This document shows positions 1 through 64,000 of a stretch of DNA of 64,000 bases, in pieces. The stretch comes from a virus. Made by a program: the position numbers and the translations under genes. The stretch is taken from the IMG/VR virus record IMGVR_UViG_3300045988_163435, positions 30,425-94,424 of that record. One strand, written 5' to 3'. A model generated the notes under the pieces. The model saw nothing but the letters and a program-made list of their open reading frames with translations, was not told where the DNA came from and did not search any database. The first letter of the stretch is position 1; each line of letters opens with the position of its first letter.

Positions 1-8
1 CCAATAAA

Positions 9-3000
9 ATGGCAAAGCTGTTTTCGTTTTATTTGAATTTGTTGCAGAATGATCCAGCGGCAAAGACCAAAGGTTATCTAAAGAATCAATACAGTGACGA
101 CATTGACTTCTCTAAAATGTCTCGCAAGGATATTCTGATGATTCCGCGATTCGCCAGCGATCTTATGTATACATCTGTTAGGCAACATCTTGAGAACGCG
201 CGTGTCATGCTCTCAGATCCAGGGCTTATCGCCGAAATGGATTTGTTTCTCGCCAATTATGATACAATGGTAGAGCTCGCAAGCAAGCAGCTTATCAAGA
301 ACGAACATATGTATATTACTGTTGATGGGAAGCTCATGGAAGAGGAGGAATCGACAGAGGATGTTGAGGGTAATGATTCGCAGGATGATGGTTCACCAGA
401 GGCGAATGAGGCCGGTGAGGTTGAGATGATTTATGGCGAAACAAAACTACATCAATCGGCTATCAAGGCGGTCTCTCTTGATATAAAGACAATTCTATCT
501 ACAATCCGCGAATCAACTGACGATGGTCAGTACTTTGTTGACGAGTATGGATTATGGGATTTCATGGATTACAGCACAGTAGCGTCAAGCGTCCTTAAAT
601 GGACTCAGGGAACAACGTCAAAATCGGAGTTTTTAGCCGCACTTAGGGAACACGCTAAGTCAACACCTTGGCTAAGGGATGTTCTTGCAATGGTGGACGT
701 TTATGCACCAAATATAATACCTACAAAGATAACTTATGAACGCTCGTCTTCCCTATATAGGAATTTCGCTAAGTCAGAACTACCATTCTATTCATCAAGA
801 CTTGTACGTGGAAATGATGGTAATCTTGTAATGAAAACTATCATGGAGAATACCGGCAAGACGGCCAATTATATTCTTACAAGACTTATGGCTGATTATG
901 AAAAGGGTAACGCTCCAATATTCAAGAACAATAGGCTTGATATTTTTGTCAAGGGCAAAAATGCCAGAGGAGAAGACTTTGCAATATCGAACATACTCAA
1001 CGTAACAAGCAAGAATGTTTCGACATCTGTTGTCAGAGAGCTTATGGATAATGATTTTTTCAAAAGCAGCGAATGGAATGACATTGATTCTATCATAGAT
1101 TATGACGAGGATTATGATCCATACTTCACTGATGAAAAGAATCCCATTGCAAAACTTTATTCAGCTATTGAAAAATTTGGCATTAAGGTAAACAAGAAAA
1201 AATTTGCGTCATTATTTGCCGGGGATAACTTAAAGTCATCATTCGAGGAGACTAGATTCGCCAATATAGCTCAACTAACTTATAAGATAGCAAAGCTTAT
1301 TAGTAATGGTGAGAACGACGCTCGCGAGGCAAGCACTAAATATAAACCATTGGATCCGAGTAACGAAAACAACGTTATATATTTAATGCGAAACCTTCTT
1401 GAAAAGGTTTATCAAAACTCTGACGAAAGTGTTGATCCTAGCTGCTATGTTAACGGTAAGATGTATTATAGCTACCAATATCCTACAACTATGCAGAAAC
1501 TACTTGCCAAACTGTCAAACAGAGTCGGCAAGACAAACGCTGAGTATCTTGATTGGATGAATGATGAGTTTGGCCGCAGCATATGGTTCTATATTCCAGG
1601 AGATACTGATTTTGATGAAGGACATTGGAACCTTAAATGGCTTGAAAGACTTGCTAATGATCCGTCGTCAAGGGATGCACTACAATTCATGGTAAAGATT
1701 GCATCAAATGGCATTGGTTATGCTGACATGGGAGACCAATCATATAAATTGTCAATATTATCTGATTATTTCTTTGACAATAATGGAGAATTTGCCATAT
1801 ATAGGACGCCTATCGCATCAGATAAAAGCACATATGAGGCGGTTAAATTTCTTAGAATTAAAGACAAAGATCAATACACTCAAGAATTGATTGAACAGGC
1901 ACACGATATATTCATGCAAGAATTAATGCGTGCCAAAAGCGTGTTTGATTATCACTTTAGGGGCGAAAAAAACGGGCACATTGACAAGTTTGACATTAAG
2001 CTTAAAGGAAATAATGCCAAGATGGATGCTATTGTCATGGACAAATATGGCCATGGAATTGACATAAAGACGTCTGATGTGATGAATAACGGCAAATATA
2101 TATATAATGGTACCGGTGCGTCATTCCACATGATACCTGCTGTTGTTCATATGATGCAGACTGATGCTGATTTTGCCCAAAAGATTGTTGATGTAATCTT
2201 TAATAACAGAAAACTTGATGACTCTCTCGCAAATATGTTTGAGGAGAAATTCAGGGAGCACATGAAAGAGGTCGTTGAACATGAAAAACAATCATTCGCT
2301 GATTCCGGAGTATTTGAGCAGGAACCTTATCAAGTATATGACGAATATGAGGACAGAGTTGTATGGACCAAGAGATATAAATATGTTGATTGGATCATAA
2401 GACAACTTAATGGTGGGAAAGAAGTTCTTGGAGCAAAGGCTGACGAGCTGCTTGACGCGGCGATTGAAGAGTTTGTATACAATAACATGCTGGCGCAATG
2501 GAATATCGTTGAGATAACAACAACTGATATGGCATTCTATGGAACAATAGAAAACTTTTCAAAACGTAACGCACAGCAACACGCTTCAGGTATGCCATTC
2601 GATGCAGAGGCCGTTGTATTTGTTGACGGAAATCCAATTCGTGTGAGTGATGGCAAGATAAGAAACACAGTAATAGCGGATAACATTATATCATCTCATT
2701 CCGCTGATCAGATAAAGATAGCTCTTGATATGCTTGCTGAAAGAACCACCGATCCTGTCGCAAAGGCTAACATTAAGGCATCCATACCAATGATTTCTTC
2801 ACAGTATCGCGAGACAAATACCGCTGACGGTCAGGCATACGTGTCACTTACCGGTCTTCGTAAACAGATGGTTATGGCTGGCACGTGGGACATGAATGTG
2901 CACGAGCCGATATATCAAAGATTTATCAACGGAACGCCGACTGATGATGACTTGATGTTTGTGTTTAATAATCCGCAGAAACCATTTGGTACATCTAATA

Positions 3001-4370
3001 TTTGGCGAAATAGAGGCGGAGATACAATGCCTGATGTTCGTGTACCTACGCAGTTTAAGAACTCTGAAGTACTTCTCGCGTTCGCAGGAGCGCTTGAAGC
3101 GAATGTTGGTCTTGATTCTCAGTTGGCAGCCTTGTATAGATTTATGGAGGACTCACATTATACTGGAAGGATAGTACATGGCGGCAGAGTTGTTAATCCT
3201 GGAACATACAGGCAAGATGGCATTGATTCAATCCAGTTTGAATCTTGCGTAAAGGTTGGTCTTAACAATAAATCAGATGTCAATAATTTGTCTCCAATTG
3301 ATACATATAATGCGCTAAGAAAGGCCGTATATAATTCAGACGGAACATATAATCGCGATAACATTAACGAGTATGGCATTGAGGGATATGTTACACAGCA
3401 GGAAGTTCCGTTCCATTTTTATAACCACAAGATTCAGATTGGTTCACAGATGGCTGTAATTGCCGTTAATGATGTAAGCGACACGGCTATGCTTGATGAT
3501 CCTGGTAGTGGCAAACAAATTACTGGAAAGGAAATGAAGACGCGATACAATCACGCGTTCGCAGAGCTTATCAGTAATGCCGCAAACAGAATGCTTGGAG
3601 AGCTTGGAATGACAAGGAAAAACACTTCATCAAGAGACATAGCTCTCAACAAGTCACTTTCAAGAATGATGCAGCAAAACGTCATGAGTGGAACCAAATA
3701 CAGTATTGACATGTTACGTGCAGTTTCTCTTCATGGAGGTTCTATGTCGGTCTCTCCTGAAAACGAAATGCTGTCGGATGCTGTTCAGTCGATGCTTGGC
3801 TCTAGCTTTAGAAAAGCCATCTATAAGATATTTTTCAATGGCGGACAAACAGTACAGACGTCAAACTGGGGACGCAGTACAGATCTTGATTTGCGCTTTA
3901 AGGACAACAATGGCGGGCTTCTCATGAAATATAATGACTTTTGTAAGGCAAATAACCTTGATGCATATAATGGTAATGAACCGAATAAGGATGCTATTGA
4001 GGCGTATAACCAATATGTTCGTGAAAATCAAGCAGGGTTTGCCTATATGGAGACAATGCAGTCTATACCAAACTCAAACGTCATGTCTTATCTGACACAT
4101 ATCGATCCGGACAATAGTGGAAAACGTGTGTTTTATAAGTATCCTGCCGGACATCCAAAGGCAGGTCAGCCTTGCTTAAATGTACAGGATTTGGCAGAAC
4201 TGTTTGATGTTCATATTCCGGAGAAGCTACTCAAGTGCATATATTATCGTATTCCTACGCAGTTGAAGTCATTCATAATGCCTTGTATGATTACTGAATT
4301 TACATTACCTGGATCAGGTGATGCATCGGCTTACCCGTTAATACTTACAGTGATTAACGATTCAGACTTT
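9..4370 (+). CDS. virion-packaged RNA polymerase-like giant protein (crAss-like vRNAP), exon 1; 5' end may lie upstream of the window
   Basis: Long ORF 9..4391 with no in-frame stop between the window start and the ATG at 9. The frame ends ...VINDSDF at 4370. Joined to 5254 (DIDKGN...) it recreates DFDID, a DxDxD metal-binding motif of the kind described for crAss-like virion RNAPs. The spliced size of ~2382 aa fits that family. Confidence 0.6.
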
Positions 4371-5253
4371 AAACAATATTGGAGTCTTTAAATTGTGTTA
4401 ACTGCTGGAAACCCTTATTGACTTGTCATCAATATGGAAATCAGCAGCCAAGGCAACTGAAATGTTGCAAGGTTCAACGACTAATTAAATCATATTTAAG
4501 AACATACGTATATCGTTATGAAAACAAAAATAACCAAAGAAAGCAGAAATTTGCTTATAGGAATGCTATTAGGTGATGGGACCATCTGTAGCAACAATGT
4601 CTATAAATTATGCCATTCAATAGAACAGGAAGACTATTTAAAATGGAAAATTAAACTTCTTAATGAAAATGGAATTCGTAACAACGGATTAAAATATTAC
4701 ACAAGTTCTTGTGGATATAATATTGGAAAAACCGTTTGTTATACACAATTAAATATTATTCCTTTTATAAAAGTTCTTCGCAGAGTGTGTTATAAAAGTA
4801 AAAAGATAATTGGAAATAGAAAATTATTAAACAGACTTAGTGCACAAGAGATAGCTATATGGTACATGGATGATGGGCATATAAATATTCGTGTTAATCA
4901 CGGAAGACCATGTGGATTTTATATAAAAATAAGTACTTGCGAGCCAAAGAGCGAAGTGCAAACCATAATAGATTACTTTAGGGAAGTTTGGAATATTAAT
5001 TTTTATATGATCCACGAAGGTAAAAAAGAAGATAGCTACTCACTTTGTTGCGGAACAAAAGAAGGATTAAAATTTATAGACATAATAAAACCATATGTAT
5101 CGCAGGTTCCATCGATGATACATAAAATAACATATGATTTAACACAAAGGAAAAAACCTTTGTGAGTACACTTAAGCGTGGAAATGCACAACACTGCTTA
5201 GCAGTGAAGATATAGTCTATTCCATGAGAAATAAATAACTTATGGTAGTAAAG
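4371..5253 (+). mobile_element. group I self-splicing intron (883 nt) with intron-encoded LAGLIDADG endonuclease
   Basis: P1: exon AGACTTT (4364-4370) pairs with GGAGTCT (4381-4387), giving U.G at the splice site. P10: CAATATT (4374-4380) pairs with the first 7 nt of exon 2, GATATTG. P4: CTGCTGG/TCAGCAG. P5 hairpin: CCTTATTGA..TCAATATGG. P6: GCAAC-TGAAAT-GTTGC. R element GGTTCAACGACTAAT (GACTA at 4479-4483) pairs with S element AGATATAGTC (TAGTC at 5213-5217). P9: CCATGAG..CTTATGG. The intron ends in G (5253). Confidence 0.85.
4518..5165 (+). CDS. LAGLIDADG homing endonuclease (double-motif), encoded inside the vRNAP intron
   Basis: 215-aa ORF with two dodecapeptide motifs, LLIGMLLGDGTI and IAIWYMDDGHI. 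It is AT-rich relative to the flanks and sits between the R and S core elements of the intron (a P8-loop position). Confidence 0.9.
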   Translation: MKTKITKESRNLLIGMLLGDGTICSNNVYKLCHSIEQEDYLKWKIKLLNENGIRNNGLKYYTSSCGYNIGKTVCYTQLNIIPFIKVLRRVCYKSKKIIGNRKLLNRLSAQEIAIWYMDDGHINIRVNHGRPCGFYIKISTCEPKSEVQTIIDYFREVWNINFYMIHEGKKEDSYSLCCGTKEGLKFIDIIKPYVSQVPSMIHKITYDLTQRKKPL

Positions 5254-8040
5254 GATATTGACAAGGGAAACATGCTTTTCTATGACGCCAGAGTAAGTAC
5301 TATTGGTGGCAAACCAACATTGGCTGGCGACTATAGTATTGAAAAATACAATAAGGCAGATGGCTCAAAAAATCGAGAAGCTGCATTAAGAAACGAGATG
5401 CTTGATATGCAGTGGGCTGCAATGACTGGAGACGACGCGTTAAGGCAACAGTTTAGACCTGGTAACTTCGATATTATGGACCAGACATCATATGAGCTGG
5501 AGTTATATAGATTTGGCTTATCAAGAGAATATGTTGAACAAATGACACCAAAGCAAAGAGTGGCCAAATATGAAGAATTATCATACGACCCTAGATGGTC
5601 AGACATTTCTTTGATGTCAACTGCTGCGAGACTTAAAAAAGCATGTATGAACGCCAAAAAGCTTATCGCCATGTCAGCTGTTCAAGAAATCGCTCACGAC
5701 GTATTTAGTATGATGACTGGTCCTGGACGATTCAGAATAGCGCAGAACGATATTAGACCGATGAATATTGCCGGTTTAGATATAGGTGAGAGTGGTTCTG
5801 CATATCTTGATGAATTGGTTGACTCTGAAGGAACACTACAGAGCATTAATCTTGGTATGCTTGTTGGTGCGGCAGCAGATGGAGTTAAGAAGCCTGTGCT
5901 TGCCAGAACAAATATAGGCATGTACACAAATAAGATATACACACTATTGCTTAGATATGGGGCTACTCCAAGGCAGGCGATGTTGTTTGTGACACAGCCG
6001 ATAATGCGAGAAGTTACGGAAGCTTATGATAACGCGTCAAATAATGGATTTGCCGATGTGCAGAGAATAATTAGAAATCTCGAGCAGACAATAAATCCTA
6101 AGGGCGGCCTGTATAACACGTATAATTCCAAAACCAATAAAGATGTGCAGACGCTAATACTGGATGAGTACGATCTTGTATCGAGATTGATAGATGATAA
6201 GAATTTTGATGCAGCTTCATATATCGACAATGAAAATTCGCCAATGTTACAAGTTGACATGAGAATTCTTGCCGCACTTAGAGAACTTGACAACGCGGTT
6301 AATAGTCTTGAAGGACTCAACCAATTCTCAAGGTTTACCTCTATAGTCAATGGAGAATCACCGTCATTAGCGAAGTCTATCGAAAAGGAGTCTCGTAGAG
6401 AAAAATTCCTTATTGATCAAGCTGGAATTAAACCTGCATTCAACGTTGTTAAATTGGATGAGCAGAATAATCCTACAAAGGTAAAAACACTTGAAATTAG
6501 TGACATAAAATCACAAATACCGTTCATTGGCGCACGTATTGAATCTCAGGAAGCGCTACATAACGCGTTGCTTGAGGTGCAGTCGTCATATAATTCTCAT
6601 GCGTTCAGAACCGCGGCAAAAATTGTTGCCAACCTTTGCGGTAGAGATTACGCCAACGAGACTATCAATAGATCGGTTCATAAGGCAATGGCGATATACA
6701 AGATGATCAATGGTACCGATATTAAGACATACGGAACTGGAATGCCATCTCATATTTACGGTGTGTTTAATCCAAATACTCGATCACAAAAAGAGTTTGA
6801 TGAGAATGTTGACTTCTATTATAAGAACTTTGCCGGTTATTATAATGAAATGATAACAAAACATATGGATGAACTTTATGGAAATAAATTCATAGAATCC
6901 ATTATTCAAATGGATGCTGATAAATATATGCCAGTACCATATTTGAAAACATCTCTTAATAATCTTGACGAGGACGGCAGACAGGCTATTATGGATGACT
7001 GGAGTGCGCTTGTTAGGAGCGATAACGAAGAAATCCAGATGCTTGGTGTTCAACTGGGGATTTATTTCGCGCTACGAAGCAATATGAGATATAGCCCAAG
7101 TACACCGTATCATTTGATGCCTGTTGATGTAATAAAGTCTATTCCGAATCTTGACAGGCTTGATCGTATGGAGGCGGTCAGAAATCCTCAGATCGATCTG
7201 AATGAGTTTTTAGGATTGTATATTTTGAACAACACAAATCAGCCTGGTCTTGTACCTAGTGTTGACTTGCAATATTTGTCACAAGGCGATCCTACATTTG
7301 GAGCAGCTGTGATAGATTTTAATGCGTCGAATAAAGACTTGTCAGACGGAAAGTCAGGTTACAATCCTATATCAAATATTGGAAGATTCTATGTAAGACC
7401 ATTTAGTGAAACAGAAGGTTCTGACAGAATGGCAAAATTATCTAAGGCAATTGGGCTAAAGGTTAGAAAGGATAGCATTACTGTCTCAAGACCGGTTGTA
7501 AAGTCAGGTAATAACATAATCATGTTGACAAACAGAGATCTTGCGTTCAAAGTAAATGGTTTTGAGATAGGCAAAGATATGGAAGTGATGTTCAGAACGC
7601 TAACTCCTAAGGGGGTACGTAACGGAGTGTCTGAATACTTTGGCGACATTCTAGATGATGGTGTTTATGGAGATTTTATTGCCGAGGAGAATCCAGAGAC
7701 CGAAGAGAATCCAAATGACGTCATTACTGATGAGCAAGGATTCACTCCAAGCGGTCTTAGTTTCACACCAAGCTTCGCCACGGGAAGTATTGAGCAACAT
7801 TCTCCAGCAATGGAAGGAACGACAGAGTTGTCATTAAGCGCACTTGGTATCAGCCAAGGATCTCTTAGTAAAAAATTTGTTAGACAGCGGGTTGCCAATG
7901 GTCTTAATATCAACATGTCTGACACAGAGCTGTTGAAAAAGTTTGGTTTTAACACAGACGACGCGACAATAACATCGGAAGGCCGTAAGAAAGTGGCCGA
8001 TCTCCTCAGAGAGGAGCTTAATAAATTAAATTTGTGCTAA
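5254..8040 (+). CDS. virion RNA polymerase-like giant protein, exon 2 (928 aa)
   Basis: The frame is open from the intron 3' end. The first residues DIDKGNMLFYD complete the DFDID motif. The ATG at 5242 (MVVK) lies inside the intron P9/3' tail and is probably not a real start. Confidence 0.6.
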   Translation, partial: DIDKGNMLFYDARVSTIGGKPTLAGDYSIEKYNKADGSKNREAALRNEMLDMQWAAMTGDDALRQQFRPGNFDIMDQTSYELELYRFGLSREYVEQMTPKQRVAKYEELSYDPRWSDISLMSTAARLKKACMNAKKLIAMSAVQEIAHDVFSMMTGPGRFRIAQNDIRPMNIAGLDIGESGSAYLDELVDSEGTLQSINLGMLVGAAADGVKKPVLARTNIGMYTNKIYTLLLRYGATPRQAMLFVTQPIMREVTEAYDNASNNGFADVQRIIRNLEQTINPKGGLYNTYNSKTNKDVQTLILDEYDLVSRLIDDKNFDAASYIDNENSPMLQVDMRILAALRELDNAVNSLEGLNQFSRFTSIVNGESPSLAKSIEKESRREKFLIDQAGIKPAFNVVKLDEQNNPTKVKTLEISDIKSQIPFIGARIESQEALHNALLEVQSSYNSHAFRTAAKIVANLCGRDYANETINRSVHKAMAIYKMINGTDIKTYGTGMPSHIYGVFNPNTRSQKEFDENVDFYYKNFAGYYNEMITKHMDELYGNKFIESIIQMDADKYMPVPYLKTSLNNLDEDGRQAIMDDWSALVRSDNEEIQMLGVQLGIYFALRSNMRYSPSTPYHLMPVDVIKSIPNLDRLDRMEAVRNPQIDLNEFLGLYILNNTNQPGLVPSVDLQYLSQGDPTFGAAVIDFNASNKDLSDGKSGYNPISNIGRFYVRPFSETEGSDRMAKLSKAIGLKVRKDSITVSRPVVKSGNNIIMLTNRDLAFKVNGFEIGKDMEVMFRTLTPKGVRNGVSEYFGDILDDGVYGDFIAEENPETEENPNDVITDEQGFTPSGLSFTPSFATGSIEQHSPAMEGTTELSLSALGISQGSLSKKFVRQRVANGLNINMSDTELLKKFGFNTDDATITSEGRKKVADLLREELNKLNLC

Positions 8041-8043
8041 TAT

Positions 8044-11000
8044 ATGAAGAATTCATGTGTATTTATCCCTACTGTTAAAACAAAGGATAGAGGTGAGGTC
8101 GAGAGCAAGTTATTCAAAGACTTGCTCTCACACACCAATAATGACAGAACTCTCTCTGGGCAGATATATGCAGCCACCAAAATGATTGGTGGATTGAATA
8201 GACTTGAGGGAATCAAATACGATAAGAACGGTGAGCCAACATATAATTCACTTAACAAGGCTATAGGTCTTGATGAGATAATAAACGGCAATAAATCTAT
8301 TCACGACAAATTATTTAATGCCGGAATAATTACAGACAGTGGTGCCGATGTTGAGTTTGACAAGGCTACTGACGCATATGCAAAAGCCGCTTCATTTAAT
8401 GAGTCGAATCAAGACTTGGTCGGTGTTCCCCGAAAAAGGGATGGAAAGTTTATTGTGAACGTATCCAATCAAACCGCTGCTAATATTAATGACAAGGCTC
8501 GAATAAAATTCAAGAACGACCTCAACAATAAACTTCTCACATACCTTAACAATCTCGGATTTGACGTGTCGTTCATGGAAGACTCGAAGAAAGCTGGTTT
8601 GTTTGATCCGACAATAGCCGAGACAAATGCAAATGGCTTAAAAACAATTATCGGTATCGCTAAAGGCGATGTTGGTGAGCAGGTGTTTCCCGAGGAATTT
8701 GCACATGTCATTGTAGCAGGAATGGAAGGCAATGGTATTCTTGACAGATTGAGACGGGTTGTTACGCCGGAGACAGCAAAGGCGTTGTTTGGCGATGATT
8801 TATATAATCAGTATATTGAAGAGTATTCCAACGGAAAGAAAACAGCCGAGGAATACGTAGTGGATGAGGCTATCGGAAGACTTTTGGCTGATTACCTTAA
8901 AGAAGGAAATCCAGATTACCTTTTAAATCGCTTTTGGATGGCCGCTAAGGCTATTTTAGGGCGCGGGTCTACCGATGATATAGATTCGCTAATAAACGAG
9001 GCGAAAATGGCCTTAAAATCGATTTCTGAGGCTATAGAGGGCGGCGATGACACTATAGTCAGCAAGGATGCTATAATGACCGCCAGATCCATGGCTCATC
9101 TTACTAAACGTATAGGCTCAATGCGTGACATCGCAGAGGAATCAAGAGCGATTCTTGCGAAAAAGATTACACTTAACGACAAGCTAAATCTTGGCGACGA
9201 AGCGAGAGAGGAATCAATGGCGACATTTACTGAGATAAACAAGCTCATGGATGAAAACAAGAATGCTGCTGCTGTATTGTCGTTCATGTATGACACGGCA
9301 AAAACGTTGTCTCAAATTCAGGATAACATCGTCACATTCTCCGCAATGGTGCCGAATAATGGATTATCGGCAAGCGATGGCGATATGATTCGTATGGCTG
9401 GAACCGCAAGAACAATCACGCAGATGAGAGCGTTTAATGACGGTTACGCTGACATAATGAATGACCTGATGGGTATTCATACATTTGTGGAGAACGGAAC
9501 GATAAGCCTTGACGAAGCTACAGAAAATGATATTCAGGAACTGGCGACGCAGATTCTCGGTATGATGGCACAGATTAATTCTTATGTAAAAGACTTGCGA
9601 TTCGACGCTATTAAAACCGTCGTGCAGATATTTTACGGAAATGGTCCACAGAATAATCTGAAGTCAACAGCAAATTTTGACATCATGTCAGCAGAGCAGT
9701 TTATGCGGGTATGCAATAATGATATAACAGCCGCCGGCAGATTGTTGTCATCTCTTGGAGAATCGACAAATCCTATCGCTAGTATGGTTCACAGGATTGT
9801 GACTCTTCAACAATCAAAGCGCAACAGACGCATAATGGATATTGTGTCACGCATCGAGAATGCCAGCAAGAAACTGACAGACAAGGGTTATTCTACAGAT
9901 TTTATATATCAACGTGACGAGGATGGCATTCCTACTGGATGGCTTATTGGTCCATATGATATGAAGGCGTTTTACGACGACAGGGAGGCTTATAAGAAAA
10001 CGCTTGAGGAAAACCCTGCTCTAACAAGAGAGGATGTGGCCCGCAAGATGTATTGGTGGGACAAAAATAACACAAAGTCGATTCTTGTGGACGAAGAAAA
10101 CGGCCGTAAAGAAGATGTGCCTAAAAATCCAAAATACGCGTCTGAGGCATACAATAATCTCGATGACGCACAGAAGGCTTATTATGATGAATTAATGGCT
10201 TACAAGGCACAGCTGGAATCAATGTTGCCTGGCATCTATAGATCCCTTTATAGGGCTCCACAAATGAGAAACGATCTCGCTGAAACGTTTGATCCAATGA
10301 AGCCGGTTGAGTCAGCAAAACTTATATGGAGCTCAATGAAAGAATCGTTCATACGAAGAGAGGATGAACAGGACTTCGGAGAGGAAGCTGTATACAGAGA
10401 TGACAACGGAGTAAAACATATTTTACTTGATTTTGACGGTGAGCCAATCAGAAAGGTGCCGATATACTTTGCTAATATGATTCACGATAAGCGAAGGCTC
10501 AACACTGACTTCACAAGAGCGATGAATGCCTATGCATCAATGTGTGTAAACTATGACGAGATGTCAAAAATTACCGATATGCTTGAGATGATTGCCTCGT
10601 ACGTTAAAGAACAATATGAAACTCCTCACACATCTGGTAACAAAGAGGTGCAAGGAAGGGTGTCATTGTTCGGCAGAGTATTCACAAAGCCATATCTATA
10701 CGGGAAGGGTGGTTCAAACCTTTATAAGGCAATACGTTCTTTCATAGATGCAAATGTATATGGCAAGACAATGAATGACCTTGGTGAGACAAGACTTGAT
10801 AATCCGTTCTCAAACGAGGATGGAGAGGGTAAGACATATGTGATAGACCATAACACATTGTTCAAATCATTTATGGCTTACGGTAGTATAGCAAAACTCG
10901 GTGTCAACTTGTTCTCAGGATTAAGTAATGTCACAATGGGTGAAACGCAGATGTATCTTGAAGCAACGGCAGGAGAGTTCTTTGGATTAAAGGATCTCGC

Positions 11001-12213
11001 TATCGCCAAGAAAAACTACCTGAAAGACCTGCCAAAATATCTTGAAAATATGGAGAAGCGGCAAAAAAGTGACAAGATGTCATTATTGATGACACTGTTT
11101 AACATGGACGAGGATGCTTTCAGAGAGGTACAGGAGCGCAAATATAACAATAATTTCATCAGGCGAGTATTGGGAGACGCTTCGTGGTTTTTCTTGCAGA
11201 CAGCCGGTGAGCACAAACTGCATGTGACAGGAGGTTATGCAATGTTGTACAACACGAAACTATATGACAAGTCTGGTAATGAGGTGTCTAATATGTATGA
11301 TGCACTGGAAGTCGTTAAAACCGACACAGGATACACGATTAGGATTAAACCTGATATGTATATCAAATATGACGAGAAAGGCGCTCTAACGCGGAATTTG
11401 GATGTTTCTGAAGCCATTGAGAAAAACGGTGAGAAATATATCAAACTCGACAACGATTCAGCAAATCTCGGACAGTTTTTTGACAATATGAGCACATACA
11501 TTAACCGTGTTAACGCTGGACTACACGGAGGTTACGCACAAACCGAAAAGGGTGCGGCACATATGTCAGCGGTAGGAAAGTTGTTGATGCAGTTCAGACA
11601 ATGGATGCCAGGGCACTATAACAGGCGTTTCGCAAAGAATTACTACGATCCTGCTACAAATACATACAGGGCCGGTTTCTATAGAACAGCAGCTACTGTA
11701 TTGCTAAATATCGCCAAGGATGCCAAGCGTGGAAAACTTAATCTTGTGACAACATGGAATAATCTTGACAAAGTAGAGAAAGCGAATATGCTAAGAGCAT
11801 TTACAGAGTTGAGAATGTTCGTTTATATGATGATTGGTACTATGCTTGGATTCGGCGAACCACGCAAGGAGGATGGTTATTGGGGGCAGAAATTATTCGC
11901 GTACCAATTCAATCGCTTGAAAACAGAGATTGGTGCATCATTCCCGATTAACGTAGACTTCCTTAACAACGCCATGACAATCATTCAAACACCTGCTGCA
12001 GCCATTGAAAGCCTACAGGACATCATCAATATCGTGAATGTTTCAAATATGTTTGATGAGATTGAATCCGGTAGATACGAAGGATGGAGCAAATGGGAAC
12101 GCGATGCTATAAAAGCGTTGCCTTTGTCACAGATTATAAGAATACGAGATTTGTCCACTGAGGATTATATATTCAACATATACAGATCTAATGGTTATAG
12201 ACCTAACAAATAA
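8044..12213 (+). CDS. giant hypothetical virion-associated protein (1389 aa), co-oriented with vRNAP
   Basis: Uninterrupted 1389-aa ORF starting 3 nt after the vRNAP stop and followed by a strong terminator. No catalytic motif recognised. Confidence 0.5.
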   Translation: MKNSCVFIPTVKTKDRGEVESKLFKDLLSHTNNDRTLSGQIYAATKMIGGLNRLEGIKYDKNGEPTYNSLNKAIGLDEIINGNKSIHDKLFNAGIITDSGADVEFDKATDAYAKAASFNESNQDLVGVPRKRDGKFIVNVSNQTAANINDKARIKFKNDLNNKLLTYLNNLGFDVSFMEDSKKAGLFDPTIAETNANGLKTIIGIAKGDVGEQVFPEEFAHVIVAGMEGNGILDRLRRVVTPETAKALFGDDLYNQYIEEYSNGKKTAEEYVVDEAIGRLLADYLKEGNPDYLLNRFWMAAKAILGRGSTDDIDSLINEAKMALKSISEAIEGGDDTIVSKDAIMTARSMAHLTKRIGSMRDIAEESRAILAKKITLNDKLNLGDEAREESMATFTEINKLMDENKNAAAVLSFMYDTAKTLSQIQDNIVTFSAMVPNNGLSASDGDMIRMAGTARTITQMRAFNDGYADIMNDLMGIHTFVENGTISLDEATENDIQELATQILGMMAQINSYVKDLRFDAIKTVVQIFYGNGPQNNLKSTANFDIMSAEQFMRVCNNDITAAGRLLSSLGESTNPIASMVHRIVTLQQSKRNRRIMDIVSRIENASKKLTDKGYSTDFIYQRDEDGIPTGWLIGPYDMKAFYDDREAYKKTLEENPALTREDVARKMYWWDKNNTKSILVDEENGRKEDVPKNPKYASEAYNNLDDAQKAYYDELMAYKAQLESMLPGIYRSLYRAPQMRNDLAETFDPMKPVESAKLIWSSMKESFIRREDEQDFGEEAVYRDDNGVKHILLDFDGEPIRKVPIYFANMIHDKRRLNTDFTRAMNAYASMCVNYDEMSKITDMLEMIASYVKEQYETPHTSGNKEVQGRVSLFGRVFTKPYLYGKGGSNLYKAIRSFIDANVYGKTMNDLGETRLDNPFSNEDGEGKTYVIDHNTLFKSFMAYGSIAKLGVNLFSGLSNVTMGETQMYLEATAGEFFGLKDLAIAKKNYLKDLPKYLENMEKRQKSDKMSLLMTLFNMDEDAFREVQERKYNNNFIRRVLGDASWFFLQTAGEHKLHVTGGYAMLYNTKLYDKSGNEVSNMYDALEVVKTDTGYTIRIKPDMYIKYDEKGALTRNLDVSEAIEKNGEKYIKLDNDSANLGQFFDNMSTYINRVNAGLHGGYAQTEKGAAHMSAVGKLLMQFRQWMPGHYNRRFAKNYYDPATNTYRAGFYRTAATVLLNIAKDAKRGKLNLVTTWNNLDKVEKANMLRAFTELRMFVYMMIGTMLGFGEPRKEDGYWGQKLFAYQFNRLKTEIGASFPINVDFLNNAMTIIQTPAAAIESLQDIINIVNVSNMFDEIESGRYEGWSKWERDAIKALPLSQIIRIRDLSTEDYIFNIYRSNGYRPNK

Positions 12214-12216
12214 GCA

Positions 12217-12258
12217 CAAAAAAAAGAGGCACTCGTTTTTCGGGTGTCTCTTTTTTTA
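12217..12258. terminator. bidirectional intrinsic terminator between convergent gene blocks
   Basis: AAAAAAAA-AGAGGCACTCG-TTTTT-CGGGTGTCTCT-TTTTTTT: an 11-bp stem (2 G.U) flanked by an A-run and a T-run, so it reads as hairpin + U-tract on both strands. Confidence 0.8.
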
Positions 12259-12264
12259 TATATA

Positions 12265-15200
12265 CTAACCGCAGTTAATCTTTTCATCAAGCAATGCCTC
12301 TATTCTTTCAATTGCTGATTTCAGGTCTGGCTGTTGACCAGCAATTTTATTTATAGCTTCATTAATGGCGGTTGGATTTCCTACGTCAACATCTTCGTCA
12401 AGAAGCATCTTAAATATTTCCTGAGTGACATCCATAGGTATCATTCCATAGAATTTGTTACGCCATGACGGTTCCATATTGTGACCTTTTACCATCTCGC
12501 TAATCTGAGCAATCAAAGTGGCTGGCTGCTCAGCAAGAACCGCTCCTTGGTTTGTTGGGAACAATGGTTTCACTTCACCGGATGATACTGCCCTCTTTCC
12601 GCGTTTGCCAGATTTCGGCCCAGGTTTAGGCTTTGCTTCCTGAGGTCTTTCAATAACCGGATGAGCAATTTGCGCCTGCGATGTTTCAGCTGGCTTTATT
12701 ACAGGAGATATTCCAGGTCCGTTGATAATTGCATTTGATGATTTGAACGCATTGATTGCAGCCTTGGCCTTATCAATTATATTCTTGTCTTTTGGATCAG
12801 ATTCGTCAAGCAACGTCTCTTTTGTATTATCGAACTTAATTGCATACATCGTATCGGTGCCAATCTTTGTTGAGAATAACTTGAATTTCTGAGGTACACC
12901 ACTTTCGGTTATGGACATTGTACCATCCTCTCCAGCAATGATACCGCTTTTGATATTACTTATGAATCCAAGTTTTGCTAGTAAAACACCATCTGTAATA
13001 ACTTCACCATCACGAGAAAATGCCTCTCCTGTTGTAGTATTATAATGATACAGAGTATTGTTATATTGTATCTTCTCAAGTTCATTATTCCTTGAAGAAG
13101 CCCTTAGATCTCCTCGTATAGCCATTCCCTGACTGGTTGGCTGTCCGTCTAATCCAACAAACGATATGCTGAACGATGAGTTAAATGGCATCAGGCTTGC
13201 ATAGTCCGTCTCAAGAATATCTGCGTCAATCAGTGCTTTCTGTTTTGCCGGGGTTGATATTGTATTCTCACTTACTTGGAAGCGCAGCGAGTCATCTGAT
13301 TTCATTACGTTAATAAAATCCTCGACAGTTGTTATAACATCACCGGTTCCCTTTCCAAATCTCAATGATACACTACCGTTTTTATCATTAAATGAAAACA
13401 CATATCCCTTAGGAATATATATCATTTGCGACAATTTCACCTTTGCCCTTAGTTTATTTACAAAAGGCGCATTTGTATCAACAAGTATTTTCATTTGATT
13501 CTTAATGTCATTTGCGAATTCAGTACCATTTTCAAAATCATATTCAGATACTCGCTTGACTCTCAAATAAACCTGTTTTATACCACCGCTTGGGTCGATA
13601 ACATTTAACCACACAGAACCTTGATTTGCACCGTTTATCGGCCCCATGATTTTATCACCGTTGCGCTGCATATACTTATTGGTAAAGAATGACACCATTC
13701 CGCCACTTACACCTGGAAAATATATTGAGAATCCATAAGGTAATCCATAGTCTGCAAGTCTTTCCTTGAGCGATCTGAATCCAGCAGGTTTACCGTTTGT
13801 CGCCACCTCCATTCTTCCATTCCAGAATGTTGATATACTTGACTGTACGTTATCGGCTACATAAAGGCGCTCTATTGGCCCGTTATTAGCTTGCCTAGCG
13901 ACATCCTGTATGACCATGCCATATAGTAGATTATAAGCATTCTTTGCTTCAATATAAGCAGCGTCTCCCTTATTTCCACCAACCTTTAATGCTCCTACAA
14001 TCTGGTATTCTTTGCCGTCAATTGTTTGCGTGTTCATAAATTTGGCATATGGCCCAAGTGTTGATCTGTCTTCTGGAGAGATTTCCACGGCAAGCATTAC
14101 CGTATAGAAATCCTTGTCATCAACCTTTTTACTTTGAAGTGGATCAATCACGAATCTTATTGGAACACCATTGTCATTACCACGCTGTTTATATATGTGA
14201 TTGAGAACGCCAAGAGCACCGCTGTCAACAAACTTATACGCATTGTATTTCTTCAACGCAGATTGTAACGCAAGCAGTTCAGGCACTCTTTCGCCATCTG
14301 GAGTATATGCGACCTTGTTGCCGCCTACTGACTCACGAATATCATTTTCCGTGACAACCCATCCACGAAGAGAACCACTATCAATCTTGACAAAATCTTT
14401 GTTTGACGACTGACCGTTACCGTCCTTTGAGTCAATGCCGCTCGACAACGCAGCTGGATCAGTATCGTTCTTGGTTGCTTCCTTTACAATAACAGCCTTT
14501 GATTGCTCAGCCGATCCATCCTCCTGTCCCGTGTCAACCTGCGATATCAGTTCAAGAATCTTATGTTCAGCCATTTCGCGAAGGATATCAGCCTGCTCAT
14601 TAGAGACAACGTCACCAACGGATAATTGTGAAATCAGTGATTTCAACGAATCAACATCTTTCTTTGACGCCTTTGTTATTATATCACTGAATTTTATGGC
14701 GTTGGCCCCCTGCGTCTCCTCTTTTGCCTTTGCAGCTTGTTCACGCTCCTCTGGCTTCGGTTTATTGCCACTTTCCTTGCCCTCTGACGGCGTTTCTGGT
14801 GTTGTATCAATAGTTACACCGTCGTCATCAGAATCTTGCGTCTCAGAGCGTTTTTTGAACGTTGGCGTAAATCCTCCAGCGTCATCAGGAACCTCAGACT
14901 TAACTGCCTCATCAAGCTGGTCTTCACGCTTACTCTTAGTGGTCGGTTTTTTGCCACCTACCGTTTTATCAGCCCTCTTTGATCTGGTCTTTCTCGTGGA
15001 ATATTCATTAAGTAAATGATTAATATAATCGGCAGTTACTGTGTCTCCTTTATCGATAGCTTCATCCGCAATGTTTTTCATCGAAGCCAAAAAGTCGTCA
15101 GAGTCACTATTCTCATTGACAAGCTCACGTATGCGCCCAACAAGAGATTTTGCAACTACGCTTGAATTCTCGTCTTCTCCGAACATGTCGTCCTTAATGA

Positions 15201-18200
15201 CATTGAATATACGCTTAACAACGTCATCGTATTTGCTAAGTGACTCCTTTTGCTGCTTAAGGATTTCATTGTCGCCATCGTCGATAAGCTTATCAAACTC
15301 TTTTACTGTCTCAGCCGACATATTGGCTATCGCATCCCTATATGATGGATCAGTATTGCTCAATTCACTATATATACGTTGCGCTTCTTCCTTACTGTGT
15401 TTGGCAATAGCTTCTTTATTGGCGGCAACAGCCTCTTTCGTAAACAATTCTGGATGACTCGACAATAATTTCAAGTTATTGAGAAAATCATTCCTATACG
15501 CAACAAGTCTTATCAGATCCTGTGTTTTTACAATAAGCTGCCCAAGATCCGCTGCATTTAAAACATCCAATTGAGCATCAGTTATACCACTGGTAATATT
15601 AGCGTTGGCAAGACCTTCGGACAGATTCTTATTGGCTTCCAACAACGCCCTGAACGCCGATGATTTCTTTGTTTCCTTCGATCCAAGACTAACCCAGCGA
15701 TTATATGCGTCATTAACTTCTGTGTTAAGCTTTGCAAGAGTGATTTCGTTTGTCCTGAAATCGCGTATAGAATGTAATAACTCATTAAGGATAGAATATT
15801 CCTTCGAGCCTTTCTTATACACAACAGCGTTAAGGTCGTTCAAATCATTAAGATAAAAATGCGTAGGGGTATCTACCATTGCTTCATTAGCGGTAGTAGC
15901 CAACTCGTTTAATCTTGGAAACACTTCATCAACCAATTGTTTGGTTCGTTTCTCGACATCGTTGATTACCATTGTCTGCCAAGTCATTGTACGCAGCACC
16001 TCATCGTCAACCTTTCCGCCATAGATAGTGTTTATGTCGTCACGAACCTTTGTATATTGGTCAACAAAATCCTTGAACTCAGCAGCGTTCGATTTGACTT
16101 TATCAACAACCTCCTGATCGGTCATTCCATCATAAAGACCCTTCTGAAGATCAACTACTGTTGTGTCTTTGCGGATTTGGTCTGCATCTTGTTCGGTTAT
16201 GTTGCTGACCTGTTCAATGATTGTCTTCAAATCATCAAGCATTCCAGCCTTGTCGAACAACTCAATATCACTTACGATCTGTCCTATCTCGGCATTATTG
16301 AATTCAAACTGGTCGAGTTCCTTAAGGAATTGCGCTTTGTCGTTGTCATATTTTTTATGACGAATGTATCCACGCCATAGGTCAACAAAACGTTCATCCT
16401 TTAGTGCCTTGTTAACCTCGTCAGCGGTATTCTGTGCCTGTTCGCGATACTCTCTTGCGTCTTTTATACTATCCCACAATTCGCCATTAAACGACACACT
16501 TGGACGTTTTTTTCCGGCTTCGTTGACACGCATGTGAAAACTTGGTATACCGGCCAGAGATGATATAGCGCCAACAAAACCTTGTTCCCATTGTTTTGGA
16601 TCAGTATATGTCTGCTCTATACCATCAAGAAGTGAGTTCATCCAATTAACAGCTTCTGACTCGGCTTCATCGTCGAACTGATATCCATAGTATGCATTTA
16701 GTCTCGATGATTCGCGTTTACCCATACCGGTAGCTATTGACTGCTGCATCATCTCTTCCCAAGGACCTTCGGTAATTGGTACAGAAGTCGCCTTGCCGAT
16801 ATTTTTCCAGAACCGCTTCATGTCTGCCTTAGCAATATCTTCAGATATTTTTCCCCCATTGCGTATAGCGTCAGACAGAATTTTTCTGGAATCTTCAGAT
16901 ATCATCTTGGTATATTTAGTACCGGTTTTAAATCCACCTGAAAGGAATCTTCCATAAATCCATAAATTAGATGCTGAGAGAAGACCAACATTCATAAGGA
17001 ATATCGAATTTGCCATGGTAGCCCTACTGCGATCTATCTGGTCAAGAGCTCCCTCATATTCCGCTTGAAGAATGCCAACCCTGCGCTGCACTTCATTGAA
17101 GCCCTCATCGGTAAGTTGTCTTTGAGCACTACCAGTTTCTGGATTATATACAAGTCTCGAATATTTGTATGAACCATCATCATTCTGCTCTGCCATAACA
17201 TCATTGGTAACGTTCTTCTCGGCTTGATTGGTGCGCTCCTCAATCATTCCTTTCTCGCGTGTATACCAATCTTCCGTATTCTGAATTGCTTCGATACGAC
17301 CTTCGCCCATTGCGGATGTTATGGCTCCAAACGTCTGTAATCCAAATTCAAGCCTCTTGGTCTTCTTCGCCATATTGGCTAAATGATCACCTATAAGAAC
17401 GCCATCTATATATGCATTGCCTTTCTTATATGCTTCATATATCTTTGATGCCTCAGAGAGTTTCTTGCCGTCCTTTGTGACAATATTTAACCCCCTATAA
17501 GCATCCCTTACCTTATTAAGACCAGCAGCCTTTGAAAGTATACCAGCATTGACGCGTCCGGAATAAGCGGCTCCAATCATGAAACCAAGATTCTTTATTA
17601 AGTGATCACCAAGGAAATTGGCTGAAAATACATTTGTACCCCAAGTCTTGCTACGTTCCTCATCGGTATAAAAGTTTGGAAACGCTTTTTCGGACCAGTC
17701 GTTTATCTTCTGCATGTAACGACTGAATGGATTGTCGATAAATGAATTCAACGCATCACCCGCACCGTTGATGCCATCGTTTGCGGCATCATTTGCGATG
17801 TTTAAAAGACCCACAATTGAACCAACGACACCATCTGCAAATGTTGTACCTGCAAGAACAGTTCCCTTAATGATACCGTTTGTAACCTGAGCAAAAGCAG
17901 ATTGCGCCTCACCACGTGCATTCTCAAGTCCAATGATATTACCAAAATCGGTAATCTTCTTATCTACGTTACGCTTTCCATAATCATTATCTGGAATATA
18001 TATATCGCCACGTGTATAATCCATGCTTCGCACCTGATCAGCATCTTGCATGGCGTTGATAACATTTGGCCTTGCCTTGCGATAGGCGTTTCTTACGGCA
18101 GCTAAATTTGCCAGCTCGTCTCGCCTGATTTGCTCCTCGCTCTGAACCAGAGAACCCAATCCCTCTGGATTCGTCAACGTAGGATCGTTATAATTAAACT

Positions 18201-18231
18201 GATTGTTTATATCTCCTGTATTCTGTGCCAT
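12265..18231 (-). CDS. giant internal/ejected virion protein (1988 aa), function unknown
   Basis: Uninterrupted ORF. It has N-terminal Gly/Ala-rich hydrophobic stretches, a long coiled-coil-like middle and an acidic/Lys-rich low-complexity linker. It is the last gene of the minus-strand virion block. Confidence 0.5.
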   Translation of the reverse strand: MAQNTGDINNQFNYNDPTLTNPEGLGSLVQSEEQIRRDELANLAAVRNAYRKARPNVINAMQDADQVRSMDYTRGDIYIPDNDYGKRNVDKKITDFGNIIGLENARGEAQSAFAQVTNGIIKGTVLAGTTFADGVVGSIVGLLNIANDAANDGINGAGDALNSFIDNPFSRYMQKINDWSEKAFPNFYTDEERSKTWGTNVFSANFLGDHLIKNLGFMIGAAYSGRVNAGILSKAAGLNKVRDAYRGLNIVTKDGKKLSEASKIYEAYKKGNAYIDGVLIGDHLANMAKKTKRLEFGLQTFGAITSAMGEGRIEAIQNTEDWYTREKGMIEERTNQAEKNVTNDVMAEQNDDGSYKYSRLVYNPETGSAQRQLTDEGFNEVQRRVGILQAEYEGALDQIDRSRATMANSIFLMNVGLLSASNLWIYGRFLSGGFKTGTKYTKMISEDSRKILSDAIRNGGKISEDIAKADMKRFWKNIGKATSVPITEGPWEEMMQQSIATGMGKRESSRLNAYYGYQFDDEAESEAVNWMNSLLDGIEQTYTDPKQWEQGFVGAISSLAGIPSFHMRVNEAGKKRPSVSFNGELWDSIKDAREYREQAQNTADEVNKALKDERFVDLWRGYIRHKKYDNDKAQFLKELDQFEFNNAEIGQIVSDIELFDKAGMLDDLKTIIEQVSNITEQDADQIRKDTTVVDLQKGLYDGMTDQEVVDKVKSNAAEFKDFVDQYTKVRDDINTIYGGKVDDEVLRTMTWQTMVINDVEKRTKQLVDEVFPRLNELATTANEAMVDTPTHFYLNDLNDLNAVVYKKGSKEYSILNELLHSIRDFRTNEITLAKLNTEVNDAYNRWVSLGSKETKKSSAFRALLEANKNLSEGLANANITSGITDAQLDVLNAADLGQLIVKTQDLIRLVAYRNDFLNNLKLLSSHPELFTKEAVAANKEAIAKHSKEEAQRIYSELSNTDPSYRDAIANMSAETVKEFDKLIDDGDNEILKQQKESLSKYDDVVKRIFNVIKDDMFGEDENSSVVAKSLVGRIRELVNENSDSDDFLASMKNIADEAIDKGDTVTADYINHLLNEYSTRKTRSKRADKTVGGKKPTTKSKREDQLDEAVKSEVPDDAGGFTPTFKKRSETQDSDDDGVTIDTTPETPSEGKESGNKPKPEEREQAAKAKEETQGANAIKFSDIITKASKKDVDSLKSLISQLSVGDVVSNEQADILREMAEHKILELISQVDTGQEDGSAEQSKAVIVKEATKNDTDPAALSSGIDSKDGNGQSSNKDFVKIDSGSLRGWVVTENDIRESVGGNKVAYTPDGERVPELLALQSALKKYNAYKFVDSGALGVLNHIYKQRGNDNGVPIRFVIDPLQSKKVDDKDFYTVMLAVEISPEDRSTLGPYAKFMNTQTIDGKEYQIVGALKVGGNKGDAAYIEAKNAYNLLYGMVIQDVARQANNGPIERLYVADNVQSSISTFWNGRMEVATNGKPAGFRSLKERLADYGLPYGFSIYFPGVSGGMVSFFTNKYMQRNGDKIMGPINGANQGSVWLNVIDPSGGIKQVYLRVKRVSEYDFENGTEFANDIKNQMKILVDTNAPFVNKLRAKVKLSQMIYIPKGYVFSFNDKNGSVSLRFGKGTGDVITTVEDFINVMKSDDSLRFQVSENTISTPAKQKALIDADILETDYASLMPFNSSFSISFVGLDGQPTSQGMAIRGDLRASSRNNELEKIQYNNTLYHYNTTTGEAFSRDGEVITDGVLLAKLGFISNIKSGIIAGEDGTMSITESGVPQKFKLFSTKIGTDTMYAIKFDNTKETLLDESDPKDKNIIDKAKAAINAFKSSNAIINGPGISPVIKPAETSQAQIAHPVIERPQEAKPKPGPKSGKRGKRAVSSGEVKPLFPTNQGAVLAEQPATLIAQISEMVKGHNMEPSWRNKFYGMIPMDVTQEIFKMLLDEDVDVGNPTAINEAINKIAGQQPDLKSAIERIEALLDEKINCG

Positions 18232-18236
18232 AACTT

Positions 18237-20039
18237 CTACTCCATATATTCGCCGTTAGAGTCATACATATCATATGAACCGTCTGGCCCAGGATATGAC
18301 GCCTGTACCGGCACACCTTCCAAATCAAATTCAGTGTTTCTCGTTCGACTCTTTGATGATGTGCCAGGAACTCCAGGAATACCACCATTATTGATATTTA
18401 AGAGCGCCGAGAATATTGTTGCGACATTGTCTTGAATAGCCTGGAATTGGGCCATTTTATCCTGTGGATTCTTTGACACATCCTTTGCCGCCACGCGTTC
18501 GGCTATTTCCTGAAGAATATCATACAAGGACATTCCAGTTGCTGGATCGATCTCGCCATAAAGAGCGTTTTGAGCTGCCGCGTCAGAGAAATAATATGTC
18601 CCGTAATCGTTACTCTTGATTCCAAGGCGACCGGTTCTGCTGTCTATAAATATTACTCCATCACTAAACGCGTTGAGAGCATTTTCAGCCTCGTTCTTGT
18701 CAAGAGATTTACCATTTGACTTTATAAACATTCCTTCAAGAGCTCGTTTTGCGGATTTTTTATCTCCCGATTTAACACCGGCTGGAGATGTTCCAAGAAC
18801 CCTTCCGAGAATGACATCATTGACATACTGGCTATTCTGGAAATTAGCCTGATACATTTCTGACGTATGAACTGTATTATATTCTTTGGTAATGAAATCA
18901 GACAACTCATTAAGATTTGAGATGTTATATTTATTCATAAGATTCTCAACGTCCGCAACATCGTCATCTGAAGCAGTATTATTCATGACTTTTTGTATTT
19001 TGTCAAGGTCACTATTAAGCTGCTTTCTACGAGCTTTCTCGGCTTTCGGATCAGCATTACCTGGAACCGGCAGATACAAACCGTTGCGTATGTCATCTTC
19101 GTCTTTAGGAGTTCCATCTGCGTTAACGAGACCAGCCTTTTTAAGCTTAAGAAGATTATTGAATTTATCATTCTCCGCCTGTCTTGCCATTTGCCATCGC
19201 TGATATGGAGTGATGTAACCAGCATCTCTCTGAGCTACCTGCTTTGATTGACCAATGCCTTGCCATAATCCTTCATAAGCATAATTTAACGCTTGATTTA
19301 TGCTGTCTTCGCGAATATTACCGTCCCTATCGGTCCATTGTCCAACTCCTGAAGACGACACGACATCACTGATAAGCTTTGTTATCGCAGGATATGCCGA
19401 TGGATTGCTTCTTATGAGATTCATATCCTCCTGCGTTAGGCCGTATTGCTCAATACGCTCAAGCATTTGTCCCTCAGCAGTATGGGCCCAACCTGTTACG
19501 TTACGCAATTGGTTTTTGAGATTAGCTACTGCATTTCCTACACGCTGTGTCAATGCTTGACCAGATATCGCCTGATATTGCATTGATGGATTTGAGAGAT
19601 AATCATCGAGTGACATTGACGCCGCATCGAAATTAAACATTACAGTCGGATCTTTCGCATGCCAATCCATCTGTTGCTTGGCTTGTTCGGCTCGTGTCTT
19701 GTATGCGTTTTCTATAGGTGTTATTTCCTGTTGATAACGTCTGAACATCTGCCTGAAAGCATTGCGTGAATTTGTGGTCAGACCTCTTGCCGCCAATTCG
19801 TTTACATTCTTGCGAAGGTCATTGGCGTACTTCATATACTGTTCGTAAGTCTTCCTGTCTGTGGCCTTGTTAGCCATATTCTCCCATACACTTGCTTTTG
19901 CATCAAGTTCTGCATAAGCGTCCGCAATTTGATTATGAACCGCCGTGGACTCTTGCAAAGGCTTATATATCTCATCATATGAGAACGGCTCGAACACCGT
20001 CTGGTTTGTTATAAAATTACTATTCGCCATAATTAACAA
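18237..20039 (-). CDS. hypothetical virion protein (600 aa)
   Basis: Long ORF, tightly packed (7-nt overlap with the upstream gene, 5-nt gap to the downstream gene). Confidence 0.5.
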   Translation of the reverse strand: MLIMANSNFITNQTVFEPFSYDEIYKPLQESTAVHNQIADAYAELDAKASVWENMANKATDRKTYEQYMKYANDLRKNVNELAARGLTTNSRNAFRQMFRRYQQEITPIENAYKTRAEQAKQQMDWHAKDPTVMFNFDAASMSLDDYLSNPSMQYQAISGQALTQRVGNAVANLKNQLRNVTGWAHTAEGQMLERIEQYGLTQEDMNLIRSNPSAYPAITKLISDVVSSSGVGQWTDRDGNIREDSINQALNYAYEGLWQGIGQSKQVAQRDAGYITPYQRWQMARQAENDKFNNLLKLKKAGLVNADGTPKDEDDIRNGLYLPVPGNADPKAEKARRKQLNSDLDKIQKVMNNTASDDDVADVENLMNKYNISNLNELSDFITKEYNTVHTSEMYQANFQNSQYVNDVILGRVLGTSPAGVKSGDKKSAKRALEGMFIKSNGKSLDKNEAENALNAFSDGVIFIDSRTGRLGIKSNDYGTYYFSDAAAQNALYGEIDPATGMSLYDILQEIAERVAAKDVSKNPQDKMAQFQAIQDNVATIFSALLNINNGGIPGVPGTSSKSRTRNTEFDLEGVPVQASYPGPDGSYDMYDSNGEYME

Positions 20040-23000
20040 TGTCTTCTACGACGGTTTGTACATCCGCCAAATTTATTTACAATAGGTGATTTCTCAATAG
20101 GAACAACGCCAATAATTTCACCGCTATCGTCATATACTGGCTCGATATTGTGACCAGCCATTGCATCAAGCATTGGACCGCTATTTATTGTTGGCTGATT
20201 ATTCTGCTGTCCCATTGCTGTAGGGTCAACATATATGCCGTCATCAAACTGATTTTGTCTAGCATTTACTGATGTCGGAGCGGACTGTATTGACTGAGCC
20301 GCAGGATTATTTACTGTAACATTAACACTCGGGGTTCTGTTTCTCTGTGTGTCAATAATTGCGTCAGGTACTGACTTGTATTCAATAGAGCCATCAGGAA
20401 GCATTCTATACCCAAGTGCTTTATTACTTGCCATCATATTTAGATAGGCGTTCTGTTTTCCTATGTTAGCAAGGCTTTGTGTCAACGAATTAAGATTAGC
20501 GCTTCTTGCTGCGTTATATGCTGCATCTATTGCCTGTCTTGCGCCAAGCATCTGCTGTGCTCTATTAAGATAATAATTATTGAGATACATGTTCATACTT
20601 TGCGCCTGCATATCATTCTGCGCGTTGAACATATCTGTGGCCCTGTTAAACTCAGCTGCCTGTTTCTTCTGTGCAGAGTTATAAGCCTTCCCCTGAATGT
20701 AGGCCCTTCCGAGCTGTTCAATACCGAGTTTGTCAGCATTGGCTAACGCTGCCAAAGCTTGTGCCCTGTTACCAGCGGAAGCATTTGAAATAGCCCTTCT
20801 TGTGGCACCCATCTGCTCTACAATAGGAGCGCTCATCTCAAATGGAGAAACATAATCTGGCGAGATATAACCGGCAATTGGAAAATATCTTACGCTGTTA
20901 GGTCTTGCGGTTTGAGCAGCAAATTGATCAACGTCGGAATAATCCTTTGAGTTCATTGCCAAACCTGCAAGAGCAGAGCCAATTGGAGCATACCTTAAGC
21001 CAGTTGGCAAGCTCTTCCACGGAGCATCGGATACCTGAACATCTGGATTTGCCTTAATATAGTCATCAACTTGTTTTTGAGCGTCAGGTCTTGATGTTCC
21101 GGTTTTATCAGCGACCTCATCAATAACCTGTTCTTTTGATTCTTGAGGGGTCTGATCCTCGGCTGCTTTTGTCCTTGACGCATTATATGCGAAATGATGT
21201 ATTGGACCAAATTTACCATCGGTCATTAGACGAATCAGGTCATCCTTACCTTTGATTTTATAAGTCTTACCATTGCTGTCTTTCAGATCACCGTATTTGC
21301 CGCTCTCAAGCGTCTTGATCCATTCGTTGATCTCCTTATCGGTGGCGGTGTTTTTTACATAATCAATAAAGTCGGCGTAATCTCCAGTCTTCTCATACTC
21401 ACGAACGGTAGCCTCGTCAACATTCCTATTATACTGAATAGTGTCTGGACTCAGTGCCCTGTGATAATTATCTCCACGACCTTCTGCAAGGTCTTTTGTT
21501 GTTATCTTTTTCGTTGGTTTAACATCGCCAACTTTTGACTTCTCTTGTTTAACGCCGATATTACCATCTGAGCTATTGCTGTATTGATTAGATTGTGTTT
21601 GATGTTCACTCGGCTTGAATGACTTCATCGCTTGAGAATACGAAGTCTTTCCTGAAGCAATGTCGTTATATGTGTCATAAATATCTCTTGGAACGTCGCC
21701 AAAAGGCTTGCCCGACGGCATGAGTCTAATGCCTCTCTGGGAAAGATACATTGCCGCACTGATGCGATTTTTAAGTGGTTGCAAGTGTTTCTCGATCTCA
21801 CTTTTTATTTGACTGTACCTCTCTTCGTATGCTTGTTGATAATCCTTTCCCCTGTGTGTTGATTGATATGAGGCATATGTCTTTGCGGCAAGATCGACCT
21901 TAGATTCATCATAATACCCGCTATAATCACCATTCATAAACAACGTCATGGCCTCGTTTGTGAGATTGCCATCGCTGTTGATAATTGTATTAATGTTTTT
22001 CAGGTATGAATCGAATGCGAATTGTCCTCCGCTTGCATATATGTTGCCACCAAACGCAAACTGATTGGCTATATCACTTGTGCCATATATCTGCTTGAAT
22101 ACTTCCTGTGCGTTTCTAAGCTTATTCATATTAGCTTTTAATGTTCTTGTTGTAATAGGGTCATTCAATTGGGCTTCTGATGGTTTAAGCAATTTCTTCG
22201 CTATATCAGAGAAAGGCGTATCTCTATATTTTAAAGGGAGATTGGCATATCCCAAAACCTCGTCATTTGCCTTAAGACGGTTGCTGAAAACGTAATCATC
22301 ATATACAACCTCGCCTTCCTCAACGAGATTCGGTGTTCCTTGTTTATCAACACCTATTTGTACGCCACTGTTAGGATTCTCTTCGTGAGAACCACCTGCC
22401 TCTATGATAGACGCGCCATTTGAGAAATCAGCGCCATTTGTGTGCAATTGCCCACCGAACGCCGCGAAAACGGAGTCTTTGCCACCGCTAAAATTAATCA
22501 TATAATTAGCGAAATCATTATCATCTTGAGCATCCAGGGATCTCTGCTGAAAATCAGATAGAGCCTCGTTCGTTCTACGATTCTCCTCATTCTGTTTTGC
22601 CGCCATACTCTTGGCTTTCTTGCGTTTGAACAATAGTGACACACCTTTAGTGAGACCAGCGGCTGCAGCGCCAATAGCAGCGCCCCAAGGGCCAAATACC
22701 CTCCCTGCCGCGGCACCACTGGCCATAGCTGAGCCGATTCCGAGAGCGGCCTGCCCACCGGTTGTCTTGTCAATATCACCACCTTTTATACCGGAATTCA
22801 ATTGTGCGGTATTTACGATATTGTTTATAAGAGCCTCGCGACTACCGGTATTAATCGGCATACTTTCATACTGTTGCCTGGTATTAATAAAGCCAGAATC
22901 ATCTAGAGAGTTCTGGTCGTTCAGGACATCGAGGCCAAGGTTCATAATGCCCTGCGCAACACCAACGCCTTTCTGAATACCAGATGCCAATTTCTGTTTG

Positions 23001-23245
23001 TCAATCTGGTTTCGTGGACTACCAGTTCCCTGCACGCCAGTATTATCACCGGCCAGTCCACCACCAATATTATTAATTTGATCGGAAAAAGATTTCTGAA
23101 AAGCATCGTCAATAATCGACGAATCGATTTGTGGGAGCAAACCTCCGCCGTCTTTGAAATAATTTTTCCTACGCTTCGTCGGTAAGACTCTGCGTGTCGA
23201 AATGAACCCATCCATAGGGTCCAAAACTAAAACTGTATCTTTCAT
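20033..23245 (-). CDS. large internal virion protein with glycine-zipper membrane-like segment (1070 aa)
   Basis: ORF with the segment GGQAALGIGSAMASGAAAGRVFGPWGAAIGAAAAGLTKGV followed by KRKKAK. A TAnnTTTG box lies 31 nt upstream of the ATG. Confidence 0.45.
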   Translation of the reverse strand: MKDTVLVLDPMDGFISTRRVLPTKRRKNYFKDGGGLLPQIDSSIIDDAFQKSFSDQINNIGGGLAGDNTGVQGTGSPRNQIDKQKLASGIQKGVGVAQGIMNLGLDVLNDQNSLDDSGFINTRQQYESMPINTGSREALINNIVNTAQLNSGIKGGDIDKTTGGQAALGIGSAMASGAAAGRVFGPWGAAIGAAAAGLTKGVSLLFKRKKAKSMAAKQNEENRRTNEALSDFQQRSLDAQDDNDFANYMINFSGGKDSVFAAFGGQLHTNGADFSNGASIIEAGGSHEENPNSGVQIGVDKQGTPNLVEEGEVVYDDYVFSNRLKANDEVLGYANLPLKYRDTPFSDIAKKLLKPSEAQLNDPITTRTLKANMNKLRNAQEVFKQIYGTSDIANQFAFGGNIYASGGQFAFDSYLKNINTIINSDGNLTNEAMTLFMNGDYSGYYDESKVDLAAKTYASYQSTHRGKDYQQAYEERYSQIKSEIEKHLQPLKNRISAAMYLSQRGIRLMPSGKPFGDVPRDIYDTYNDIASGKTSYSQAMKSFKPSEHQTQSNQYSNSSDGNIGVKQEKSKVGDVKPTKKITTKDLAEGRGDNYHRALSPDTIQYNRNVDEATVREYEKTGDYADFIDYVKNTATDKEINEWIKTLESGKYGDLKDSNGKTYKIKGKDDLIRLMTDGKFGPIHHFAYNASRTKAAEDQTPQESKEQVIDEVADKTGTSRPDAQKQVDDYIKANPDVQVSDAPWKSLPTGLRYAPIGSALAGLAMNSKDYSDVDQFAAQTARPNSVRYFPIAGYISPDYVSPFEMSAPIVEQMGATRRAISNASAGNRAQALAALANADKLGIEQLGRAYIQGKAYNSAQKKQAAEFNRATDMFNAQNDMQAQSMNMYLNNYYLNRAQQMLGARQAIDAAYNAARSANLNSLTQSLANIGKQNAYLNMMASNKALGYRMLPDGSIEYKSVPDAIIDTQRNRTPSVNVTVNNPAAQSIQSAPTSVNARQNQFDDGIYVDPTAMGQQNNQPTINSGPMLDAMAGHNIEPVYDDSGEIIGVVPIEKSPIVNKFGGCTNRRRRHC

Positions 23246-23276
23246 AATTCATGCATGATTTATGTTAACATAGCCG

Positions 23277-23284
23277 CAAAGATA
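23277..23284 (-). promoter_or_regulatory. Bacteroides-type -7 promoter box (TATCTTTG)
   Basis: The minus strand reads TATCTTTG, which matches TAnnTTTG, 31 nt upstream of the ATG at 23245. No clear -33 TTTG. Confidence 0.45.
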
Positions 23285-23315
23285 ATAAAAATTATTGTTT
23301 TAATACAGTGTTTCA

Positions 23316-23356
23316 CGAAAATAATAATAGCCCACAACCACTATGGTTGCAGGCTA
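23316..23356 (-). terminator. intrinsic terminator after the 1579-aa gene
   Basis: Minus strand: TAGCCTGCAACCA-TAG-TGGTTGTGGGCTA (13-position stem with a 2-nt internal mismatch) followed by TTATTATTTT. Confidence 0.6.
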
Positions 23357-23367
23357 CTAAAATATAA

Positions 23368-26300
23368 TTATTCAGAATATCTTACAAGAAGATTATGGAA
23401 TTCCATTATGTATGGATTATTCTCAGACACGTTATCCTTGATTAATCTAAGGTGAATCCACGGACTCCTGATTCTATTTAACTTACGTGGGTCATTCATA
23501 TCCCTTGGAATATTGGCACGCCATATCCTAAACTTCCGCTGAAGATCAAATGGAGGCATTTCACGACGCGTTAAATCGGCTTCTCCGCGCTGATAATCGT
23601 TCCAGACATATAATTTATCAAACGACTCACGAACATCGCTCTCAGCTGGTTTATTTGCGTCATATTTAGTCATATCGGTCATACTTGCAAGATATTCTAT
23701 ATTATTGAACGTCTTGTCAAGCATTGAATCTGGATTGATACGATATTCAATATAATATGGCTTGTATTCTCCGAAGAAATAATTATACTTACCATCATTT
23801 TGCAGCCACATCATATCGTTCTTTAATGAAACGAAATCATCGACTATATTGAACATTGCAGGCACGTTCTCATAAGACATAAATGAAGTGAACTGTCCAA
23901 GCTTTTCAGACCATACAAGAGAAGTATTTCTGAACGTAAAGTATACATCGTCTTTATTACGATCGTAATGCGTTATCTCGTTATTGAAATCGCCTGGACG
24001 CCACTCATCAGTATGCCTATTGTCAAGCATCCATTTGGCAAATCCGTTCTGTGAGGAAATGGATTTGATTCCATTGCCTCCCATGACATTTATAGAAGCA
24101 TTCAGGTCGTCAATGAAATACAAACCCATTGGTGTTTCTTTGATTGACCATTTATTAATGCAGCCCTGATTTCCTGTCATATAGCGCGCACCATTAACCT
24201 TACCAGAATTTGTTATCTCGATAGGCTGACCAGATGTGGTTGCTATCTGTGTCATTGGATTAAACAATATCTGAAAAATCGCCTCGTCCTGAAAACCATA
24301 CAAAGTGTCGTTAAACTTACGGATTGCGTTGATTTTCCCCTTAGTGCTATCAACATCGAATGTCGATGCGGCTGTAAGACTCGTCCACGAATCGGTCAAC
24401 TCTCCATAGCTTTTTGTCAATGAGGCCATGAATTGATTTACGAACCTGTTTGTGCTATATCTTGACAACGGCAATGAATGAAACGAAAAGAAATTATTCC
24501 TTTGATTATATACATCGTTGAATAAGTTCATGTTTGTTGGCCTAAGATATGTCCCAAATGTAACACCGCGATTATTGTCATAACGTCCGTCAAGATTCTT
24601 ATAACTCTCAATCATTACAGAAGCTACCTCAACAACACTGTTAGTGTCTTCCTCAGTGTATGGATACGTTTTTAAACAATCCCAACGTTGATAGTATGTA
24701 TCACCATCGTTAAGCACAAGATTTTTCCATGAAAGGTCACTGATATTCATTGATTCGCTTGCTACACTCCATGTTTCTTGAGAAGCGGCCTCCTCATTGT
24801 TTATATCGGCAAACACAGAAGAATCCGTATTTCTGTAAATTTCACCAATTATTAACTGCGGTATATGCTTGTCTGTAATATTCAATGATTCAGTGTTGAT
24901 TATTATGTGTCTGTTTGCCGAATCAGAAGCACTTGATATCTCAACCAAATCACCATGTGGTATGGCAGCCGTTTTTGTATTTCCATTATCAAGCGTTATT
25001 GTCATATCCGTGGTGTTACTGCACACAAATCTTACCAGTTTACTAAACTTTCCAGTAGTATCCAGCAGTATCAGTGGAGAATATTGAGCAGATGGAACAA
25101 CGCTAATATAATAGCGTCTTTCGTTATAATTAAAGCTTACATCATATACAGATGGATCTAGAATTGCAGTTTTATTTGCAGCGACAACTCTTAACAGAAC
25201 ATTATTATAGTTTATGTTATTAACAGATAACCCACTTGTGATATAATATATTGTTCCGTTTGTCAACTTGGATCTTATTGCTTCAGACGAAGTTGTATTT
25301 ATTCTTTTGTCAAGTTCACCCCATGACATCTTGTAGACAATTCGTTCATTGTCAACACTTGAACTACCAGGCTTTACCCATGATAAATCTTTATTTGATT
25401 CAATAATATCATAATCGTCATTTGTCAAGTGCGGAAGATTTACTGACAAATCAGATGAATTGTTATTAAATGAAAATACAGCATGGCTTGTTGATTTATA
25501 TTTGATCAATGCTGGATTACTTGTTACAATAGCATTCGTTCTTGATCCTAAAATATAATTTTCCCTGCCATTCTCTGGTTGAACTAATGCAAGTTCGCCA
25601 CCTATAAAATATGTTTCTATTGGATACAGAGAATAAGTCAACGGAATAACTCCGAGTCCACCTGTATCAAGTGAATTATCTATGTCAAGAAAGTTACCTT
25701 CAGGAGATATCAAGCTTGTCGTATAAATGTATGTCGATCCACCAGCGGGCGACACTGAGGTATTACATTCTCCAGAATATATTCTATTGGAAAATTTATA
25801 AGCCGTTTCGTCACTATTTAAAGGATTTTCTAAAAACAAATAACTTGTTGACGGATCTGAAGGATCATATATATAACAATCTGTTATTCCATTGTAATTG
25901 CCACTAAAACCACTTCCCCAGGAAACATCGTATAATGTCCTGTCTGAATATCTTATATTACTTAGTAGCTTATGCTTCAATTCAGAATATAATATGGTGC
26001 TTTCTGGAAACCTAAATGCATTAGATAATGAGCCAGACCTTTGCCAAGGATATATCGCAAACCTAAGACGGCCGCCACCTTTGCTTAGATCATATAGCCC
26101 TTCGTATTGAATTTTGCCGTCATCTCCGCCAATTGGGACATCCTGCCATCCGGCTATTCTTGTCATCAATGACGAATTGTCAGAGTTAATTTGTGATGTG
26201 TTAATTTCGCCAACAAGATCTCCGACAATAGACTGTGTTCCAGCCTCGATAATATATTTCCCACTAGAAGAAACAAGCGGAGACCTACCGACAATTCTAA

Positions 26301-28107
26301 AGTCGCAGTTTGACATTGATGATTTATCTGTTACATCGATGTCAGGACTATTGATTGTAACGGTATTTCTGTCAACAAAGAATGTATCATTGTTATTTGA
26401 CTTGACATCATTTGTTGGGTATTCAAAATAATATCTATATTTATTCCCGTCAGAGTCTTTCTTTACAACGCAGTTATCTTGTGTTGATATCTCGGATCCA
26501 TCTACACCATTAGGTCTCAAATTTCTTGCGTGCTTGTATTCGATATCGTCACATTCTGCCCTGAAAAACCACGACGACTGGCAGTACGGCTGATTTTTCT
26601 CTCTTGCGCCAATACGGGCTACTGTTGGACTTATAATTCCTTGCCATGCCACATTACGCTGTGATTCGCTTGGATATACAACGACAGCGCGACACCTCTT
26701 ATACATTTCATTGAATCGAACGTTCTTACCTGAATCAGTTACTTCAATATTATTGAGGGACCGTTCATCTATCGCATAATAAAATGTAGGCACAGTAAAC
26801 TCATCTGTTGGATGTGGCTCGTCCTTGCCGTTATTGTCTAGCTTTCCGTCAGTAGTCATCATCTTATAATCACCTACCCATACGGGATCACTCCATTTTC
26901 CATAGATGTCTTGAAATTGAATTCCAAGGCGATACCAATTTCCACCTTTGAAATAAGCGTTGTTTGATCCTTTAGTGTGCGGATTGAATGGGAATAAGCC
27001 GGTAACATCGTTATCTGGCTTGTCAATCTGTCTCATTGATTTACCAACAGTGACGGCAGAACGTATCTTATTTCTGGCATCTTTTGATAATAACACCCTG
27101 TTTGTTGTTATATCTCCAAGAAATAAAGTGTTATCCTTTTGCGCCATTGTTGATGCTGTGACATTCTCGCCTCCCTTATATAGTAACTCTGACGGTTCTA
27201 TTGCAGATCCTTTTGTGTTATCGTCAATATAATCAATTGGCTTAGCAGAAGGAATAGACGAATTAAATGACTTAGCTATCTCAATTTGTGCGACAAACTT
27301 CGCTTGAGCCGTTCCATTAAGACTTGTGCGAATAACTCTATAGATATTCACGAAATCAAATGATGGGTCCGGATACGTTATTCCAATACGAAAACCACAA
27401 TTGACAATATCATTTTCACTTGCGGCCCTGTCTTTATAAGTCAACTGAAACAATTGTGACGACCAAAAAATTGATGATTCCTGTCCGTACCGTTTGCTAT
27501 ACGTAAAAAAATACTGAACCACACCAGAAGGCCATTGGCCGTGTATATCATAATCTTTTGTGATTTTACATGAATCAGCAAACTCGATCTCCATGACAAA
27601 ATCGAATTGCGTTCTTTTTCCTCCGTAAGTTGTAGACAATATAAACTCGCCGTTCTTCGTATCAAGTCCTCCAATAATATTGACAACTCTTGGCTGGTTA
27701 ATACCATCAAGCCAGTAAACCTTGATAACATCATCTTTCTCGTAAACACCGAGAGTCTCTATTCCTCTATCTTTAGAGAAATTAAGGTTTCCGTTAAATA
27801 TTGTGACTCGCCTGAACTGGCTTTTGCTTAGATAATCTATTCTGTATATATGGTCAAACCCTTCGCCTTCCGTGGTGAATATCACCGCATATTTATTTAC
27901 CACGCAATAACCAAGAACGCATCCGGGAATATAAAAATCACCTACACGACGATTACCTTTTTCATTAGTGACCGATAACAGGGAATTCTTCTCATTCTCC
28001 GTAATACGGATGTTAAAATTCTCAAAGGCGAACTTATTCTCCGCCTTGCTGATGGACAAGTCCCTGTTCATGCCCATATTGAGAAATTGTTCTACCTTAT
28101 TGAGCAT
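23368..28107 (-). CDS. large tail (nozzle/muzzle or tubular-tail-like) protein, 1579 aa
   Basis: The N-terminus MLNKVEQFLNMGMNRDLS resembles the G(L/M)NxD start of podovirus tail tubular/stabilisation proteins. Composition is beta-rich (Asn/Ser/Thr/Tyr). It sits between the neck genes and the internal proteins. Confidence 0.4.
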   Translation of the reverse strand: MLNKVEQFLNMGMNRDLSISKAENKFAFENFNIRITENEKNSLLSVTNEKGNRRVGDFYIPGCVLGYCVVNKYAVIFTTEGEGFDHIYRIDYLSKSQFRRVTIFNGNLNFSKDRGIETLGVYEKDDVIKVYWLDGINQPRVVNIIGGLDTKNGEFILSTTYGGKRTQFDFVMEIEFADSCKITKDYDIHGQWPSGVVQYFFTYSKRYGQESSIFWSSQLFQLTYKDRAASENDIVNCGFRIGITYPDPSFDFVNIYRVIRTSLNGTAQAKFVAQIEIAKSFNSSIPSAKPIDYIDDNTKGSAIEPSELLYKGGENVTASTMAQKDNTLFLGDITTNRVLLSKDARNKIRSAVTVGKSMRQIDKPDNDVTGLFPFNPHTKGSNNAYFKGGNWYRLGIQFQDIYGKWSDPVWVGDYKMMTTDGKLDNNGKDEPHPTDEFTVPTFYYAIDERSLNNIEVTDSGKNVRFNEMYKRCRAVVVYPSESQRNVAWQGIISPTVARIGAREKNQPYCQSSWFFRAECDDIEYKHARNLRPNGVDGSEISTQDNCVVKKDSDGNKYRYYFEYPTNDVKSNNNDTFFVDRNTVTINSPDIDVTDKSSMSNCDFRIVGRSPLVSSSGKYIIEAGTQSIVGDLVGEINTSQINSDNSSLMTRIAGWQDVPIGGDDGKIQYEGLYDLSKGGGRLRFAIYPWQRSGSLSNAFRFPESTILYSELKHKLLSNIRYSDRTLYDVSWGSGFSGNYNGITDCYIYDPSDPSTSYLFLENPLNSDETAYKFSNRIYSGECNTSVSPAGGSTYIYTTSLISPEGNFLDIDNSLDTGGLGVIPLTYSLYPIETYFIGGELALVQPENGRENYILGSRTNAIVTSNPALIKYKSTSHAVFSFNNNSSDLSVNLPHLTNDDYDIIESNKDLSWVKPGSSSVDNERIVYKMSWGELDKRINTTSSEAIRSKLTNGTIYYITSGLSVNNINYNNVLLRVVAANKTAILDPSVYDVSFNYNERRYYISVVPSAQYSPLILLDTTGKFSKLVRFVCSNTTDMTITLDNGNTKTAAIPHGDLVEISSASDSANRHIIINTESLNITDKHIPQLIIGEIYRNTDSSVFADINNEEAASQETWSVASESMNISDLSWKNLVLNDGDTYYQRWDCLKTYPYTEEDTNSVVEVASVMIESYKNLDGRYDNNRGVTFGTYLRPTNMNLFNDVYNQRNNFFSFHSLPLSRYSTNRFVNQFMASLTKSYGELTDSWTSLTAASTFDVDSTKGKINAIRKFNDTLYGFQDEAIFQILFNPMTQIATTSGQPIEITNSGKVNGARYMTGNQGCINKWSIKETPMGLYFIDDLNASINVMGGNGIKSISSQNGFAKWMLDNRHTDEWRPGDFNNEITHYDRNKDDVYFTFRNTSLVWSEKLGQFTSFMSYENVPAMFNIVDDFVSLKNDMMWLQNDGKYNYFFGEYKPYYIEYRINPDSMLDKTFNNIEYLASMTDMTKYDANKPAESDVRESFDKLYVWNDYQRGEADLTRREMPPFDLQRKFRIWRANIPRDMNDPRKLNRIRSPWIHLRLIKDNVSENNPYIMEFHNLLVRYSE

Positions 28108-28110
28108 ATG

Positions 28111-28794
28111 TTATCGTTTAAAGTATTCTTTATTACCGTTACGGATGAATCCAGAGTTGTGTTGTGTATGCCTAAGCAACAGCGTGCTCCATTGATTGAA
28201 GAATGATTCAGCCTTGTCAAGAGACATCCTGTTAGATTCTGATTCAGCGCTGCCGACAGACCATGCATAATCTTGTTTGGCCTGATTAAGAACGTTTGCG
28301 TCTATCTTGCCAAGATCAAACAATATTGTAAAATAATTTACCTTTATATAGTCTTTAAGAGCCCTGAGAAACGTGGGATTGTCAGGCAGCAGTGGAAACC
28401 CTTCACTGTCAACCGCTATAGCGTTATAGACAATCTCAATCTTCCCTTTCTCCGTAGATGTATATATGACGCCGCCCTGAATCTTATACGTCAGATCAAC
28501 TAGTGGTTTTTCCTGTTCGCTCATATGAAACACATCTGTAGTGTATCTGTAAGCCATTCCAACATTCTCCGCATCGCGCACAGAAATCATGCTTACATAG
28601 TCACAAGGCAACGCTGCCCTGTACTTGCAGATGTCAAGTATATCGACCTTTTGTGTGAATATGGACGGACATCCAAGTATTCTCATGAAGTTAACAACGT
28701 GATGGACGACCGTCTCAAGCGGTATTGACTGCAACATTGGGTGCAGGTACAGCTCGTCCATCAATTCCTTTATGCTGATAGTCTTATCTTCCAT
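28111..28794 (-). CDS. hypothetical head-tail joining region protein (227 aa)
   Basis: ORF packed 3 nt from the next gene, with an 11-nt overlap with the upstream gene. The call rests on position only. Confidence 0.35.
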   Translation of the reverse strand: MEDKTISIKELMDELYLHPMLQSIPLETVVHHVVNFMRILGCPSIFTQKVDILDICKYRAALPCDYVSMISVRDAENVGMAYRYTTDVFHMSEQEKPLVDLTYKIQGGVIYTSTEKGKIEIVYNAIAVDSEGFPLLPDNPTFLRALKDYIKVNYFTILFDLGKIDANVLNQAKQDYAWSVGSAESESNRMSLDKAESFFNQWSTLLLRHTQHNSGFIRNGNKEYFKR

Positions 28795-29329
28795 CGCTAT
28801 GATATCTTAATGGTGCGTCACATACCACACCGTTTTTAATATTATCCTTTATTTTCGCCTTGAGTATCCTATTAAAATAGAACTTATAAAACGATACGTT
28901 CTTATAAAGTTTACTCTTCTCCCACATTGGAATAAATGTCTTTGGCGAAGTGTATTTTACCAATACCTTATTTTCCCTTGCTTCGTCGTCCTCAAACCAT
29001 AGTTTCAGTGTCTCATACCAATTCACTGATGATCTTATCTTAACTTCTCCATCTTGTGACAATACTGCGGAATCAGATGCCTTCAATATAAGGCTACCAA
29101 GTCCATAAGGAAGAACAATCTCCTTACCGGCCGCAACGTAATCACGTATATAGTTACCGACGTTTCTTATGGTACGCATCGTCCTGCCTCTGTCCTGCTT
29201 GAACTTGTTAAGTTTGTTATGCGCTATGTAATTATAGAATTCAAACGAGCCGTGTGAATTTGATACAGAAAACTGCTTTTGTTTGGCACATCTTGTCTTG
29301 ACACTATACTCTTCAAACGTATTTTCCAT
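28784..29329 (-). CDS. hypothetical structural-module protein (181 aa)
   Basis: ORF in an operon-like array. No motif recognised. Confidence 0.35.
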   Translation of the reverse strand: MENTFEEYSVKTRCAKQKQFSVSNSHGSFEFYNYIAHNKLNKFKQDRGRTMRTIRNVGNYIRDYVAAGKEIVLPYGLGSLILKASDSAVLSQDGEVKIRSSVNWYETLKLWFEDDEARENKVLVKYTSPKTFIPMWEKSKLYKNVSFYKFYFNRILKAKIKDNIKNGVVCDAPLRYHSDGR

Positions 29330-29336
29330 TTTAAGG

Positions 29337-30041
29337 CTATTTAGAGGCGCTATCAGCGCGTTTTACACTTAATCCGGACAGATCATCATCAGCGTTGTTT
29401 TTATCGTCCTTGGGGGCGTAAACGGACTGCGCCATTGTCTTCACTGTGTAATCAACCACAAGTTGGATCAGACTTTCTTCCATCGGAAACTGCCTGTCAA
29501 GAATATCGCATTCAACACAGTCTCCAGTTAGTTTACTTGCCTTATCGGCGTCGTCAAAAATTCCCCTGAAATTAACTCTATTAAGATAAATAAACTGTGG
29601 GTTAGCTGACTTGATATATAGGTGCTGATCTGGTCCTATAGTCGCGTACATCATGTTTTTAAGATATTTATTTCCGCAGGCATATTTAAACCGTCTCATT
29701 GACACACATGTTATCTCGTGTTCAAAGAAATCTTCAGCAAATACATATTGCATTCCTACATCAAGCATAGGAGGTATCTCCTGTACGCTTCTCAAGTAAT
29801 GTGCTGATGGGCAGCTGATACCCTTTATTGATGTTGCCACATCCATATCGAGCACAACTGTCTGATAATTATCGTCATTGACCGCGTTCTGGTCAAGCTC
29901 TTTCTCATACTTTTTCTTAAGAACGAGAGACCTGAATTTATTAAGCAGATATATCACGTGGTCCTCCGTGAAATAGCTGTCGTCTGAATTAACTTTGAGC
30001 AAATCCAGACACATGTATACAACCTCTCTATATGTAGACAT
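29337..30041 (-). CDS. hypothetical structural-module protein (234 aa)
   Basis: ORF preceded by a TAnnTTTG box. Confidence 0.35.
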   Translation of the reverse strand: MSTYREVVYMCLDLLKVNSDDSYFTEDHVIYLLNKFRSLVLKKKYEKELDQNAVNDDNYQTVVLDMDVATSIKGISCPSAHYLRSVQEIPPMLDVGMQYVFAEDFFEHEITCVSMRRFKYACGNKYLKNMMYATIGPDQHLYIKSANPQFIYLNRVNFRGIFDDADKASKLTGDCVECDILDRQFPMEESLIQLVVDYTVKTMAQSVYAPKDDKNNADDDLSGLSVKRADSASK

Positions 30042-30067
30042 AGTGTTATAAATAAAAAAACTTGCCG

Positions 30068-30075
30068 CAAAGATA
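30068..30075 (-). promoter_or_regulatory. Bacteroides-type -7 promoter box (TATCTTTG)
   Basis: Minus-strand TATCTTTG lies 26 nt upstream of the ATG at 30041. Confidence 0.45.
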
Positions 30076-30108
30076 GTAAAAATCCATCAATGCGACAAGT
30101 TAATTAAT

Positions 30109-30366
30109 CTATTTATTATGTAATGCAACAACTTTGATCTTATGTTTGGTATCGCGTGGACATAATCGAGACACCCTTGAGAGTAGCGTTGTCAGCATAT
30201 AATAATCATCATCGCTAATCAATTGATCGAAATTGCCATCCAGAAGATGTGTAACAAATCGCTCAATAAGTACATTCCTCATTATGTCGCTCCTGTAAAC
30301 GCCCACATGCCTGAGAGCTCTGAAATACTCAAGCAAATTCATTTTATAACTATTTGTCACTAACAT
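30109..30366 (-). CDS. small hypothetical protein (85 aa from internal ATG)
   Basis: The ORF track gives 30109..30432, but that overlaps the upstream gene by 65 nt. The ATG at 30366 sits 1 nt after the upstream stop (30368-30370), matching the stop-N-start spacing seen elsewhere in this block. Confidence 0.4.
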   Translation of the reverse strand: MLVTNSYKMNLLEYFRALRHVGVYRSDIMRNVLIERFVTHLLDGNFDQLISDDDYYMLTTLLSRVSRLCPRDTKHKIKVVALHNK

Positions 30367-30367
30367 A

Positions 30368-31255
30368 TTACCTACAGTTACATGTGGCAACCTTGGCTCC
30401 ACTATTAATGAATGTTCTTTTCCAAAGGTCAATCGCCATGTTTAGATCACCACATTCAATGGCAAACTTAATCGCATCGCATTTTAGAATATAATCCATG
30501 AACGGCACATAAGGAATATCATCACATCCTGCACACAACATCTGTTTGACATATGACATTGAAATGTCATAAAATCCCTTCCAATCAATTGTAACTCCGA
30601 CAACGTACCCATCGACCTTAGTTGGAGTATCGCCGTCTCCGATGGTTTCTATGTGAATAACATGTTCTCCACCATTTGCATCAAACACTGCAAACTTGCT
30701 TGATTGACCAACAACAGAAAGCCTGATATCTTTTGTGTCTGAAGGATTGCTTACTGATACGTCGTCTATAGATGCATGCCACGTCTTGTCTTCAATTGGA
30801 GTATCGTTTTCTTTTCCATATTCGACATAAACTACAAGCATGCTGTTTTTAAACGTGCCAAGCGTTTCGTTATTTTTACAAGGAGTGCAGTCGAAGTCGG
30901 CCCTGTCGTCACAAATCTTGTCTGACGTGTCTTTCGTGACTTCTGTAGCATAATCTTTTCTAGAAGAATTCCAGCCATAATAATCTCCTTGAGTAGCAAT
31001 GTGCGAAAGCTTTGACACACCGGAAATCATGTCTTCTTTATAAAGGGTTGCTTTATAAGAAGTTGAGCCAACCTCTACATAAAACAACGGCTTTCCTGAA
31101 GGCTTGTTGTCGCGATTACCCCTGTATGTTGACTGATCGTCAATAGTTACGCTCTTGATGACATAAGATTCGCCTAAACCGTTAACCAAGTCGATATCTA
31201 TATCGAGGCTTAGTCTGTCATCGCTTATCTTTAGTTTGTTGAATTTAATCTCCAT
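30368..31255 (-). CDS. hypothetical virion protein (295 aa)
   Basis: ORF directly downstream of a terminator-bounded, probably highly expressed gene. Cys-rich C-terminus. Confidence 0.35.
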   Translation of the reverse strand: MEIKFNKLKISDDRLSLDIDIDLVNGLGESYVIKSVTIDDQSTYRGNRDNKPSGKPLFYVEVGSTSYKATLYKEDMISGVSKLSHIATQGDYYGWNSSRKDYATEVTKDTSDKICDDRADFDCTPCKNNETLGTFKNSMLVVYVEYGKENDTPIEDKTWHASIDDVSVSNPSDTKDIRLSVVGQSSKFAVFDANGGEHVIHIETIGDGDTPTKVDGYVVGVTIDWKGFYDISMSYVKQMLCAGCDDIPYVPFMDYILKCDAIKFAIECGDLNMAIDLWKRTFINSGAKVATCNCR

Positions 31256-31267
31256 ATCGACTTGTTA

Positions 31268-31296
31268 ATAAAAAAGGGGCGCTTGTGACGCCCCCT
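31268..31296 (-). terminator. intrinsic terminator after the 333-aa gene
   Basis: Minus strand: GGGGCG-TCACAAG-CGCCCC followed by TTTTTTATT. Confidence 0.75.
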
Positions 31297-31310
31297 CGGT
31301 TGAATATATA

Positions 31311-32312
31311 TTAGGCCACGTCAGACTTGACACCGTCATTGAAATAAACGGTGAGCCCAAGAACCTTGGCGATAGCGCTGGCATCCGTTGCCTCGAGAAC
31401 ACCGGCCGGAGCAACAAGCGTGAGCGTCTTTGCGGAGTGCTGGATATCCTCGTTGTCGCCATTCCAGTAATACTGAATGTCAATGGTGTCATAACCAGCG
31501 GCAAGATTAGGGTCAACAAGATACTTGGTATCAATGTTATTCGGCCAACCAACGAAACGATAGATGTCGCCACGCTCGCCATGAGTGAAATACTCAAGAT
31601 CAGCGATATCACGAGCGTTACTGAGAACTGCGCCAGTAACCGGATCAGTAGCATCTACAACAGTAGGCTCACTTACAACAATCCAGTCATAACGGAGACC
31701 GTCGATGAACACAGGCACTCCAGATACGACAAAGTGGAGAACCTCCTGTTGCATCTTGCCGAGATGCCAAGGCTGCATGCATTCTGTAACAACAACTCCG
31801 TTAGCTGTATCATCGTCAACCTTGATAATAGGAGTAATTGAGTTCTCCTTCTTGAAGGCCTTGACAATGGCGTTCTTGAGGGCTGTATAGAATTCTGTCT
31901 TAGACATAGCCTTCTTGACATAAACATCCGCGTGCTTCACAATCTGCTCGGCGTCTGACATTCCAATAAACTGGAAATAAGTGAACCTTGCGATATATGA
32001 ATAGCCGGCAGGAACGTTTCCATCAGAATCAAGAACATCATCACTGACAGTGAGAGTGTACTTCTTTACCTTTGGAGCAGTCTTGGCTGCTGACCTGAAA
32101 GAGACTGACACAGCCTTACCACAATCGATAAGGTCTGACCTCATGGGCTCGCCTGACGCGCCCACATGAGTTACATAAAATGAAGTGCCGCTGAGAGTAG
32201 ACGGGATGAATGTGGTTCCTGCGGCCGCACCCTTCTTGACAGCAGCTGCGTTGGCGCCCTTGGCTGTAACTACATAAAGCTGGCGCGCCTGATTTACACT
32301 AAAATTAGCCAT
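31311..32312 (-). CDS. abundant-looking virion protein (333 aa; capsid-accessory/decoration candidate)
   Basis: ORF starting MANFSVNQARQLYVV, with higher-GC codon usage and its own strong terminator, three genes downstream of the MCP. Function is inferred from context only. Confidence 0.35.
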   Translation of the reverse strand: MANFSVNQARQLYVVTAKGANAAAVKKGAAAGTTFIPSTLSGTSFYVTHVGASGEPMRSDLIDCGKAVSVSFRSAAKTAPKVKKYTLTVSDDVLDSDGNVPAGYSYIARFTYFQFIGMSDAEQIVKHADVYVKKAMSKTEFYTALKNAIVKAFKKENSITPIIKVDDDTANGVVVTECMQPWHLGKMQQEVLHFVVSGVPVFIDGLRYDWIVVSEPTVVDATDPVTGAVLSNARDIADLEYFTHGERGDIYRFVGWPNNIDTKYLVDPNLAAGYDTIDIQYYWNGDNEDIQHSAKTLTLVAPAGVLEATDASAIAKVLGLTVYFNDGVKSDVA

Positions 32313-32339
32313 TTTAGAAAATGTTTGTTAAATTGTTTA

Positions 32340-33074
32340 TTATTTTGACGCCGTTACCGTGTTCGCCCAAGTATTCTTAGCAAGCTGCACAGCGGTCATC
32401 AAGATGGCACGCTGCGCGTTATCGCCAAGCTCACATGGATTATTTGGGTCATACCAGCTAGCGGTCTCGTCATAACCATTAACGGTGAGCCCGTATTCGC
32501 TGATATTTCCCAATATAATCGGCTTAGGACGCCTTAAATATCTCACGACGTATGATTGTACGTCTCCATCGCTGATAAGCTCTGAAACCCTGTCATTTTC
32601 GCCTTTCGTGACACGAAGAACCCTTGATCTATTAGGAAACTTGAATGGATTCTTAAACGTCTTACGAAGTGTGTCATGCGTCACCGGGACAACATCGACC
32701 TCACGGCCATTTGGCCAACAGGAAGATCCGTCTCCTGAAGCGACATTAGCAGTTTCGTACACAATGAACCACAGGTCGTCTGGCAACATGAAATCCGTGC
32801 AAATAAAATAATTAGTCGCAGGTATATCAGGAGGTGTGCCATCAGACTGTGAAAACTCATGCGTCTTAACAAGGCGTGAGAGATAACTAGTCAACTCCTC
32901 GGATGATTCAAAGGCCATTCCCTCGACGCTCCCACGATAGATTGAGATGATCTGGTTCTCCAGAGCATCAGTGCAGAACACACTCTTCTCGTAGTCATTG
33001 AGAGAAGGGGCCTGGTTTGATGTGATGTTGTTCCAGAGAATATCAAATTCCCTTGACCATTCCTCAGATGTCAT
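32340..33074 (-). CDS. hypothetical head-module protein (244 aa)
   Basis: ORF 3 nt downstream of the preceding gene. Confidence 0.35.
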   Translation of the reverse strand: MTSEEWSREFDILWNNITSNQAPSLNDYEKSVFCTDALENQIISIYRGSVEGMAFESSEELTSYLSRLVKTHEFSQSDGTPPDIPATNYFICTDFMLPDDLWFIVYETANVASGDGSSCWPNGREVDVVPVTHDTLRKTFKNPFKFPNRSRVLRVTKGENDRVSELISDGDVQSYVVRYLRRPKPIILGNISEYGLTVNGYDETASWYDPNNPCELGDNAQRAILMTAVQLAKNTWANTVTASK

Positions 33075-33077
33075 ATG

Positions 33078-34070
33078 TTAATCTTTTGTTTTAGCTTGTA
33101 ATGAAAGAAGCATCTCCGAGTTCTTCGGCAGATTAAGGAACCTGCACGCCACTGAGAACGTTGGCTCCTCGTTAATTCCGCAAAGCGGAAGATTTCCGTC
33201 CTTAAGATAATAATAATTTCCCCTCTTGATGATGTGTCCACGCTCGACAGCCTTCTTTATAAGAACCTTTGTGTCAAGCATAGGGTCTTTAATAACGCCA
33301 AGAAACATCTTAGGATCCCTGTTGATAAGCTCATAAATCCTGTTTTGCAGATAGTCCATCTTAACATTCTGGGCGGTCTGTCTTCCGTCAAGAATCTCAA
33401 CAATTATACGAAGCTTATCGTGATCATTCTTGATGGCTCCATAAAGCTCAAAGCACTCAAGGGCAACGTCAACTTTCTTGACCGCCATTCTCTCCTCAGC
33501 GCCTTCTTCAATGAGCACATATTGATATGTAGCCTTTGGCATATCCCGCAAAACCTCAAGCGAAGGAGCGATCGTGCTTGTATTCGCAAGAAGAACCTTA
33601 TATTTAATGTAATCCTCAGGAACAGACAGGTCGAGAATTGTGTCCTGCTTTGTAAGTCTGACCATATAGTTAGACCAGAAGTTATTCTCGCTCTTATAAA
33701 CACTTAAGGCGTTTGCCTGCAAACCCATGATATACTCAAGATAATCTTTCTCTGAATTCGTTAGAACATTCTTGAATACACCGGAATTCAACACAGGTAC
33801 TGTGTAATAACGCACTGACTGTTCAGACATTCCTCCGGCAAGCACATGTTTTGGATTCTTTACAAGCCACGTTTCCTTAGGAACAAGACGCACAATGATT
33901 CTTGACTGCCTAAGACAATTGATCAATTCTTTGCCAGAGCGATTCAACGCCACTTCGGCTGATTCATCATTATCCTTGACCACAACGCGCTTTGGCTTTG
34001 CAATTGGTTTAACGTCATCTGACATGATCTCCTCCATGTCAAGATTAATCTTCTCTTCCACTTTACTCAT
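33078..34070 (-). CDS. hypothetical head-module protein (330 aa)
   Basis: ORF immediately after the MCP terminator. Confidence 0.35.
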   Translation of the reverse strand: MSKVEEKINLDMEEIMSDDVKPIAKPKRVVVKDNDESAEVALNRSGKELINCLRQSRIIVRLVPKETWLVKNPKHVLAGGMSEQSVRYYTVPVLNSGVFKNVLTNSEKDYLEYIMGLQANALSVYKSENNFWSNYMVRLTKQDTILDLSVPEDYIKYKVLLANTSTIAPSLEVLRDMPKATYQYVLIEEGAEERMAVKKVDVALECFELYGAIKNDHDKLRIIVEILDGRQTAQNVKMDYLQNRIYELINRDPKMFLGVIKDPMLDTKVLIKKAVERGHIIKRGNYYYLKDGNLPLCGINEEPTFSVACRFLNLPKNSEMLLSLQAKTKD

Positions 34071-34085
34071 AAAAACTTCTTTCTT

Positions 34086-34126
34086 AAAATAATAAACGCG
34101 GAGAGGGCATCAACCCACCCCGCGTT
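34086..34126 (-). terminator. intrinsic terminator after the last MCP exon
   Basis: Minus strand: AACGCGG-GGTGGGTTGATGCCCTCT-CCGCGTT (7-bp outer stem plus an inner GGG/CCC) followed by TATTATTTT. It lies 41 nt after the TAA at 34168-34170. Confidence 0.7.
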
Positions 34127-34167
34127 GTATATTAAAATATGTTATCCTTAATCTTCTATTAAATCAA

Positions 34168-34322
34168 TTACTCCGAAAGGATTGACGGAATGACTGACAT
34201 TGTTCTGGTTGGATCAAGTACACAAACTCCGAGAGTAGCCATACGGTGCATAACCGCGGCATCCTCATCAAAACTCATGAACTGATTACCGATTCGACCA
34301 GTAAAGGGATCGCGAAGGCCCC
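34168..34322 (-). CDS. major capsid protein, exon 4 (C-terminal 50 aa + stop)
   Basis: By-eye translation of the minus strand gives (W)GLRDPFTGRIGNQFMSFDEDAAVMHRMATLGVCVLDPTRTMSVIPSILSE*. There is no upstream start codon. It begins right after a G that ends an intron homologous to intron 1. Confidence 0.75.
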
Positions 34323-35093
34323 CGATTGTGTTACCTCGCAAGCTTTTTATCTCGCGAATCTTTAGATTTCTTATCTCTAAAGTCCAGCGTACATTTTCAT
34401 CTCAAAAGAGATGCCGGATACTCTTGGTGGAATTATATTCTTTTTATTAAAAGTTTCATCCACTACGCGTTACAATGATAATCTTTTTAAGGATTATTTT
34501 ATCTCGGTATTCTCTAAGAATTTTTTACGAATATCATTACATCTTTCGCCATAACAAATTTTCCTTATAGTTCCAAATGGCCTATTAAGAATCATTGATA
34601 TTTTCTTTGGCGTAAGATGTTTGATAAAAAACATTTCATAAATATTAAATAGTTCTTTATCAGTAAAACTTATGCCGTTATGTTTCAACCCAATTAAATA
34701 AGCGTGACGTTGTTGCTGCTCATCAGAAGACCATTCGAGATTATATAAAGCATTGTTAAGCTTATTGCCATCTTTGTGGTTCACTGTTCTGTAATTATTT
34801 GGATTTTCTATAAACGCTTCAGCCAATATTCGATGTAGATATCTATAGTAATATTTGTTGTCTTTGAACAATCTTACTTGAATATATCCACTATTAGACT
34901 TTCTGCGTCCAATTGACATAAAGTTTCCATTTTTAGTTAATATTCTTCCATCTGAATAAACTGTGTATTCAGGAAATTCTTTTATATTCTTAAATAATTC
35001 CATAATATATGGTTTATAAAATAATATTAATAGAGTTCACCGATTTTACCCGGTTATTCACTAACGAATCACTTCGTTAGGCAGCAAGTTCAT
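34323..35093 (-). mobile_element. group I-like intron 3 of the MCP gene (771 nt) carrying an HNH endonuclease ORF
   Basis: 5' splice site after CAGU, which pairs with GCUG (U.G). The 3' end AACACAATCG aligns with the intron 1 end AACATAATTG. About 180 nt of core are shared with intron 1, with compensatory changes in three helices. Confidence 0.7.
34494..35003 (-). CDS. HNH homing endonuclease (NUMOD4/HNH_3-like), intron-encoded
   Basis: The 169-aa ORF shows YTVYSDGRI...GYIQVRL...RYLHRILAEAF...VNHKDGNKLNNALYNLEWSS, the classic phage HNH endonuclease pattern. It is AT-rich. Confidence 0.85.
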   Translation of the reverse strand: MELFKNIKEFPEYTVYSDGRILTKNGNFMSIGRRKSNSGYIQVRLFKDNKYYYRYLHRILAEAFIENPNNYRTVNHKDGNKLNNALYNLEWSSDEQQQRHAYLIGLKHNGISFTDKELFNIYEMFFIKHLTPKKISMILNRPFGTIRKICYGERCNDIRKKFLENTEIK

Positions 35094-36291
35094 ACTGATA
35101 GCCTCGATACTCTGGTTGTCCCTTAATCTGACACTTGAAGATATTTGGCTGATCAGGTGTGCCAATATAGAAAATGTCAAATCTGTAAGACTGTGCTACT
35201 CCACCTTCAGGATGCAGTACCTTGTTACGAACAGGATCATCATACATTGGAAGTACGTTAAGCTTAACCTTAACTCCCAATGGAGCGATCCACTCTGTTA
35301 CCTGATAGTCAGTGAGTGACACTGCGTTACCAGGAGCAAAGTTAGCACTGGTCTTGTTGAAATATGAAGGGTTCTGGGTTGACATCATAGGCATCCAACC
35401 AGAAGCGGTATTCTTAGCCTCACGGTTAAAAATAAGCGCACCCTTTTCTCCAGTGTTGATTACAAAAGTGCGATCACCGAAATCAAGCTTAGCAGCAGAC
35501 AGCTCATAAAGAGCGTCGAGAATCAGCTTCATGACAGAATGAGTATCGTTGTAATACATGATATTACCATACTCCATCTGCTCGAAGAGACCAGCTCCTG
35601 TCTTGATGGCATTTCCACTCTTTCCGATGTTGAGATATTCTCCATTAGCGTTTCTATTGGAACGACCAAACAGAATAGCGTTGTTTTTATAGTCGCTAAA
35701 GGTCTGCTCGAACTCCCACTCAACATTGTGCATCCACATGTTTGATGTCGTGTGCTCAATCTTCCCACCAGCAGTCTCCTTTACAATAGGAATACCGACA
35801 GCAAGTTTCTTATTAAGCATCGAACCTGGAACCTTGTGCTGAAGACGAATGGTAGACCACTCGTTGCGCATAGATACCGGAGTCGAGAACGAAATATCGC
35901 CAACCTTCCTTGACAGCTCACGCTCGACGAACGCAGCTTCAATAGAGAATTTCTCTCCTGCAAGAAGTCTCTCGGCAGGCACTCCGTTGACGTTCCCTCC
36001 GGCAAGTTCGACCTTGTATATGGCCTGACTTCCCTCCATGCGAGGATCGCCAAGAATTCTGAACTGATAAATCTCATTCAAGTTGCCTACTACATACTCG
36101 CCATCTGAGCACCAATCCTCGTTGAACACAAGATAGAACGGAGTGGTATTCGCACCGACCATTCCAGATGCTGATGTCACAGGAGTTCCATCTTCAAGAC
36201 GAGCCTCTACAAGAGGTACGTTTCTACGGCTTGAACCAATAACCTCCCACGTATACTCTGAATCCAAATATGTTATTCTGCTTTTACGCAA
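35094..36291 (-). CDS. major capsid protein, exon 3 (399 codons + 1 nt)
   Basis: The track ORF 35077..36291 begins at TTG, not ATG. It directly follows the intron 2 3' end (P9 hairpin CATTACG-GAAA-CGTAATG then AG). Its 404-aa size is too short for a crAss-like MCP unless it is joined to the flanking exons. Confidence 0.75.
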
Positions 36292-36537
36292 CTCATTACG
36301 TTTCCGTAATGTTCAGACTATACCATCATCTCTTTTTTCAAGAGATGGATCTATTATAGTCGTTGAACCTTCATTAATAACATTAATGCTTGGCTGCTGA
36401 TTGGCCAATCTGCAAAATTTTTAAACATTCACGTTTACCTTTACAGGTTGCGTTGTAGTTTTTGCAGCTCTAAGGCGTTTCCAGCAATTTAAGATCTTTG
36501 CTTTATCATATCGCTATGATAAGGGACAATTCATTTT
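36292..36537 (-). mobile_element. canonical ORF-less group I intron 2 of the MCP gene (246 nt)
   Basis: On the minus strand: P1 GGAU|AAAAUGAAUU-GUCC. P2: TTATCATA-GCGA-TATGATAA. P element: AAATTGCTGGAAACG. Q element: AATCAGCAGCCAAG. P6: CATTAAT-GTT-ATTAATG. R element: GGTTCAACGACTATAAT. P8: CATCTCTT-GAAAAA-AGAGATG. S element: GGTATAGTCTG. P9 has a GAAA loop. The intron ends in G. Confidence 0.8.
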
Positions 36538-36681
36538 ATCCTCGAATTCGTGAATAGGGAATGTATTAAGGAATGTATCCCAACTCTTCCCCCTATAATA
36601 AGCAAGCAACTGAACCATTACGTTAGTTGCCTTCTGTGGCGCAAGTTGATAAATAGCGCCCAAGTGATTTTCTTTAGTTAG
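36538..36681 (-). CDS. major capsid protein, exon 2 (48 aa)
   Basis: By-eye translation gives LTKENHLGAIYQLAPQKATNVMVQLLAYYRGKSWDTFLNTFPIHEFED. The open frame is bounded by TAA upstream and TAG downstream and has no start codon. Confidence 0.7.
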
Positions 36682-36951
36682 CAATTATGTTATCCTAAAG
36701 GCTTTTTATCCTCTAGTTCTTACACTTTACCATTGTGCAAGTCCAGCATATATTTTCATCAATTCTGTGAATATTTTTAATTGAATTAATGTTGGGCACT
36801 CTTGGAAGAATTATATTCTATTCATAGTTTCATCTTCTATGCGTTACGCTGTACATAAGTATTATCCTATGTCTTAGCACGGTATTATCCTTTATTATTG
36901 GAGGACTTCACCGTTTTTGCCCAATTTTACAAGAGCTTAACTTGTAAGTCA
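36682..36951 (-). mobile_element. compact group I-like intron 1 of the MCP gene (270 nt, ORF-less)
   Basis: P1: exon AAGGGU pairs with GCUCUU (terminal U.G). P10: GUUA pairs with exon-2 UAAC. P3-like: TTGGGCA/TGCCCAA. P8-like: CATTAATTC..GAATTGATG. The intron ends AACATAATTG. It is a paralog of intron 3. Confidence 0.65.
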
Positions 36952-37005
36952 ACCCTTCCAATGAGAAAAGCCTACCATCTGATACTTACCGAGCAATCCG
37001 GCCAT
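36952..37005 (-). CDS. major capsid protein, exon 1 (18 aa, MAGLLGKYQMVGFSHWKG)
   Basis: The ATG at 37005 lies 42 nt downstream of the scaffold gene stop. The frame hits TGA immediately after GGT, which is the proposed 5' splice site. Confidence 0.6.
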
Positions 37006-37047
37006 AATTTTGTTTAATTAAATGTTGTTAAAAAAAAATATATTTTG

Positions 37048-38208
37048 CTACACATCGAGCCTCCATCCGCCTTTTCCAAAGTATTCAGGCGAATTGTCGT
37101 CAGTGACTCCACTCAAAAGATTGAGGCTGCCGTCACTATTCCTTGAGGTATTCGACAATGTATGCTCCAATTCACGAAGGCTGCTCTTCATCTGACGTTT
37201 GACACCGCTTTGAATAAGCTTTCCAATATTCGAGAAACCATCAGTCAGGGTATAGATTATACCGAGATTCTTAATGAACTCTTTTGGATTCTCTCTCTGG
37301 TATTTCTGAACGGCTGTCAGCATTTGACCAGTCTTATCATCACGATAAGACGCCTTGCTGATATTATCATAAATCTTCTGTCTAACCTGCTTATCTATAG
37401 GAAGAGTTCCAAAGATATCCTTGTCTTCCATGATAGATTTCTTAAGTTCCTCGAATGATTTACGATTATTGTCGTCTTGTTCCTTTCTAGCCTTCTGTTC
37501 TTTATCAACAAGGTCTTTATAAATATTTTTATAATATTCCTTATTGGCTGCGAGAGCCTCTTTCGCGTCCTCGATGTCAGTACCCGCATCGAAAGACTTC
37601 TTTAGCTCGCGTTTGATCTTATCTTCTGAATAGCCTCTGTTAAGCATATCCTGCGCGATTATGTTGCTCCTAAGTTTATCCGCCTCCTCATCGTTTGCAG
37701 TTATATCCTCTTCAGTGATACTATCAAGATATTTAATTATCGACTCGTTTTTCTTAATCTCGGTCGGCTCAACTCCAGCGTTAAGCGCGTCATTGATACG
37801 TTTCTGTGACTCGTCAAAACGAGACTCGACAACCTTATTAATAGCCTCGGCGAAGTCTTCAGCGGTCTTCACTTTGGCAAGATCCTCATCATTAAGGCCA
37901 GAAAGAACACCGTCCTTCACAAGTGCGTCAAGCGTGGAAGAGTAGAAGTTTGTTTCGTTGTTAGGAGAAGTCTCGGCACCATGTCCGGTTTCCTCCTGGC
38001 CATTCTTAACAACACTACCTACGCTCTCTGGATCGCCGTCTGAGAATAAACTATCTACATCGACTGGATCCTCGGTCTTGTGTTCCCCGTGTTTTTCTTC
38101 ACCGCCATTAGTGGTTGACGGTTCACCATTAGTTTCTGTGTTACTACCAGTAAAGAGATTATCAATCTCTTCCGGCGTCTGAATGAAATCAATATTTAAT
38201 CCTTCCAT
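37048..38208 (-). CDS. putative head scaffolding protein (386 aa)
   Basis: Strongly acidic N-terminus, long charged coiled-coil-like body, position immediately upstream of the MCP gene, and its own TAnnTTTG box. Confidence 0.5.
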   Translation of the reverse strand: MEGLNIDFIQTPEEIDNLFTGSNTETNGEPSTTNGGEEKHGEHKTEDPVDVDSLFSDGDPESVGSVVKNGQEETGHGAETSPNNETNFYSSTLDALVKDGVLSGLNDEDLAKVKTAEDFAEAINKVVESRFDESQKRINDALNAGVEPTEIKKNESIIKYLDSITEEDITANDEEADKLRSNIIAQDMLNRGYSEDKIKRELKKSFDAGTDIEDAKEALAANKEYYKNIYKDLVDKEQKARKEQDDNNRKSFEELKKSIMEDKDIFGTLPIDKQVRQKIYDNISKASYRDDKTGQMLTAVQKYQRENPKEFIKNLGIIYTLTDGFSNIGKLIQSGVKRQMKSSLRELEHTLSNTSRNSDGSLNLLSGVTDDNSPEYFGKGGWRLDV

Positions 38209-38234
38209 AAACTCCTAAATTAAAGATTGTTTTG

Positions 38235-38242
38235 CAAAGATA
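38235..38242 (-). promoter_or_regulatory. Bacteroides-type -7 promoter box (TATCTTTG) for the scaffold-MCP unit
   Basis: Minus-strand TATCTTTG lies 26 nt upstream of the ATG at 38208. Confidence 0.5.
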
Positions 38243-38269
38243 ATCATTTTTAATCAACCAGCACAGAAT

Positions 38270-38734
38270 CTAACTACCATCGTTATGAAAGTATGACGTT
38301 CTTAGTTTGGTTAACGTCCTCTTTTCTACATAACGTATAGTGGAATTTTTCTTATGTTTTACATTGCCATACTTATCAGCCTGTTTTTCTGGATAATGGT
38401 CATAATAACCATCACCTGAATGCAGCCAACAACGTATTCCAGAGTATGCTCCAACAACAATCAGATAAAGCCACCCAAGACGCCTGCTTTGAAACGTATG
38501 TCCATATTCATGATATAACGTAGTCTCTCGAATAGCTCCTTCTTTATCACAAAAGCAGAACAGATACTTCCCAAGTGAGAAAGACTTACCAGTATTCCGT
38601 TGACCATAAACAACGAATTTGTGACCCTTGTCGTCCTCATAATAATATTTTATGATAGGCTTGTAAAACATAATGCAGAACAAGCCAAGCAAGTTCTGCG
38701 GAAGCTGCCATAAATAAAGTAGAAACTCTTTCAT
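38270..38734 (-). CDS. small membrane-associated zincin-like protein (HEYGH motif), 154 aa
   Basis: HExxH motif in LYHEYGHTFQ, flanked by hydrophobic segments (LLGLFCIMFY; WLYLIVVGAYSGI). Confidence 0.4.
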   Translation of the reverse strand: MKEFLLYLWQLPQNLLGLFCIMFYKPIIKYYYEDDKGHKFVVYGQRNTGKSFSLGKYLFCFCDKEGAIRETTLYHEYGHTFQSRRLGWLYLIVVGAYSGIRCWLHSGDGYYDHYPEKQADKYGNVKHKKNSTIRYVEKRTLTKLRTSYFHNDGS

Positions 38735-38735
38735 A

Positions 38736-39200
38736 TTATACTATTGTAATTGTTATTTCCTGGCCCTGTGACGCGCTTTCACACATCATCCTGTATAGTC
38801 GTTCAAAATAAGCGCGAGAGTTCGTTATACGGCCTTTCTGTGAGTTTATTCCGACACCTATACAACCAAGCGACTCCTCTGCTGTATTGAACGGATGAAT
38901 AAGCACGCCATTATATCCTGGCACGTTGATAAGTCTTGGTATTTTGCCATCGCAAAAATCCCTATAATATTTGTTCCACCTAAACTTTGGCGATACAACG
39001 TCAAGGGTTACCTTATATGTGCCGGTCGGAATGGCCGTCTCTCCATATACTTTGAGTTTGTTGATTTGTTCGATCGGCATCTTTTGGTCAAGTCCACGAT
39101 CCTTGTCCTCAAGCGTACTTGAAAAATATTTACCGTCAACATATAGTTTACCGATAGTATATGTATCTGCCTTGAATACCCTTTTTAGTAAAAGTTTCAT
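38736..39200 (-). CDS. DUF5675-like / L,D-peptidase-like cell-wall hydrolase candidate (154 aa)
   Basis: Motifs YTIGKLYVDG...GTYKV...VPGYNGVLIHPFN....SLGCIGVG match the His...Ser-x-Gly-Cys-Ile signature of YkuD-like/DUF5675 phage proteins. Confidence 0.45.
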   Translation of the reverse strand: MKLLLKRVFKADTYTIGKLYVDGKYFSSTLEDKDRGLDQKMPIEQINKLKVYGETAIPTGTYKVTLDVVSPKFRWNKYYRDFCDGKIPRLINVPGYNGVLIHPFNTAEESLGCIGVGINSQKGRITNSRAYFERLYRMMCESASQGQEITITIV

Positions 39201-39211
39201 ATTAATATTTT

Positions 39212-39958
39212 TTAGCGATAGCGTAATTTTTCAGCGATAGCGTAAGCTGTGCGCTGCTCAACGTTGAACGAACTTGGTTTTTCATCATAAGCGACTACGA
39301 GAAATGCTGTCGGGAGTTTATCCCCTGGAACCAAAAACATAGAGTAATATGTTATACCAGGAGCAGATAAAAGTCCATATAAATACTTGTCGCTGTCTTT
39401 TAAATCCTCGACATATCCTTGTGAAGATCCTGTTCTTCCGGCATCTTGCGCGGCTTTTATGAATGCCAAATTAACGTCTTTTAGATTTTTTGCGAATGAA
39501 TTAATGTCTTGTCGTAATGATTCCATTGATGGACTTGCAAATATGAATGGTATTCCACCAAAACCAACCTGTGTATTGTGTAACTCAAACAATGTGGCAG
39601 ATCGAGCATTTGTGCAATCAATTACGTTGTCAAGATATTCCTGAATGTCTAAACGAACATCAAGGCTTCTCTGAAGCTTTTCATTATGCACGGCGTCTCT
39701 TAAATTTGCAATATGACTCACAAATTTTTTAGGAAATACGAAAAACCACACAGAAATTGCAATAATGCACATCATCGCGAGATTCTTGAGTATTCTTAGC
39801 CATCTATATTCTTTGCTGAGCAGCTTAAGTCCCTTATCAATCCAAGACACTATTGCGTTTCCTCTATTAACAAACTTGTCATCACTTGGAATATCAGGAT
39901 TACAATCAACAGGCTCGTCCATAATTGGCTCTTCTATATCTTCTTTCATATTAGTCAA
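39212..39958 (-). CDS. single-pass membrane protein (248 aa), lysis-cassette candidate
   Basis: Transmembrane segment ILKNLAMMCIIAISVWFFVF. Adjacent to the hydrolase-like gene. Confidence 0.35.
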   Translation of the reverse strand: MTNMKEDIEEPIMDEPVDCNPDIPSDDKFVNRGNAIVSWIDKGLKLLSKEYRWLRILKNLAMMCIIAISVWFFVFPKKFVSHIANLRDAVHNEKLQRSLDVRLDIQEYLDNVIDCTNARSATLFELHNTQVGFGGIPFIFASPSMESLRQDINSFAKNLKDVNLAFIKAAQDAGRTGSSQGYVEDLKDSDKYLYGLLSAPGITYYSMFLVPGDKLPTAFLVVAYDEKPSSFNVEQRTAYAIAEKLRYR

Positions 39959-40586
39959 CTATTTTAATAAACCTTTGTTCATTTACATTTATGTACGGAT
40001 TTTTCTCTACGATTCTGCCTTCGACAACAACGTGACGTTTTTGGAACATCCTGCCAATCCAACACGCTTTTGGCTTGCCGACAATCCTTTTCGATGACGA
40101 TATTACTATATATGTATCGCTATTGAATTCCGGATGCACTGTTATTTTGTTTGGATATTCAAGACTTAACGCAAGATTGTACCAGTTATTATCAGTGAGA
40201 GTCGTATCAATCTTCATGCCTTTTATGAATACCGTATCCCTAAGCACTACCGTATCTTTTTTGGAAGATGTCATTACAATCCTTGAGATGCTCTCGAGCT
40301 CCTTGTCTTTTACGCGCAATTCTTTACGCACAGCATTCATTTTTTGATTGATGCTGTCAACAGAGTTGTTTAACGCATCGATTGTGTAATTAAGGACGAG
40401 CACACTATCTTTTAGTTCTGAATTGAATAACTCGTAAGCATTTATATTACTATTCGATTTCGCCAACTCTCTATTAAGTGTGACATTCTTTTTATATAAT
40501 ACTGATGATGATACGGATAACACAATGATAACAGAGGTAATTATTGCATAAATGTAATATCTTATCTTCATGTACTTAGCCTCCAA
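39951..40586 (-). CDS. N-terminally anchored coiled-coil protein (211 aa), spanin/lysis-accessory candidate
   Basis: N-terminal TM segment YYIYAIITSVIIVLSVSSSVL followed by a coiled coil. 8-nt overlap with the next gene. Confidence 0.3.
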   Translation of the reverse strand: MEAKYMKIRYYIYAIITSVIIVLSVSSSVLYKKNVTLNRELAKSNSNINAYELFNSELKDSVLVLNYTIDALNNSVDSINQKMNAVRKELRVKDKELESISRIVMTSSKKDTVVLRDTVFIKGMKIDTTLTDNNWYNLALSLEYPNKITVHPEFNSDTYIVISSSKRIVGKPKACWIGRMFQKRHVVVEGRIVEKNPYINVNEQRFIKIVD

Positions 40587-41185
40587 TTGACGTTAGACAT
40601 TATTGATGAGGTCTGTACACCACCATTAGATGTGAAATTAATTGTAGTACGGCTAAAGTACATATACTTATCAAGTGGTGGCCCAGGTGTACTACCATTT
40701 CCGTCCTGTGATATATTCAACGTTTTGGTTATATTGTTACCGTCTGACAGAATAATATTTATGTTCCTTGGATAAGACGATGTGTTTGTACCAACATCGA
40801 TTGTTATTATGTAGTCGTATATGGATATCTTCCCGGGATCACCTGTAATAAATGTACGACTTACGCCATTCCAATTAGAAATAACATTACCATTTACTCG
40901 AATACTGCCTGCTATAGATGTCGCGATGGTACTGACATTTGCTGTGCCAGAAATAGTTACGACTGACTCGTTCGCGCTAAGACGTTGGGTATATCTCGAC
41001 ATGTTGAGAATATTTCCAACACCAATTTGTTCGAGACTTATAGTAGCATACTCATTATTATCAAATGATACCCTAAACCGTCCTTTTAATGACTCTCTTC
41101 CATTATTTTGCGAGGACGTGCTAATAACTATATCACTATTTCCGGATCCGGATGTATCGCCGCTCTTGATATAAAAATTACTCAT
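40568..41185 (-). CDS. BACON/Ig-like tail-associated protein (205 aa), paralog of 41237..41902
   Basis: N-terminus SGDTSGSGNSDIVISTSSQNNGRESLKGRFRVS and C-terminus INFTSNGGVQTSSIMSNVNWRL align with the neighbouring paralog. Confidence 0.45.
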   Translation of the reverse strand: MSNFYIKSGDTSGSGNSDIVISTSSQNNGRESLKGRFRVSFDNNEYATISLEQIGVGNILNMSRYTQRLSANESVVTISGTANVSTIATSIAGSIRVNGNVISNWNGVSRTFITGDPGKISIYDYIITIDVGTNTSSYPRNINIILSDGNNITKTLNISQDGNGSTPGPPLDKYMYFSRTTINFTSNGGVQTSSIMSNVNWRLST

Positions 41186-41236
41186 GTAGCTATTATATTA
41201 AGGGACGAGCATAACCCGTCCCCTGTGTTAAACAAA

Positions 41237-41902
41237 TTAAACAGTTGTAAGCGTCCAGGCAATATTTGAGGATATCTTTGCGCCGGTTGACGGTGCACCA
41301 TCTGCATTAATGCGAATAAATGATATCTCAGCCCCCTGATTATTCGTAAATTTAAGGTACTTTTTAGCTCCCGCCTGATTAATATCTCCAGTATCAACGA
41401 TAGATGCTGTCGTTGCTGATGTTATTGTTACGGGGTACTTTACAATAGACGTAGCCGCATTCGTAGGAATCGTTACAACCATTGTTACAGTATACTGAGC
41501 TGTAGCTCCTGGATCTCCTGTAGGTGTAACAGTAATATTATTTGTACCAGACAGTGAAACGGCAGAATTGTTAACACTGATACTCTTAATTATAGGAGTT
41601 TGGGAAGAATATCCAGTCGGAGCTTCAACCTTTGCAATAAATGAGCTACTATTAGATGTAAATACAACATTTACGTTACCTCCATCCTTGACAGCTGTTC
41701 CAACGGAAGAAATTTTTATAAACTCTATTGCCCCTTCTTGAGTAATCCCAAGGTTGTTGCTTGATGTTAATGTTCCACTTGTCTCTCTTGCGGAGATGGT
41801 TACTGTACGTGAGTTTCGTCCGGTGTTTTTAGTCGCGCTTATAGTCAACGTGGCGTCTCCTGAACCGGAATCAGGTGTGATTGTTGCAAAATTAGTTATC
41901 AT
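41237..41902 (-). CDS. BACON/Ig-like tail-associated protein (221 aa)
   Basis: N-terminus TPDSGSGDATLTISATKNTGRNSRTVTISA (like the BACON C-terminal half) and C-terminus ISFIRINADGAPSTGAKISSNIAWTLT (like the BACON N-terminal half). Confidence 0.45.
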   Translation of the reverse strand: MITNFATITPDSGSGDATLTISATKNTGRNSRTVTISARETSGTLTSSNNLGITQEGAIEFIKISSVGTAVKDGGNVNVVFTSNSSSFIAKVEAPTGYSSQTPIIKSISVNNSAVSLSGTNNITVTPTGDPGATAQYTVTMVVTIPTNAATSIVKYPVTITSATTASIVDTGDINQAGAKKYLKFTNNQGAEISFIRINADGAPSTGAKISSNIAWTLTTV

Positions 41903-41909
41903 ATATATA

Positions 41910-42842
41910 TTATGTTGTCGCTATGTCCCTAAAGTAACACCAAACAGCTACATAGCCAGTCCTATTTGGCCAAACCCTATCAAGTACTTGCTGAAGCGTG
42001 CATGAATATTGTAATCCAGAAAGATTAAAATCAACAAATGAATATATTTCAGGATTGCGTGGCTCCGCATTAAACAAAAGTACACCAAATATTGGTTCAA
42101 CTCTACCAGTTGATTCATTGATCTGTTTTATATCGTCGGATAGATTACTGTCTGTAGCTGTTACTATAAACGGTTGATCCGATGTATCCGTAAAGAATTT
42201 TTGGTTATTCGGTAACTGTACTACGGTTGTCGAATTGAACGTGGTATAACAGTAAAGCCTATGACTATTGGCATTCATATATACGTTCATAGTGGTATCC
42301 TTGTTGAGCGGAGGAACAGATTGTGTTTTTGTATCAAAACCAGTAGCGCTCAATCTTATGCTATAAGACTTGCCTCCTTCAAGATTTGCAAATGAAGCTC
42401 TGTTTTCCGTACCAGAAAGATTTGGTATCGATTTTGCTGATGCCAATACAGCTCCGCCAGCGTCAATAAGATCAATATCGATTGATTCTGATATTGGATC
42501 TGTAAAATTGATTTCAAGATTATAGTATTGCTTGTTATCATAAGCATTCTGAACAATCGTTTTCTCATCTGTAGGTACTCCAGGATATGATTTATAAATA
42601 CCTACCACATGTCTAGTTTCCTCAGTTGTGCCATGTTGACTAAACATTGTAATAGTGTATGTGGCATCATAATCGTTCGATGGAGACATATCTACATAAG
42701 AGAATGTGTCAGAACCTATTGATGACTTTGGATAATATAGCTTGGACGTTCTATAAAGATTGAATGTGCTTGTTCCAGCAACATCTGTCGGGCCTAAATT
42801 AGAACCATTAGGAATACCACTACTTGGATTAGGTTCACTCAT
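41910..42842 (-). CDS. hypothetical tail/fibre-associated protein (310 aa)
   Basis: ORF in the fibre cluster with beta-rich composition. Confidence 0.35.
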   Translation of the reverse strand: MSEPNPSSGIPNGSNLGPTDVAGTSTFNLYRTSKLYYPKSSIGSDTFSYVDMSPSNDYDATYTITMFSQHGTTEETRHVVGIYKSYPGVPTDEKTIVQNAYDNKQYYNLEINFTDPISESIDIDLIDAGGAVLASAKSIPNLSGTENRASFANLEGGKSYSIRLSATGFDTKTQSVPPLNKDTTMNVYMNANSHRLYCYTTFNSTTVVQLPNNQKFFTDTSDQPFIVTATDSNLSDDIKQINESTGRVEPIFGVLLFNAEPRNPEIYSFVDFNLSGLQYSCTLQQVLDRVWPNRTGYVAVWCYFRDIATT

Positions 42843-42848
42843 AAACGC

Positions 42849-44867
42849 TCAGTCTTCCTTAATTACAGAACCAACATTATATGACATCTTTTTATCAACA
42901 AGACGTACAACACCATTTCTTGCATACAACGATTCGTTATGTGAGAAGTCTAATCTATACACAGGAGATGACGTGCCGCTATCTACAGGATTAATCCAAT
43001 CGGCGTCAGATACAACTTGATAACCAATATTATTTTGATCGGTTATATTTGGTATTAGTGATGTTTCGTTTGCTCTTATTGTTTCCAGTGCTTTAAGTGA
43101 CCAATATGGAGTCAGGTAAGCAGCGAATGAATCCTGAATAATCGTTGTAGATTTAGAATATTCTCCAAGTCCATCAGTGCGCGTTCCTGTTACAGTTATA
43201 GTTAAAGTCTTCGCATATTGCTCAGGATTTGTTACATAATTGAATGTGATGACATTAGAGTTATCTTCAACGTCTGTGGTTAGAATCATATTTCCGACCA
43301 CGGTTACAATAGGATTTGTTATTCCAGTGTATTTATATGGAAGCTTGAATGATCCATAATCACAGCTGAGATGAATATTTTCTCGCCCGAATGTTATTTC
43401 TGCTGGAACATATGTAACTGTAACAACATACTTTCTATACGTAGAATTAACCGAGCACCTTATTATAACAGTTGAGTTATCAGCTCCTGGATTAACAGTA
43501 AGGACTCCATCATTGTTTATAGATGCATATGATTGTCCAAGACCAATGCTCCATGCATAATCTGTAGCATCTGTACCATTGAGCCAACTAATTGAATATG
43601 TGGCTGAATTCCTAACATTATTTACAACCTTTTCGCCATTAATGTTCCAATCACCTGTAGAGCTACTATATACAGAAAATTGTCTTGCATCGGATATGTT
43701 TTTGTTATCAGCACTCCGAGCCATGACCGTAACCATGCCTCCCGGAGCCTTGAAAGAAATGTTACATATTGAAGGATCATCTGTATTCGGTGTCAATGTC
43801 GCATAATCAAAGCCTGACAAGATAAACCAATTAATATTTCTTTGCGTTGTGTTAGCTGGAGACAATGCTGCTTGGATTTCGCTATTACCATAAACAAATT
43901 CAGAACCATTGATAGATATTGAGTTTACAAGCACCTCAGCTTCTTGAGTTATTTTTGTTGACTGGAACGTAATTAACTCCTCTGTACTGCTTAGAATCGC
44001 AGGATTGACAGCGGACGATGTGGTATAGCTGGTCGTATATTTCTCTGAAGTTGTAGCGCCGTTTACAAGAGTACACGTGAACACCTGATTATTAAGCATT
44101 ACACGAACATCCATGCTACCAGCATGCGATTCAGAAGTTACCCAATACTGCAATTGGTCTTCAGAAACTCTCTTCCAGTGAAGATTTACAGTAGGAACAG
44201 GAGTGTCAACATATACGCCACAAATTGCTGTTATGTAGTCGGACGACGTCAAATCATCCGTGAATGGCTGGTCAGAAGTATCAATATAAAAATAATGGTA
44301 TCCAGGCTCGAAACCATATACAGTGTTTGGAGTTCCATTCCACGAGTTATTGTCGCCTTCTGTATAGCCAAACGACATGCTCCACATATATTTTGAAGAC
44401 CCACCAGAATAATAATTATCGTCAGCAACAGTATAAGTGCTTTCTGAAAATTTTGTTCCGCACAGTTTAAGTGTGTTATCAGGATTGTCCTGATTTATAA
44501 TTGAGCCATCAAAGTTATTAGAATATGTCTCCCAGTTATCACCATTAGCGAATCTATATCTTATATACGGTCCATTGCATAAACCACTAAATTCAAATGA
44601 ATATGGTTCAAGATATCCAACGACTTGTCTTTTTTCAGTAAGTGAATTATCTACAAATAACGGAACAAACTCTTGCTGTAATTCAATAACTTGAGGCAAT
44701 TCACCTTCACTCCCTTGAAGCGTCATTTGTTGCTTAACAACGCTTCTATCCTTTGATTTATTAGCTGAAATAACTAACGGCAGGTCGCCGGTCCCGGTGC
44801 CATCAAAAGCACCGGGCTCGACTCCTTCACCATTATATTTCAGGATTTTAAACCTGCCTGTATCCAT
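42849..44867 (-). CDS. tail fibre / decoration protein with Ig-like (Big_2-like and BACON-like) domains (672 aa)
   Basis: Big_2-like segment ISINGSEFVYGNSEIQAALSPANTTQRNINWFILSG...VTVMARSADNKNISDARQFSV. BACON-like C-terminus VVSDADWINPV...YRLDFSHNESLYARNGVVRL. Confidence 0.5.
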   Translation of the reverse strand: MDTGRFKILKYNGEGVEPGAFDGTGTGDLPLVISANKSKDRSVVKQQMTLQGSEGELPQVIELQQEFVPLFVDNSLTEKRQVVGYLEPYSFEFSGLCNGPYIRYRFANGDNWETYSNNFDGSIINQDNPDNTLKLCGTKFSESTYTVADDNYYSGGSSKYMWSMSFGYTEGDNNSWNGTPNTVYGFEPGYHYFYIDTSDQPFTDDLTSSDYITAICGVYVDTPVPTVNLHWKRVSEDQLQYWVTSESHAGSMDVRVMLNNQVFTCTLVNGATTSEKYTTSYTTSSAVNPAILSSTEELITFQSTKITQEAEVLVNSISINGSEFVYGNSEIQAALSPANTTQRNINWFILSGFDYATLTPNTDDPSICNISFKAPGGMVTVMARSADNKNISDARQFSVYSSSTGDWNINGEKVVNNVRNSATYSISWLNGTDATDYAWSIGLGQSYASINNDGVLTVNPGADNSTVIIRCSVNSTYRKYVVTVTYVPAEITFGRENIHLSCDYGSFKLPYKYTGITNPIVTVVGNMILTTDVEDNSNVITFNYVTNPEQYAKTLTITVTGTRTDGLGEYSKSTTIIQDSFAAYLTPYWSLKALETIRANETSLIPNITDQNNIGYQVVSDADWINPVDSGTSSPVYRLDFSHNESLYARNGVVRLVDKKMSYNVGSVIKED

Positions 44868-44873
44868 ATATTA

Positions 44874-47800
44874 TTAAACTGTGTGTTGATAAATAGTAAC
44901 CGCAGACGGCCCTGTGAATGGCTCGTTACTAATAGAGTTAATTGGACCGGTTATGAATATATTTAGCCTATAATCTGTTGTTTCAGATAACGAACTTCTA
45001 TCCACATTGTGTAATCCACATGTCGCCAAGAATACACATTCGCCGCTTGTTGTCGTTGTATTTGTGGAATATCTATCCTCAATCCTGGCCATATAATCAA
45101 TAATCCTGCTTACACTTCCGAAAGTAGCTATATATACTCCTTTGATATACACTGGTATTCCATTTTGAAAGCAATAGTATATATTATTCATATTGACACT
45201 ATCGATCGAAGTATTTTTGCCAAGGTCATAAACCATCGGATTTTTTAGTTCAATAAGTCCTCTTCTATCAGTATTTACTTTAATGGCTCCTCCTACGGTA
45301 AGTATAGGACTTGATTCACTTGATATTGTAAAAATATCATCAGATTCATCATTTACACCCATTGACACTTGTTGTCCACCAAGATTTGAGCCAATCCTCA
45401 TACCATTCTTGCCAATAAGCATATTGTCGTTATCAAAAATTTTAACGGTGCCTCTATTCGCTATATGAGCAGAAATAAAAGTAGAGTTCGAATTTGGCTT
45501 ATTAATAGTGTATGTACATGACGCCTTGATTGTGAATACATCTCCATAACTAAGAGGGATATTCTTTGCACCAGTAGATTTAATGTCAATATAGCCACTA
45601 TAAATAGAACTTGTTTCCAGATATCCAGATGCTATGGTAATAGGCAATGCAGTAGCGGCATTTCCTATAGCAATAATAGAAAACTTAATGGATAATTTAG
45701 TCGGACCCGCTCCGGACATTGATACTTTTATTTTATTATCTCCAGCAGCAATCGACTTATTATAACCATTAAATGCTTTTCTTGATATCGTAGTTAACTC
45801 AACATCATTGCCACTACCAATTGATATAGACGATGTTGATATCGTTTTTGAAATAATTGCCTTATTCCCATCATATGTTACAGTACTATCGTTTTCAGGA
45901 CCAATAGAAGATTCGATATCAACACTTGGATTTATAGATAACACATTTGAATTGGATGATATAGCAGATACTTTATTATTCTCTATGGAAATAAGATCTC
46001 CGCTATCGTTTGTACGAACCTTTCTAGCAACAAGGTCGTCTGTGTCAATCTTATCCGCATTAATCTTGGTTGCATTGATATTGATTGCTTGAATAAGGTT
46101 TGATACAACTTGCTGACTAAATAAGAAATCTGTTGCTATGTTCGCATATTGTCCCTGAAAAGCTGACCAATAAGCCTTACCCGCATCTGTATCTGGTTGA
46201 GGCGTACTCTCATTGACAAATTTCTTTGTCTGAATAGCCATGTAATACTTGCCATCAACGGCTCCTGCTGATGTGAAATAAACTATATCTACTATAATAG
46301 ATTCGTCTGTCTCGGTTCCGGTATATAACCCATCGCTCTTCCATACACCTTTATATGTGACAACAGATGGTTTTGTCTTTCCATCCTTACCGTCAAAACC
46401 ACATCTGGAATAACTAATAGAGTATGTCACTGTTCCGTCAGACCATGTATAAATAACCTTTGTCCACAGATACTGGCCAGGAAGGCCTTCTATCGGCGTA
46501 GAATCCTCAAGATGAGCAGGTTCTGTCCAAGAATCATCTGATGGAATCACATGATTCATTGTGATTGCATATGAATACTTTGTGTCAACAACTTTAGGAA
46601 TTGAACCGTCCTCTACTATGTATATATCCTCGATATCCCAGAGAACATCATTTACGATGTACTCAAAATGAATTTTACTAGAAATTAATGATGTATCAAT
46701 AGCTCCAGTGTAAACCTGTTGATCATTTGCGTCAATCTTATAATACAACGTTCCGTCTGTTGTATCACTCTTAACCTTTCCAACAATCTTTATTTTTTTG
46801 CAAGAGATTGTTAAATCGCTGACAGAACCATCGCTATATCTCTTTATAGACTTTGTTGATGGTTCAAGCTTATATAGCACAGCATCTTCTCCTGGAGCGC
46901 CAGCTTTTGCGCAAAGAACATTAAATGTTAGCAGTTTTACATATTGAATCTCATTAACAGTCGCGGCTACGGTTATATCAACATGGAACGTAGAGAGTTC
47001 AACGCCTTCATTAAAGCTTACAGAAACAACTCCTGTTGTCTTATTTGGTACAACAATAACATTGTTTGCATAATTAGTACCAACAACCCTCGCCTCAAGT
47101 CTGTCAAGAGTAAGCTGTTGAACGCCATACCACATCGATACAACAGGAGAAAATGTCATTGCCGATATTGTTTTGCCGTCATATGTAAGTGCGACAGCCT
47201 TCATCATATCGTCAATATCAGCAACGATAACAGATTCGCCTTGCTCGCCTATAACTTCCTGCCAATAGTAATCCTCTGGGTTTTCGCTGTCAACACAGGT
47301 GCTTGGGTCTTCTGAATAATCAACATAGGAACCCATATATCTAAACCTCTGTCCCCTAGGTTTCTGAGTGGTAAAGTTCTCGTAGTCTGGAGCAAGTGTG
47401 TTTGCCCATGCTATATGTAGACATGCCGAGTCACCTTTGACGCTAACCTTGCCTACGTTGGTAAATCCGTTATGATTCTTGTCGTTCTCAAGAGAAGTTC
47501 CTGTATAAACCCACAGATCTTCACCAATAATATAACCGTCGTTTTCGGAAGGAGTAGGAGATGTCGGCAAGTCATTTATGCCGGCAAGTGATCCTTTGAT
47601 GTTCACGGATTTTCCGTTCTTGCCGTCATTACCATCCCTGCCGATATAGGTTACTGTATAAATAGTATCTTGTGTATTATCGGTATATGTTGTAATCGTT
47701 CTTGACCACAGATATTTTCCTTCAACGATTTCGGGAATAGATTCGCTCCAACCTGATTGTGGTGGGTTGACTCCTTGGTCAGATAATACATAAGTGGTAT

Positions 47801-48230
47801 CTGTATCTCTAATACCACGACCATCAGAACCATCAATAGCTGTAGTAGGCCAAATAGTCCATTTACCACCAGTCTCCTTAAGTGCAGCCCAGTGGTCGTC
47901 TGCTGTCTGCGGAGCGGCGTGCCACAAATCTGGTGCCATATCCGGGTCAAGCGGCGCATCCTTTGACGCGACTGTTGAGTAACGCCACGTAAGTAGTGCC
48001 TCACCGCCTCCAGCGACTTTAGCGTCAGTATATTTTTTTGCTTCATCAAGAGTCATCTTGTCCTGAGAATCGACATAGTTTTTCTCTACGCCGCCAGTTG
48101 ACGACCCTAACTCAAGGTCGTCTACAACCCTGCAGAGTGTCTCCTGAAGGCTGTTACCGGTGATCGCCTGTTTTGTGTTAGTATACACGCGATCCTTTAT
48201 ATAATTCTTAATTTGAGTTTTTGTTGCCAT
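44874..48230 (-). CDS. tail fibre / receptor-binding protein (~1118 aa)
   Basis: Repeated GKYLWSRT / GQYLWTKV fibre motifs and a collagen-like GRDGNDGKNGKS stretch. The track start at 48239 is TTG; the ATG at 48230 (MATKTQIK) is the likelier start. Confidence 0.6.
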   Translation of the reverse strand: MATKTQIKNYIKDRVYTNTKQAITGNSLQETLCRVVDDLELGSSTGGVEKNYVDSQDKMTLDEAKKYTDAKVAGGGEALLTWRYSTVASKDAPLDPDMAPDLWHAAPQTADDHWAALKETGGKWTIWPTTAIDGSDGRGIRDTDTTYVLSDQGVNPPQSGWSESIPEIVEGKYLWSRTITTYTDNTQDTIYTVTYIGRDGNDGKNGKSVNIKGSLAGINDLPTSPTPSENDGYIIGEDLWVYTGTSLENDKNHNGFTNVGKVSVKGDSACLHIAWANTLAPDYENFTTQKPRGQRFRYMGSYVDYSEDPSTCVDSENPEDYYWQEVIGEQGESVIVADIDDMMKAVALTYDGKTISAMTFSPVVSMWYGVQQLTLDRLEARVVGTNYANNVIVVPNKTTGVVSVSFNEGVELSTFHVDITVAATVNEIQYVKLLTFNVLCAKAGAPGEDAVLYKLEPSTKSIKRYSDGSVSDLTISCKKIKIVGKVKSDTTDGTLYYKIDANDQQVYTGAIDTSLISSKIHFEYIVNDVLWDIEDIYIVEDGSIPKVVDTKYSYAITMNHVIPSDDSWTEPAHLEDSTPIEGLPGQYLWTKVIYTWSDGTVTYSISYSRCGFDGKDGKTKPSVVTYKGVWKSDGLYTGTETDESIIVDIVYFTSAGAVDGKYYMAIQTKKFVNESTPQPDTDAGKAYWSAFQGQYANIATDFLFSQQVVSNLIQAININATKINADKIDTDDLVARKVRTNDSGDLISIENNKVSAISSNSNVLSINPSVDIESSIGPENDSTVTYDGNKAIISKTISTSSISIGSGNDVELTTISRKAFNGYNKSIAAGDNKIKVSMSGAGPTKLSIKFSIIAIGNAATALPITIASGYLETSSIYSGYIDIKSTGAKNIPLSYGDVFTIKASCTYTINKPNSNSTFISAHIANRGTVKIFDNDNMLIGKNGMRIGSNLGGQQVSMGVNDESDDIFTISSESSPILTVGGAIKVNTDRRGLIELKNPMVYDLGKNTSIDSVNMNNIYYCFQNGIPVYIKGVYIATFGSVSRIIDYMARIEDRYSTNTTTTSGECVFLATCGLHNVDRSSLSETTDYRLNIFITGPINSISNEPFTGPSAVTIYQHTV

Positions 48231-48235
48231 ATATA

Positions 48236-48793
48236 TCAATCAAAACTATTATCAAAACTATCATCAAACGACCCTTTAATCTCAGGCGTTGGAGGCTGTG
48301 GATCAACTGGTTTGATATAACCGCCAAGATCACTTATCTTCAACTTTCGTATCTGCCCGTCTTGGAAGATCCACATGTATTCACTACCATTCAACGGCAA
48401 CGTAGCCCAAGGACAACCTTTGAGATAATCGTTTATATAACCGTATACATACTGTCTTAGGTTTTTGCTTATCCAGTCATTAAGAATCTTGTTCACTATA
48501 TCAGTGACACGTGATTCAAGAACCTCATTGAGTATGTCGTAAATTCTGTTATCAATTATATCTGGAAGTACATTTGTAATAAAGTCCTGCAGGAGCTCAT
48601 CAAATATCTGAGGCGCAATCTCGCGTATCAATCGCTCAACGTCTTCAATATCTATAGAGCCGCTGATAGGATACCAATCAATAGCCTCCCAGCGATATAA
48701 TCTGAATTTGTGCCACCCATATGGTTTGAGCCATATGAGCTCCTTGTCTCTTGGCGCCTTGGCACCATAGTATACAAAACGTATTCCAGACAT
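48236..48793 (-). CDS. hypothetical protein (185 aa), fibre-module
   Basis: ORF ending just upstream of the fibre gene start. Confidence 0.35.
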   Translation of the reverse strand: MSGIRFVYYGAKAPRDKELIWLKPYGWHKFRLYRWEAIDWYPISGSIDIEDVERLIREIAPQIFDELLQDFITNVLPDIIDNRIYDILNEVLESRVTDIVNKILNDWISKNLRQYVYGYINDYLKGCPWATLPLNGSEYMWIFQDGQIRKLKISDLGGYIKPVDPQPPTPEIKGSFDDSFDNSFD

Positions 48794-48922
48794 ATATTTA
48801 TTTCTTTTAAAGAAAGCTAATTATCGACACTGAGCATAAAAAAAACAAGTATCACCATAACCACTCTACCTCATAGTACTTAAAATTATATCAATAGCGG
48901 TTTTAGTATAAATGTTTGTTTG

Positions 48923-49744
48923 TTAAGCATTATAAACCTCAGTGTAAATATCAATTAAATTATTAAGCGAATCGTAAAGTGGAATAACACTATCTCTTAT
49001 ACATTTATATATAGTATTGTTTTGAGAATAATATTTATTAGCATAAAGAATCATGTTTCCATTATACGGAATAGGATCTTCAACGGTGCCTTTATTCCGT
49101 TCATTAATTTCAACATAAACAGTAGCGGCATCAGTTGGAAGCCAATTTAATTGAACAGTATGTTTAACTAGTGACTTAAACAATCTATCGTTATATATAA
49201 GTTTAGTGTCAACATCTATTTCTTTACCAATTAATTCTTCCCATGTAGGATATATAGATTTAATATTTACAGCATCTTCATCAGATAAATTAAATTTATT
49301 AGAAACTGTTTTAATAAAAGATTCAATATCTGATTTTTTTATTAAATTATGTTTAGTAAACTTTTTTTTCTGAATATTAAAATCATTTCGTACTTTATCT
49401 TTTATAATACTAACAGTTTCAAGATATTCTTTATATTCAGAAAGCTCTTCATCAGAAATAAGCATATCAAGTTGCATTTTAGAAGCTATATTTATAAATT
49501 TAAATTCTTCTTCTAAAGTATAATAATTTCTAATAATAGCTTTAGCACAATCAGAATAATTAGGAAGTCCAGCAAGTTTAACCCAAGTACAAAGCCAATA
49601 AAGTTTATTTTCTGGTTTTCCTTCAATATCAACTACATCTTCATTACCAGTTTCAATAACATAAGTATAGATATAATTGTTATTGCCAAGCCTATTAATA
49701 ATTATAGGCTGTTCATTTGTCTTAAATAATTGTTTGATTTCCAT
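48923..49744 (-). CDS. AT-rich accessory gene (273 aa) with CBM5/12-like (chitin-binding-type) repeats
   Basis: Markedly A+T-rich ORF flanked by 70- and 129-nt non-coding spacers. The C-terminal half has the W..G..y..g..y....H.....W.P pattern (YPTWEELIGKEIDVDTKLIYNDRLFKSLVKHTVQLNWLP). Confidence 0.3.
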   Translation of the reverse strand: MEIKQLFKTNEQPIIINRLGNNNYIYTYVIETGNEDVVDIEGKPENKLYWLCTWVKLAGLPNYSDCAKAIIRNYYTLEEEFKFINIASKMQLDMLISDEELSEYKEYLETVSIIKDKVRNDFNIQKKKFTKHNLIKKSDIESFIKTVSNKFNLSDEDAVNIKSIYPTWEELIGKEIDVDTKLIYNDRLFKSLVKHTVQLNWLPTDAATVYVEINERNKGTVEDPIPYNGNMILYANKYYSQNNTIYKCIRDSVIPLYDSLNNLIDIYTEVYNA

Positions 49745-49813
49745 ATTTTAATTGTAGTTGGAAGTATTTTGTTTACTATTTATTCTTTTCATTTTATATT
49801 TCTATATTTTATA

Positions 49814-52246
49814 TTATTTATTTAAAGACTTACTTTTTTGTATAGAAAGCTGTTTTTCCTTAATCTTATTATCCTTGTTGGACTGACGCTTATCGTGATT
49901 GAATTTATCTCTGTCAAGTTGTAGTCTAGCATCAAACTCACGTATCTTCTCACGCAGATTTTGTTTTTCAGACTCGCTCATTTCATCAGGTTCCATAATA
50001 CCGTCATTCTGTCTGGCAGCCATTGATGCGTTAGCCGATATGTTGGCTACAATTATCTTTGTCTCGTTATCTCTCTGGTTAATTATATCCTGCTGTTGCA
50101 TCTCCATTGATTTTTGTTGCATAGCAGCCTCGGTTTTCTGTTGTTCAATTTGTGCTTGTTGTTCCTGCTGTTGCTGAGCTCTCTGTATCATCTCGTTTTC
50201 ATTCTTTTCTACAAGTCGCTCCTTCTCGGCAAGCGAACTTGAGTTATATAACTTCATTATGGTAGAAAAGTTCAACGTTTGATTTTGCAATGCTGCCTGT
50301 GCGAGCATTTCCATCTTTTGATTGAGCTGTTGTACTCCATCAGAAGAATCAACAACAATACCATAATCATTCTCTGCAAACTCGTCACCATCAATGGACA
50401 TAATCTGCATTGAATTATCGCTAAGGATATAATTAAACTTCATAGATCGTCCACGCATCGCTATCTTTGCAGTCTCAAGAAAACATTCAAGAGCCCTGCG
50501 CTTGACATCATCATGAACGACAAATAGCCATTCTGTAATATGAGATGACTGCACGTTGGCCCTCTCAACTCCACCTACGGTTTCCCTGTTGGACACTTGA
50601 CCCTCACGCTGCCTTGAGATACCGGCAATCTCACCCATCTCAAGTTTAATAAATTCAAGCAAGTTTATCTGGCTTTGGATTGAGTTACCAAATTCAGCGT
50701 CAATCACGCCAGTTGTGTTGTTGTTAAGACCTCCAGCTAATTTGCCGGTCGATGCGCCGATATTACCTTCCTTGAAAGAATCAACGACAGCTATACCATT
50801 AGCCTCTGCATAATACATCCATTTCTCGATATCCCAGCCCTTAGGTACCTTTGCGATATCAAGTTGTATCAGCTTCCCCCAGTTATGAGACATTACTTTA
50901 TTCAGCCTGTCATGAACGATGTCATACAGATAATTATAGTGTTTCATCATATCAACCATGGAGAACGGACGACTGTCATTGAGGTTATAAATTGAGCCTA
51001 CTATACCGAAATGACATCTTGAAGGATTTGACAATCTGTTATATTGTACTGGACATGGACGCATATTGACATAAATATCAGTACCTATTTTGGTACCTTC
51101 CCAGGCCTGATTAACCCAGAAAGTGTCCTCAACCTCTCCTATCGACGGATCTATCTGATAATTCTCATCATAGAAATTATAAACCTCTTCTCCAGTTATA
51201 GGATCATACGATCTTACTTTCTTTATTTTCCTGCGCGATTTCCAGTACATTCTCATCACACGAATATTACCAGCAACATCATACGGCAGCAACGATGAAT
51301 CATATGAATCAGGAAAGAGATTCATCGCATCAAAGAAATAGCCGTCTCCACGAACATCAATCGCGTCATCAATCATTCCAGCATTGACAAATCCTCTTCG
51401 CTCGTCAATATTGCCCATGGCGTCAACATTGGACCCTTGTGCGAAATCCGGCATTTTTCTTATCCATTCCATATCTTTTGGTGAAAGGACGTCATAGAAG
51501 TAATCTATCACCTTGCCAGGAGACCAATAATCCTCAAGAATAACACAATCCGCGTCTTCTATGCGGTTTGAATAACCAGACCTGAAAGCACGTATCTTAA
51601 GTGGATTCACCCTTTCAAGAAGAGGTTCCCCGCCTACGATTGAGCATTGATATATTTCCTCACCTACTGTCAGGCCATCCATGAAGCCATTATTGAATAT
51701 CAATGGAAAATTCTGTTCCTTTGAATAATGATTAAGCAATGCGTTGGCACGAACTTCGCGCATATCCTGCCAATCATAAGTGTAGTAGTCGCTAAGCTTC
51801 TCAAGCCTTACGTTAAACTCATCCTCACTCTGGCTCTGATCTGCGATCATTGCCTGAACCTCTTGAAGCATTTGCTGTTTCTTTGTTTCCTCAATCTCTG
51901 AAAGAGCATTAGGATTGGTTATGACAACCTTGTAATCAAATACCCGCTTAGATTCCTCGCCTCTCAAGACATTGAGTTTTGAGTTCATTATTGGATAATG
52001 TACTATATTCTCTGGTATAAGAGTGGATCTGAGATTATTTGGATTCAGAACGATTGCCAAATCGCTCATATGGAGCTTGCCGTTAAGCAAGTCGTAATTA
52101 ATTTTCTTATGGACCACAGAGTTCCTCACCGGACTGTAATTAAAGAAACCTCTGTTGTCACCCCAGTCAACACACTGCCGTCTCCAGCTCCGGGTCTTCT
52201 GGGATAGAGGCAACTGCTGTGGTGGGAAACTAGTGTATTCCGACAT
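49814..52246 (-). CDS. portal protein (810 aa)
   Basis: Large ORF immediately downstream of TerL with a Gln/Glu-rich C-terminal coiled coil. Size and position are typical of crAss-like portals. Confidence 0.6.
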   Translation of the reverse strand: MSEYTSFPPQQLPLSQKTRSWRRQCVDWGDNRGFFNYSPVRNSVVHKKINYDLLNGKLHMSDLAIVLNPNNLRSTLIPENIVHYPIMNSKLNVLRGEESKRVFDYKVVITNPNALSEIEETKKQQMLQEVQAMIADQSQSEDEFNVRLEKLSDYYTYDWQDMREVRANALLNHYSKEQNFPLIFNNGFMDGLTVGEEIYQCSIVGGEPLLERVNPLKIRAFRSGYSNRIEDADCVILEDYWSPGKVIDYFYDVLSPKDMEWIRKMPDFAQGSNVDAMGNIDERRGFVNAGMIDDAIDVRGDGYFFDAMNLFPDSYDSSLLPYDVAGNIRVMRMYWKSRRKIKKVRSYDPITGEEVYNFYDENYQIDPSIGEVEDTFWVNQAWEGTKIGTDIYVNMRPCPVQYNRLSNPSRCHFGIVGSIYNLNDSRPFSMVDMMKHYNYLYDIVHDRLNKVMSHNWGKLIQLDIAKVPKGWDIEKWMYYAEANGIAVVDSFKEGNIGASTGKLAGGLNNNTTGVIDAEFGNSIQSQINLLEFIKLEMGEIAGISRQREGQVSNRETVGGVERANVQSSHITEWLFVVHDDVKRRALECFLETAKIAMRGRSMKFNYILSDNSMQIMSIDGDEFAENDYGIVVDSSDGVQQLNQKMEMLAQAALQNQTLNFSTIMKLYNSSSLAEKERLVEKNENEMIQRAQQQQEQQAQIEQQKTEAAMQQKSMEMQQQDIINQRDNETKIIVANISANASMAARQNDGIMEPDEMSESEKQNLREKIREFDARLQLDRDKFNHDKRQSNKDNKIKEKQLSIQKSKSLNK

Positions 52247-52274
52247 ATTATTAAATATTTAAATTCCAATTGTG

Positions 52275-52282
52275 CAAAGATA
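52275..52282 (-). promoter_or_regulatory. Bacteroides-type -7 promoter box (TATCTTTG) for portal
   Basis: Minus-strand TATCTTTG lies 28 nt upstream of the ATG at 52246 and abuts the U-tract of the TerL terminator. Confidence 0.45.
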
Positions 52283-52311
52283 TAAAAAAAGCCCCGTTTC
52301 TCAACGAGGCT
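52283..52311 (-). terminator. intrinsic terminator after TerL
   Basis: Minus strand: AGCCTCGT-TGAGAA-ACGGGGCT (8 bp, one G.U) followed by TTTTTTTAT. Confidence 0.75.
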
Positions 52312-52322
52312 AATCATAAAAG

Positions 52323-55300
52323 TTAACTATCCGTTACATTATCGCTATGTTTACGCAACCGATTGTCATAATTCCTAGTAAAGTAATCATCATTGCCCAA
52401 ATAATCGCTCTCAACAACGTTTTTAGATGAAGATGGGTCACCATTATACGTAACCATAAACTGTTCGCGATAGAGCATTAAAAGGCCTAAGGCACGAACA
52501 CGGTCAACATTTATGTCTGGATTATATAGCATAAGTTCCTTTATTAGTGCCCTATTGCGTATTCTAGTAAGATTAAATACAGTAGTCTCTTCACCGTCTT
52601 CGCTAGATTGTATAGTCACAGGTTTAAGAAGCCAATCGCGAATCAACCTGTTGGCATAATCGTTTACAGGCTTGGTAGCCTTTACTCCCTTGCTGTTGTT
52701 ACCTACGCCTATATTTTTAATAATATCCTTGTCTTTGAGATATTCAGGAGTATCAGCCAAGAGGTATAAACAATTCATTCTGGAAAAATATGAATAAACA
52801 CCCTTGATGTTACAATTATGGGTTACAACGTAATCTCCTACCATATATAACCCGTCATCAGAATCAACAGTTACGCACTTACATCTCTTTCTGCCAACAT
52901 ATTCAATCTTGTCTATGGCCGTTTTATATAAAAAAGCGCCAGCCTTACTCCCTTTGATTTCAGGATGGTTAATATGCTGCTTTTCAACCTTTCGTGGAAG
53001 ATTAAATATCCTTTCATTTGTTGCAATTGCGACCCTATAAGTTTTCTTACACCTATAAGTATTGCCTGAGTTGCTAAATAAATGATCTCTTTCTTCTACA
53101 CATTTATGATACCGAGCATACATACCAAGGCTCCTGCATAACAAAATCAGATCTTCTGCAAGCTTTTTTGAAATGGTTATATATATATTAGAACCCTTTT
53201 TTGTAGCGCATCCATCGCCATCCATCAAACCACGAAGTAATTCAATTCTCGTATTTTTATCGTTATATAAATATACGTCCGGAATAAATTTTGTTTGGCT
53301 ATTTTTATGTAATAATCCAAGAGAGTCTAATTTTTTATCAATATCATCTATATATATATGCCAAGAATAACCTTTATTACCAATGTGTTTTATTTCATAA
53401 GGAACAATTGTTTTATAGAACTCAGCATCTTGTTGGGCAGACGATATCTGGACATTCCTACGCCTTTTATTATGCGTCTTATTTTTAGGAAACTTTGTTA
53501 ACGCTCCCTCTGATATAAGCAAACCCAACGTATATGGATCGATAGGAACGTCTTTATGTTCATAATTTACAGCTCCTCCGTTCTGAATAAAAAATTTGTG
53601 TTGACCAGAATTTGTATATAAGCCATTATTTAATATATCAATTGTCGTTGTATTATACGGCTTTTTTCTACCATATTTAATTACATTCCAAATATGATTT
53701 TTACTCGCATCAACAAATCTACCATCACTGAGTGTCAACCTATATATATCATCTTCGCCATCTATAGGTACGTTTATAACCCGTACGGTTTTTCCATTTG
53801 GCGCAAAAAGTTTATCACCAATTTCAATATCACCCCAAAATTTTGTTTCACCGGTTGGTAATCTGACGATTTGATCATAAGGATGCGCTTCATATAGAAT
53901 TTTCGCGTTATAGAACAATCCCAGTTTTCTCAGCATTTCAAAGTTATCGTCGGCAAACTGATGTCTTCCAGTATACTCGGCTACAATTGTATCTGTCCAC
54001 AAATCCAATACAAATGTTGAGGAAAGGGACATAGTATCAGCCTCATCATTATCAACCGGGTCGTGGCCTATGATATATCTCTGAGGAAACACTTTTCCTT
54101 GTGCGTCTTTCTCTGGCATTTTGAATATCTCAAGAGCGCCGGAAACCTTGTTGTCTTTTAACGGGAAATCACGAATCGGCTGATCGCCTGTCAATTTGAA
54201 CGAGACCGTACCATCTTTCTCCTGTGTCAAATCTCCGACATAAACATCATCAAACGTATGTGGATCATTGTCAATCTCAGCAAGGCGCTGGGTAAGGTCA
54301 GCGACAGGAAAAATATTACCCCTTGTGCGAAGAATGGCTTCCTGTGGAGTTATTGGAATCTCGGCAATGCACTTTGTTATTGTATTGATATCAGTTGAAT
54401 TGTATTTAACGTTATATCTATTTACAAGAATCTCAAGCAACGCCTTTGTTACATCAGAATTACCTTGTTCGTCATAGCAGCCTGACCTGTTTATATATGC
54501 CGGGAAAAAATATGTGAACGTAGGTCTCCCCTGACCCTCCTTATCGTAAACATTTTTAAGTCCATATGTTTTGTATCCGACAGGGTTATACATAATCTCC
54601 TGCATTGCTGCGAAGTCGGATTGCTGGTCACCAGAGGTTCCAAAGAGATACATAAGTCCGAATACAGATTCTCCATCAGAAACAGACGGCAATAGGTTAC
54701 TCCACAACGTAAGAAGATTATCAAACGTACCAGCTTCCTCAAAGAGATATAACACGCCTCTGGTTCCCCTAAGCTTTGATGCGTCGTTTTGTGAAGACTT
54801 ACCGACAACTGAATTAAGAGTTCCTTTATTCGTACCAGTATTAAGGTCTTTATAACCCATTTGCCAGTTCATGTCAGCCAATGAGTTATATAGTCTTCTT
54901 GATGGCCACTGCATGTTTTCCGCAATGAAATCTATGTAGAACTGAAATTTATCAAGCGTCTGGTCACCACCGGTCAACTTTGCCTTGTCGGTTGCCGTTA
55001 TATATGAAACAACACGCTTGTTTACTTCAAACGATTCTCCTAATATAAAACGCTTGGCAAGCATTGCGGCGGCACAGAATGACTTACCGCACCCACGTCG
55101 AGCCAACTCAGCAGCCATCAGACCGTGTTCTCTCGCCTGATTTAAATAATGAAATCTATAATAATTCCCCTCCCATGAAAAAGGAAAGTCAATTACACGC
55201 ATCGCTTTTCTACCTCCATTGCTGGATTTCTTTAGGAGAGAGATAGGACAATAATTCAAAAAGAAATAATGATCCCCTGTTATCCACTCACCGTCATATG

Positions 55301-55664
55301 GTCTTACGTAGCCATACAAGCACCTTCTGCGCTCTTCGCGTATCCATTTGCCAAATTCGCTGTTAGGATTGGCGTTCGGTCTTAAATCGGTAAATCTACC
55401 ATACTTTTGGTAATGTATCGCGGACGGTCTGAAATAATCCATATCCTCTATAATGTGCGGTTGGGTTATATCTACTATTATTTTACCTTCTGAATCCCTT
55501 GGAAGGTCACGAGCCCTTGGCTTATTTGGAGACACCATAGACCGTATGAAAGGAACGTTATTGAAGAAATCCCAAAACTGATCCTGTACCTCCTGTGGCT
55601 GTTTATCAAGCCCAAGTTCACTAATCGGGGTCTGATATTTATTAAGAACAATATCTTCGTACAT
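52323..55664 (-). CDS. terL: terminase large subunit, intein-containing precursor (1113 aa)
   Basis: Walker A ARRGCGKSF, Walker B VLYLFEEAG and nuclease-domain-like HDPVDNDEAD...AKILYE. The ORF is about 360 aa too long because of an in-frame intein. Confidence 0.8.
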   Translation of the reverse strand: MYEDIVLNKYQTPISELGLDKQPQEVQDQFWDFFNNVPFIRSMVSPNKPRARDLPRDSEGKIIVDITQPHIIEDMDYFRPSAIHYQKYGRFTDLRPNANPNSEFGKWIREERRRCLYGYVRPYDGEWITGDHYFFLNYCPISLLKKSSNGGRKAMRVIDFPFSWEGNYYRFHYLNQAREHGLMAAELARRGCGKSFCAAAMLAKRFILGESFEVNKRVVSYITATDKAKLTGGDQTLDKFQFYIDFIAENMQWPSRRLYNSLADMNWQMGYKDLNTGTNKGTLNSVVGKSSQNDASKLRGTRGVLYLFEEAGTFDNLLTLWSNLLPSVSDGESVFGLMYLFGTSGDQQSDFAAMQEIMYNPVGYKTYGLKNVYDKEGQGRPTFTYFFPAYINRSGCYDEQGNSDVTKALLEILVNRYNVKYNSTDINTITKCIAEIPITPQEAILRTRGNIFPVADLTQRLAEIDNDPHTFDDVYVGDLTQEKDGTVSFKLTGDQPIRDFPLKDNKVSGALEIFKMPEKDAQGKVFPQRYIIGHDPVDNDEADTMSLSSTFVLDLWTDTIVAEYTGRHQFADDNFEMLRKLGLFYNAKILYEAHPYDQIVRLPTGETKFWGDIEIGDKLFAPNGKTVRVINVPIDGEDDIYRLTLSDGRFVDASKNHIWNVIKYGRKKPYNTTTIDILNNGLYTNSGQHKFFIQNGGAVNYEHKDVPIDPYTLGLLISEGALTKFPKNKTHNKRRRNVQISSAQQDAEFYKTIVPYEIKHIGNKGYSWHIYIDDIDKKLDSLGLLHKNSQTKFIPDVYLYNDKNTRIELLRGLMDGDGCATKKGSNIYITISKKLAEDLILLCRSLGMYARYHKCVEERDHLFSNSGNTYRCKKTYRVAIATNERIFNLPRKVEKQHINHPEIKGSKAGAFLYKTAIDKIEYVGRKRCKCVTVDSDDGLYMVGDYVVTHNCNIKGVYSYFSRMNCLYLLADTPEYLKDKDIIKNIGVGNNSKGVKATKPVNDYANRLIRDWLLKPVTIQSSEDGEETTVFNLTRIRNRALIKELMLYNPDINVDRVRALGLLMLYREQFMVTYNGDPSSSKNVVESDYLGNDDYFTRNYDNRLRKHSDNVTDS
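52815..53888 (-). mobile_element. intein (about aa 593-950 of TerL) with LAGLIDADG homing-endonuclease domain; class-3-like
   Basis: C-terminal block G is GDYVVTHN followed by +1 Cys (CNIKG). N-terminal block A is AHPYDQIVRLPTGE, with no Cys/Ser at position 1. Block B is SKNHIW (Trp two residues after His). Block F is RKRCKCVTV. Dodecapeptides are LGLLISEGAL and LLRGLMDGDGCA. The N-terminal boundary is uncertain by about 2 aa. Confidence 0.75.
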
Positions 55665-55666
55665 AA

Positions 55667-56218
55667 CTAATCATCAAAACCATCCTCAAATATTGTCTTC
55701 TCGCCGCCTCCTCTGACACGACCTATCTCGTTAAGCTCTTGTGTCACTGCTCGTTCGGCATCGGAAAGATCCTTCACAAGCTTGGGGACCATTGAACCCA
55801 TTGAAACCATGTTCTTCAAAGCAAGAATCTTATCTTTCTCCTCAAGCTGGGACAAATCTGTGGAGCGCATTTCTTTACGGATTTGGTCAACCATAAAGCG
55901 CGTATCCTCAAGGAGAAGAGTACTTGATGTTGTGGTATGTTTCTTATATATCTCCATGGCCTGTTTAAGCTCGTCTGACGGCTTGAATTTTGCTGGTAGC
56001 CCCTCCTGTGCTATGATCTCTTTTGCACGTTCCTGAGGATCTGTGATGTACATATATGTGCTCCTTGGATCAACCATAAAATAAAGGTATGACATCTGCT
56101 GGTAGAAAAAATCCTTCACGCGAGTCTTGTCTTTTCTGTAAAGCTCACGTATCGGCTTTATGAGCATCGCCTCTGGCGTCACAACTATCTTATAATCCTC
56201 GAAATCTATTAATCTCAT
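55667..56218 (-). CDS. hypothetical protein immediately upstream of TerL (small terminase candidate by position)
   Basis: 183-aa ORF ending 2 nt before the TerL start. No motif recognised. Confidence 0.3.
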   Translation of the reverse strand: MRLIDFEDYKIVVTPEAMLIKPIRELYRKDKTRVKDFFYQQMSYLYFMVDPRSTYMYITDPQERAKEIIAQEGLPAKFKPSDELKQAMEIYKKHTTTSSTLLLEDTRFMVDQIRKEMRSTDLSQLEEKDKILALKNMVSMGSMVPKLVKDLSDAERAVTQELNEIGRVRGGGEKTIFEDGFDD

Positions 56219-56233
56219 AATTATAAACGCAAA

Positions 56234-56257
56234 TAGCCGACCCTTACGGACCGGCTA
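56234..56257 (-). terminator. stable GNRA-capped hairpin (weak terminator or RNA-stability element)
   Basis: Minus strand: TAGCCGGTCC-GTAA-GGGTCGGCTA (10 bp, 2 G.U) followed by TTTGCGTTTAT, an interrupted U-tract. Confidence 0.4.
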
Positions 56258-56275
56258 AATTAATAAATCTATATA

Positions 56276-56713
56276 TTAATGAATCTTTGGTGTTTTGAGT
56301 TTTTTGTCAGGTGTATATAACGCTCCAGACTTAACTTCTTCGTATTCCTCGATCACGTAGTCAATATCACTGTCATATATATAGAGAAAATCAGTTCCGT
56401 CGATATTGATAACAGGGAAATTATATCTAACTTCCGAGTGATGCGATTCCATAACGCCTTTGATGGAGTTCTCATCCTTAACCTGAACAGTTTTGCCATA
56501 TCTTGTAGGATTAAAGCAAACAACATCACCTTCCTTGACATCTCTCACCATCGGACCTATAGCAACAACTTTCTGTACCGGCATCAACACACCGTGCTGC
56601 TTTGTAGGATCGATAATGCCTGAATCAGAAACTTGATCTTCGGTAAACCTATCAGCGGTAATAAGCACCTTATTATACAGAGGACGTATCTTCTTTATCT
56701 TTGACAGATTCAT
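56276..56713 (-). CDS. GroES-like co-chaperonin (145 aa from the ATG at 56713)
   Basis: IRPLYNKVLITADRF...SGIIDP...VQKVVAIGPMVRDVKEGDVVCFNP follows the GroES pattern (I-P-L-x-D-R-V-L-V ... G-I-x-L-P ... V-x-A-V-G-x-G ... V-G-D-x-V). The ATG at 56713 sits 1 nt after the upstream stop. Confidence 0.5.
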   Translation of the reverse strand: MNLSKIKKIRPLYNKVLITADRFTEDQVSDSGIIDPTKQHGVLMPVQKVVAIGPMVRDVKEGDVVCFNPTRYGKTVQVKDENSIKGVMESHHSEVRYNFPVINIDGTDFLYIYDSDIDYVIEEYEEVKSGALYTPDKKLKTPKIH

Positions 56714-56714
56714 A

Positions 56715-57146
56715 TTAATTGAAGTTCTTGTTAAACCATTTGATGAAATCCTCGGCAGATACTGTTTTAATGCCATTGTTTTCACTCGACTTCTTTTCGT
56801 TGACGCCAGAAGCTGCCTTGCCTGAATAACAATTAGTCAATGAATCCTCTGATTCGCTTTTAACGGATTTTGATTTAGGCGCAGGTGTAGGCGCAGGATA
56901 AGCATTTATTGTCGAGGCAGCACCTGATTCTGACTCGAAATTCGGCGTGCAGAACAGTCTTGCAATACGTCTTGACAGAACCTCAAGATAACCACCCATG
57001 TAATGAAGTTGTTCCCTTAGCAACGACCTATCCATGGCTTCAAGATGCCTCTGACCCCTTTCTACCTCAAGGAACGCCTTGAGCTTGTAATACTTCTTGA
57101 CTAGATCTCCATATTCCTCAATCATCCGTGTCTTGTACTCTTCCAT
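56715..57146 (-). CDS. hypothetical protein (143 aa)
   Basis: ORF with a helical N-terminal domain (LREQLHYMGGYLEVLSRRI) and a Ser/Ala-rich tail. Confidence 0.35.
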   Translation of the reverse strand: MEEYKTRMIEEYGDLVKKYYKLKAFLEVERGQRHLEAMDRSLLREQLHYMGGYLEVLSRRIARLFCTPNFESESGAASTINAYPAPTPAPKSKSVKSESEDSLTNCYSGKAASGVNEKKSSENNGIKTVSAEDFIKWFNKNFN

Positions 57147-57450
57147 ATCTTTTACCTATTCTTTTTTGGTTTATATACGCTTTCCGCAGGTATTGGAACC
57201 TGTCATAGGGAAGTCCTATCTTCCCGACCGAAGGTATGTTAAAATTTGTTCTCAACTTCTTAAACTCTTCTTCGGTCATGTCTTTAGAGAGGTCTATCTC
57301 ACCCATTGTATCAATCAAATGTTTTATGAACATCATATAGGTATATCTGACCTCCTCAACGGTTATACCCATATCCTTGGCAACCTGTGGATATATCTCT
57401 CTTTCAAGATAATCCATATTAACTCGATACTTGTTTGCCATTGAAATCAA
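57118..57450 (-). CDS. hypothetical protein (110 aa; alternative start ATG at 57417 gives 99 aa)
   Basis: ORF. The longer form overlaps the upstream gene by 32 nt. The ATG at 57417 lies 1 nt after the upstream stop. Confidence 0.35.
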   Translation of the reverse strand: MISMANKYRVNMDYLEREIYPQVAKDMGITVEEVRYTYMMFIKHLIDTMGEIDLSKDMTEEEFKKLRTNFNIPSVGKIGLPYDRFQYLRKAYINQKRIGKRYGRVQDTDD

Positions 57451-57820
57451 AGTATAACATTAGTTTGAATGAATCGTCGCCGTCATTAAATCTCGGAACA
57501 AACCTTGGATTTATCTTACCGTCAGTAATAAAATTGGCGCGCTTCAGTTTTGTGAGCAACATTTGCAAATGCTCCGGTGTGACACCGCACTCCTCTTCGA
57601 TTCTCCTGCGTGAGTCAGCGCTCATCACGACCTTGTCAAGCAGAAACTCATCTGTTATGACGCGCCCCAACTCGAACCTAAGATTAAGCATTGTCGCGGC
57701 AACGTCTACCTGTCTATCAGACATCATGTGGAAAGGCCTCAGGAAATTCAGCCACATCCTGAAGAACTCCTTCCCGGGTGACGATGGGATGCGTATCACG
57801 CTGTTTATTCCATTAGCCAT
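57419..57820 (-). CDS. hypothetical protein (133 aa)
   Basis: ORF. No motif recognised. Confidence 0.35.
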   Translation of the reverse strand: MANGINSVIRIPSSPGKEFFRMWLNFLRPFHMMSDRQVDVAATMLNLRFELGRVITDEFLLDKVVMSADSRRRIEEECGVTPEHLQMLLTKLKRANFITDGKINPRFVPRFNDGDDSFKLMLYFDFNGKQVSS

Positions 57821-57826
57821 AACCGA

Positions 57827-58159
57827 TTATTCTTTTGTTCCTACATTTTCACACTCATCAGTATCCTCTTTATCGGTATCATCGCCTTCCTTAAACATAG
57901 CGTCGGTAATCTCCTCTATCGTGTCAGCAACGACACTCTTAGGAAATAGCGGAGCCTGCTCAACGATCTTAAAAAGGAAATTCAATCTTGTGAAGAAATT
58001 GGACGCGTCGGCGCGCTGAAGCTTATCATACAATGACTTTGCCTGAGCCGAAAGTTGTCTGTTAAAATCAACTGCCTGATCATATTTCTCCTTAAGCTCC
58101 TTGTATTGAGCCTCATAATCAACCTTTACAGATGGTGCAATTTTCTTTACTTCTCCCAT
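57827..58159 (-). CDS. hypothetical acidic coiled-coil protein (110 aa)
   Basis: ORF with an acidic C-terminal tail. Confidence 0.35.
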   Translation of the reverse strand: MGEVKKIAPSVKVDYEAQYKELKEKYDQAVDFNRQLSAQAKSLYDKLQRADASNFFTRLNFLFKIVEQAPLFPKSVVADTIEEITDAMFKEGDDTDKEDTDECENVGTKE

Positions 58160-58171
58160 AACAATATAATA

Positions 58172-58402
58172 TTAATTTTTGTTTTTATCTTCCTCTTTCA
58201 TTGCCAGCCACTCATTAATATGGCACTGGCCTATGTCGGTGCTGCCACATTCGTCACAATAATCACCGAATCCGTCACCTACCATAATCCTCAAAGAATG
58301 ACAGTGCTTGCAATAAAACACGGGTTCATCCTCATATTGAGACGGGTGTGTGAGATACATATCACTATCAACTTTAGCCATATGATAATTTTCTGAAAAC
58401 AA
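58172..58402 (-). CDS. small zinc-ribbon protein (76 aa)
   Basis: CKHC...18 aa...CDEC four-Cys arrangement. Confidence 0.4.
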   Translation of the reverse strand: MFSENYHMAKVDSDMYLTHPSQYEDEPVFYCKHCHSLRIMVGDGFGDYCDECGSTDIGQCHINEWLAMKEEDKNKN

Positions 58403-58403
58403 T

Positions 58404-58430
58404 AAAACCGGGGTTTCTCTCGGTACCCGG
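58404..58430 (-). terminator. candidate terminator at the 3' end of the GC island
   Basis: Minus strand: CCGGG-TACCGAGAGAAAC-CCCGG followed by TTTTATT. The stem is short and the loop large. Confidence 0.35.
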
Positions 58431-58514
58431 CTCCCAGCTCGCTAATACTGGACCGATCCTCCGCGGCTGGTTACTGCCCGAGGCATCTACGGCGTTTGTA
58501 CCCTGTCCGCAGCC

Positions 58515-58826
58515 CTACTGCTCCTTCGCCTTCTTTGACTTAGTTGTAACTTTAGCAGCCTTCTTGGTCTTTGTACCACCCTGTTTAAAACCAATAGGCT
58601 TTGGTTCGGTTTTAGGTTCATCAACCTCCACTGGAATGTCATTACCATTCACCGTCTGGCAAAACTCCTTGACAAACCAATAACCGGAGAGAAATGCCGC
58701 CACGACTACCACGCATTTCGTGACGTTGCCGCCAAGAGTAGCGGCTGACACAAGCGACCATATTGTCGCAAGACACCATATCAACCATCCTACGGTTGAT
58801 TCAATAAAAGCACAAACTTTCTTCAT
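58515..58826 (-). CDS. small membrane protein with Lys-rich C-terminal tail (103 aa from the ATG at 58826)
   Basis: Two hydrophobic segments (VGWLIWCLATIWSLV; VVVVAAFLSGYWFV) then KKAAKVTTKSKKAKEQ. The track start at 58925 would run through the tRNA-Met gene. Confidence 0.45.
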   Translation of the reverse strand: MKKVCAFIESTVGWLIWCLATIWSLVSAATLGGNVTKCVVVVAAFLSGYWFVKEFCQTVNGNDIPVEVDEPKTEPKPIGFKQGGTKTKKAAKVTTKSKKAKEQ

Positions 58827-58859
58827 AACAACAAAATAATTTGAACAAAACAAACTTTG

Positions 58860-58931
58860 TTGCGGGGGCAGGGATCGAACCTGCGACCTCCAGATTATGA
58901 GCCTGGCGAGATACCACTTCTCCACCCCACA
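58860..58931 (-). tRNA. tRNA-Met (anticodon CAU; elongator or Ile2-type)
   Basis: By-eye cloverleaf on the minus strand: acceptor UGUGGGG/CCCCGCA, D arm GAGA-AGUGGUA-UCUC, anticodon arm CCAGG-CUCAUAA-UCUGG, T arm GCAGG-UUCGAUC-CCUGC. It lacks the three consecutive G-C pairs expected of an initiator. Confidence 0.85.
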
Positions 58932-58937
58932 ATATTG

Positions 58938-59010
58938 ATGCCGGTACCGGACTCGAACCGATATCCTTGGATTACAAAACCAAGATGCTAGCCCATTATA
59001 CCAACCGGCA
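58938..59010 (-). tRNA. tRNA-Thr (anticodon UGU) with irregular D arm
   Basis: Acceptor UGCCGGU/ACCGGCA, T arm AUCGG-UUCGAGU-CCGGU, anticodon arm UUGGU-UUUGUAA-UCCAA (U.U at 31:39). I could not draw a clean 4-bp D stem, although GG is present in the D loop. Confidence 0.6.
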
Positions 59011-59029
59011 CTTTATCAATTCAACAATA

Positions 59030-59061
59030 CAAAGATACAAAGAATTTTTGAATTATGCAAA
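59030..59061 (-). promoter_or_regulatory. Bacteroides-type promoter for the tRNA pair (-33 TTTG, 20-nt spacer, -7 TATCTTTG)
   Basis: On the minus strand, TTTG (59058-59061) and TATCTTTG (59030-59037) are separated by 20 nt. The box ends 20 nt upstream of the tRNA-Thr 5' end. Confidence 0.55.
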
Positions 59062-59068
59062 TTTTTCT

Positions 59069-59692
59069 TCACTTTTTTTCAAACTTATTAGTAACACCAC
59101 AAACAGCGCTTAAATTATTCAATATTCGCTTATCTATGTGAAGGAATATATAACCCATGCCATCTTTGTTAATAACATCGAATTCAAGGCCATTTATTTG
59201 CGTTTTAAGCGCTTTTTTGGTATCGCGCATATAATTACACATCTCAATCATAGATCGTGTGTCAAAACGCCTTAAATTAAGAAATTCCTTAATAGCGTCT
59301 ATCATAACAAAACGATACTCCACTGATGTGATATTATCGTATCTTATGTCACGCCATGAGGAACATGAGCATTTAGGATCAACAAACATTATGGCCTTGA
59401 CAATACTATGTCGTTCAAGAAAATAGCTGAACCTTATATCCCTTTTAGTGAACGTAGCTAAAGGAATGATATCAAATGACTGAGACTGCTGAGGATTCCT
59501 GTAAGATATGATGCTGTCAAATATAATATTGTTAATATCCTTCAATGGAAGATCAACAACAGAGTCGGCATTCATCTTTTTAGGAATACCGTTGCTCCTT
59601 TTCCTGTAATTATAAAACGGCGGTTTTGACAATATCTTGTCATAAATATATTTCTCTATTTCACCGATAACTCCAATCTCTAATGTATCCAT
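59069..59692 (-). CDS. hypothetical protein (207 aa)
   Basis: AT-rich ORF with its own TAnnTTTG box. Confidence 0.35.
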   Translation of the reverse strand: MDTLEIGVIGEIEKYIYDKILSKPPFYNYRKRSNGIPKKMNADSVVDLPLKDINNIIFDSIISYRNPQQSQSFDIIPLATFTKRDIRFSYFLERHSIVKAIMFVDPKCSCSSWRDIRYDNITSVEYRFVMIDAIKEFLNLRRFDTRSMIEMCNYMRDTKKALKTQINGLEFDVINKDGMGYIFLHIDKRILNNLSAVCGVTNKFEKK

Positions 59693-59736
59693 ATATCTAA
59701 TATACTATTATTGCCATTTCTTTGTTCGCCATGATA

Positions 59737-59744
59737 CAAAGATA
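59737..59744 (-). promoter_or_regulatory. Bacteroides-type -7 promoter box (TATCTTTG)
   Basis: Minus-strand TATCTTTG lies 44 nt upstream of the ATG at 59692. Confidence 0.4.
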
Positions 59745-59817
59745 CAAAAAATTTCTGATATTTCGGCTATCTTTGAAAAAGAATTATCAACTGTATTATA
59801 AACAATAATAATCGCTA

Positions 59818-61755
59818 TTATTCATATATCGATTCCTTCCATGGATTAAAGTATCCAACATTACCCTCAAGTGACTTTATCTGATTAGGCGAAAACACAG
59901 CTGTTTCATTAAAACCAAAACCGCTTGTACCTGAAATCCCATTATAACCCAATGATTCAACATATGCTCTGTTCTCGGGTGTTATGTGCTGCAAAATCCA
60001 TGCTGGCATCTTTCCCATACGTGGATCTGTTATATCAATCGGATTGACGCCTGCACTGACGACGTATGTTCTCCCACCGCTATACCAGTCAGGTTTATAG
60101 CCCGTGTGAACCCCTATACCAGGCTGCTCATAACGCTCTGCATATCCTTTTTGATTAGTTAAGTATATACCTTCGGGACCAGTACCTGTTCCTCTGACCT
60201 GTACTCTATATAAAGGATGCGACTTTTGTGGAAATATAGTGGCATCTGCATACGGAGCGCCATGGTACTGTATATTAGGTGTTCCGCCAAAATGATTAAG
60301 ATAATCAGCGTAAGCCCTTGATTTCATTTGTAGATAAGCTCTAGGATCTACACCCAATTTAGCTGCGTCTTCATACACATTTTTGTAATCCAGCCTTTGC
60401 TTTCTATATATATCAGAGTATTCATTGCGCAAGAACGTCGGAACCTCTTCGCCGGATTTAGACCATCCAGTAAAATCTGGCATACCATCATTAAGGTATT
60501 CATCAGCTATCCGCGCTCTAAGCTTCAGATCTTTATCAAGCCCCTTATATGGCTTAACGATCTGCCTGAACGAATCGGCATAGAGTTCTCGCGGAACTAC
60601 ATCAATATAGTTCTTATCAGTAGTGTTTATATTATGTCCCTCATATACGTATTTGCCATTATCATATAATAAGCCTATACCTTTTCTTTCGAGCTTATCG
60701 CCGACAGAATGGCCAAACTCATGGGCAAGTGATGTCTTTGACGTCCAGGGGGCGTATCTTATAGAATTAGTCTTATCATTATACGCTTGTATAGAACCGG
60801 ATTCATCGCGTAACTTGAAAACTAATTCAGGTTTGGTCTGTATGGCTGCTCTATATTCCTTACTATTCTTACCGAAAGCCTTTTCTATATCATCGAGAAC
60901 ATCATAAAAATGCTCTCCACTTAATCTTCCAGATACTTTTGTTCCGGAAAAATTCAATGGATTTGTAAACTCAAGAAGCGAACTTAAAACTGGGCGTGAA
61001 TACCTGTCAACAAATAGATCTCCCCAGCTGTCGCGCAAACCTCCAGTGGTTTGATTTATACCAGCATCAAATATCGTATTGGCTATTCCAGCAAGCATAC
61101 CGGCAGGACCGACGATCCCTCCTGCTATAGCAGGGAACGCATACTTGGTTGCGAACCTGTCCCTACCGAGAGTTATATAGTCATTAAACGCCTGCTTGTC
61201 ACCATTTCTGATCGCATCCAATAATTGTTTATCAATGTATTTATCGGCTCCTTTATCGTGCCACCTTTTCTGCGTCCTGTTGAACATTCTCGCCTGTCTC
61301 CTAGTTCCGATAATGTCGTCGTTAAGACCATATCTATCAGCAAGATCATAAGCCTTGTTTTTTATCTGCTTTCTGCTCAGGCCACGAAGATTTATCGCGA
61401 CCTTTTCTGATGGCGTTATCGAATCAAACATCTGTTCAACCTCTCCACCATCTCCGTGCCACTTGGCAGCGTTTCTGGCGAAGTTGGCCTTCCTTACCAT
61501 CGCGGTGCTATAATCATCCTTATTGGAAAGGACACGCGACGCGAACTCCTGCACGCCCATGCCGTGCCTTTTCGCGGCCGACGTGAACGTGCCTTTCTTT
61601 GATGGATCAATATGTATGCCACCACCGTTGCCATACTCGTTATACAATGCCCTCATCTCATCAAGACTCGTCACACCACTCCCGGTAAATAACGAAATAA
61701 GTGAGGCCCTCTCGGGCATGCTGAGAGAACCCCACTTGTCAATATTATTATCCAT
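59818..61755 (-). CDS. polyvalent protein: zincin-like metallopeptidase (HEFGH) + C-terminal ART-like (ADP-ribosyltransferase, PolyVal-type) domain
   Basis: HExxH in LAHEFGHSVGD. The C-terminus reads QYHGAPYADATIF ... GIYLTNQKGYAERY ... GYNGISGTSGFGFNETAVFSPNQIKSLE, the YHG / G-x-Y-x-T / E-x-x-V-F pattern of ART-PolyVal domains. The ATG at 61755 (MDNNIDKW) is preferred over the track start at 61863, which overlaps the exonuclease gene by 91 nt. Confidence 0.5.
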   Translation of the reverse strand: MDNNIDKWGSLSMPERASLISLFTGSGVTSLDEMRALYNEYGNGGGIHIDPSKKGTFTSAAKRHGMGVQEFASRVLSNKDDYSTAMVRKANFARNAAKWHGDGGEVEQMFDSITPSEKVAINLRGLSRKQIKNKAYDLADRYGLNDDIIGTRRQARMFNRTQKRWHDKGADKYIDKQLLDAIRNGDKQAFNDYITLGRDRFATKYAFPAIAGGIVGPAGMLAGIANTIFDAGINQTTGGLRDSWGDLFVDRYSRPVLSSLLEFTNPLNFSGTKVSGRLSGEHFYDVLDDIEKAFGKNSKEYRAAIQTKPELVFKLRDESGSIQAYNDKTNSIRYAPWTSKTSLAHEFGHSVGDKLERKGIGLLYDNGKYVYEGHNINTTDKNYIDVVPRELYADSFRQIVKPYKGLDKDLKLRARIADEYLNDGMPDFTGWSKSGEEVPTFLRNEYSDIYRKQRLDYKNVYEDAAKLGVDPRAYLQMKSRAYADYLNHFGGTPNIQYHGAPYADATIFPQKSHPLYRVQVRGTGTGPEGIYLTNQKGYAERYEQPGIGVHTGYKPDWYSGGRTYVVSAGVNPIDITDPRMGKMPAWILQHITPENRAYVESLGYNGISGTSGFGFNETAVFSPNQIKSLEGNVGYFNPWKESIYE

Positions 61756-61772
61756 TATGAAAAAAGTATTTC

Positions 61773-62729
61773 CTATCTCGCAGGAGACGTCAATGGAACA
61801 ACCTTCTTGTTGTCTTTGTTGAGATTCTCCCTGCCACGCACGACGGCCCCGCAATCGATGCATCTGTAAAGCTTATACCTACAAGTGCTAGTGTTGTAAT
61901 ACCTGTCAGGTATCTCAACCAAGTGATCCTCCGAGGAACCACATACAGGACATCTTACAACGCCGTCATCAAATGTCGCAGCTACATTCGGATGACTCTT
62001 CATCCACGGCCTCAGCTTAAGATAAACCAACTCAAGAATCTTGACATCCTGCTGATTGTACACAGACATCTCCTCAAGAGCCTTTCTGTCACCTTTAAGA
62101 CATCTCTCCCATAAGGAGAAGTCAGTGCCTATCTTGTGAGGAAAGCCAAAGTAACCGGCCAGAGCGTCAAGCTTGTTGCTCTTGAAGCCAAAGTATCTCT
62201 TCGCGACATCAAGAGTGTCTATGATATAATACGGAGAAGGACACTTCAGATCGTTCAATATAAACCGCGTGTTCATCCACGGAACATCAGCCCTCTTAGC
62301 GTTATGCGCCACAACGACATCAGCCTCGTCAATAAGATTCCACAATGACCGCATAATCCTCGAGTCATCCTGCCTTAGCGCCTCCTCTGAAGTCAGCACA
62401 TCATACATAACCTCGCCGCCGTAAAGCCACTTGGCGGACCAGCACAACATGAACCAATCCTGCCTGACATGATCCCACGCGATATCCTGTTTCCACAAGC
62501 CCCAGATATAACCCAACATAGGGGCCGTCTCGGTGTCAAACACCAACACTTTAGGCATCTTCTTAGGAGGACCAACAACAGCACTGTGATAACCAGACGA
62601 CCGCACAGCATCCTTGGCCCTGCGTATATCGTCAACACTGCACTTCAAATAACGGCTCAACTTGCCGGAACCCATACTCAAAAGGTATGGCTTGCGCCCC
62701 ATGCGCTCAACTATCTCCTCAAAAACCAT
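61773..62729 (-). CDS. DnaQ-like DEDDy 3'-5' exonuclease with C-terminal zinc ribbon (318 aa)
   Basis: ExoI VLVFDTETAP, ExoII VVAHNAKRADVPW, ExoIII YNQQDVKILE, then CPVCGS...22 aa...CIDCG. Confidence 0.65.
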   Translation of the reverse strand: MVFEEIVERMGRKPYLLSMGSGKLSRYLKCSVDDIRRAKDAVRSSGYHSAVVGPPKKMPKVLVFDTETAPMLGYIWGLWKQDIAWDHVRQDWFMLCWSAKWLYGGEVMYDVLTSEEALRQDDSRIMRSLWNLIDEADVVVAHNAKRADVPWMNTRFILNDLKCPSPYYIIDTLDVAKRYFGFKSNKLDALAGYFGFPHKIGTDFSLWERCLKGDRKALEEMSVYNQQDVKILELVYLKLRPWMKSHPNVAATFDDGVVRCPVCGSSEDHLVEIPDRYYNTSTCRYKLYRCIDCGAVVRGRENLNKDNKKVVPLTSPAR

Positions 62730-62732
62730 AAA

Positions 62733-63152
62733 CTAAAACTCAATCTCTGAAACAAACTTTGGACGACGACGCCCATTGAGAATCGCACGGATATCAAACA
62801 CACTCGATCCCTCAGGAATAACGTCATAACTCATATGAACCTTACGCCACGCGTTTCTTGCCATACGATGGTCAACCTTTATGCCATCCGGCATGAACAC
62901 CCTTGGAGGCCTATAAGTGGACAACGCGACCTTGTGCATCATGTTGTCCCTGATCACTATCGGCGTGATGAACGCCTGAACACATAGACCATCATCATTC
63001 CTGATGAAAGTGGGAACCATGCGCTCAAACCTGACACCATGATTCGTCAAACAATTGGCCGTAAAAGCCTCGTCAGAATTGAACCTCAGTTTCTTCGCGT
63101 AGGCATAAACCTTGCCTACAAAAACCCTGTTCGCAGAACTAACAACACCCAT
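62733..63152 (-). CDS. hypothetical protein (139 aa), first ORF after the long structured leader
   Basis: ORF preceded by a T9 run and about 630 nt without a credible ORF. Confidence 0.35.
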   Translation of the reverse strand: MGVVSSANRVFVGKVYAYAKKLRFNSDEAFTANCLTNHGVRFERMVPTFIRNDDGLCVQAFITPIVIRDNMMHKVALSTYRPPRVFMPDGIKVDHRMARNAWRKVHMSYDVIPEGSSVFDIRAILNGRRRPKFVSEIEF

Positions 63153-63786
63153 TAAAAAAAAACTTAATGTAATTATACAATACCCTGAATACCCAGGAAG
63201 CCTAATGGGAGAACAGATTGTCTAACATCAACGTTACATAAACTTAACTTAATTTAACTTTATTTAAGTAACTTCGTTAACTATTAAACATAATTAGCCC
63301 TCCCCCGCTACGACCTTGGACGCCTAAAACTAATAGAAACGCTTACAGCAATAGCGGGGCGAGTACTCGCGATTACTCGCCACCCCCGTTATCCTTGACC
63401 GGTAATTCAATCGTCTAGCATATAGCCTTACCGCAACCTAACCATACAGGAATTACAGGCCTGTCTCTCTTTTCCCCATCCGGCAAAATGTCATTCCGGG
63501 AGAGATAGAATACCAGTATATTATGCATTTTAACCGCCTCAACAGCGGAGCACGCGCGCTTACTTTTCGCAACGCTTCATCAAGGACTGTTCTCGTTCGT
63601 AGGGGTGAAACTCGCCGTAGTTCCTACCCATTTTACATGTTGGCCATGCGGGACACTTGTTTGACGGTGGTTAAAATATTACTACACCAGCCAGTGACAA
63701 GATCGGCTAAAACCCCTGTCTTTAATCCACACCTCATAAGGCTCCGGAAAAGAGTACGCGAAATGACATTAACGCGTCGAACAATG
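63153..63786 (-). other. long G+C-rich, hairpin-dense untranslated region (candidate structured leader or ncRNA); strand tentative
   Basis: No credible ORF. Visibly more G+C-rich than the flanks (not computed). Many helices can be drawn by eye (listed in the finding). It lies directly downstream, on the minus strand, of a full Bacteroides-type promoter. Confidence 0.35.
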
Positions 63787-63818
63787 CAAATATACAAAAT
63801 ATTTATGAATCCACCAAA
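63787..63818 (-). promoter_or_regulatory. Bacteroides-type promoter (-33 TTTG, 20-nt spacer, -7 TATATTTG) reading into the structured region
   Basis: On the minus strand, TTTG (63815-63818) and TATATTTG (63787-63794) have exactly 20 nt between them, matching the TTTG-N19-21-TAnnTTTG consensus. Confidence 0.55.
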
Positions 63819-64000
63819 TAATTATACAAATAATTATATACACCAAACTAAAATTGTTGGATTACAACCCCAAAATATTATAAAAATTTTGAAAATTTTT
63901 AAAATTTTTGAAGTTGCAAAGATGGTTTCCTATAATAAATGCTTCTAAAAAAAATATATATTATGTTTGTTTGAGGGTGGGATATTTACAAAAAAAAAAT

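Follow-up and report, generated by a model that had tools for sequence, protein, structure and literature searches.

A crAss-like phage capsid gene divided into four predicted exons by three group I introns

Exons, insertions and the uninterrupted allele

The major capsid protein (MCP) gene of a crAss-like gut phage is very probably divided into four exons by three group I introns whose splicing is predicted from the DNA. The gene lies on the minus strand of the window, the whole stretch of 64,000 nt that was analysed and whose numbering is used throughout, and extends from 37005 to 34168. Introns of 270, 273 and 771 nt interrupt a coding sequence (CDS) that, once spliced, would measure 1524 nt and encode a product of 507 aa. 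A sequence-only reading had proposed that the gene is in four pieces with three group I introns, and this is supported by full-length alignment with MCPs as well as by an ungapped alignment with the allele of L005, a related phage. The arrangement is carried by the exact insertion points, restoration of the ORF, ribozyme homology and covariation, the family of the encoded endonuclease and a presence/absence polymorphism; actual splicing and homing we infer.

Exon 1 (36952..37005, minus strand like all features below) opens with the ATG at 37005, encodes codons 1-18 (MAGLLGKYQMVGFSHWKG) and is followed by a TGA, as the sequence-only reading had described. The intron-less allele and crAss001 gp32 both contain a collinear counterpart. 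After intron 1 (36682..36951), exon 2 (36538..36681) encodes codons 19-66, LTKENH...HEFED, and aligns exactly with L005 positions 4055-4198 at 95.8% nucleotide identity. Intron 2 (36265..36537) precedes exon 3 (35094..36264), which holds codons 67-456 and the first base of W457 and corresponds to L005 4199-5367 at 90.7% nucleotide identity. Intron 3 (34323..35093) separates this from exon 4 (34168..34322), which supplies the last two bases of W457 and continues to E507. The stop codon occupies 34168-34170, and the exon is collinear with L005, crAss001 and cr85_1. The peptides read from exon 2 and from 34322..34171, the latter (W)GLRDPF...SILSE, agree with those given earlier. The only large ORF in the region is indeed the 404-aa ORF at 35077..36291, starting with TTG. 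Its body is exon 3, its first nine codons are the tail of intron 2, and its last five codons (YELAA), together with its stop codon, belong to the beginning of intron 3. The flanks of this ORF had been described as empty, but the ~770 nt downstream hold a 169-aa ORF with an ATG start (35003..34494) encoding an HNH endonuclease.

The 507-aa conceptual product matches Pfam Crass_capsid (PF23898) from residue 3 to residue 504 with 653 bits, above the cut-off. It aligns over its full length, in a single tblastn piece, with uninterrupted crAss-like MCPs at 65-71% identity. With crAss001 gp32, the MCP of that phage's virion, identity is 66% and no junction carries an indel once the end of intron 2 is corrected as described below. 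The closest MCPs belong to Beta-group / Steigviridae phages (crAss001, cr85_1). In L005 the MCP gene is uninterrupted, free of introns and 1524 nt long; the spliced CDS of the window aligns with it without a gap, at 91.1% nucleotide identity, with each of the three junctions flush. The exons of the window contain neither frameshift nor stop, and the protein is 95% identical to intact alleles. The junction peptides predicted for the spliced product are HWKG-LTK, EFED-DSEYTW (in the stretch EFEDDSEYTWEVIGSSR) and GYQ-W-GLR. A megablast search of 6 kb around the MCP gene against GenBank phages found no close genome, the only match being 45 nt of a Clostridioides phage, and a PHROG scan of the ORFs neighbouring the MCP gene returned nothing bearing on the MCP.

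Five of the six splice boundaries proposed in the sequence-only reading match the intron-less allele exactly. The exception is the 3' end of intron 2, which had been placed at G36292, with exon 3 starting at the TTG at 36291, a junction EFED-LRKSRITYLDSEY and a product of 516 aa. This placement has an in-frame stretch after G36292 in its favour, and the part of intron 2 matched by Rfam stops close by, at 36294. However, it inserts nine residues, LRKSRITYL, which are missing in crAss001, cr85_1 and the 95%-identical L005 and are found in no homologue; without them the product measures 507 aa. The pairing of the guide with the next exon (P10) is 0/6 at this site as opposed to 6/6 at 36265. A further hairpin and tail lie beyond the Rfam match, and the tail preceding 36265 (GAAUAACAUAUUUG) matches those at the 3' ends of introns 1 and 3. 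We therefore regard an end at G36292 as highly improbable and place the 3' splice site 27 nt further downstream, at G36265, with exon 3 starting at 36264. With this correction, the alignment that had been suggested as a check is, for crAss001 gp32, colinear and without an indel at any junction.

Other ways of reading through the interruptions were rejected. Recoding of the TGA after exon 1 does not fit the tRNA genes of the window, which are only tRNA-Met and tRNA-Thr, and L005 shows the intervening DNA to be an insertion. An intein is ruled out by the TGA directly after exon 1 and because the inserts contain stops in every frame. As for a group II intron, Rfam scans yielded no group II family and the sole ORF encodes an HNH endonuclease.

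Downstream of the MCP stop codon lies a terminator-like hairpin with a U-rich tail (34085..34126), in line with the strong terminator noted before. RNA folding of the hairpin (34095-34126) gives -23.4 kcal/mol (z = -4.9), and none of 200 shuffled sequences was equally stable. A simple consensus scan for terminators did not detect the hairpin after the MCP gene, though folding supports it.

Ribozyme structure and splice-site pairing

We compared the insertions with the Rfam group I intron model RF00028, whose gathering score is 50 bits, a search that the sequence-only reading had also put forward. The outcome was mixed. Intron 2, a canonical group I ribozyme without an ORF, scores 88.9 bits and aligns with the full Rfam model. 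Intron 1, likewise without an ORF, remains below the threshold at 34.3 bits (E = 3e-6); its architecture is that of an IA-like group I ribozyme with extra P7.1/P7.2 hairpins. Intron 3 has no RF00028 match, and a search with this intron alone gave nothing above noise, because its endonuclease ORF splits the ribozyme core. We built a covariance model, R1, from four relatives of intron 1, and intron 3 matches it with 81.7-84.6 bits (E = 5e-20 to 7e-23) over 34323-34551, the match ending exactly on the predicted last base, G34323.

The structure proposed for intron 1 is kept in its relatives: across P3, P4, P5, P6, P7, P7.1, P7.2, P8, P9 and P9.1, 99% of cells are paired in the four sequences, and 10 pairs show compensatory changes. 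In an alignment of 15 sequences of the family to which introns 1 and 3 belong (A3), 91% of cells are paired and 40 of 53 pairs are compensatory, as opposed to 33-43% paired when the partners are slid. This alignment covers nine nested helices, the P7 pseudoknot having been left out of the model, and, being fitted to R1, it leans towards the proposed structure. These data support a second group I family, as judged from sequence and covariation, that includes introns 1 and 3 and is poorly scored by Rfam. RF00028 under-detects one phage intron family.

All three 5' junctions end in a U able to form a U·G wobble with the downstream guide sequence and all three introns terminate in G (G36682, G36265 and G34323), which is what had been seen by eye. 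At the end of exon 1 the base concerned is U36952. P1 comprises 6 bp in intron 1 (AAGGGU/GCUCUU) and 4 bp each in intron 2 (GGAU/GUCC) and intron 3 (CAGU/GCUG), and precise removal of the introns restores the frame. P10 pairing amounts to 6/6 in intron 2, 5/6 in intron 1 and 3/6 in intron 3, the last including two wobble pairs. Given the 4-bp P1 and weak P10, splicing of intron 3 may be poor or cofactor-dependent. In intron-bearing alleles, synonymous exon changes create P1 pairs (GGT vs GGA, CAG vs CAA); intron-less alleles do not have the exon bases that form them.

These observations bear on whether at least one of the insertions no longer splices, which would make the MCP gene a pseudogene and the genome defective or dependent on a helper. 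The sub-threshold Rfam scores of introns 1 and 3 and the weak P1 and P10 of intron 3 would be compatible with such decay. Yet the exons are free of frameshifts and stops and encode a protein with 95% identity to intact alleles, helix pairing is kept by compensatory changes, and the P1-forming exon bases are maintained. Moreover, all 12 differences between intron 3 and its copy in another relative (L027) are confined to the ORF while the ribozyme parts are identical, and the same introns recur in complete phage genomes of ~95-100 kb. We consider loss of splicing very unlikely and favour a spliced gene.

We propose that the MCP gene, a late gene of a Steigviridae-like (Beta-group) crAss-like phage, would be transcribed into one precursor carrying the three group I introns. 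Each intron would fold as a ribozyme in which helix P1, formed by the internal guide sequence and the last bases of the preceding exon, has a U·G wobble where splicing takes place. External guanosine would attack after the splice-site U, and the released exon end would then attack after the intron-final G, aided by pairing of the guide with the next exon (P10). Through three such reactions, 37005-36952, 36681-36538, 36264-35094 and 34322-34168 would become one mRNA of 1524 nt that encodes a 507-aa capsid protein of the HK97 fold.

The intron 3 endonuclease and intron distribution among relatives

The ORF within intron 3 (34494..35003) starts with ATG, lies in the P5 loop and encodes a putative HNH homing endonuclease of 169 aa. 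Its product matches Pfam HNH_3 (PF13392) at residues 54-99 with 27.7 bits (cut-off 24.8) and PHROG 59, HNH endonuclease, with 133.7 bits. As read from the sequence, the final eight codons of the ORF coincide with strands of the ribozyme core, namely P5', J5/4, P4' and the beginning of P6. The intron of L027, which is inserted at the same site, is 98.4% identical to intron 3, whereas the exons are only 87.4% identical. The 12 differences, 10 of them at third codon positions, all fall in the ORF, and ~10 nt of flanking exon are shared on each side of the intron. The higher identity of the intron compared with the exons suggests recent homing. In an intron-less allele of the L005 type the predicted target reads GGCTATCAAT immediately upstream and GGGGGTTGAGAAAT immediately downstream of the intron 3 site. 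Presumably the endonuclease acts on MCP alleles that lack the intron in co-infecting relatives, cutting or nicking them, and repair would then copy intron 3 and a few flanking exon bases into the cut allele.

This resembles PhiPA3 gp210, an HNH endonuclease encoded within a group I intron of an essential conserved phage gene and targeting the intron-less allele of a related phage, for which nicking and a competitive benefit were shown experimentally (PMC11620839). There, however, the host gene encodes an RNA polymerase subunit, and the enzyme of the window is known from family membership and sequence conservation only.

Every intron site is polymorphic for presence or absence among relatives. 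L021, whose MCP is 99% identical at the amino acid level, carries intron 1 (97% identical) and lacks intron 2, and L027 carries only intron 3. Intron 1 occupies the identical site in L021, cr128_1 and bajarodcaudo virus 1. This recurrence also speaks against an assembly error or a chimeric contig made of reads from more than one phage, a general risk in metagenomics for which nothing specific was found here: other samples yielded independent contigs with intron 1 (L021, 97%) and intron 3 (L027, 98.4%) at the same nucleotide positions, and the junctions are precise to the base. We give an artefact next to no probability and treat the three introns as genuine parts of the gene. The intron between codons 66 and 67 was found in none of the other loci fetched, and a scan of IMG/VR for the exact pattern of the exon 2/intron 2 junction gave no match and hence no second example. 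The nearest among the fetched loci is a 74%-identical relative inserted 13 nt upstream (L039).

Across ~40 fetched loci, the two intron families occupy at least ten sites in the MCP gene. The family of introns 1 and 3 is found at codons 18/19, 121/122, 148/149, ~292, ~340, 453/454 and 457/458, and that of intron 2 at 61/62, 66/67 and ~459. On this distribution, one ribozyme family would have moved repeatedly to new sites within one gene; the route could be reverse splicing or endonuclease exchange. We raise, as a tentative and rather doubtful idea, that the MCP gene of the Beta group (Steigviridae-like) is an unusually active intron hot spot, and that the intron load could be more than a mere parasite and act as a weapon or a barrier when gut phages co-infect.

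Comparison with other interrupted phage genes

Three group I introns within one phage protein gene are also described for orf142 of the Staphylococcus phage Twort, whose splicing was shown (Landthaler & Shub 1999, as cited in PMC6669764). Twort differs in host gene, phage lineage and bacterial phylum, and its splicing is demonstrated where that of the window is predicted from sequence.

Among crAss-like phages, MCP genes split by group I introns were described for the Delta and Zeta groups (Yutin et al., 2021; PMC7886860, Fig. 7a). As in the window, those MCPs are in several fragments, some introns contain endonucleases and ORF callers are broken likewise. In contrast to the Delta and Zeta genes, the MCP of the window is closest to Beta-group / Steigviridae phages. 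The introns in that study were found via protein domains; introns 1 and 2 of the window, two of its three, hold no ORF and would therefore be missed by a protein-domain search. Beta-type MCPs deposited as several entries named 'major capsid/head protein', with endonuclease genes between them, exist in cr128_1 (Mahlunavirus rarus, NC_055885) and bajarodcaudo virus 1 (PQ006092). An MCP gene divided in this manner is not new for crAss-like phages (PMC7886860; NC_055885, PQ006092), and no new mechanism is involved.

The present case contributes a crAss-like phage of the Beta type in which the gene for the most abundant virion protein has three introns of two families. Standard gene callers give a truncated 404-aa "MCP" starting with TTG that misses exons 1, 2 and 4, and MCP-based phylogenies and virome classifiers therefore mis-score this phage. 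The series of alleles with 0, 1, 2 or 3 introns is usable for studies of homing and of phage-phage competition in the gut.

The two deposited Beta-type genes share one insertion site with the window and differ in the others. Both cr128_1, whose MCP stands in GenBank as four pieces, and bajarodcaudo virus 1 carry a homologue of intron 1 inserted at exactly the same place, codons 18/19. The other introns of cr128_1 are at about 292 and 459, and those of bajarodcaudo virus 1 at 121/122, 292, 340 and 459. The intron on the C-terminal side in these two phages lies 8 nt downstream of the intron 3 site of the window and is a different intron.

Exon structure and splice sites of the capsid gene

The sole large ORF on the minus strand between 34168 and 37005 (35077..36291, 404 aa) starts with TTG. 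Three short coding pieces claimed by the sequence-only reading are present as described: exon 1 (37005-36952, 18 codons), exon 2 (36681-36538) and exon 4 (34322-34168), the last followed by the predicted terminator, a stable hairpin with a U-tail after the MCP stop codon. The 516-aa conceptual product of that reading aligned full-length and as a single tblastn piece to intact crAss-like MCPs (65-71% identity), including cr85_1, DAC15 and crAss001 gp32.

The splice sites were located using L005, a 98-kb IMG/VR contig whose MCP gene lacks introns, measures exactly 1524 nt and encodes a protein of 95% identity. Blastn matched L005 4055-4198, 4199-5367 and 5382-5621 to window 36681-36538, 36264-35096 and 34310-34071, respectively, covering sequence of exons 2, 3 and 4. 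Five of the six proposed splice boundaries were exact, but intron 2 ends at G36265 and not at G36292, which places exon 3 at 36264-35094. The spliced coding sequence is then also 1524 nt and aligns to L005 without gaps at 91.1% identity. The 516-aa version, with intron 2 ending at G36292, is refuted by this alignment and by further observations. Aligned with the crAss001 and cr85_1 proteins, junctions 1 (KG|LT) and 3 (YQ|WG) are flush, whereas junction 2 carries a 9-residue insertion (LRKSRITYL) absent from both. The intron 2 P10 guide UGAAUU pairs with exon GAUUCA at 6/6 positions at 36264 versus 0/6 at 36291, and the 14-nt tail preceding 36265, GAAUAACAUAUUUG, is similar to those that close introns 1 and 3, GGAUAACAUAAUUG and AGGUAACACAAUCG. 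That the match of Rfam RF00028 to intron 2 stops at 36294 reflects a model without positions for the last hairpin and tail. The corrected 507-aa product matched Pfam Crass_capsid (PF23898) with 653 bits over residues 3-504.

A TGA directly follows exon 1, so unspliced RNA would yield only an 18-aa peptide. Recoding of this TGA was excluded: the only tRNA genes in the window are adjacent genes for tRNA-Met (CAT) and tRNA-Thr (TGT) (58859-59010, minus), neither a suppressor tRNA nor a sign of stop-codon reassignment was found in these 64 kb, and L005 shows that the intervening DNA is an insertion. Sequence comparison supports a four-exon MCP gene interrupted by three group I introns. The original observation was largely correct, apart from the one splice site and an ORF missed in intron 3.

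Group I features of the three introns

As claimed, a U is found at every 5' splice junction, forming a U·G wobble in all three introns. Intron 2 (36537-36265, 273 nt) matched the whole RF00028 model at 88.9 bits, above the gathering score of 50. Intron 1 (36951-36682, 270 nt) reached only 34.3 bits (E = 3e-6), and its alignment contains a large insertion between the P7 region and P3', which we read as P7.1/P7.2 hairpins of the kind seen in subgroup IA introns, a tentative assignment. It occupies the identical nucleotide position in the related contig L021 (97% identical), in cr128_1 (L001, NC_055885) and in bajarodcaudo virus 1 (L002, PQ006092). A hand-drawn structure comprising P3, P4, P5, P6, P7 (pseudoknot), P7.1, P7.2, P8, P9 and P9.1 was 99.2% paired across these four sequences, with 10 pairs varying on both sides.

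RF00028 under-detects the intron 1/3 family (34 bits or no match) and at E <= 0.01 did not report the site 18/19 introns of L001, L002 and L021. A covariance model made here from the alignment of the above four sequences found 15 family copies at E < 1e-10. Across 15 members the model structure was 91.3% paired, with 40 of 53 pairs compensatory, versus 33-43% paired when partners were slid, although this alignment was fitted to the model itself and is biased towards the structure.

Intron 3 (35093-34323, 771 nt) gave no RF00028 match, either within the locus or searched alone. Our covariance model matched its 3' 229 nt (81.7 bits, E = 5e-20), the match stopping precisely on G34323, and its 5' 90 nt hold the matching P3, P4 and P5 strands (CCGGGUA/UAUCCGG, UCGGU/ACCGA and CUCUA/UAGAG). 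P1 (4 bp) and P10 (3/6) are weak. The stretch of about 770 nt downstream of the large ORF, which had been regarded as empty, holds a 169-aa HNH endonuclease ORF with an ATG start (35003..34494, minus; Pfam HNH_3 27.7 bits, cut-off 24.8; PHROG 59 133.7 bits). Because the 5' P3, P4 and P5 strands pair with 3' partners, the ORF sits in the P5 loop; as read from the sequence, its last 8 codons span P5', J5/4, P4' and the start of P6.

At the 3' end of intron 1, the final 45 nt (36684-36728, minus), comprising the P9.1 hairpin and 3' tail, show 91% identity to a segment without annotation in Clostridioides phage phiCDKH02 (PP767789 29659-29703) and may represent a 3' module common to group I introns of unrelated phages. 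The similar 14-nt tails (36682-36695, 36265-36278 and 34323-34336, minus) occur in all three introns although introns 1 and 3 are of one family and intron 2 is of another.

Intron distribution and probable spread among relatives

Close relatives differ in intron content. L021 (99% protein identity) has intron 1 only, with none at 66/67, on a contig covering codons 1-311; L027 (95%) has intron 3 only, and L018 (96%) has introns at 121/122 and 453/454. At lower identity, L022 has an intron at 148/149, cr128_1 has three and bajarodcaudo virus 1 five, while the L039 gene is in five pieces and carries a 74%-identical intron 2 relative 13 nt upstream. Drawing on L001, L002, L018, L020, L022, L023, L027, L033, L034, L036, L039, L040 and L041, we counted ten or more sites in the clade and 0 to 5 introns per gene. 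The intron 1/3 family occupies 18/19, 121/122, 148/149, ~292, ~340, 453/454 and 457/458, and members of the intron 2 family are at 61/62, 66/67 and ~459. The codon 66/67 intron was seen in none of the other fetched MCP loci.

The intron 3 copies of the window and L027 share 98.4% identity, versus 87.4% for the exons; all 12 intron differences lie inside the HNH ORF, 10 of them at third codon positions, which points to recent lateral spread with purifying selection on the endonuclease. At junction 3, both intron-3-bearing alleles read CAGT|GGGGCCTTCG versus CAAT|GGGGGTTGAG in intron-less L005, a pattern suggestive of a short tract of co-conversion. Junction 1 has GGT in the alleles with an intron and GGA in L005, a synonymous difference that supplies the splice-site U.

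A dead MCP gene is unlikely, given the intact exons, the conserved and covarying ribozyme parts and the presence of the same introns in complete phage genomes. Base-precise junctions common to independent contigs likewise make a chimeric assembly unlikely. For the intact, intron-bearing gene, we infer that group I splicing takes place in the MCP transcript. A single late precursor would undergo three guanosine-initiated self-splicing reactions, giving an mRNA for a 507-aa HK97-fold MCP; these reactions would follow the established chemistry of group I introns. The intron 3 HNH protein would drive homing into intron-less alleles at co-infection.

Known split capsid genes and neighboring ORFs

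In Delta-group crAss-like phages, group I introns were described in the genes for MCP, PolB and primase, and a Zeta-group MCP was found in five fragments (Yutin et al., 2021, PMC7886860), findings restated in a 2023 Crassvirales review (PMC10136315). Beta-type MCPs are already in pieces in GenBank: one homing and one HNH endonuclease lie between MCP fragments in NC_055885, and PQ006092 has entries named 'intron associated endonuclease'. The 18-codon first exon is unannotated in both, where the first 'major head/capsid protein' piece begins within exon 2; tblastn located it at L001 1167-1220 and L002 1200-1253. Phage Twort long ago provided an example of one gene carrying three group I introns (cited in PMC6669764), and an intron-encoded HNH endonuclease of PhiPA3 was shown to act in phage competition (PMC11620839). 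The split MCP therefore belongs to an already known kind. Specific to the window are the combination of intron sites, the codon 66/67 intron and the two ORF-less introns, which would escape protein-domain screens.

Elsewhere in the window, minus-strand ORFs at 39212-39958, 39951-40586 and 40568-41185 abut or overlap, two with TTG starts; only the middle one had a family match (Rz-like spanin, weak, 29 bits). Ordinary gene overlap or a single gene spread over several frames may account for this arrangement. Two further minus-strand ORFs, 31265-31654 (129 aa) and 31311-32312 (333 aa), overlap by ~340 nt in different frames, an arrangement that may reflect either an artefact of the ORF listing or a site of frameshifting.

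What the first reader, a model, noticed from the sequence alone, without database searches (positions are those of the whole stretch)
34323..36951. MCP introns 1 and 3 are paralogs of a compact intron family, one copy having acquired an HNH endonuclease
Introns 36682..36951 and 34323..35093 share blocks on the minus strand: GGGYAAAANCGGTGAA, GTAACGCRTAG..GATGAAACT, AGAATATAATTC..CCAAGAGT, GATGAAAATRTAYGCTGGACTT, GAGRATAAAAAGC and AGGWTAACAYAATYG.

Three helices show compensatory changes between the copies. The P3-like helix is TTGGGCA/TGCCCAA versus CCGGGTA/TATCCGG. The P8-like helix is CATTAATTC..GAATTGATG versus CATCTC..GAGATG. A hairpin after GCTGGA is CTTGCAC..GTGTAAG versus CTTTAGA..TCTAAAG.

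Intron 3 additionally has a perfect P2 hairpin (CTAACGAA-GTGA-TTCGTTAG) and the 510-nt HNH ORF, which is inserted where intron 1 has a short hairpin (CGGTGAA-GTCCT..AGGAT-AATACCG).

I could not find the classical R/S (GACUA/UAGUC) P7 pairing that is obvious in the other two introns of this window. The family is therefore either a divergent group I subgroup or something less standard.
Basis: seen in the sequence. Interest (0 to 1): 0.7.

Follow-up and report, generated by a model that had tools for sequence, protein, structure and literature searches.

The report
Two ordinary group I capsid-gene introns

Summary
Regions 36951-36682 and 35093-34323 (minus strand) are introns: removing them gives a capsid protein collinear with intron-less crAss-like capsid proteins. 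They share the reported blocks and compensated helices.

They are not an unusual ribozyme. Both fold as canonical group I introns, with a U.G 5' splice site, P3 to P9.1, and a 3'-terminal G. P7 is present as GCAUA/UAUGC in intron 1 and GCGUA/UACGC in intron 3. It has the usual bulged base and an invariant G-C guanosine-binding pair.

In 106 non-redundant relatives P7 is paired in 100% of sequences and appears in six compensated spellings, including the classical GACUA/UAGUC. RNAalifold recovers it independently.

The family is large: at least 159 distinct copies were fetched from Bacillota, Cyanobacteria, their phages and other crAss-like phages. Rfam's group I model misses it (0 of 20 copies reach threshold).

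The two introns are only 65% identical, and each has closer relatives elsewhere, so they are not recent paralogs. The HNH ORF is I-HmuI-like and sits in loop L5. Other family members carry unrelated endonucleases there, so gain of the ORF is plausible but not from intron 1.

Verdict: new members of a known kind; low interest.

The parts
36952..37005 (-). Capsid gene exon 1 (ATG 37005-37003; ends ...AAGGGU)
   Evidence: Spliced translation is collinear with intron-less capsid proteins
36682..36951 (-). Intron 1: 270-nt group I intron without an ORF; 3'-terminal G at 36682
   Evidence: Junction HWKG|LTKEN. Rfam RF00028 34.3 bits, E 2.6e-6, below the 50-bit threshold. Family HMM 169 bits. RNAfold z-score -4.75
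36931..36937 (-). Intron 1 internal guide sequence AGCUCUU. It pairs with exon AAGGGU plus the first intron U (P1, with U.G at the splice site). The adjacent GUUA (36941-36938) pairs with 3'-exon UAAC (36680-36677) to form P10
   Evidence: Read from the sequence. The copies at the same site in L005 and L006 keep P1 (GGCCCUU, AGCCCUU), and L005 keeps P10 through a compensatory change (GUCA/UGAC)
36792..36924 (-). Intron 1 P3: UUGGGCA (36924-36918) with UGCCCAA (36798-36792). It encloses P4 ACGGUG/UACCGU (36914-36909 / 36884-36879), P5 GUCCU/AGGAU (36906-36902 / 36891-36887) and P6 ACAUAGG/CUUAUGU (36872-36866 / 36859-36853)
   Evidence: In the family counts, 22 of the 23 pairs of P3-P6 show changes on both sides. 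RNAfold recovers all four helices
36745..36844 (-). Intron 1 P7: 5' strand A[C]GCAUA (36844-36838, C36843 bulged) with 3' strand UAUGCU (36750-36745). G36842-C36746 is the predicted guanosine-binding pair
   Evidence: 100% paired in 106 sequences, 4 of 6 pairs with changes on both sides, G-C invariant. Predicted independently by RNAalifold
36805..36837 (-). Intron 1 P7.1: GAAGA/UCUUC (36837-36833 / 36809-36805), directly abutting P7. It encloses a small inner hairpin CUA/UAG (36827-36825 / 36820-36818) and the conserved UGAAAC and GAAUAUAAU loop segments
   Evidence: 97-100% paired, every pair with changes on both sides
36757..36791 (-). Intron 1 P8: CAUUAAUUC/GAAUUGAUG
36695..36741 (-). Intron 1 P9 CUUGCAC/GUGUAAG (36741-36735 / 36725-36719) and P9.1 CUAGAGG/CCUUUAG (36716-36710 / 36701-36695) with the near-invariant loop AUAAAAAG, followed by the tail GAUAACAUAAUUG
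   Evidence: 98% and 99% paired
36538..36681 (-). Capsid gene exon 2
36265..36537 (-). Intron 2: a classical group I intron, outside the finding. Boundary corrected here
   Evidence: Rfam RF00028 88.9 bits at 36547-36294. Ending the intron at 36292 leaves a 9-aa insertion relative to homologs, so the true 3' end is G36265. Its tail AGAAUAACAUAUUUG resembles the family tail
35094..36264 (-). Capsid gene exon 3
34323..35093 (-). Intron 3: 771-nt group I intron of the same family carrying an HNH ORF; 3'-terminal G at 34323
   Evidence: Junction RGYQW|GLR. Family HMM 128 bits for the 3' two-thirds
35061..35097 (-). Intron 3 P1: exon CAGU plus intron A (35097-35093) with UGCUG (35086-35082), U.G at the splice site. 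P2: CUAACGAA-GUGA-UUCGUUAG (35080-35061)
   Evidence: Read from the sequence. P1 is short (5 bp) and inferred, not tested by covariation
34494..35003 (-). HNH homing-endonuclease ORF (169 aa) in loop L5. P5 is CUCUA (35035-35031) with UAGAG (34516-34512). The last codons of the ORF run through P5', P4' (34509-34504) and into the 5' strand of P6; stop codon UAA at 34496-34494
   Evidence: PF13392 27.7 bits against a 24.8-bit cut-off. phrog_59 E 2.3e-38. PDB 1U3E E 4.7e-7. Coordinates
34386..34470 (-). Intron 3 P7: A[C]GCGUA (34470-34464) with UACGCU (34391-34386). Relative to intron 1, A-U becomes G-C at the third stacked pair
34336..35053 (-). Remaining intron 3 core helices: P3 CCGGGUA/UAUCCGG (35053-35047 / 34420-34414); P4 UCGGUG/UACCGA (35043-35038 / 34509-34504); P6 AUAAUC/GAUUAU (34497-34492 / 34483-34478); P7.1 GUGGA/UCCAC (34463-34459 / 34431-34427); inner hairpin CUUUU/AAAAG (34453-34449 / 34444-34440); P8 CAUCUC/GAGAUG (34413-34408 / 34403-34398); P9 CUUUAGA/UCUAAAG (34382-34376 / 34366-34360); P9.1 UCGCGAG/CUUGCGA (34357-34351 / 34342-34336)
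34168..34322 (-). Capsid gene exon 4 (stop codon included)

Best explanation
Introns 1 and 3 of the capsid gene are self-splicing group I introns of the IA type: the group I core plus a P7.1 extension between P7 and P3', and a P9.1 extension.

Inferred splicing mechanism (standard for the class). Free guanosine docks on the invariant G-C pair of P7 and attacks the phosphate after the exon-terminal U, which sits in a U.G wobble in P1. The 3'-terminal G (36682 or 34323) then takes the same pocket. The freed 5' exon, still held by the guide sequence and aligned with the 3' exon by P10, attacks the 3' splice site. The result is a continuous capsid mRNA.

Origin. The two introns belong to one very large family found in Bacillota, Cyanobacteria, their phages and crAss-like phages. 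They reached, or have occupied, their two capsid-gene sites separately rather than by a recent duplication.

Intron 3 endonuclease. Intron 3 carries an I-HmuI-like HNH endonuclease gene in loop L5. It most likely cuts or nicks intron-less capsid alleles of co-infecting relatives and drives homing. Because the ORF's 3' end overlaps P5', P4' and P6, translating it and folding the ribozyme should be mutually exclusive.

Shown here: the exon junctions, the secondary structure with covariation, family membership and the endonuclease family. Inferred: the catalytic chemistry, homing, and the coupling between translation and folding.
For: Junctions are exact against intron-less homologs. The 5' exons end in U opposite a G of an intron guide sequence, and both introns end in G.

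A 60-pair structure (P3-P9.1) was counted on a MAFFT alignment of 106 non-redundant family cores:
- 87.4% of cells are paired, against 63.1% when shuffled (0 of 500 shuffles reach the observed value) and 29-43% when the partners are slid by 1-3 columns.
- 54 of 60 pairs show changes on both sides.
- The covariation score is 0.579, against 0.169 shuffled and 0.07-0.13 slid.

P7 is 100% paired. Its outer pair is A-U 67, G-C 34, C-G 5; it has a bulged base and an invariant G-C. The inner spellings seen are GCAUA, GCGUA, GCGCA, GCUUA, GAGUA and the classical GACUA, each with the matching partner strand.

RNAalifold, given no structure, predicts P4, P5, P7, P7.1, P8, P9 and P9.1, with 29 of 35 pairs compensated. 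RNAfold of intron 1 gives z = -4.75 and recovers P3-P6, P8, P9 and P9.1. Rfam's group I model aligns to intron 1 end to end at E 2.6e-6.

Homologs sit in split genes next to endonuclease ORFs: RecD-like helicase, DNA polymerase, tape measure and capsid genes.

The HNH ORF matches PF13392, phrog_59 and PDB 1U3E.
Against: Neither intron reaches Rfam's gathering score: 34.3 against 50 bits for intron 1, and no hit for intron 3.

P1 of intron 3 is only 5 bp and its P10 is weak.

In the family alignment P3, P6 and P8 are paired in only 66-78% of cells. I attribute this to MAFFT misplacing variable loops and to a register shift in one subfamily, but I did not re-align to prove it.

The structure was drawn from intron 1, so the slid-partner control is somewhat biased in its favour.

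No splicing experiment or RNA data is available. Self-splicing without a protein cofactor is inferred from the class.
Confidence: 0.9

Rival explanations
1. The two introns are true intragenomic paralogs: intron 1, or its immediate ancestor, duplicated into a second capsid-gene site in this phage lineage, and that copy later acquired the HNH gene.
For: Both sit in the same gene and share the family core and four exact sequence blocks. The endonuclease ORFs found in L5 of other members are unrelated to this one, so endonuclease-gene gain events do occur in this family.
Against: The cores are only 65% identical over 209 well-filled columns. 44 of 104 other members, many from Bacillota phages, are closer to intron 1 than intron 3 is, and 15 are closer to intron 3 than intron 1 is. 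The best relatives of intron 1 (82% and 80%) occupy the identical capsid-gene site in bajarodcaudo virus 1 and cr128_1. The two guide sequences and target sites are unrelated.
Confidence: 0.07
2. The elements are a non-canonical or degenerate ribozyme class: a group I-like fold that has lost the guanosine site and depends on a protein or uses another chemistry.
For: The classical R/S sequence is absent. Scores are below the Rfam threshold. The pair stacked under the G-binding pair is C-G in 104 of 106 members, not the A-U of the classical GACUA/UAGUC spelling.
Against: The G-C pair, the bulge and the helix length of P7 are kept in all 106 members. Copies with the classical GACUA/UAGUC spelling belong to the same family. 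The U.G splice site, the 3'-terminal G and the P3/P7 pseudoknot are all present. The capsid gene is essential, so the introns must be removed efficiently.
Confidence: 0.03

Closest known systems
Subgroup IA2 phage group I introns, for example the Staphylococcus phage Twort orf142 introns (record AF132670; the IA2 assignment and crystal structure 1Y0Q are from my own knowledge, and the sequence I recalled was confirmed at 98% identity by BLAST)
   Same: Phage structural-gene host. Length of about 250 nt. U.G 5' splice site. P4-P5 region of the same type (GGGAAGCCUAAG...AUGGUAAUCC...). J8/7-P7 block ...AUAUAGUCUGAAC against ...AUAUAUGCUGGAC. P9 with a GNRA-type loop. An extra 3' hairpin followed by GUAACAUAAUUG, against GAUAACAUAAUUG here.
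   Different: Sequence similarity is only local and weak (nhmmer E 0.009 to above 1). By my own parse of the sequence, Twort has two side-by-side hairpins (P7.1, P7.2) between P7 and P3'. Here there is one P7.1 stem abutting P7 with a small nested hairpin. P7 is GACUA/UAGUC in Twort and GCAUA/UAUGC or GCGUA/UACGC here.
The intron at the same capsid-gene site in crAss-like phage cr128_1 (Mahlunavirus rarus, MT774392) and in bajarodcaudo virus 1 (PQ006092)
   Same: Identical insertion site (after HWKG), 75-77% nucleotide identity over the full length, the same P1 and P10 logic, and the same variant P7.
   Different: In those public records the RNA is not annotated; only capsid-gene fragments and 'intron associated endonuclease' ORFs are. 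They carry other introns at other capsid-gene sites and none at the site of intron 3.
Group I introns reported in capsid and other core genes of crAss-like phages (Yutin et al. 2021, PMC7886860)
   Same: Several group I introns, some encoding endonucleases, split the capsid gene of a crAss-like phage.
   Different: That paper found introns through their protein domains, in the Delta and Zeta groups, and states that the alpha-gamma group lacks such insertions. The closest capsid-protein relatives of this window are classified in Steigviridae (crAss001-like). The ORF-less intron 1 would be invisible to a protein-based search.
I-HmuI, the HNH nicking endonuclease of the Bacillus phage SPO1 DNA-polymerase intron (PDB 1U3E; the entry's identity as I-HmuI is from my own knowledge)
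   Same: The N-terminal region and HNH motif align over residues 5-94 (E 4.7e-7). Similar size (169 against 174 aa). Encoded inside a phage group I intron.
   Different: The alignment shown has many mismatches over the matched stretch. The C-terminal DNA-binding half is not detectably similar, and its target is a capsid gene. Activity and cut site are untested.

Membership tests
Group I intron | The 5' exon ends in U, paired as U.G with an internal guide sequence inside the intron (P1) | tested here: met
   Intron 1: AAGGGU|U with AGCUCUU. Intron 3: CAGU|A with UGCUG. Junctions are fixed by alignment to intron-less capsid proteins. P1 is kept in the orthologous copies in L005 and L006.
Group I intron | The last intron nucleotide is G | tested here: met
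   G36682 and G34323.
Group I intron | Conserved core P3-P4-P5-P6-P7-P8 with a P3/P7 pseudoknot, supported by covariation | tested here: met
   60 pairs, 87.4% of cells paired, 54 pairs with changes on both sides, beating shuffled and slid controls. RNAalifold agrees for P4, P5, P7, P7.1, P8, P9 and P9.1.
Group I intron | P7 with a bulged nucleotide and a conserved G-C pair (the guanosine-binding site) | tested here: met
   G-C in 106 of 106 sequences. One bulged base (C or A) lies between it and an outer pair that covaries A-U, G-C, C-G.
Group I intron | Classical R/S sequence GACUA/UAGUC | tested here: not met
   GCAUA/UAUGC and GCGUA/UACGC are found instead. The classical spelling occurs in 2 of 106 aligned family members. 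This is a consensus sequence, not a structural requirement.
Group I intron | Score at or above the gathering threshold of Rfam RF00028 | tested here: not met
   Intron 1 scores 34.3 against 50 bits and intron 3 has no hit. 0 of 20 other family copies reach it, so this reflects model coverage rather than the RNA.
Group I intron | Guanosine-dependent self-splicing | not testable with these tools
   Requires in vitro transcription and splicing.
Subgroup IA2 | Two hairpins, P7.1 and P7.2, between P7 and P3' (as stated in PMC4227781) | tested here: inconclusive
   An extension between P7 and P3' is present and covaries. It is one stem (P7.1) with a nested small hairpin, not two adjacent hairpins. 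Some members lack the inner hairpin and some add a second hairpin.
Subgroup IA2 | Extended domain 9 with P9.0, P9.1 and P9.2 (PMC4227781) | tested here: inconclusive
   P9 and one further hairpin (P9.1) are strongly supported at 98-99% paired. No P9.2 is present. P9.0 was not assessed.
HNH homing endonuclease (I-HmuI-like) | HNH domain above the curated threshold, plus similarity to a solved intron-encoded HNH enzyme | tested here: met
   PF13392 27.7 against 24.8 bits. phrog_59 E 2.3e-38. 1U3E E 4.7e-7.
HNH homing endonuclease (I-HmuI-like) | Cleaves or nicks the intron-less allele near the insertion site | not testable with these tools
   Requires an enzyme assay on an intron-less capsid gene target.

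The most novel reading that the evidence does not exclude
Introns 1 and 3 belong to a very large, sequence-coherent clade of bacterial and phage IA introns that has never been modelled as its own subgroup.

Features that define the clade:
- C-G rather than A-U stacked under the guanosine-binding pair.
- A P7.1 stem directly abutting P7, with conserved UGAA...GAAUAUAAU loop strands.
- A near-invariant AUAAAAAG loop in P9.1.
- The tail GAUAACA-N-UUG.

Because Rfam's single group I model does not see this clade, hundreds to thousands of split genes in gut-phage, Bacillota and cyanobacterial genomes would remain mis-annotated.

My evidence shows the clade and the Rfam blind spot. It does not show that the literature or GISSD lacks it.
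Probability: 0.3. Interest if true: 0.4.

Novelty: new member of a known kind. Interest (0 to 1): 0.2.

Why it matters
For this window, the result turns a capsid gene that looks broken into four pieces into one intact gene with exact splice junctions. It also removes the suggestion of an unusual ribozyme.

More generally, a large group I intron clade passes undetected through Rfam-based annotation: 0 of 20 copies reached threshold. ORF-less members such as intron 1 are also invisible to protein-domain searches of the kind used to find introns in crAss-like phages. Capsid, polymerase, helicase and tape-measure genes in gut-phage and Bacillota phage genomes can therefore be mis-called as fragments. 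A dedicated covariance model built from the alignment made here would fix that.

The six natural compensated spellings of P7 also form a ready-made mutational series around the guanosine-binding site.

Tried and rejected
1. megablast of the whole capsid locus against GenBank phages found only a 45-nt match to a Clostridioides phage, which turned out to be the conserved 3' domain.
2. Rfam scans of 10 homolog loci at the gathering threshold and at E <= 1e-3 returned nothing, not even the group I intron that phiCD211's depositors annotated next to a family copy. I therefore stopped using Rfam to recognise relatives.
3. The pattern TAGAATATAATNNNNNCCAMGAG found only 3 viral contigs. The looser GAATATAATNNNNNCCAMGAG in metagenomes returned 120 loci, of which only four distinct loci were real family members.
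4. I first paired CAGCGU with AUGCUG as P7 of intron 1. I rejected this because intron 3 breaks it, whereas GCAUA/UAUGC changes to GCGUA/UACGC in a compensated way.
5. I considered the local hairpin CAUAG...CUAUG in intron 1, which RNAfold also draws, as P7.1. I rejected it because it uses the P7 strand and is not conserved. The covarying helix is GAAGA/UCUUC.
6. My first 3' end for intron 2 (36292) left a 9-aa insertion, so I moved it to 36265.
7. blastp of the HNH ORF against the endonuclease ORFs of six related introns found no homology.
8. Searching the Twort introns with the family HMMs gave only marginal local matches.
9. I did not build a covariance model. The 250-nt model was likely to exceed the calibration limit, and introns carrying ORFs, including intron 3, could not be given to it with the ORF removed.
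Full report
**What is there**

The window comes from a crAss-like phage. The spliced protein encoded on the minus strand between 37005 and 34168 is 65-71% identical, end to end, to the major capsid proteins of cr85_1, DAC15 and crAss001, all classified in Steigviridae. It matches phrog_11589, major head protein.

Joining 37005-36952, 36681-36538, 36264-35094 and 34322-34168 gives a protein with no gap or insertion at the first and third junctions (HWKG|LTKEN and RGYQW|GLR).

The middle intron is a textbook group I intron (Rfam RF00028, 88.9 bits). Its real 3' end is G36265, 27 nt beyond the simplest in-frame choice.

**Check of the observation**

Four of the six shared blocks occur exactly twice in the 64 kb window, once per intron, with zero matches expected by chance. 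The last two blocks are written one base too long for intron 3, but the regions are homologous. The P3-like, P8-like and post-GCUGGA helices are real and compensated. The P2 hairpin of intron 3 is real.

The 169-aa ORF is an HNH endonuclease: PF13392 above its cut-off, phrog_59, and PDB 1U3E at E 4.7e-7, which I know as I-HmuI. It sits in the loop of P5, the hairpin that is closed in intron 1. Its last codons run through P5', P4' and into P6.

**The missing P7**

The helix is present. In intron 1 the block GUAACGCAUAG supplies A[C]GCAUA, which pairs with UAUGCU in the block AAAAUAUAUGCUGGAC. In intron 3 the same positions read A[C]GCGUA and UACGCU, a compensated A-U to G-C change.

To test this beyond two sequences I collected relatives:
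- blastn found full-length homologs of intron 1 at the same capsid-gene site in cr128_1 and bajarodcaudo virus 1. It found partial homologs in 79 phage records, mostly phages of Staphylococcus, Clostridium, Clostridioides and Bacillus, lying in split helicase, polymerase and tape-measure genes next to endonuclease ORFs.
- A pattern taken from the conserved 3' domain hit at least 120 loci in bacterial genomes (Bacillota and Cyanobacteria above all) and at least 119 viral contigs.
- A profile HMM of the 3' two-thirds of the intron found 173 full-length copies, 159 of them distinct.

Across these copies the P7 strands occur as GCAUA/UAUGC, GCGUA/UACGC, GCGCA/UGCGC, GCUUA/UAAGC, GAGUA/UACUC and the classical GACUA/UAGUC. 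The outer pair covaries A-U, G-C and C-G across a single bulged base.

**Formal counts**

I aligned 106 non-redundant cores (less than 92% identical to each other, with ORFs cut out of five of them) with MAFFT. I projected a 60-pair structure from intron 1, writing P7 as a pseudoknot. Results:

| Measure | Observed | Shuffled (500 shuffles) | Partners slid 1-3 columns |
|---|---|---|---|
| Cells paired | 87.4% | 63.1% (0 of 500 reach it) | 29-43% |
| Covariation score | 0.579 | 0.169 | 0.07-0.13 |

54 of 60 pairs show changes on both sides. Pairing by helix:

| Helix | Cells paired |
|---|---|
| P7 | 100% (G-C 106 of 106) |
| P7.1 | 97-100% |
| P9.1 | 99% |
| P9 | 98% |
| P5 | 91% |
| P4 | 87% |
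| P8 | 78% |
| P3 | 74% |
| P6 | 66% |

The lower values for P8, P3 and P6 coincide with places where MAFFT visibly shifts variable loops or one subfamily.

RNAalifold, given only the alignment, independently predicts P4, P5, P7, P7.1, P8, P9 and P9.1, with 29 of 35 pairs compensated. RNAfold of intron 1 alone recovers P3-P6, P8, P9 and P9.1, with z = -4.75.

**Splice-site helices**

In intron 1 the exon end AAGGGU plus the first intron U pairs with AGCUCUU (36937-36931), with U.G at the splice site. The adjacent GUUA pairs with the 3' exon UAAC to form P10.

The orthologous copies keep P1 with GGCCCUU and AGCCCUU. L005 keeps P10 through a compensatory change, GUCA/UGAC.

Intron 3 has a short P1 (CAGU|A with UGCUG) followed by P2. 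This part is inferred from one sequence.

**What kind of group I intron**

The extension between P7 and P3', together with the extra 3' hairpin, places the family in class IA. Reviews describe IA2 as having two hairpins P7.1 and P7.2 and an extended P9 (PMC4227781; PMC3984707).

Here the P7-P3' insert is a single stem abutting P7 with a small nested hairpin. I therefore leave the subgroup open.

The Twort IA2 introns resemble it in the P4-P5 region, in J8/7-P7, and in the P9 hairpins and tail. They are only marginally similar in sequence.

**Relationship of the two introns**

They are 65% identical over 209 well-filled columns. The nearest relatives of intron 1 are the same-site introns of other crAss-like phages, at 82% and 80%. 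44 of 104 other members are closer to it than intron 3 is, and the nearest relative of intron 3 is a viral-contig copy at 71%. They are homologs within a family, not recent paralogs.

Endonuclease ORFs occur in L5 in several other members, upstream of P2 in one, and in L8 in another. The ORFs I compared are unrelated to the HNH of intron 3.

This fits independent invasion of introns by endonuclease genes. The direction of change for intron 3 was not demonstrated.

**Why the family looked odd**

Rfam's one group I model gives intron 1 a score of 34.3 bits against a threshold of 50, and gives intron 3 nothing. It found none of the family copies in ten homolog loci. Of 20 further copies, only the one with the classical P7 spelling was found, at 37 bits. 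The apparent strangeness reflects the model's coverage and a consensus-sequence expectation, not the RNA.

**Prior knowledge**

Group I introns in capsid and other core genes of crAss-like phages were reported by Yutin et al. 2021. They were found through intron-encoded protein domains, in the Delta and Zeta groups. Public records such as cr128_1 already contain the intron 1 ortholog, though the RNA is not annotated. Intron splicing in phage capsid and tail genes is also described for mycobacteriophages (title).

**Verdict**

These are two new members of a known kind. Interest is low, apart from the practical point that this large clade escapes standard RNA annotation.

Noticed in passing
window 36265-36537 (-): The Rfam match to capsid-gene intron 2 ends at 36294, but alignment to homologs shows the intron runs to G36265 (273 nt). 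Its last 15 nt, AGAAUAACAUAUUUG, resemble the GAUAACA...UUG tail of the intron 1 and 3 family.
   Followed up: partly
window about 4392-5241 (+): A likely fourth group I intron splits a very large ORF (9-4391 and 5242-8040). It has the classical R element CAACGACTA at 4475, a 215-aa ORF at 4518-5165, and the S element GATATAGTCT at 5209. Rfam does not report it, even at E <= 0.01. The ORF between R and S may be why, but this was not tested.
   Followed up: partly
window 58860-59010 (-): Two adjacent tRNA genes (62.2 and 45.9 bits). Their anticodons were not examined.
   Followed up: no
window 34084-34161 (-): A GC-rich hairpin followed by a U-rich stretch (GCGGGGUGGGUUGAUGCCCUCUCCGCGUUUAUUAUUUU) lies just downstream of the capsid gene stop codon. 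It looks like an intrinsic terminator and produced a spurious weak L20-leader match.
   Followed up: no
L010 1370-1919 (Clostridium phage phiCD211, LN681537): A family intron ends at 1630. It is followed by a 23-nt mini-exon and then a classical group I intron (1654-1919), which is the only one the depositors annotated. These are two tandem introns between the ORFs annotated as minor tail protein and tail tape measure protein.
   Followed up: partly
L008 about 895-1147 and 1424-1658 (Clostridioides phage pCD1602_4): Two family copies lie about 280 nt apart, with near-identical 5' flanks (GCTAAACTTTTGGCGTGTTAATTAG...). This suggests repeated insertion into a repeated target.
   Followed up: no
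L137-L256 (genome-contig hits): The 3'-domain motif AGAR-N6-GATAAAAAGC-N6-GATAACA is abundant in Bacillota and in filamentous Cyanobacteria (Nostoc, Microcoleus, Scytonema). It also occurs in metagenome-assembled genomes labelled archaeon, Gammaproteobacteria, Myxococcales and Rickettsiales. The host genes were not examined.
   Followed up: no
L005 and L006 (bajarodcaudo virus 1; cr128_1): The capsid genes of these crAss-like phages hold further introns, including family members with classical or GAGUA-type P7, at sites different from intron 3 of this window. Intron content of the capsid gene therefore differs between related phages.
   Followed up: partly

What the first reader, a model, noticed from the sequence alone, without database searches (positions are those of the whole stretch)
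52815..53888. TerL carries a class-3-like intein (Trp-Cys-Thr signature, non-nucleophilic first residue) with a LAGLIDADG domain
The 1113-aa TerL ORF contains an in-frame insert of about 358 aa. It ends ...GDYVVTHN|CNIKG, that is, His-Asn then +1 Cys.

The insert starts around AHPYDQIVRLPTGE, so there is no Cys/Ser/Thr at intein position 1. Block B reads S-K-N-H-I-W (Trp two residues after the His). Block F has Cys where Asp is usual (RKRCKCVTV). Block G has Thr before His-Asn. Together these form the WCT triplet described for class 3 inteins, which splice through a branched thioester on the block F Cys.

The removed segment sits between AKILYE and CNIKG, so splicing restores an E-x-N-type nuclease-domain motif.
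Basis: partly seen in the sequence, partly recalled or inferred. Interest (0 to 1): 0.65.

Follow-up and report, generated by a model that had tools for sequence, protein, structure and literature searches.

The report
Class 3 intein in phage terminase
The DNA-packaging enzyme of this crAss-like gut phage is interrupted, right after a catalytic residue, by a self-removing protein segment (an intein) of the rarer "class 3" type that also carries its own DNA-cutting mobility enzyme; this is a clear new example of a known kind of element, not a new kind.

Summary
The terminase large subunit (TerL) ORF (52323-55664, minus strand, 1113 aa) carries a 358-aa in-frame insert at aa 593-950 (window 52815-53888). 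Alleles without the insert, 755 aa and 98-99% identical, fix the boundaries: ...LYE|A593...T-H-N950|C951.

The insert has every sequence mark of a class 3 intein: Ala1, His65/Trp67 (block B positions 10 and 12), Cys338 (block F position 4), Thr356-His-Asn (block G) and a +1 nucleophile. It also has two LAGLIDADG motifs.

Its best solved-structure sequence matches are the class 3 DnaB inteins. In 127 related inteins, block F Cys and block G Thr are invariant, Trp is present in 122, and 125 lack an N-terminal nucleophile.

It sits directly after the invariant Glu of the TerL nuclease D-E-D triad (the YE-x-N-x-x-G motif, as in T4 gp17).

Less usual features are the +1 Cys and the nuclease-domain site. 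It belongs to a clade of inteins starting "AHPY" that occupies at least six sites in crAss-like TerLs.

Class 3 inteins in phage TerLs, and inteins in crAss-like TerLs, are already published. Verdict: new member of a known kind. The splicing mechanism is inferred, not shown.

The parts
52323..55664 (-). TerL precursor ORF, 1113 aa (N-extein + intein + C-extein)
   Evidence: ORF list. The intein-less form hits PHROG 6681 'terminase large subunit' at E 1.2e-95. The AF2 model of the intein-less allele matches T4 gp17 (3cpe) at Foldseek E 1.9e-13.
53889..55664 (-). N-extein, aa 1-592. It ends in ...NAKILYE, with E592 the invariant nuclease Glu. It also holds an unoccupied Walker A P-loop, RRGCGK|SF, around aa 190-197.
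   Evidence: Collinear with intein-less alleles. E592 is invariant in 28 of 28 sequences, D535 in 26 of 27 and D696 in 31 of 31. In cr111_1 and DAC15 the P-loop site is occupied by a related intein, but not here.
52815..53888 (-). Intein, aa 593-950 (358 aa): HINT splicing domain split by a LAGLIDADG homing-endonuclease domain
   Evidence: Absent from the 755-aa alleles. AF2 pLDDT 88.4, pTM 0.90. Foldseek top hits are PI-SceI, TliVMA and PI-PfuI inteins at E 4e-18 to 2e-11. G+C is 0.337.
53850..53888 (-). Block A, AHPYDQIVRLPTG. Intein residue 1 is Ala593, which is not a nucleophile.
   Evidence: Boundary set by the intein-less allele. Ala is invariant in 41 intein-bearing alleles and occurs in 115 of 127 family members.
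53682..53723 (-). Block B, GRFVDASKNHIWNV: Ser654 (B:7), His657 (B:10, intein His65), Trp659 (B:12, intein Trp67)
   Evidence: Aligned on H-Q-W of Msm and Mch DnaB-1. His is in 127 of 127 and Trp in 122 of 127 family members. Neither position varies among the 41 alleles.
53502..53528 (-). LAGLIDADG motif 1, LGLLISEGA (acidic residue is Glu)
   Evidence: Sequence; kept in 40 of 41 alleles, the other reading LGLIISEGA. Family consensus PYxLGxxLGDG.
53208..53240 (-). LAGLIDADG motif 2, LLRGLMDGDGC (acidic residue is Asp)
   Evidence: Pfam LAGLIDADG_3 at aa 807-857 and Hom_end at aa 797-884. Invariant in 41 alleles.
52839..52886 (-). Block F, RCKCVTVDSDDGLYMV. Cys930 is F:4 (intein Cys338), the predicted initiating nucleophile.
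   Evidence: Aligned on Cys118 of Msm DnaB-1 (RCVEVD). Cys in 127 of 127 family members. Invariant in 41 alleles.
52812..52835 (-). Block G, DYVVTHN|C: Thr948 (G:5), His949 (G:6), Asn950 (G:7), and Cys951 as +1 (G:8)
   Evidence: Thr in 127 of 127, His in 124 of 127, Asn in 127 of 127. The +1 residue is T in 62, S in 49 and C in 16. Intein-less alleles have Ser at this position.
52323..52814 (-). C-extein, aa 951-1113 plus the stop codon. It begins CNIKGVYSYF.
   Evidence: Collinear with the intein-less allele from SNVKGAYSYF.
52797..53924 (-). Intein plus its immediately flanking divergent extein tract, about 35 nt upstream and 18 nt downstream. This is the putative homing-site or co-conversion region.
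   Evidence: There are 20-21 mismatches in the 90-nt bin spanning the junction, against mostly 0-9 per bin elsewhere, when compared with the intein-less L001 and L002. The flank residues G581, L582, C+1, I+3 and V+6 are shared with the distant intein-bearing lineage L008 but not with the intein-less L001.

Best explanation
This is a functional, mobile class 3 intein with a LAGLIDADG homing endonuclease. It is inserted in the nuclease domain of the TerL of a crAss-like (Steigviridae-like) phage, between the catalytic Glu592 and residue 593.

**Proposed splicing, by homology with experimentally studied class 3 inteins.**
1. Ala1 cannot make the usual N-S acyl shift. Instead Cys338 (block F position 4), helped by His65 and Trp67 of block B, attacks the Glu592-Ala593 peptide bond. 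The N-extein is carried as a branched thioester on block F.
2. The N-extein is passed by trans-thioesterification to Cys+1 (Cys951).
3. Asn358 cyclises, helped by His357, and releases the intein.
4. An S-N shift makes the peptide bond.

The product is a 755-aa TerL reading ...LYE-CNIKG..., with the Y-E-x-N-x-x-G nuclease motif made contiguous.

**Proposed mobility.** The LAGLIDADG domain cuts intein-less TerL alleles at this site and spreads the element by homing. That would explain why alleles with and without the intein coexist in nearly identical phages.

**Shown.** The boundaries, the signature residues, the fold, the family membership, purifying selection, and the intein-plus/intein-minus polymorphism.

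**Inferred.** That it splices, the order of the chemical steps, and endonuclease activity.
For: **Boundaries.** 755-aa alleles at 98-99% identity give ...LYE|SNVKG against ...LYE[A...THN]CNIKG.

**Signature.** The top PDB sequence hits are the class 3 inteins 6bs8 (E 3.3e-4) and 6rix (E 8.6e-4). HIW aligns on HQW, KC930V on RC118V and THN on THN. His65 and Trp67 have the same numbering as in Msm DnaB-1, Mle DnaB and Bvi IcmO (PMC5222942), and Trp67 the same as in MP-Be DnaB (PMC2807308).

**Family.** 16,610 representative clusters match at E<=1e-3. In 127 complete relatives, 125 lack a Cys/Ser/Thr at residue 1, Trp is in 122, Cys F:4 in 127, Thr G:5 in 127 and Asn in 127.

**Fold.** pLDDT 88.4; the model matches bifunctional intein endonucleases at E 4e-18.

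**Constraint.** All catalytic residues are invariant and both LAGLIDADG motifs are kept (one allele has a single L-to-I change in motif 1) in 41 alleles, although the intein has three times the variable-site density of the N-extein. Against a lineage with saturated synonymous divergence (pS about 0.77), pN/pS is 0.126 for the intein and 0.139 for its endonuclease part.

**Viability.** Intein-bearing TerL is seen on many independent contigs, up to about 96 kb, and is the only TerL-sized terminase ORF found in this window.

**Foreign origin and mobility.** G+C is 0.337 against 0.414. There is a divergent tract at the junction.
Against: No experiment. Splicing, the block F branched intermediate and endonuclease cleavage are all inferred.

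The +1 residue is Cys, whereas most class 3 inteins have Ser or Thr (111 of 127 here; PMC2807308). With Ala1 plus Cys+1, a class 2-type direct attack is chemically conceivable.

Sequence similarity to the crystallised class 3 inteins is weak (E about 1e-3 to 1e-4, and only blocks A-B and F-G align).

Model coordinates could not be read, so the distance from Cys338 to the scissile bond was not measured.

Pfam and NCBIfam splicing-domain models did not hit this sequence. Only endonuclease-region hits were obtained.
Confidence: 0.82

Rival explanations
1. A class 2 (KlbA-like) mechanism. Because the intein has Ala1 and Cys+1, Cys951 attacks the Glu592-Ala593 bond directly. The block F Cys is structural or dispensable.
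For: Ala1 together with Cys+1 is the class 2 combination described for Mja KlbA (PMC2807308). All alleles at this site have Cys+1, although the intein-less allele has Ser there.
Against: Class 2 inteins are defined as lacking the WCT triplet (PMC2807308), and here W, C and T are all present and invariant. The nearest relatives, at other TerL sites, have Ser or Thr at +1 with the same invariant F:4 Cys, so Cys+1 is a site-specific change within a class 3 lineage. In Bvi IcmO, which has WCT plus Cys+1, Cys+1 could not substitute for Cys F:4 (PMC5222942).
Confidence: 0.08
2. A decayed or non-splicing intein. The insert is a relic that no longer splices. These genomes would then be defective, or TerL would work with the insert in place.
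For: No splicing data exist. One allele (P0042, 1079 aa) has a 34-aa internal deletion in the intein. The intein has more variable sites than the exteins (21.8% against 6.8% for the N-extein and 11.7% for the C-extein).
Against: The insert separates the invariant catalytic Glu from the rest of its motif, so an unspliced TerL is unlikely to work. All splicing residues are invariant in 41 alleles. pN/pS is 0.13 over saturated synonymous divergence. Intein-bearing alleles occur on many contigs, including near-full-length genomes of about 95 kb. The cultured phages DAC15 and DAC17 carry a homologous intein at the TerL P-loop and are viable.
Confidence: 0.04
3. A standard class 1 intein whose true N-terminal Cys/Ser/Thr was missed because the boundary was drawn wrongly.
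For: None beyond the prior that most inteins are class 1. Two of 127 relatives have Ser at residue 1.
Against: Intein-less alleles place the boundary at E592|A593. The alternative registers would either delete the invariant Glu (LYNCNIKG) or give an intein that ends in Cys rather than His-Asn. Homologous inteins at five other TerL sites begin with the same AHPY.
Confidence: 0.01

Closest known systems
Class 3 inteins (prototype: mycobacteriophage Bethlehem 'DnaB' intein; also Msm DnaB-1, Mle DnaB, Dra Snf2; Tori et al. 2010, PMC2807308)
   Same: No nucleophile at residue 1. Trp at B:12 (Trp67, same number), Cys at F:4, Thr at G:5 and His-Asn at the end. Found in a phage gene. The MP-Be intein is also about 340 aa (C-terminal Asn341). 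The best PDB sequence hits are members of this class.
   Different: The +1 residue is Cys instead of Ser or Thr. The insertion is not in an ATPase P-loop but after the catalytic Glu of a nuclease domain. Sequence identity to the characterised members is low.
Burkholderia vietnamiensis Bvi IcmO intein (class 3 with Cys+1; Tori & Perler 2016, PMC5222942)
   Same: WCT triplet together with a natural Cys+1, so both branched intermediates would be thioesters. His65 and Trp67 have the same numbering.
   Different: Bvi IcmO is a 142-aa mini-intein without an endonuclease, on a bacterial plasmid gene. This one is 358 aa with a LAGLIDADG domain, in a phage TerL. [quoted passage not shown] In the sample here Cys+1 occurs at six or more different insertion sites.
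Mycobacteriophage TerL inteins (Kelley et al. 2016, PMC5050341)
   Same: Inteins, several of them class 3, with active LAGLIDADG endonucleases in phage large terminases. Insertion is at functional motifs. Intein-plus and intein-minus phage pairs exist.
   Different: All seven mycobacteriophage sites lie in the ATPase domain. This one is in the nuclease domain. The host phages are Crassvirales of Bacteroidota, not actinophages.
Inteins reported in crAss-like phage TerL (Yutin et al. 2021, PMC7886860)
   Same: An intein within the TerL of a crAss-like phage. Some TerLs carry two or more.
   Different: That paper reports TerL inteins for the Delta and Zeta groups. It describes them only as 'Hint-Hop type', without mechanistic class or site, and states that the alpha-gamma group genomes lack mobile-element insertions. 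The nearest annotated relatives of this TerL are Steigviridae.
P-loop inteins of cr111_1 and Bacteroides phages DAC15/DAC17 TerL
   Same: Same 'AHPY' class 3 intein clade, about 39% identity for cr111_1, same host gene, same LAGLIDADG architecture.
   Different: They sit at the Walker A site (GK|S, Ser+1) rather than the nuclease site. They are not annotated as inteins; the DAC15 TerL is labelled 'DarB-like antirestriction'.

Membership tests
Intein (HINT-domain protein-splicing element) | Precise in-frame insertion that is absent from orthologous or allelic host proteins | tested here: met
   The 755-aa alleles lack exactly aa 593-950. The DNA alignment breaks at 53888/53889.
Intein (HINT-domain protein-splicing element) | C-terminal His-Asn followed by a Cys, Ser or Thr at +1 | tested here: met
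   T948-H949-N950|C951. All are invariant in 41 alleles.
Intein (HINT-domain protein-splicing element) | HINT fold | tested here: met
   The AF2 model (pLDDT 88.4) matches PI-SceI, TliVMA and PI-PfuI. It also matches the mini-inteins Prp8, gp41-1, Msm DnaB-1 and Mch DnaB-1.
Intein (HINT-domain protein-splicing element) | Actual protein splicing (ligated exteins plus free intein) | not testable with these tools
   Requires expression or proteomics.
Class 3 intein | No Cys, Ser or Thr at intein residue 1 | tested here: met
   Ala593, with the boundary fixed by intein-less alleles. Ala is present in 115 of 127 relatives.
Class 3 intein | Trp at block B position 12, two residues after the B:10 His | tested here: met
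   H657-I-W659, aligned to H-Q-W of 6bs8 and 6rix. Trp in 122 of 127 relatives.
Class 3 intein | Cys at block F position 4 | tested here: met
   C930, aligned to Cys118 of Msm DnaB-1. Cys in 127 of 127 relatives.
Class 3 intein | Thr at block G position 5 | tested here: met
   T948. Thr in 127 of 127 relatives.
Class 3 intein | A +1 nucleophile able to accept the N-extein from block F. It is Ser or Thr in most members and Cys in Bvi IcmO. The Ser/Thr preference is an association, not a requirement (PMC2807308, PMC5222942). | tested here: met
   Cys951. In the family sample the +1 residue is T in 62, S in 49 and C in 16.
Class 3 intein | Obligate block F Cys and a block F branched thioester intermediate that forms before the block G intermediate | not testable with these tools
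   Needs C338A, C951A and N358A mutants and thiol-sensitivity assays.
Class 2 (KlbA-type) intein | No N-terminal nucleophile AND no WCT triplet (Asp at F:4) | tested here: not met
   The WCT triplet is present, so this is not filed as class 2.
LAGLIDADG homing endonuclease (intein-borne, PI-SceI-like) | Two LAGLIDADG motifs, each with a catalytic acidic residue, and the endonuclease fold | tested here: met
   LGLLISEGA (Glu) and LLRGLMDGDGC (Asp). Pfam LAGLIDADG_3 and Hom_end score above cut-off. Fold matches to PI-SceI and I-DmoI.
LAGLIDADG homing endonuclease (intein-borne, PI-SceI-like) | Site-specific cleavage of the intein-less allele | not testable with these tools
   Indirect evidence only: intein-plus/intein-minus polymorphism, a divergent junction tract, and pN/pS of 0.139 in the endonuclease part.
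Phage terminase large subunit (host protein) | ATPase domain plus an RNase H-like nuclease domain with a D-E-D triad | tested here: met
   PHROG 6681, E 1.2e-95. Foldseek hits to T4 gp17 (E 1.9e-13) and to the RB49 and G20c nuclease domains. D535, E592 and D696 are invariant or nearly so. No Pfam terminase family matched.

The most novel reading that the evidence does not exclude
The intein is not only a parasite. It could act as a redox-gated switch on DNA packaging.

Both catalytic nucleophiles are cysteines (Cys338 at F:4 and Cys+1), so both branched intermediates are thioesters. The element splits the catalytic Glu-x-Asn motif of the terminase nuclease. Oxidising conditions could therefore block TerL maturation reversibly, for example through a disulfide. 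Oxidation reversibly inhibits splicing of the class 3 Msm DnaB-1 intein, whose catalytic Cys then forms a disulfide (PMC6195587).

That would tie genome cutting and packaging of an anaerobe-infecting gut phage to the redox state of the host cell. The consistent change of residue 593 to Cys in every allele invaded at this site would then be adaptive rather than incidental.
Probability: 0.08. Interest if true: 0.65.

Novelty: new member of a known kind. Interest (0 to 1): 0.38.

Why it matters
**Annotation.** TerL is the standard phylogenetic marker for Crassvirales. Inteins that go unrecognised lengthen it to 1100-1765 aa and lead to mis-annotation. DAC15 TerL, for example, is labelled 'DarB-like antirestriction'.

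**Intein biology.** This adds a well-delimited class 3 intein with three useful properties:
- a natural Cys+1, previously characterised only in Bvi IcmO;
- an intact LAGLIDADG endonuclease;
- a new insertion site next to the catalytic Glu of the terminase nuclease.

It also shows that one 'AHPY' class 3 clade has spread to at least six sites of a single gene family. That makes it a good natural system for studying how inteins move to new sites.

**Experiments.** Intein-plus and intein-minus alleles that are 95% identical at the DNA level give a ready-made pair for homing assays. The intein is also a candidate class 3 splicing tool that tolerates Cys at +1.

None of this changes current understanding of how inteins work.

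Tried and rejected
**Searches that gave nothing useful**
- Pfam found no terminase family in either the precursor or the intein-less TerL. phmmer of the intein-less TerL against PDB sequences found nothing relevant. TerL identity therefore rests on PHROGs and on the fold.
- hhalign of a crAss-like nuclease-domain profile against the single T4 gp17 sequence was not significant (global mode failed; local mode E 0.095). The equivalence of E592 with T4 E458 rests on motif identity, strand position in the model, invariance and the fold match. It is not a residue-level structural alignment.
- NCBIfam gave only sub-threshold hits, to the endonuclease regions of intein-containing proteins.

**Things I could not do**
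- Model coordinates are not exposed to scripts. I could not measure the distance from Cys338 to the scissile bond.
- I tried to fetch the prototype MP-Be 'DnaB' intein. Bethlehem gp61 (DnaB-like) has no intein, and gp51 carries the RDF intein. Bethlehem also has a TerL intein, in gp10, outside the stretch I fetched. I did not establish which Bethlehem gene holds the prototype and did not pursue it.
- Tori & Perler 2011 (PMC3133030) is not held.

**Calculations that failed**
- Jukes-Cantor-corrected dN/dS failed because synonymous sites are saturated between the window and L008. I report uncorrected pN/pS instead.

**Ideas rejected**
- That alleles with the intein purge nearby Cys residues (C581G, C589I). 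Other intein-bearing lineages keep Cys at positions -4 and -3 (AKCLYE, AKCMYE, AKCCYE).
- That cr111_1 and DAC15 carry the same-site intein, as their 99% query coverage suggested. Their insert is at the P-loop, not the nuclease site.
Full report
**1. The observation**

The minus-strand ORF at 52323-55664 encodes 1113 aa. So aa 593-950 correspond exactly to window 52815-53888.

A search of the 5.8-billion-protein collection found at least 43 clusters of about 1113 aa at 91-99% identity. Directly below them it found many 755-aa proteins at 98-99% identity over the exteins. 1113 minus 358 is 755.

- The 755-aa alleles read ...FYNAKCLYE-SNVKGAYSYF...
- The window reads ...FYNAKILYE-[AHPYDQ...VVTHN]-CNIKGVYSYF....

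At the DNA level, an intein-less contig (L001) aligns to the window on both sides, at about 95% identity. The break is exactly at 53888/53889.

The insert is therefore real and precisely delimited. It begins with Ala, ends with His-Asn, and is followed by Cys. Shifting the register by one residue in either direction would either remove an invariant Glu or give a non-canonical intein end.

**2. What it is**

*Endonuclease and fold.*
- Pfam finds LAGLIDADG_3 and Hom_end above their cut-offs at aa 797-884.
- Two LAGLIDADG motifs with acidic residues are present: LGLLISEGA and LLRGLMDGDGC.
- An AlphaFold2 model was built from 27 homologues (pLDDT 88.4, pTM 0.90).
- It matches the bifunctional intein endonucleases PI-SceI, TliVMA and PI-PfuI at Foldseek E 4e-18 to 2e-11.
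- Its splicing domain matches mini-inteins, including the class 3 DnaB inteins.

*Signature.* By sequence, the best hits among all PDB chains are the class 3 inteins Msm DnaB-1 (6bs8, E 3.3e-4) and Mch DnaB-1 (6rix). The alignment places:
- ASKNHIW on ADAQHQW;
- RCKC930VTVD on VRC118VEVD;
- THN on THN.

In intein numbering the residues are His65, Trp67, Cys338, Thr356, His357 and Asn358. His65 and Trp67 have the same numbers as in Msm DnaB-1, Mle DnaB and Bvi IcmO (PMC5222942). Trp67 has the same number as in MP-Be DnaB (PMC2807308).

*Family.*
- An exhaustive HMMER search of 1.84 billion representatives gave 16,610 clusters at E<=1e-3 and 784 at E<=1e-30.
- The best ~190 proteins contain 127 complete intein copies.

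| Position | Residue counts in the 127 copies |
|---|---|
| Residue 1 | Ala 115, Gly 4, Glu 3, Ser 2, other 3 |
| B:10 | His 127 |
| B:12 | Trp 122 |
| F:4 | Cys 127 |
| G:5 | Thr 127 |
| G:7 | Asn 127 |
| +1 | Thr 62, Ser 49, Cys 16 |

This is the co-varying pattern that defines class 3 inteins: no N-terminal nucleophile plus the Trp-Cys-Thr triplet (PMC2807308).

**3. Where it sits**

The intein-less protein is a TerL:
- PHROG 6681, E 1.2e-95.
- The AF2 model (pLDDT 87.4) matches T4 gp17 at E 1.9e-13 and the RB49, G20c and P74-26 nuclease domains.

In the model, aa 588-592 form a beta-strand that ends at E592. In an alignment of 34 crAss-like TerLs, D535, E592 and D696 are invariant or nearly so. 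That is the D-E-D arrangement of terminase nucleases. The local string L-Y-E-x-N-x-K-G mirrors T4 gp17 Y-I-E458-L-N-S-T-G. That E458 is catalytic in T4 is from my own knowledge of the gp17 literature.

So the intein splits the motif directly after the probable catalytic Glu, and splicing restores it. Residue 593 is Asn or Ser in uninvaded TerLs and Cys in every invaded one.

**4. Evidence that it is alive**

- *Conserved residues.* In 41 full-length alleles the intein has 21.8% variable sites, against 6.8% in the N-extein. Even so, A1, H65, W67, C338, T356, H357, N358 and C+1 never vary. Both LAGLIDADG motifs are also kept, apart from one L-to-I change in motif 1 of a single allele.
- *Purifying selection.* Against a second intein-bearing lineage (L008) whose synonymous sites are saturated (pS 0.68-0.79), pN/pS is 0.126 for the intein. 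It is 0.139 for the endonuclease part, 0.043 for the N-extein and 0.073 for the C-extein. Both the splicing and the endonuclease parts are under purifying selection.
- *Distribution.* Intein-bearing TerL occurs on many independent contigs, up to about 96 kb.
- *Foreign composition.* G+C is 0.337 in the intein and 0.414 in the N-extein.
- *Junction tract.* Mismatches to the intein-less alleles pile up at the junction: 20-21 in the 90-nt bin spanning it, against mostly 0-9 per bin elsewhere.
- *Flank residues.* G581, L582, C+1, I+3 and V+6 are shared by the two distant intein-bearing lineages but not by the closely related intein-less allele.

This fits a homing-site or co-conversion tract that travels with the intein. 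It does not prove endonuclease activity.

**5. Wider context found on the way**

- *The phage.* It is crAss-like. The nearest annotated TerLs are Steigviridae: cr116_1 at 59.5%, and crAss001 at about 52%. No record in the phage collection exceeds 60% identity.
- *A related intein at another site.* cr111_1 and the cultured phages DAC15 and DAC17 have no insert at the nuclease site. They carry a homologous intein in the Walker A P-loop, which also starts AHPY, has HLW, KC(V/I)TVD and THN, and has Ser+1. That site is empty in the window.
- *Site map.* Mapping onto the intein-less protein shows crAss-like TerL inteins at K195, at about 297-308, at 342/343, at 507, at 592 and at about 623-633. There are up to three per protein, giving TerLs of 1697-1765 aa.
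- *Tree.* In a neighbour-joining tree the AHPY inteins of crAss-like TerLs form one clade with site-specific sub-clades. The YE^C (nuclease-site) group is monophyletic and deep.
- *Cys+1 elsewhere.* It also occurs at several other sites: KDNK^CKG, RG^CAKSY, V^CRGK, DK^CNVRF and DE^CGKY.

**6. Mechanism**

By homology, the sequence of steps would be:
1. Cys338 attacks the E592-A593 bond, assisted by His65 and Trp67.
2. The N-extein moves to Cys951.
3. Asn358 cyclises.
4. An S-N shift forms the E592-C593 peptide bond.

The main rival is a class 2-type direct attack by Cys+1, which the Ala1/Cys+1 combination makes conceivable. Three points count against it:
- Class 2 is defined by the absence of the WCT triplet (PMC2807308).
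- The closest relatives use Ser or Thr at +1 with the same invariant F:4 Cys.

All chemical steps here are inferred.

**7. Comparison with what is known, and novelty**

- Class 3 inteins were defined in 2010 (PMC2807308).
- They have been proposed to be of phage origin (stated in PMC5050341, citing Tori & Perler 2011).
- They had been found in phage terminases from the outset (PMC2807308).
- A database search in 2020 counted 1701 of them (PMC7891396).
- Mycobacteriophage TerLs carry inteins at seven sites, all in the ATPase domain, and some are class 3 with active LAGLIDADG enzymes (PMC5050341).
- Inteins in crAss-like TerLs were reported for the Delta and Zeta groups without mechanistic class or site (PMC7886860; review PMC10136315).
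- My literature searches found no description of class 3 inteins in Crassvirales or of a TerL nuclease-domain insertion site. The searchable library is incomplete, so this is absence of evidence only.

The element is therefore a new member of a known kind. It has three less common traits: Cys+1, the nuclease-domain site after the catalytic Glu, and membership of a clade that has colonised many sites of one gene.

**8. Verdict**

Interest is moderate to low, at 0.38. It is solid and useful for annotation and as an experimental system, but it would not surprise an intein specialist.

Noticed in passing
window 36294-36547 (-), with ORF 35077-36291 (-): There is a full-length group I intron (Rfam RF00028, 88.9 bits, E 2e-21) immediately upstream of an ORF. 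That ORF matches the PHROG major head protein profile only from profile position 65 onward. So the major capsid gene appears to be split by a short group I intron without an endonuclease gene, with exon 1 lying upstream of 36547. Yutin 2021 reports capsid-gene introns for the Delta and Zeta crAss groups, while this phage's TerL is nearest to Steigviridae.
   Followed up: partly
window 58859-59010 (-): Two adjacent tRNA genes, tRNA-Met(CAT) and tRNA-Thr(TGT), found by both ARAGORN and Rfam.
   Followed up: no
L004 1480-4812 (Bacteroides phage DAC15) and L003 1492-4791 (cr111_1): The TerLs of these phages (1110 and 1099 aa) carry an unannotated class 3 'AHPY' intein in the Walker A P-loop (GK|AHPY...THN|S). 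In RefSeq the DAC15 protein is labelled 'DarB-like antirestriction'.
   Followed up: yes
proteins P0160-P0213 (crAss-like TerLs), mapped on P0045: Related class 3 inteins occupy at least six different TerL sites: K195, about 297-308, 342/343, 507, 592 and about 623-633. There are up to three inteins in one TerL (P0165 at 1765 aa, P0181 at 1697 aa).
   Followed up: partly
L009 3618-7743: In another crAss-like lineage the TerL gene is called in two pieces. They are separated by an ORF with an HNH_3 domain (5506-5841). The downstream piece carries the same nuclease-site intein. This is probably an intron with a homing endonuclease gene, a few dozen codons upstream of the intein site.
   Followed up: no
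protein P0042 (1079 aa allele), intein between ...TYRCK and AGAFLYK...: One otherwise 95%-identical allele has a 34-aa in-frame deletion inside the intein. It lies between the endonuclease core and block F. This may be the beginning of endonuclease decay, or an assembly variant.
   Followed up: no
window 52797-52814 and 53889-53924 (extein flanks of the intein): Five flank residues (G581, L582, C+1, I+3, V+6) go with intein presence. Two intein-bearing lineages whose synonymous sites are saturated share them. The intein-less allele, 95% identical at the DNA level, has C, I, S, V and A instead. Whether this reflects co-conversion, immunity of the homing site or a splicing requirement is open.
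   Followed up: partly
window 55667-56218 (-) and upstream genes (L001 4519-5998): The gene just upstream of TerL (183 aa) has no PHROG or Pfam match and might be the small terminase subunit. Further upstream are genes with a Sequestin (PF21825) hit and a weak Cpn10 hit.
   Followed up: no
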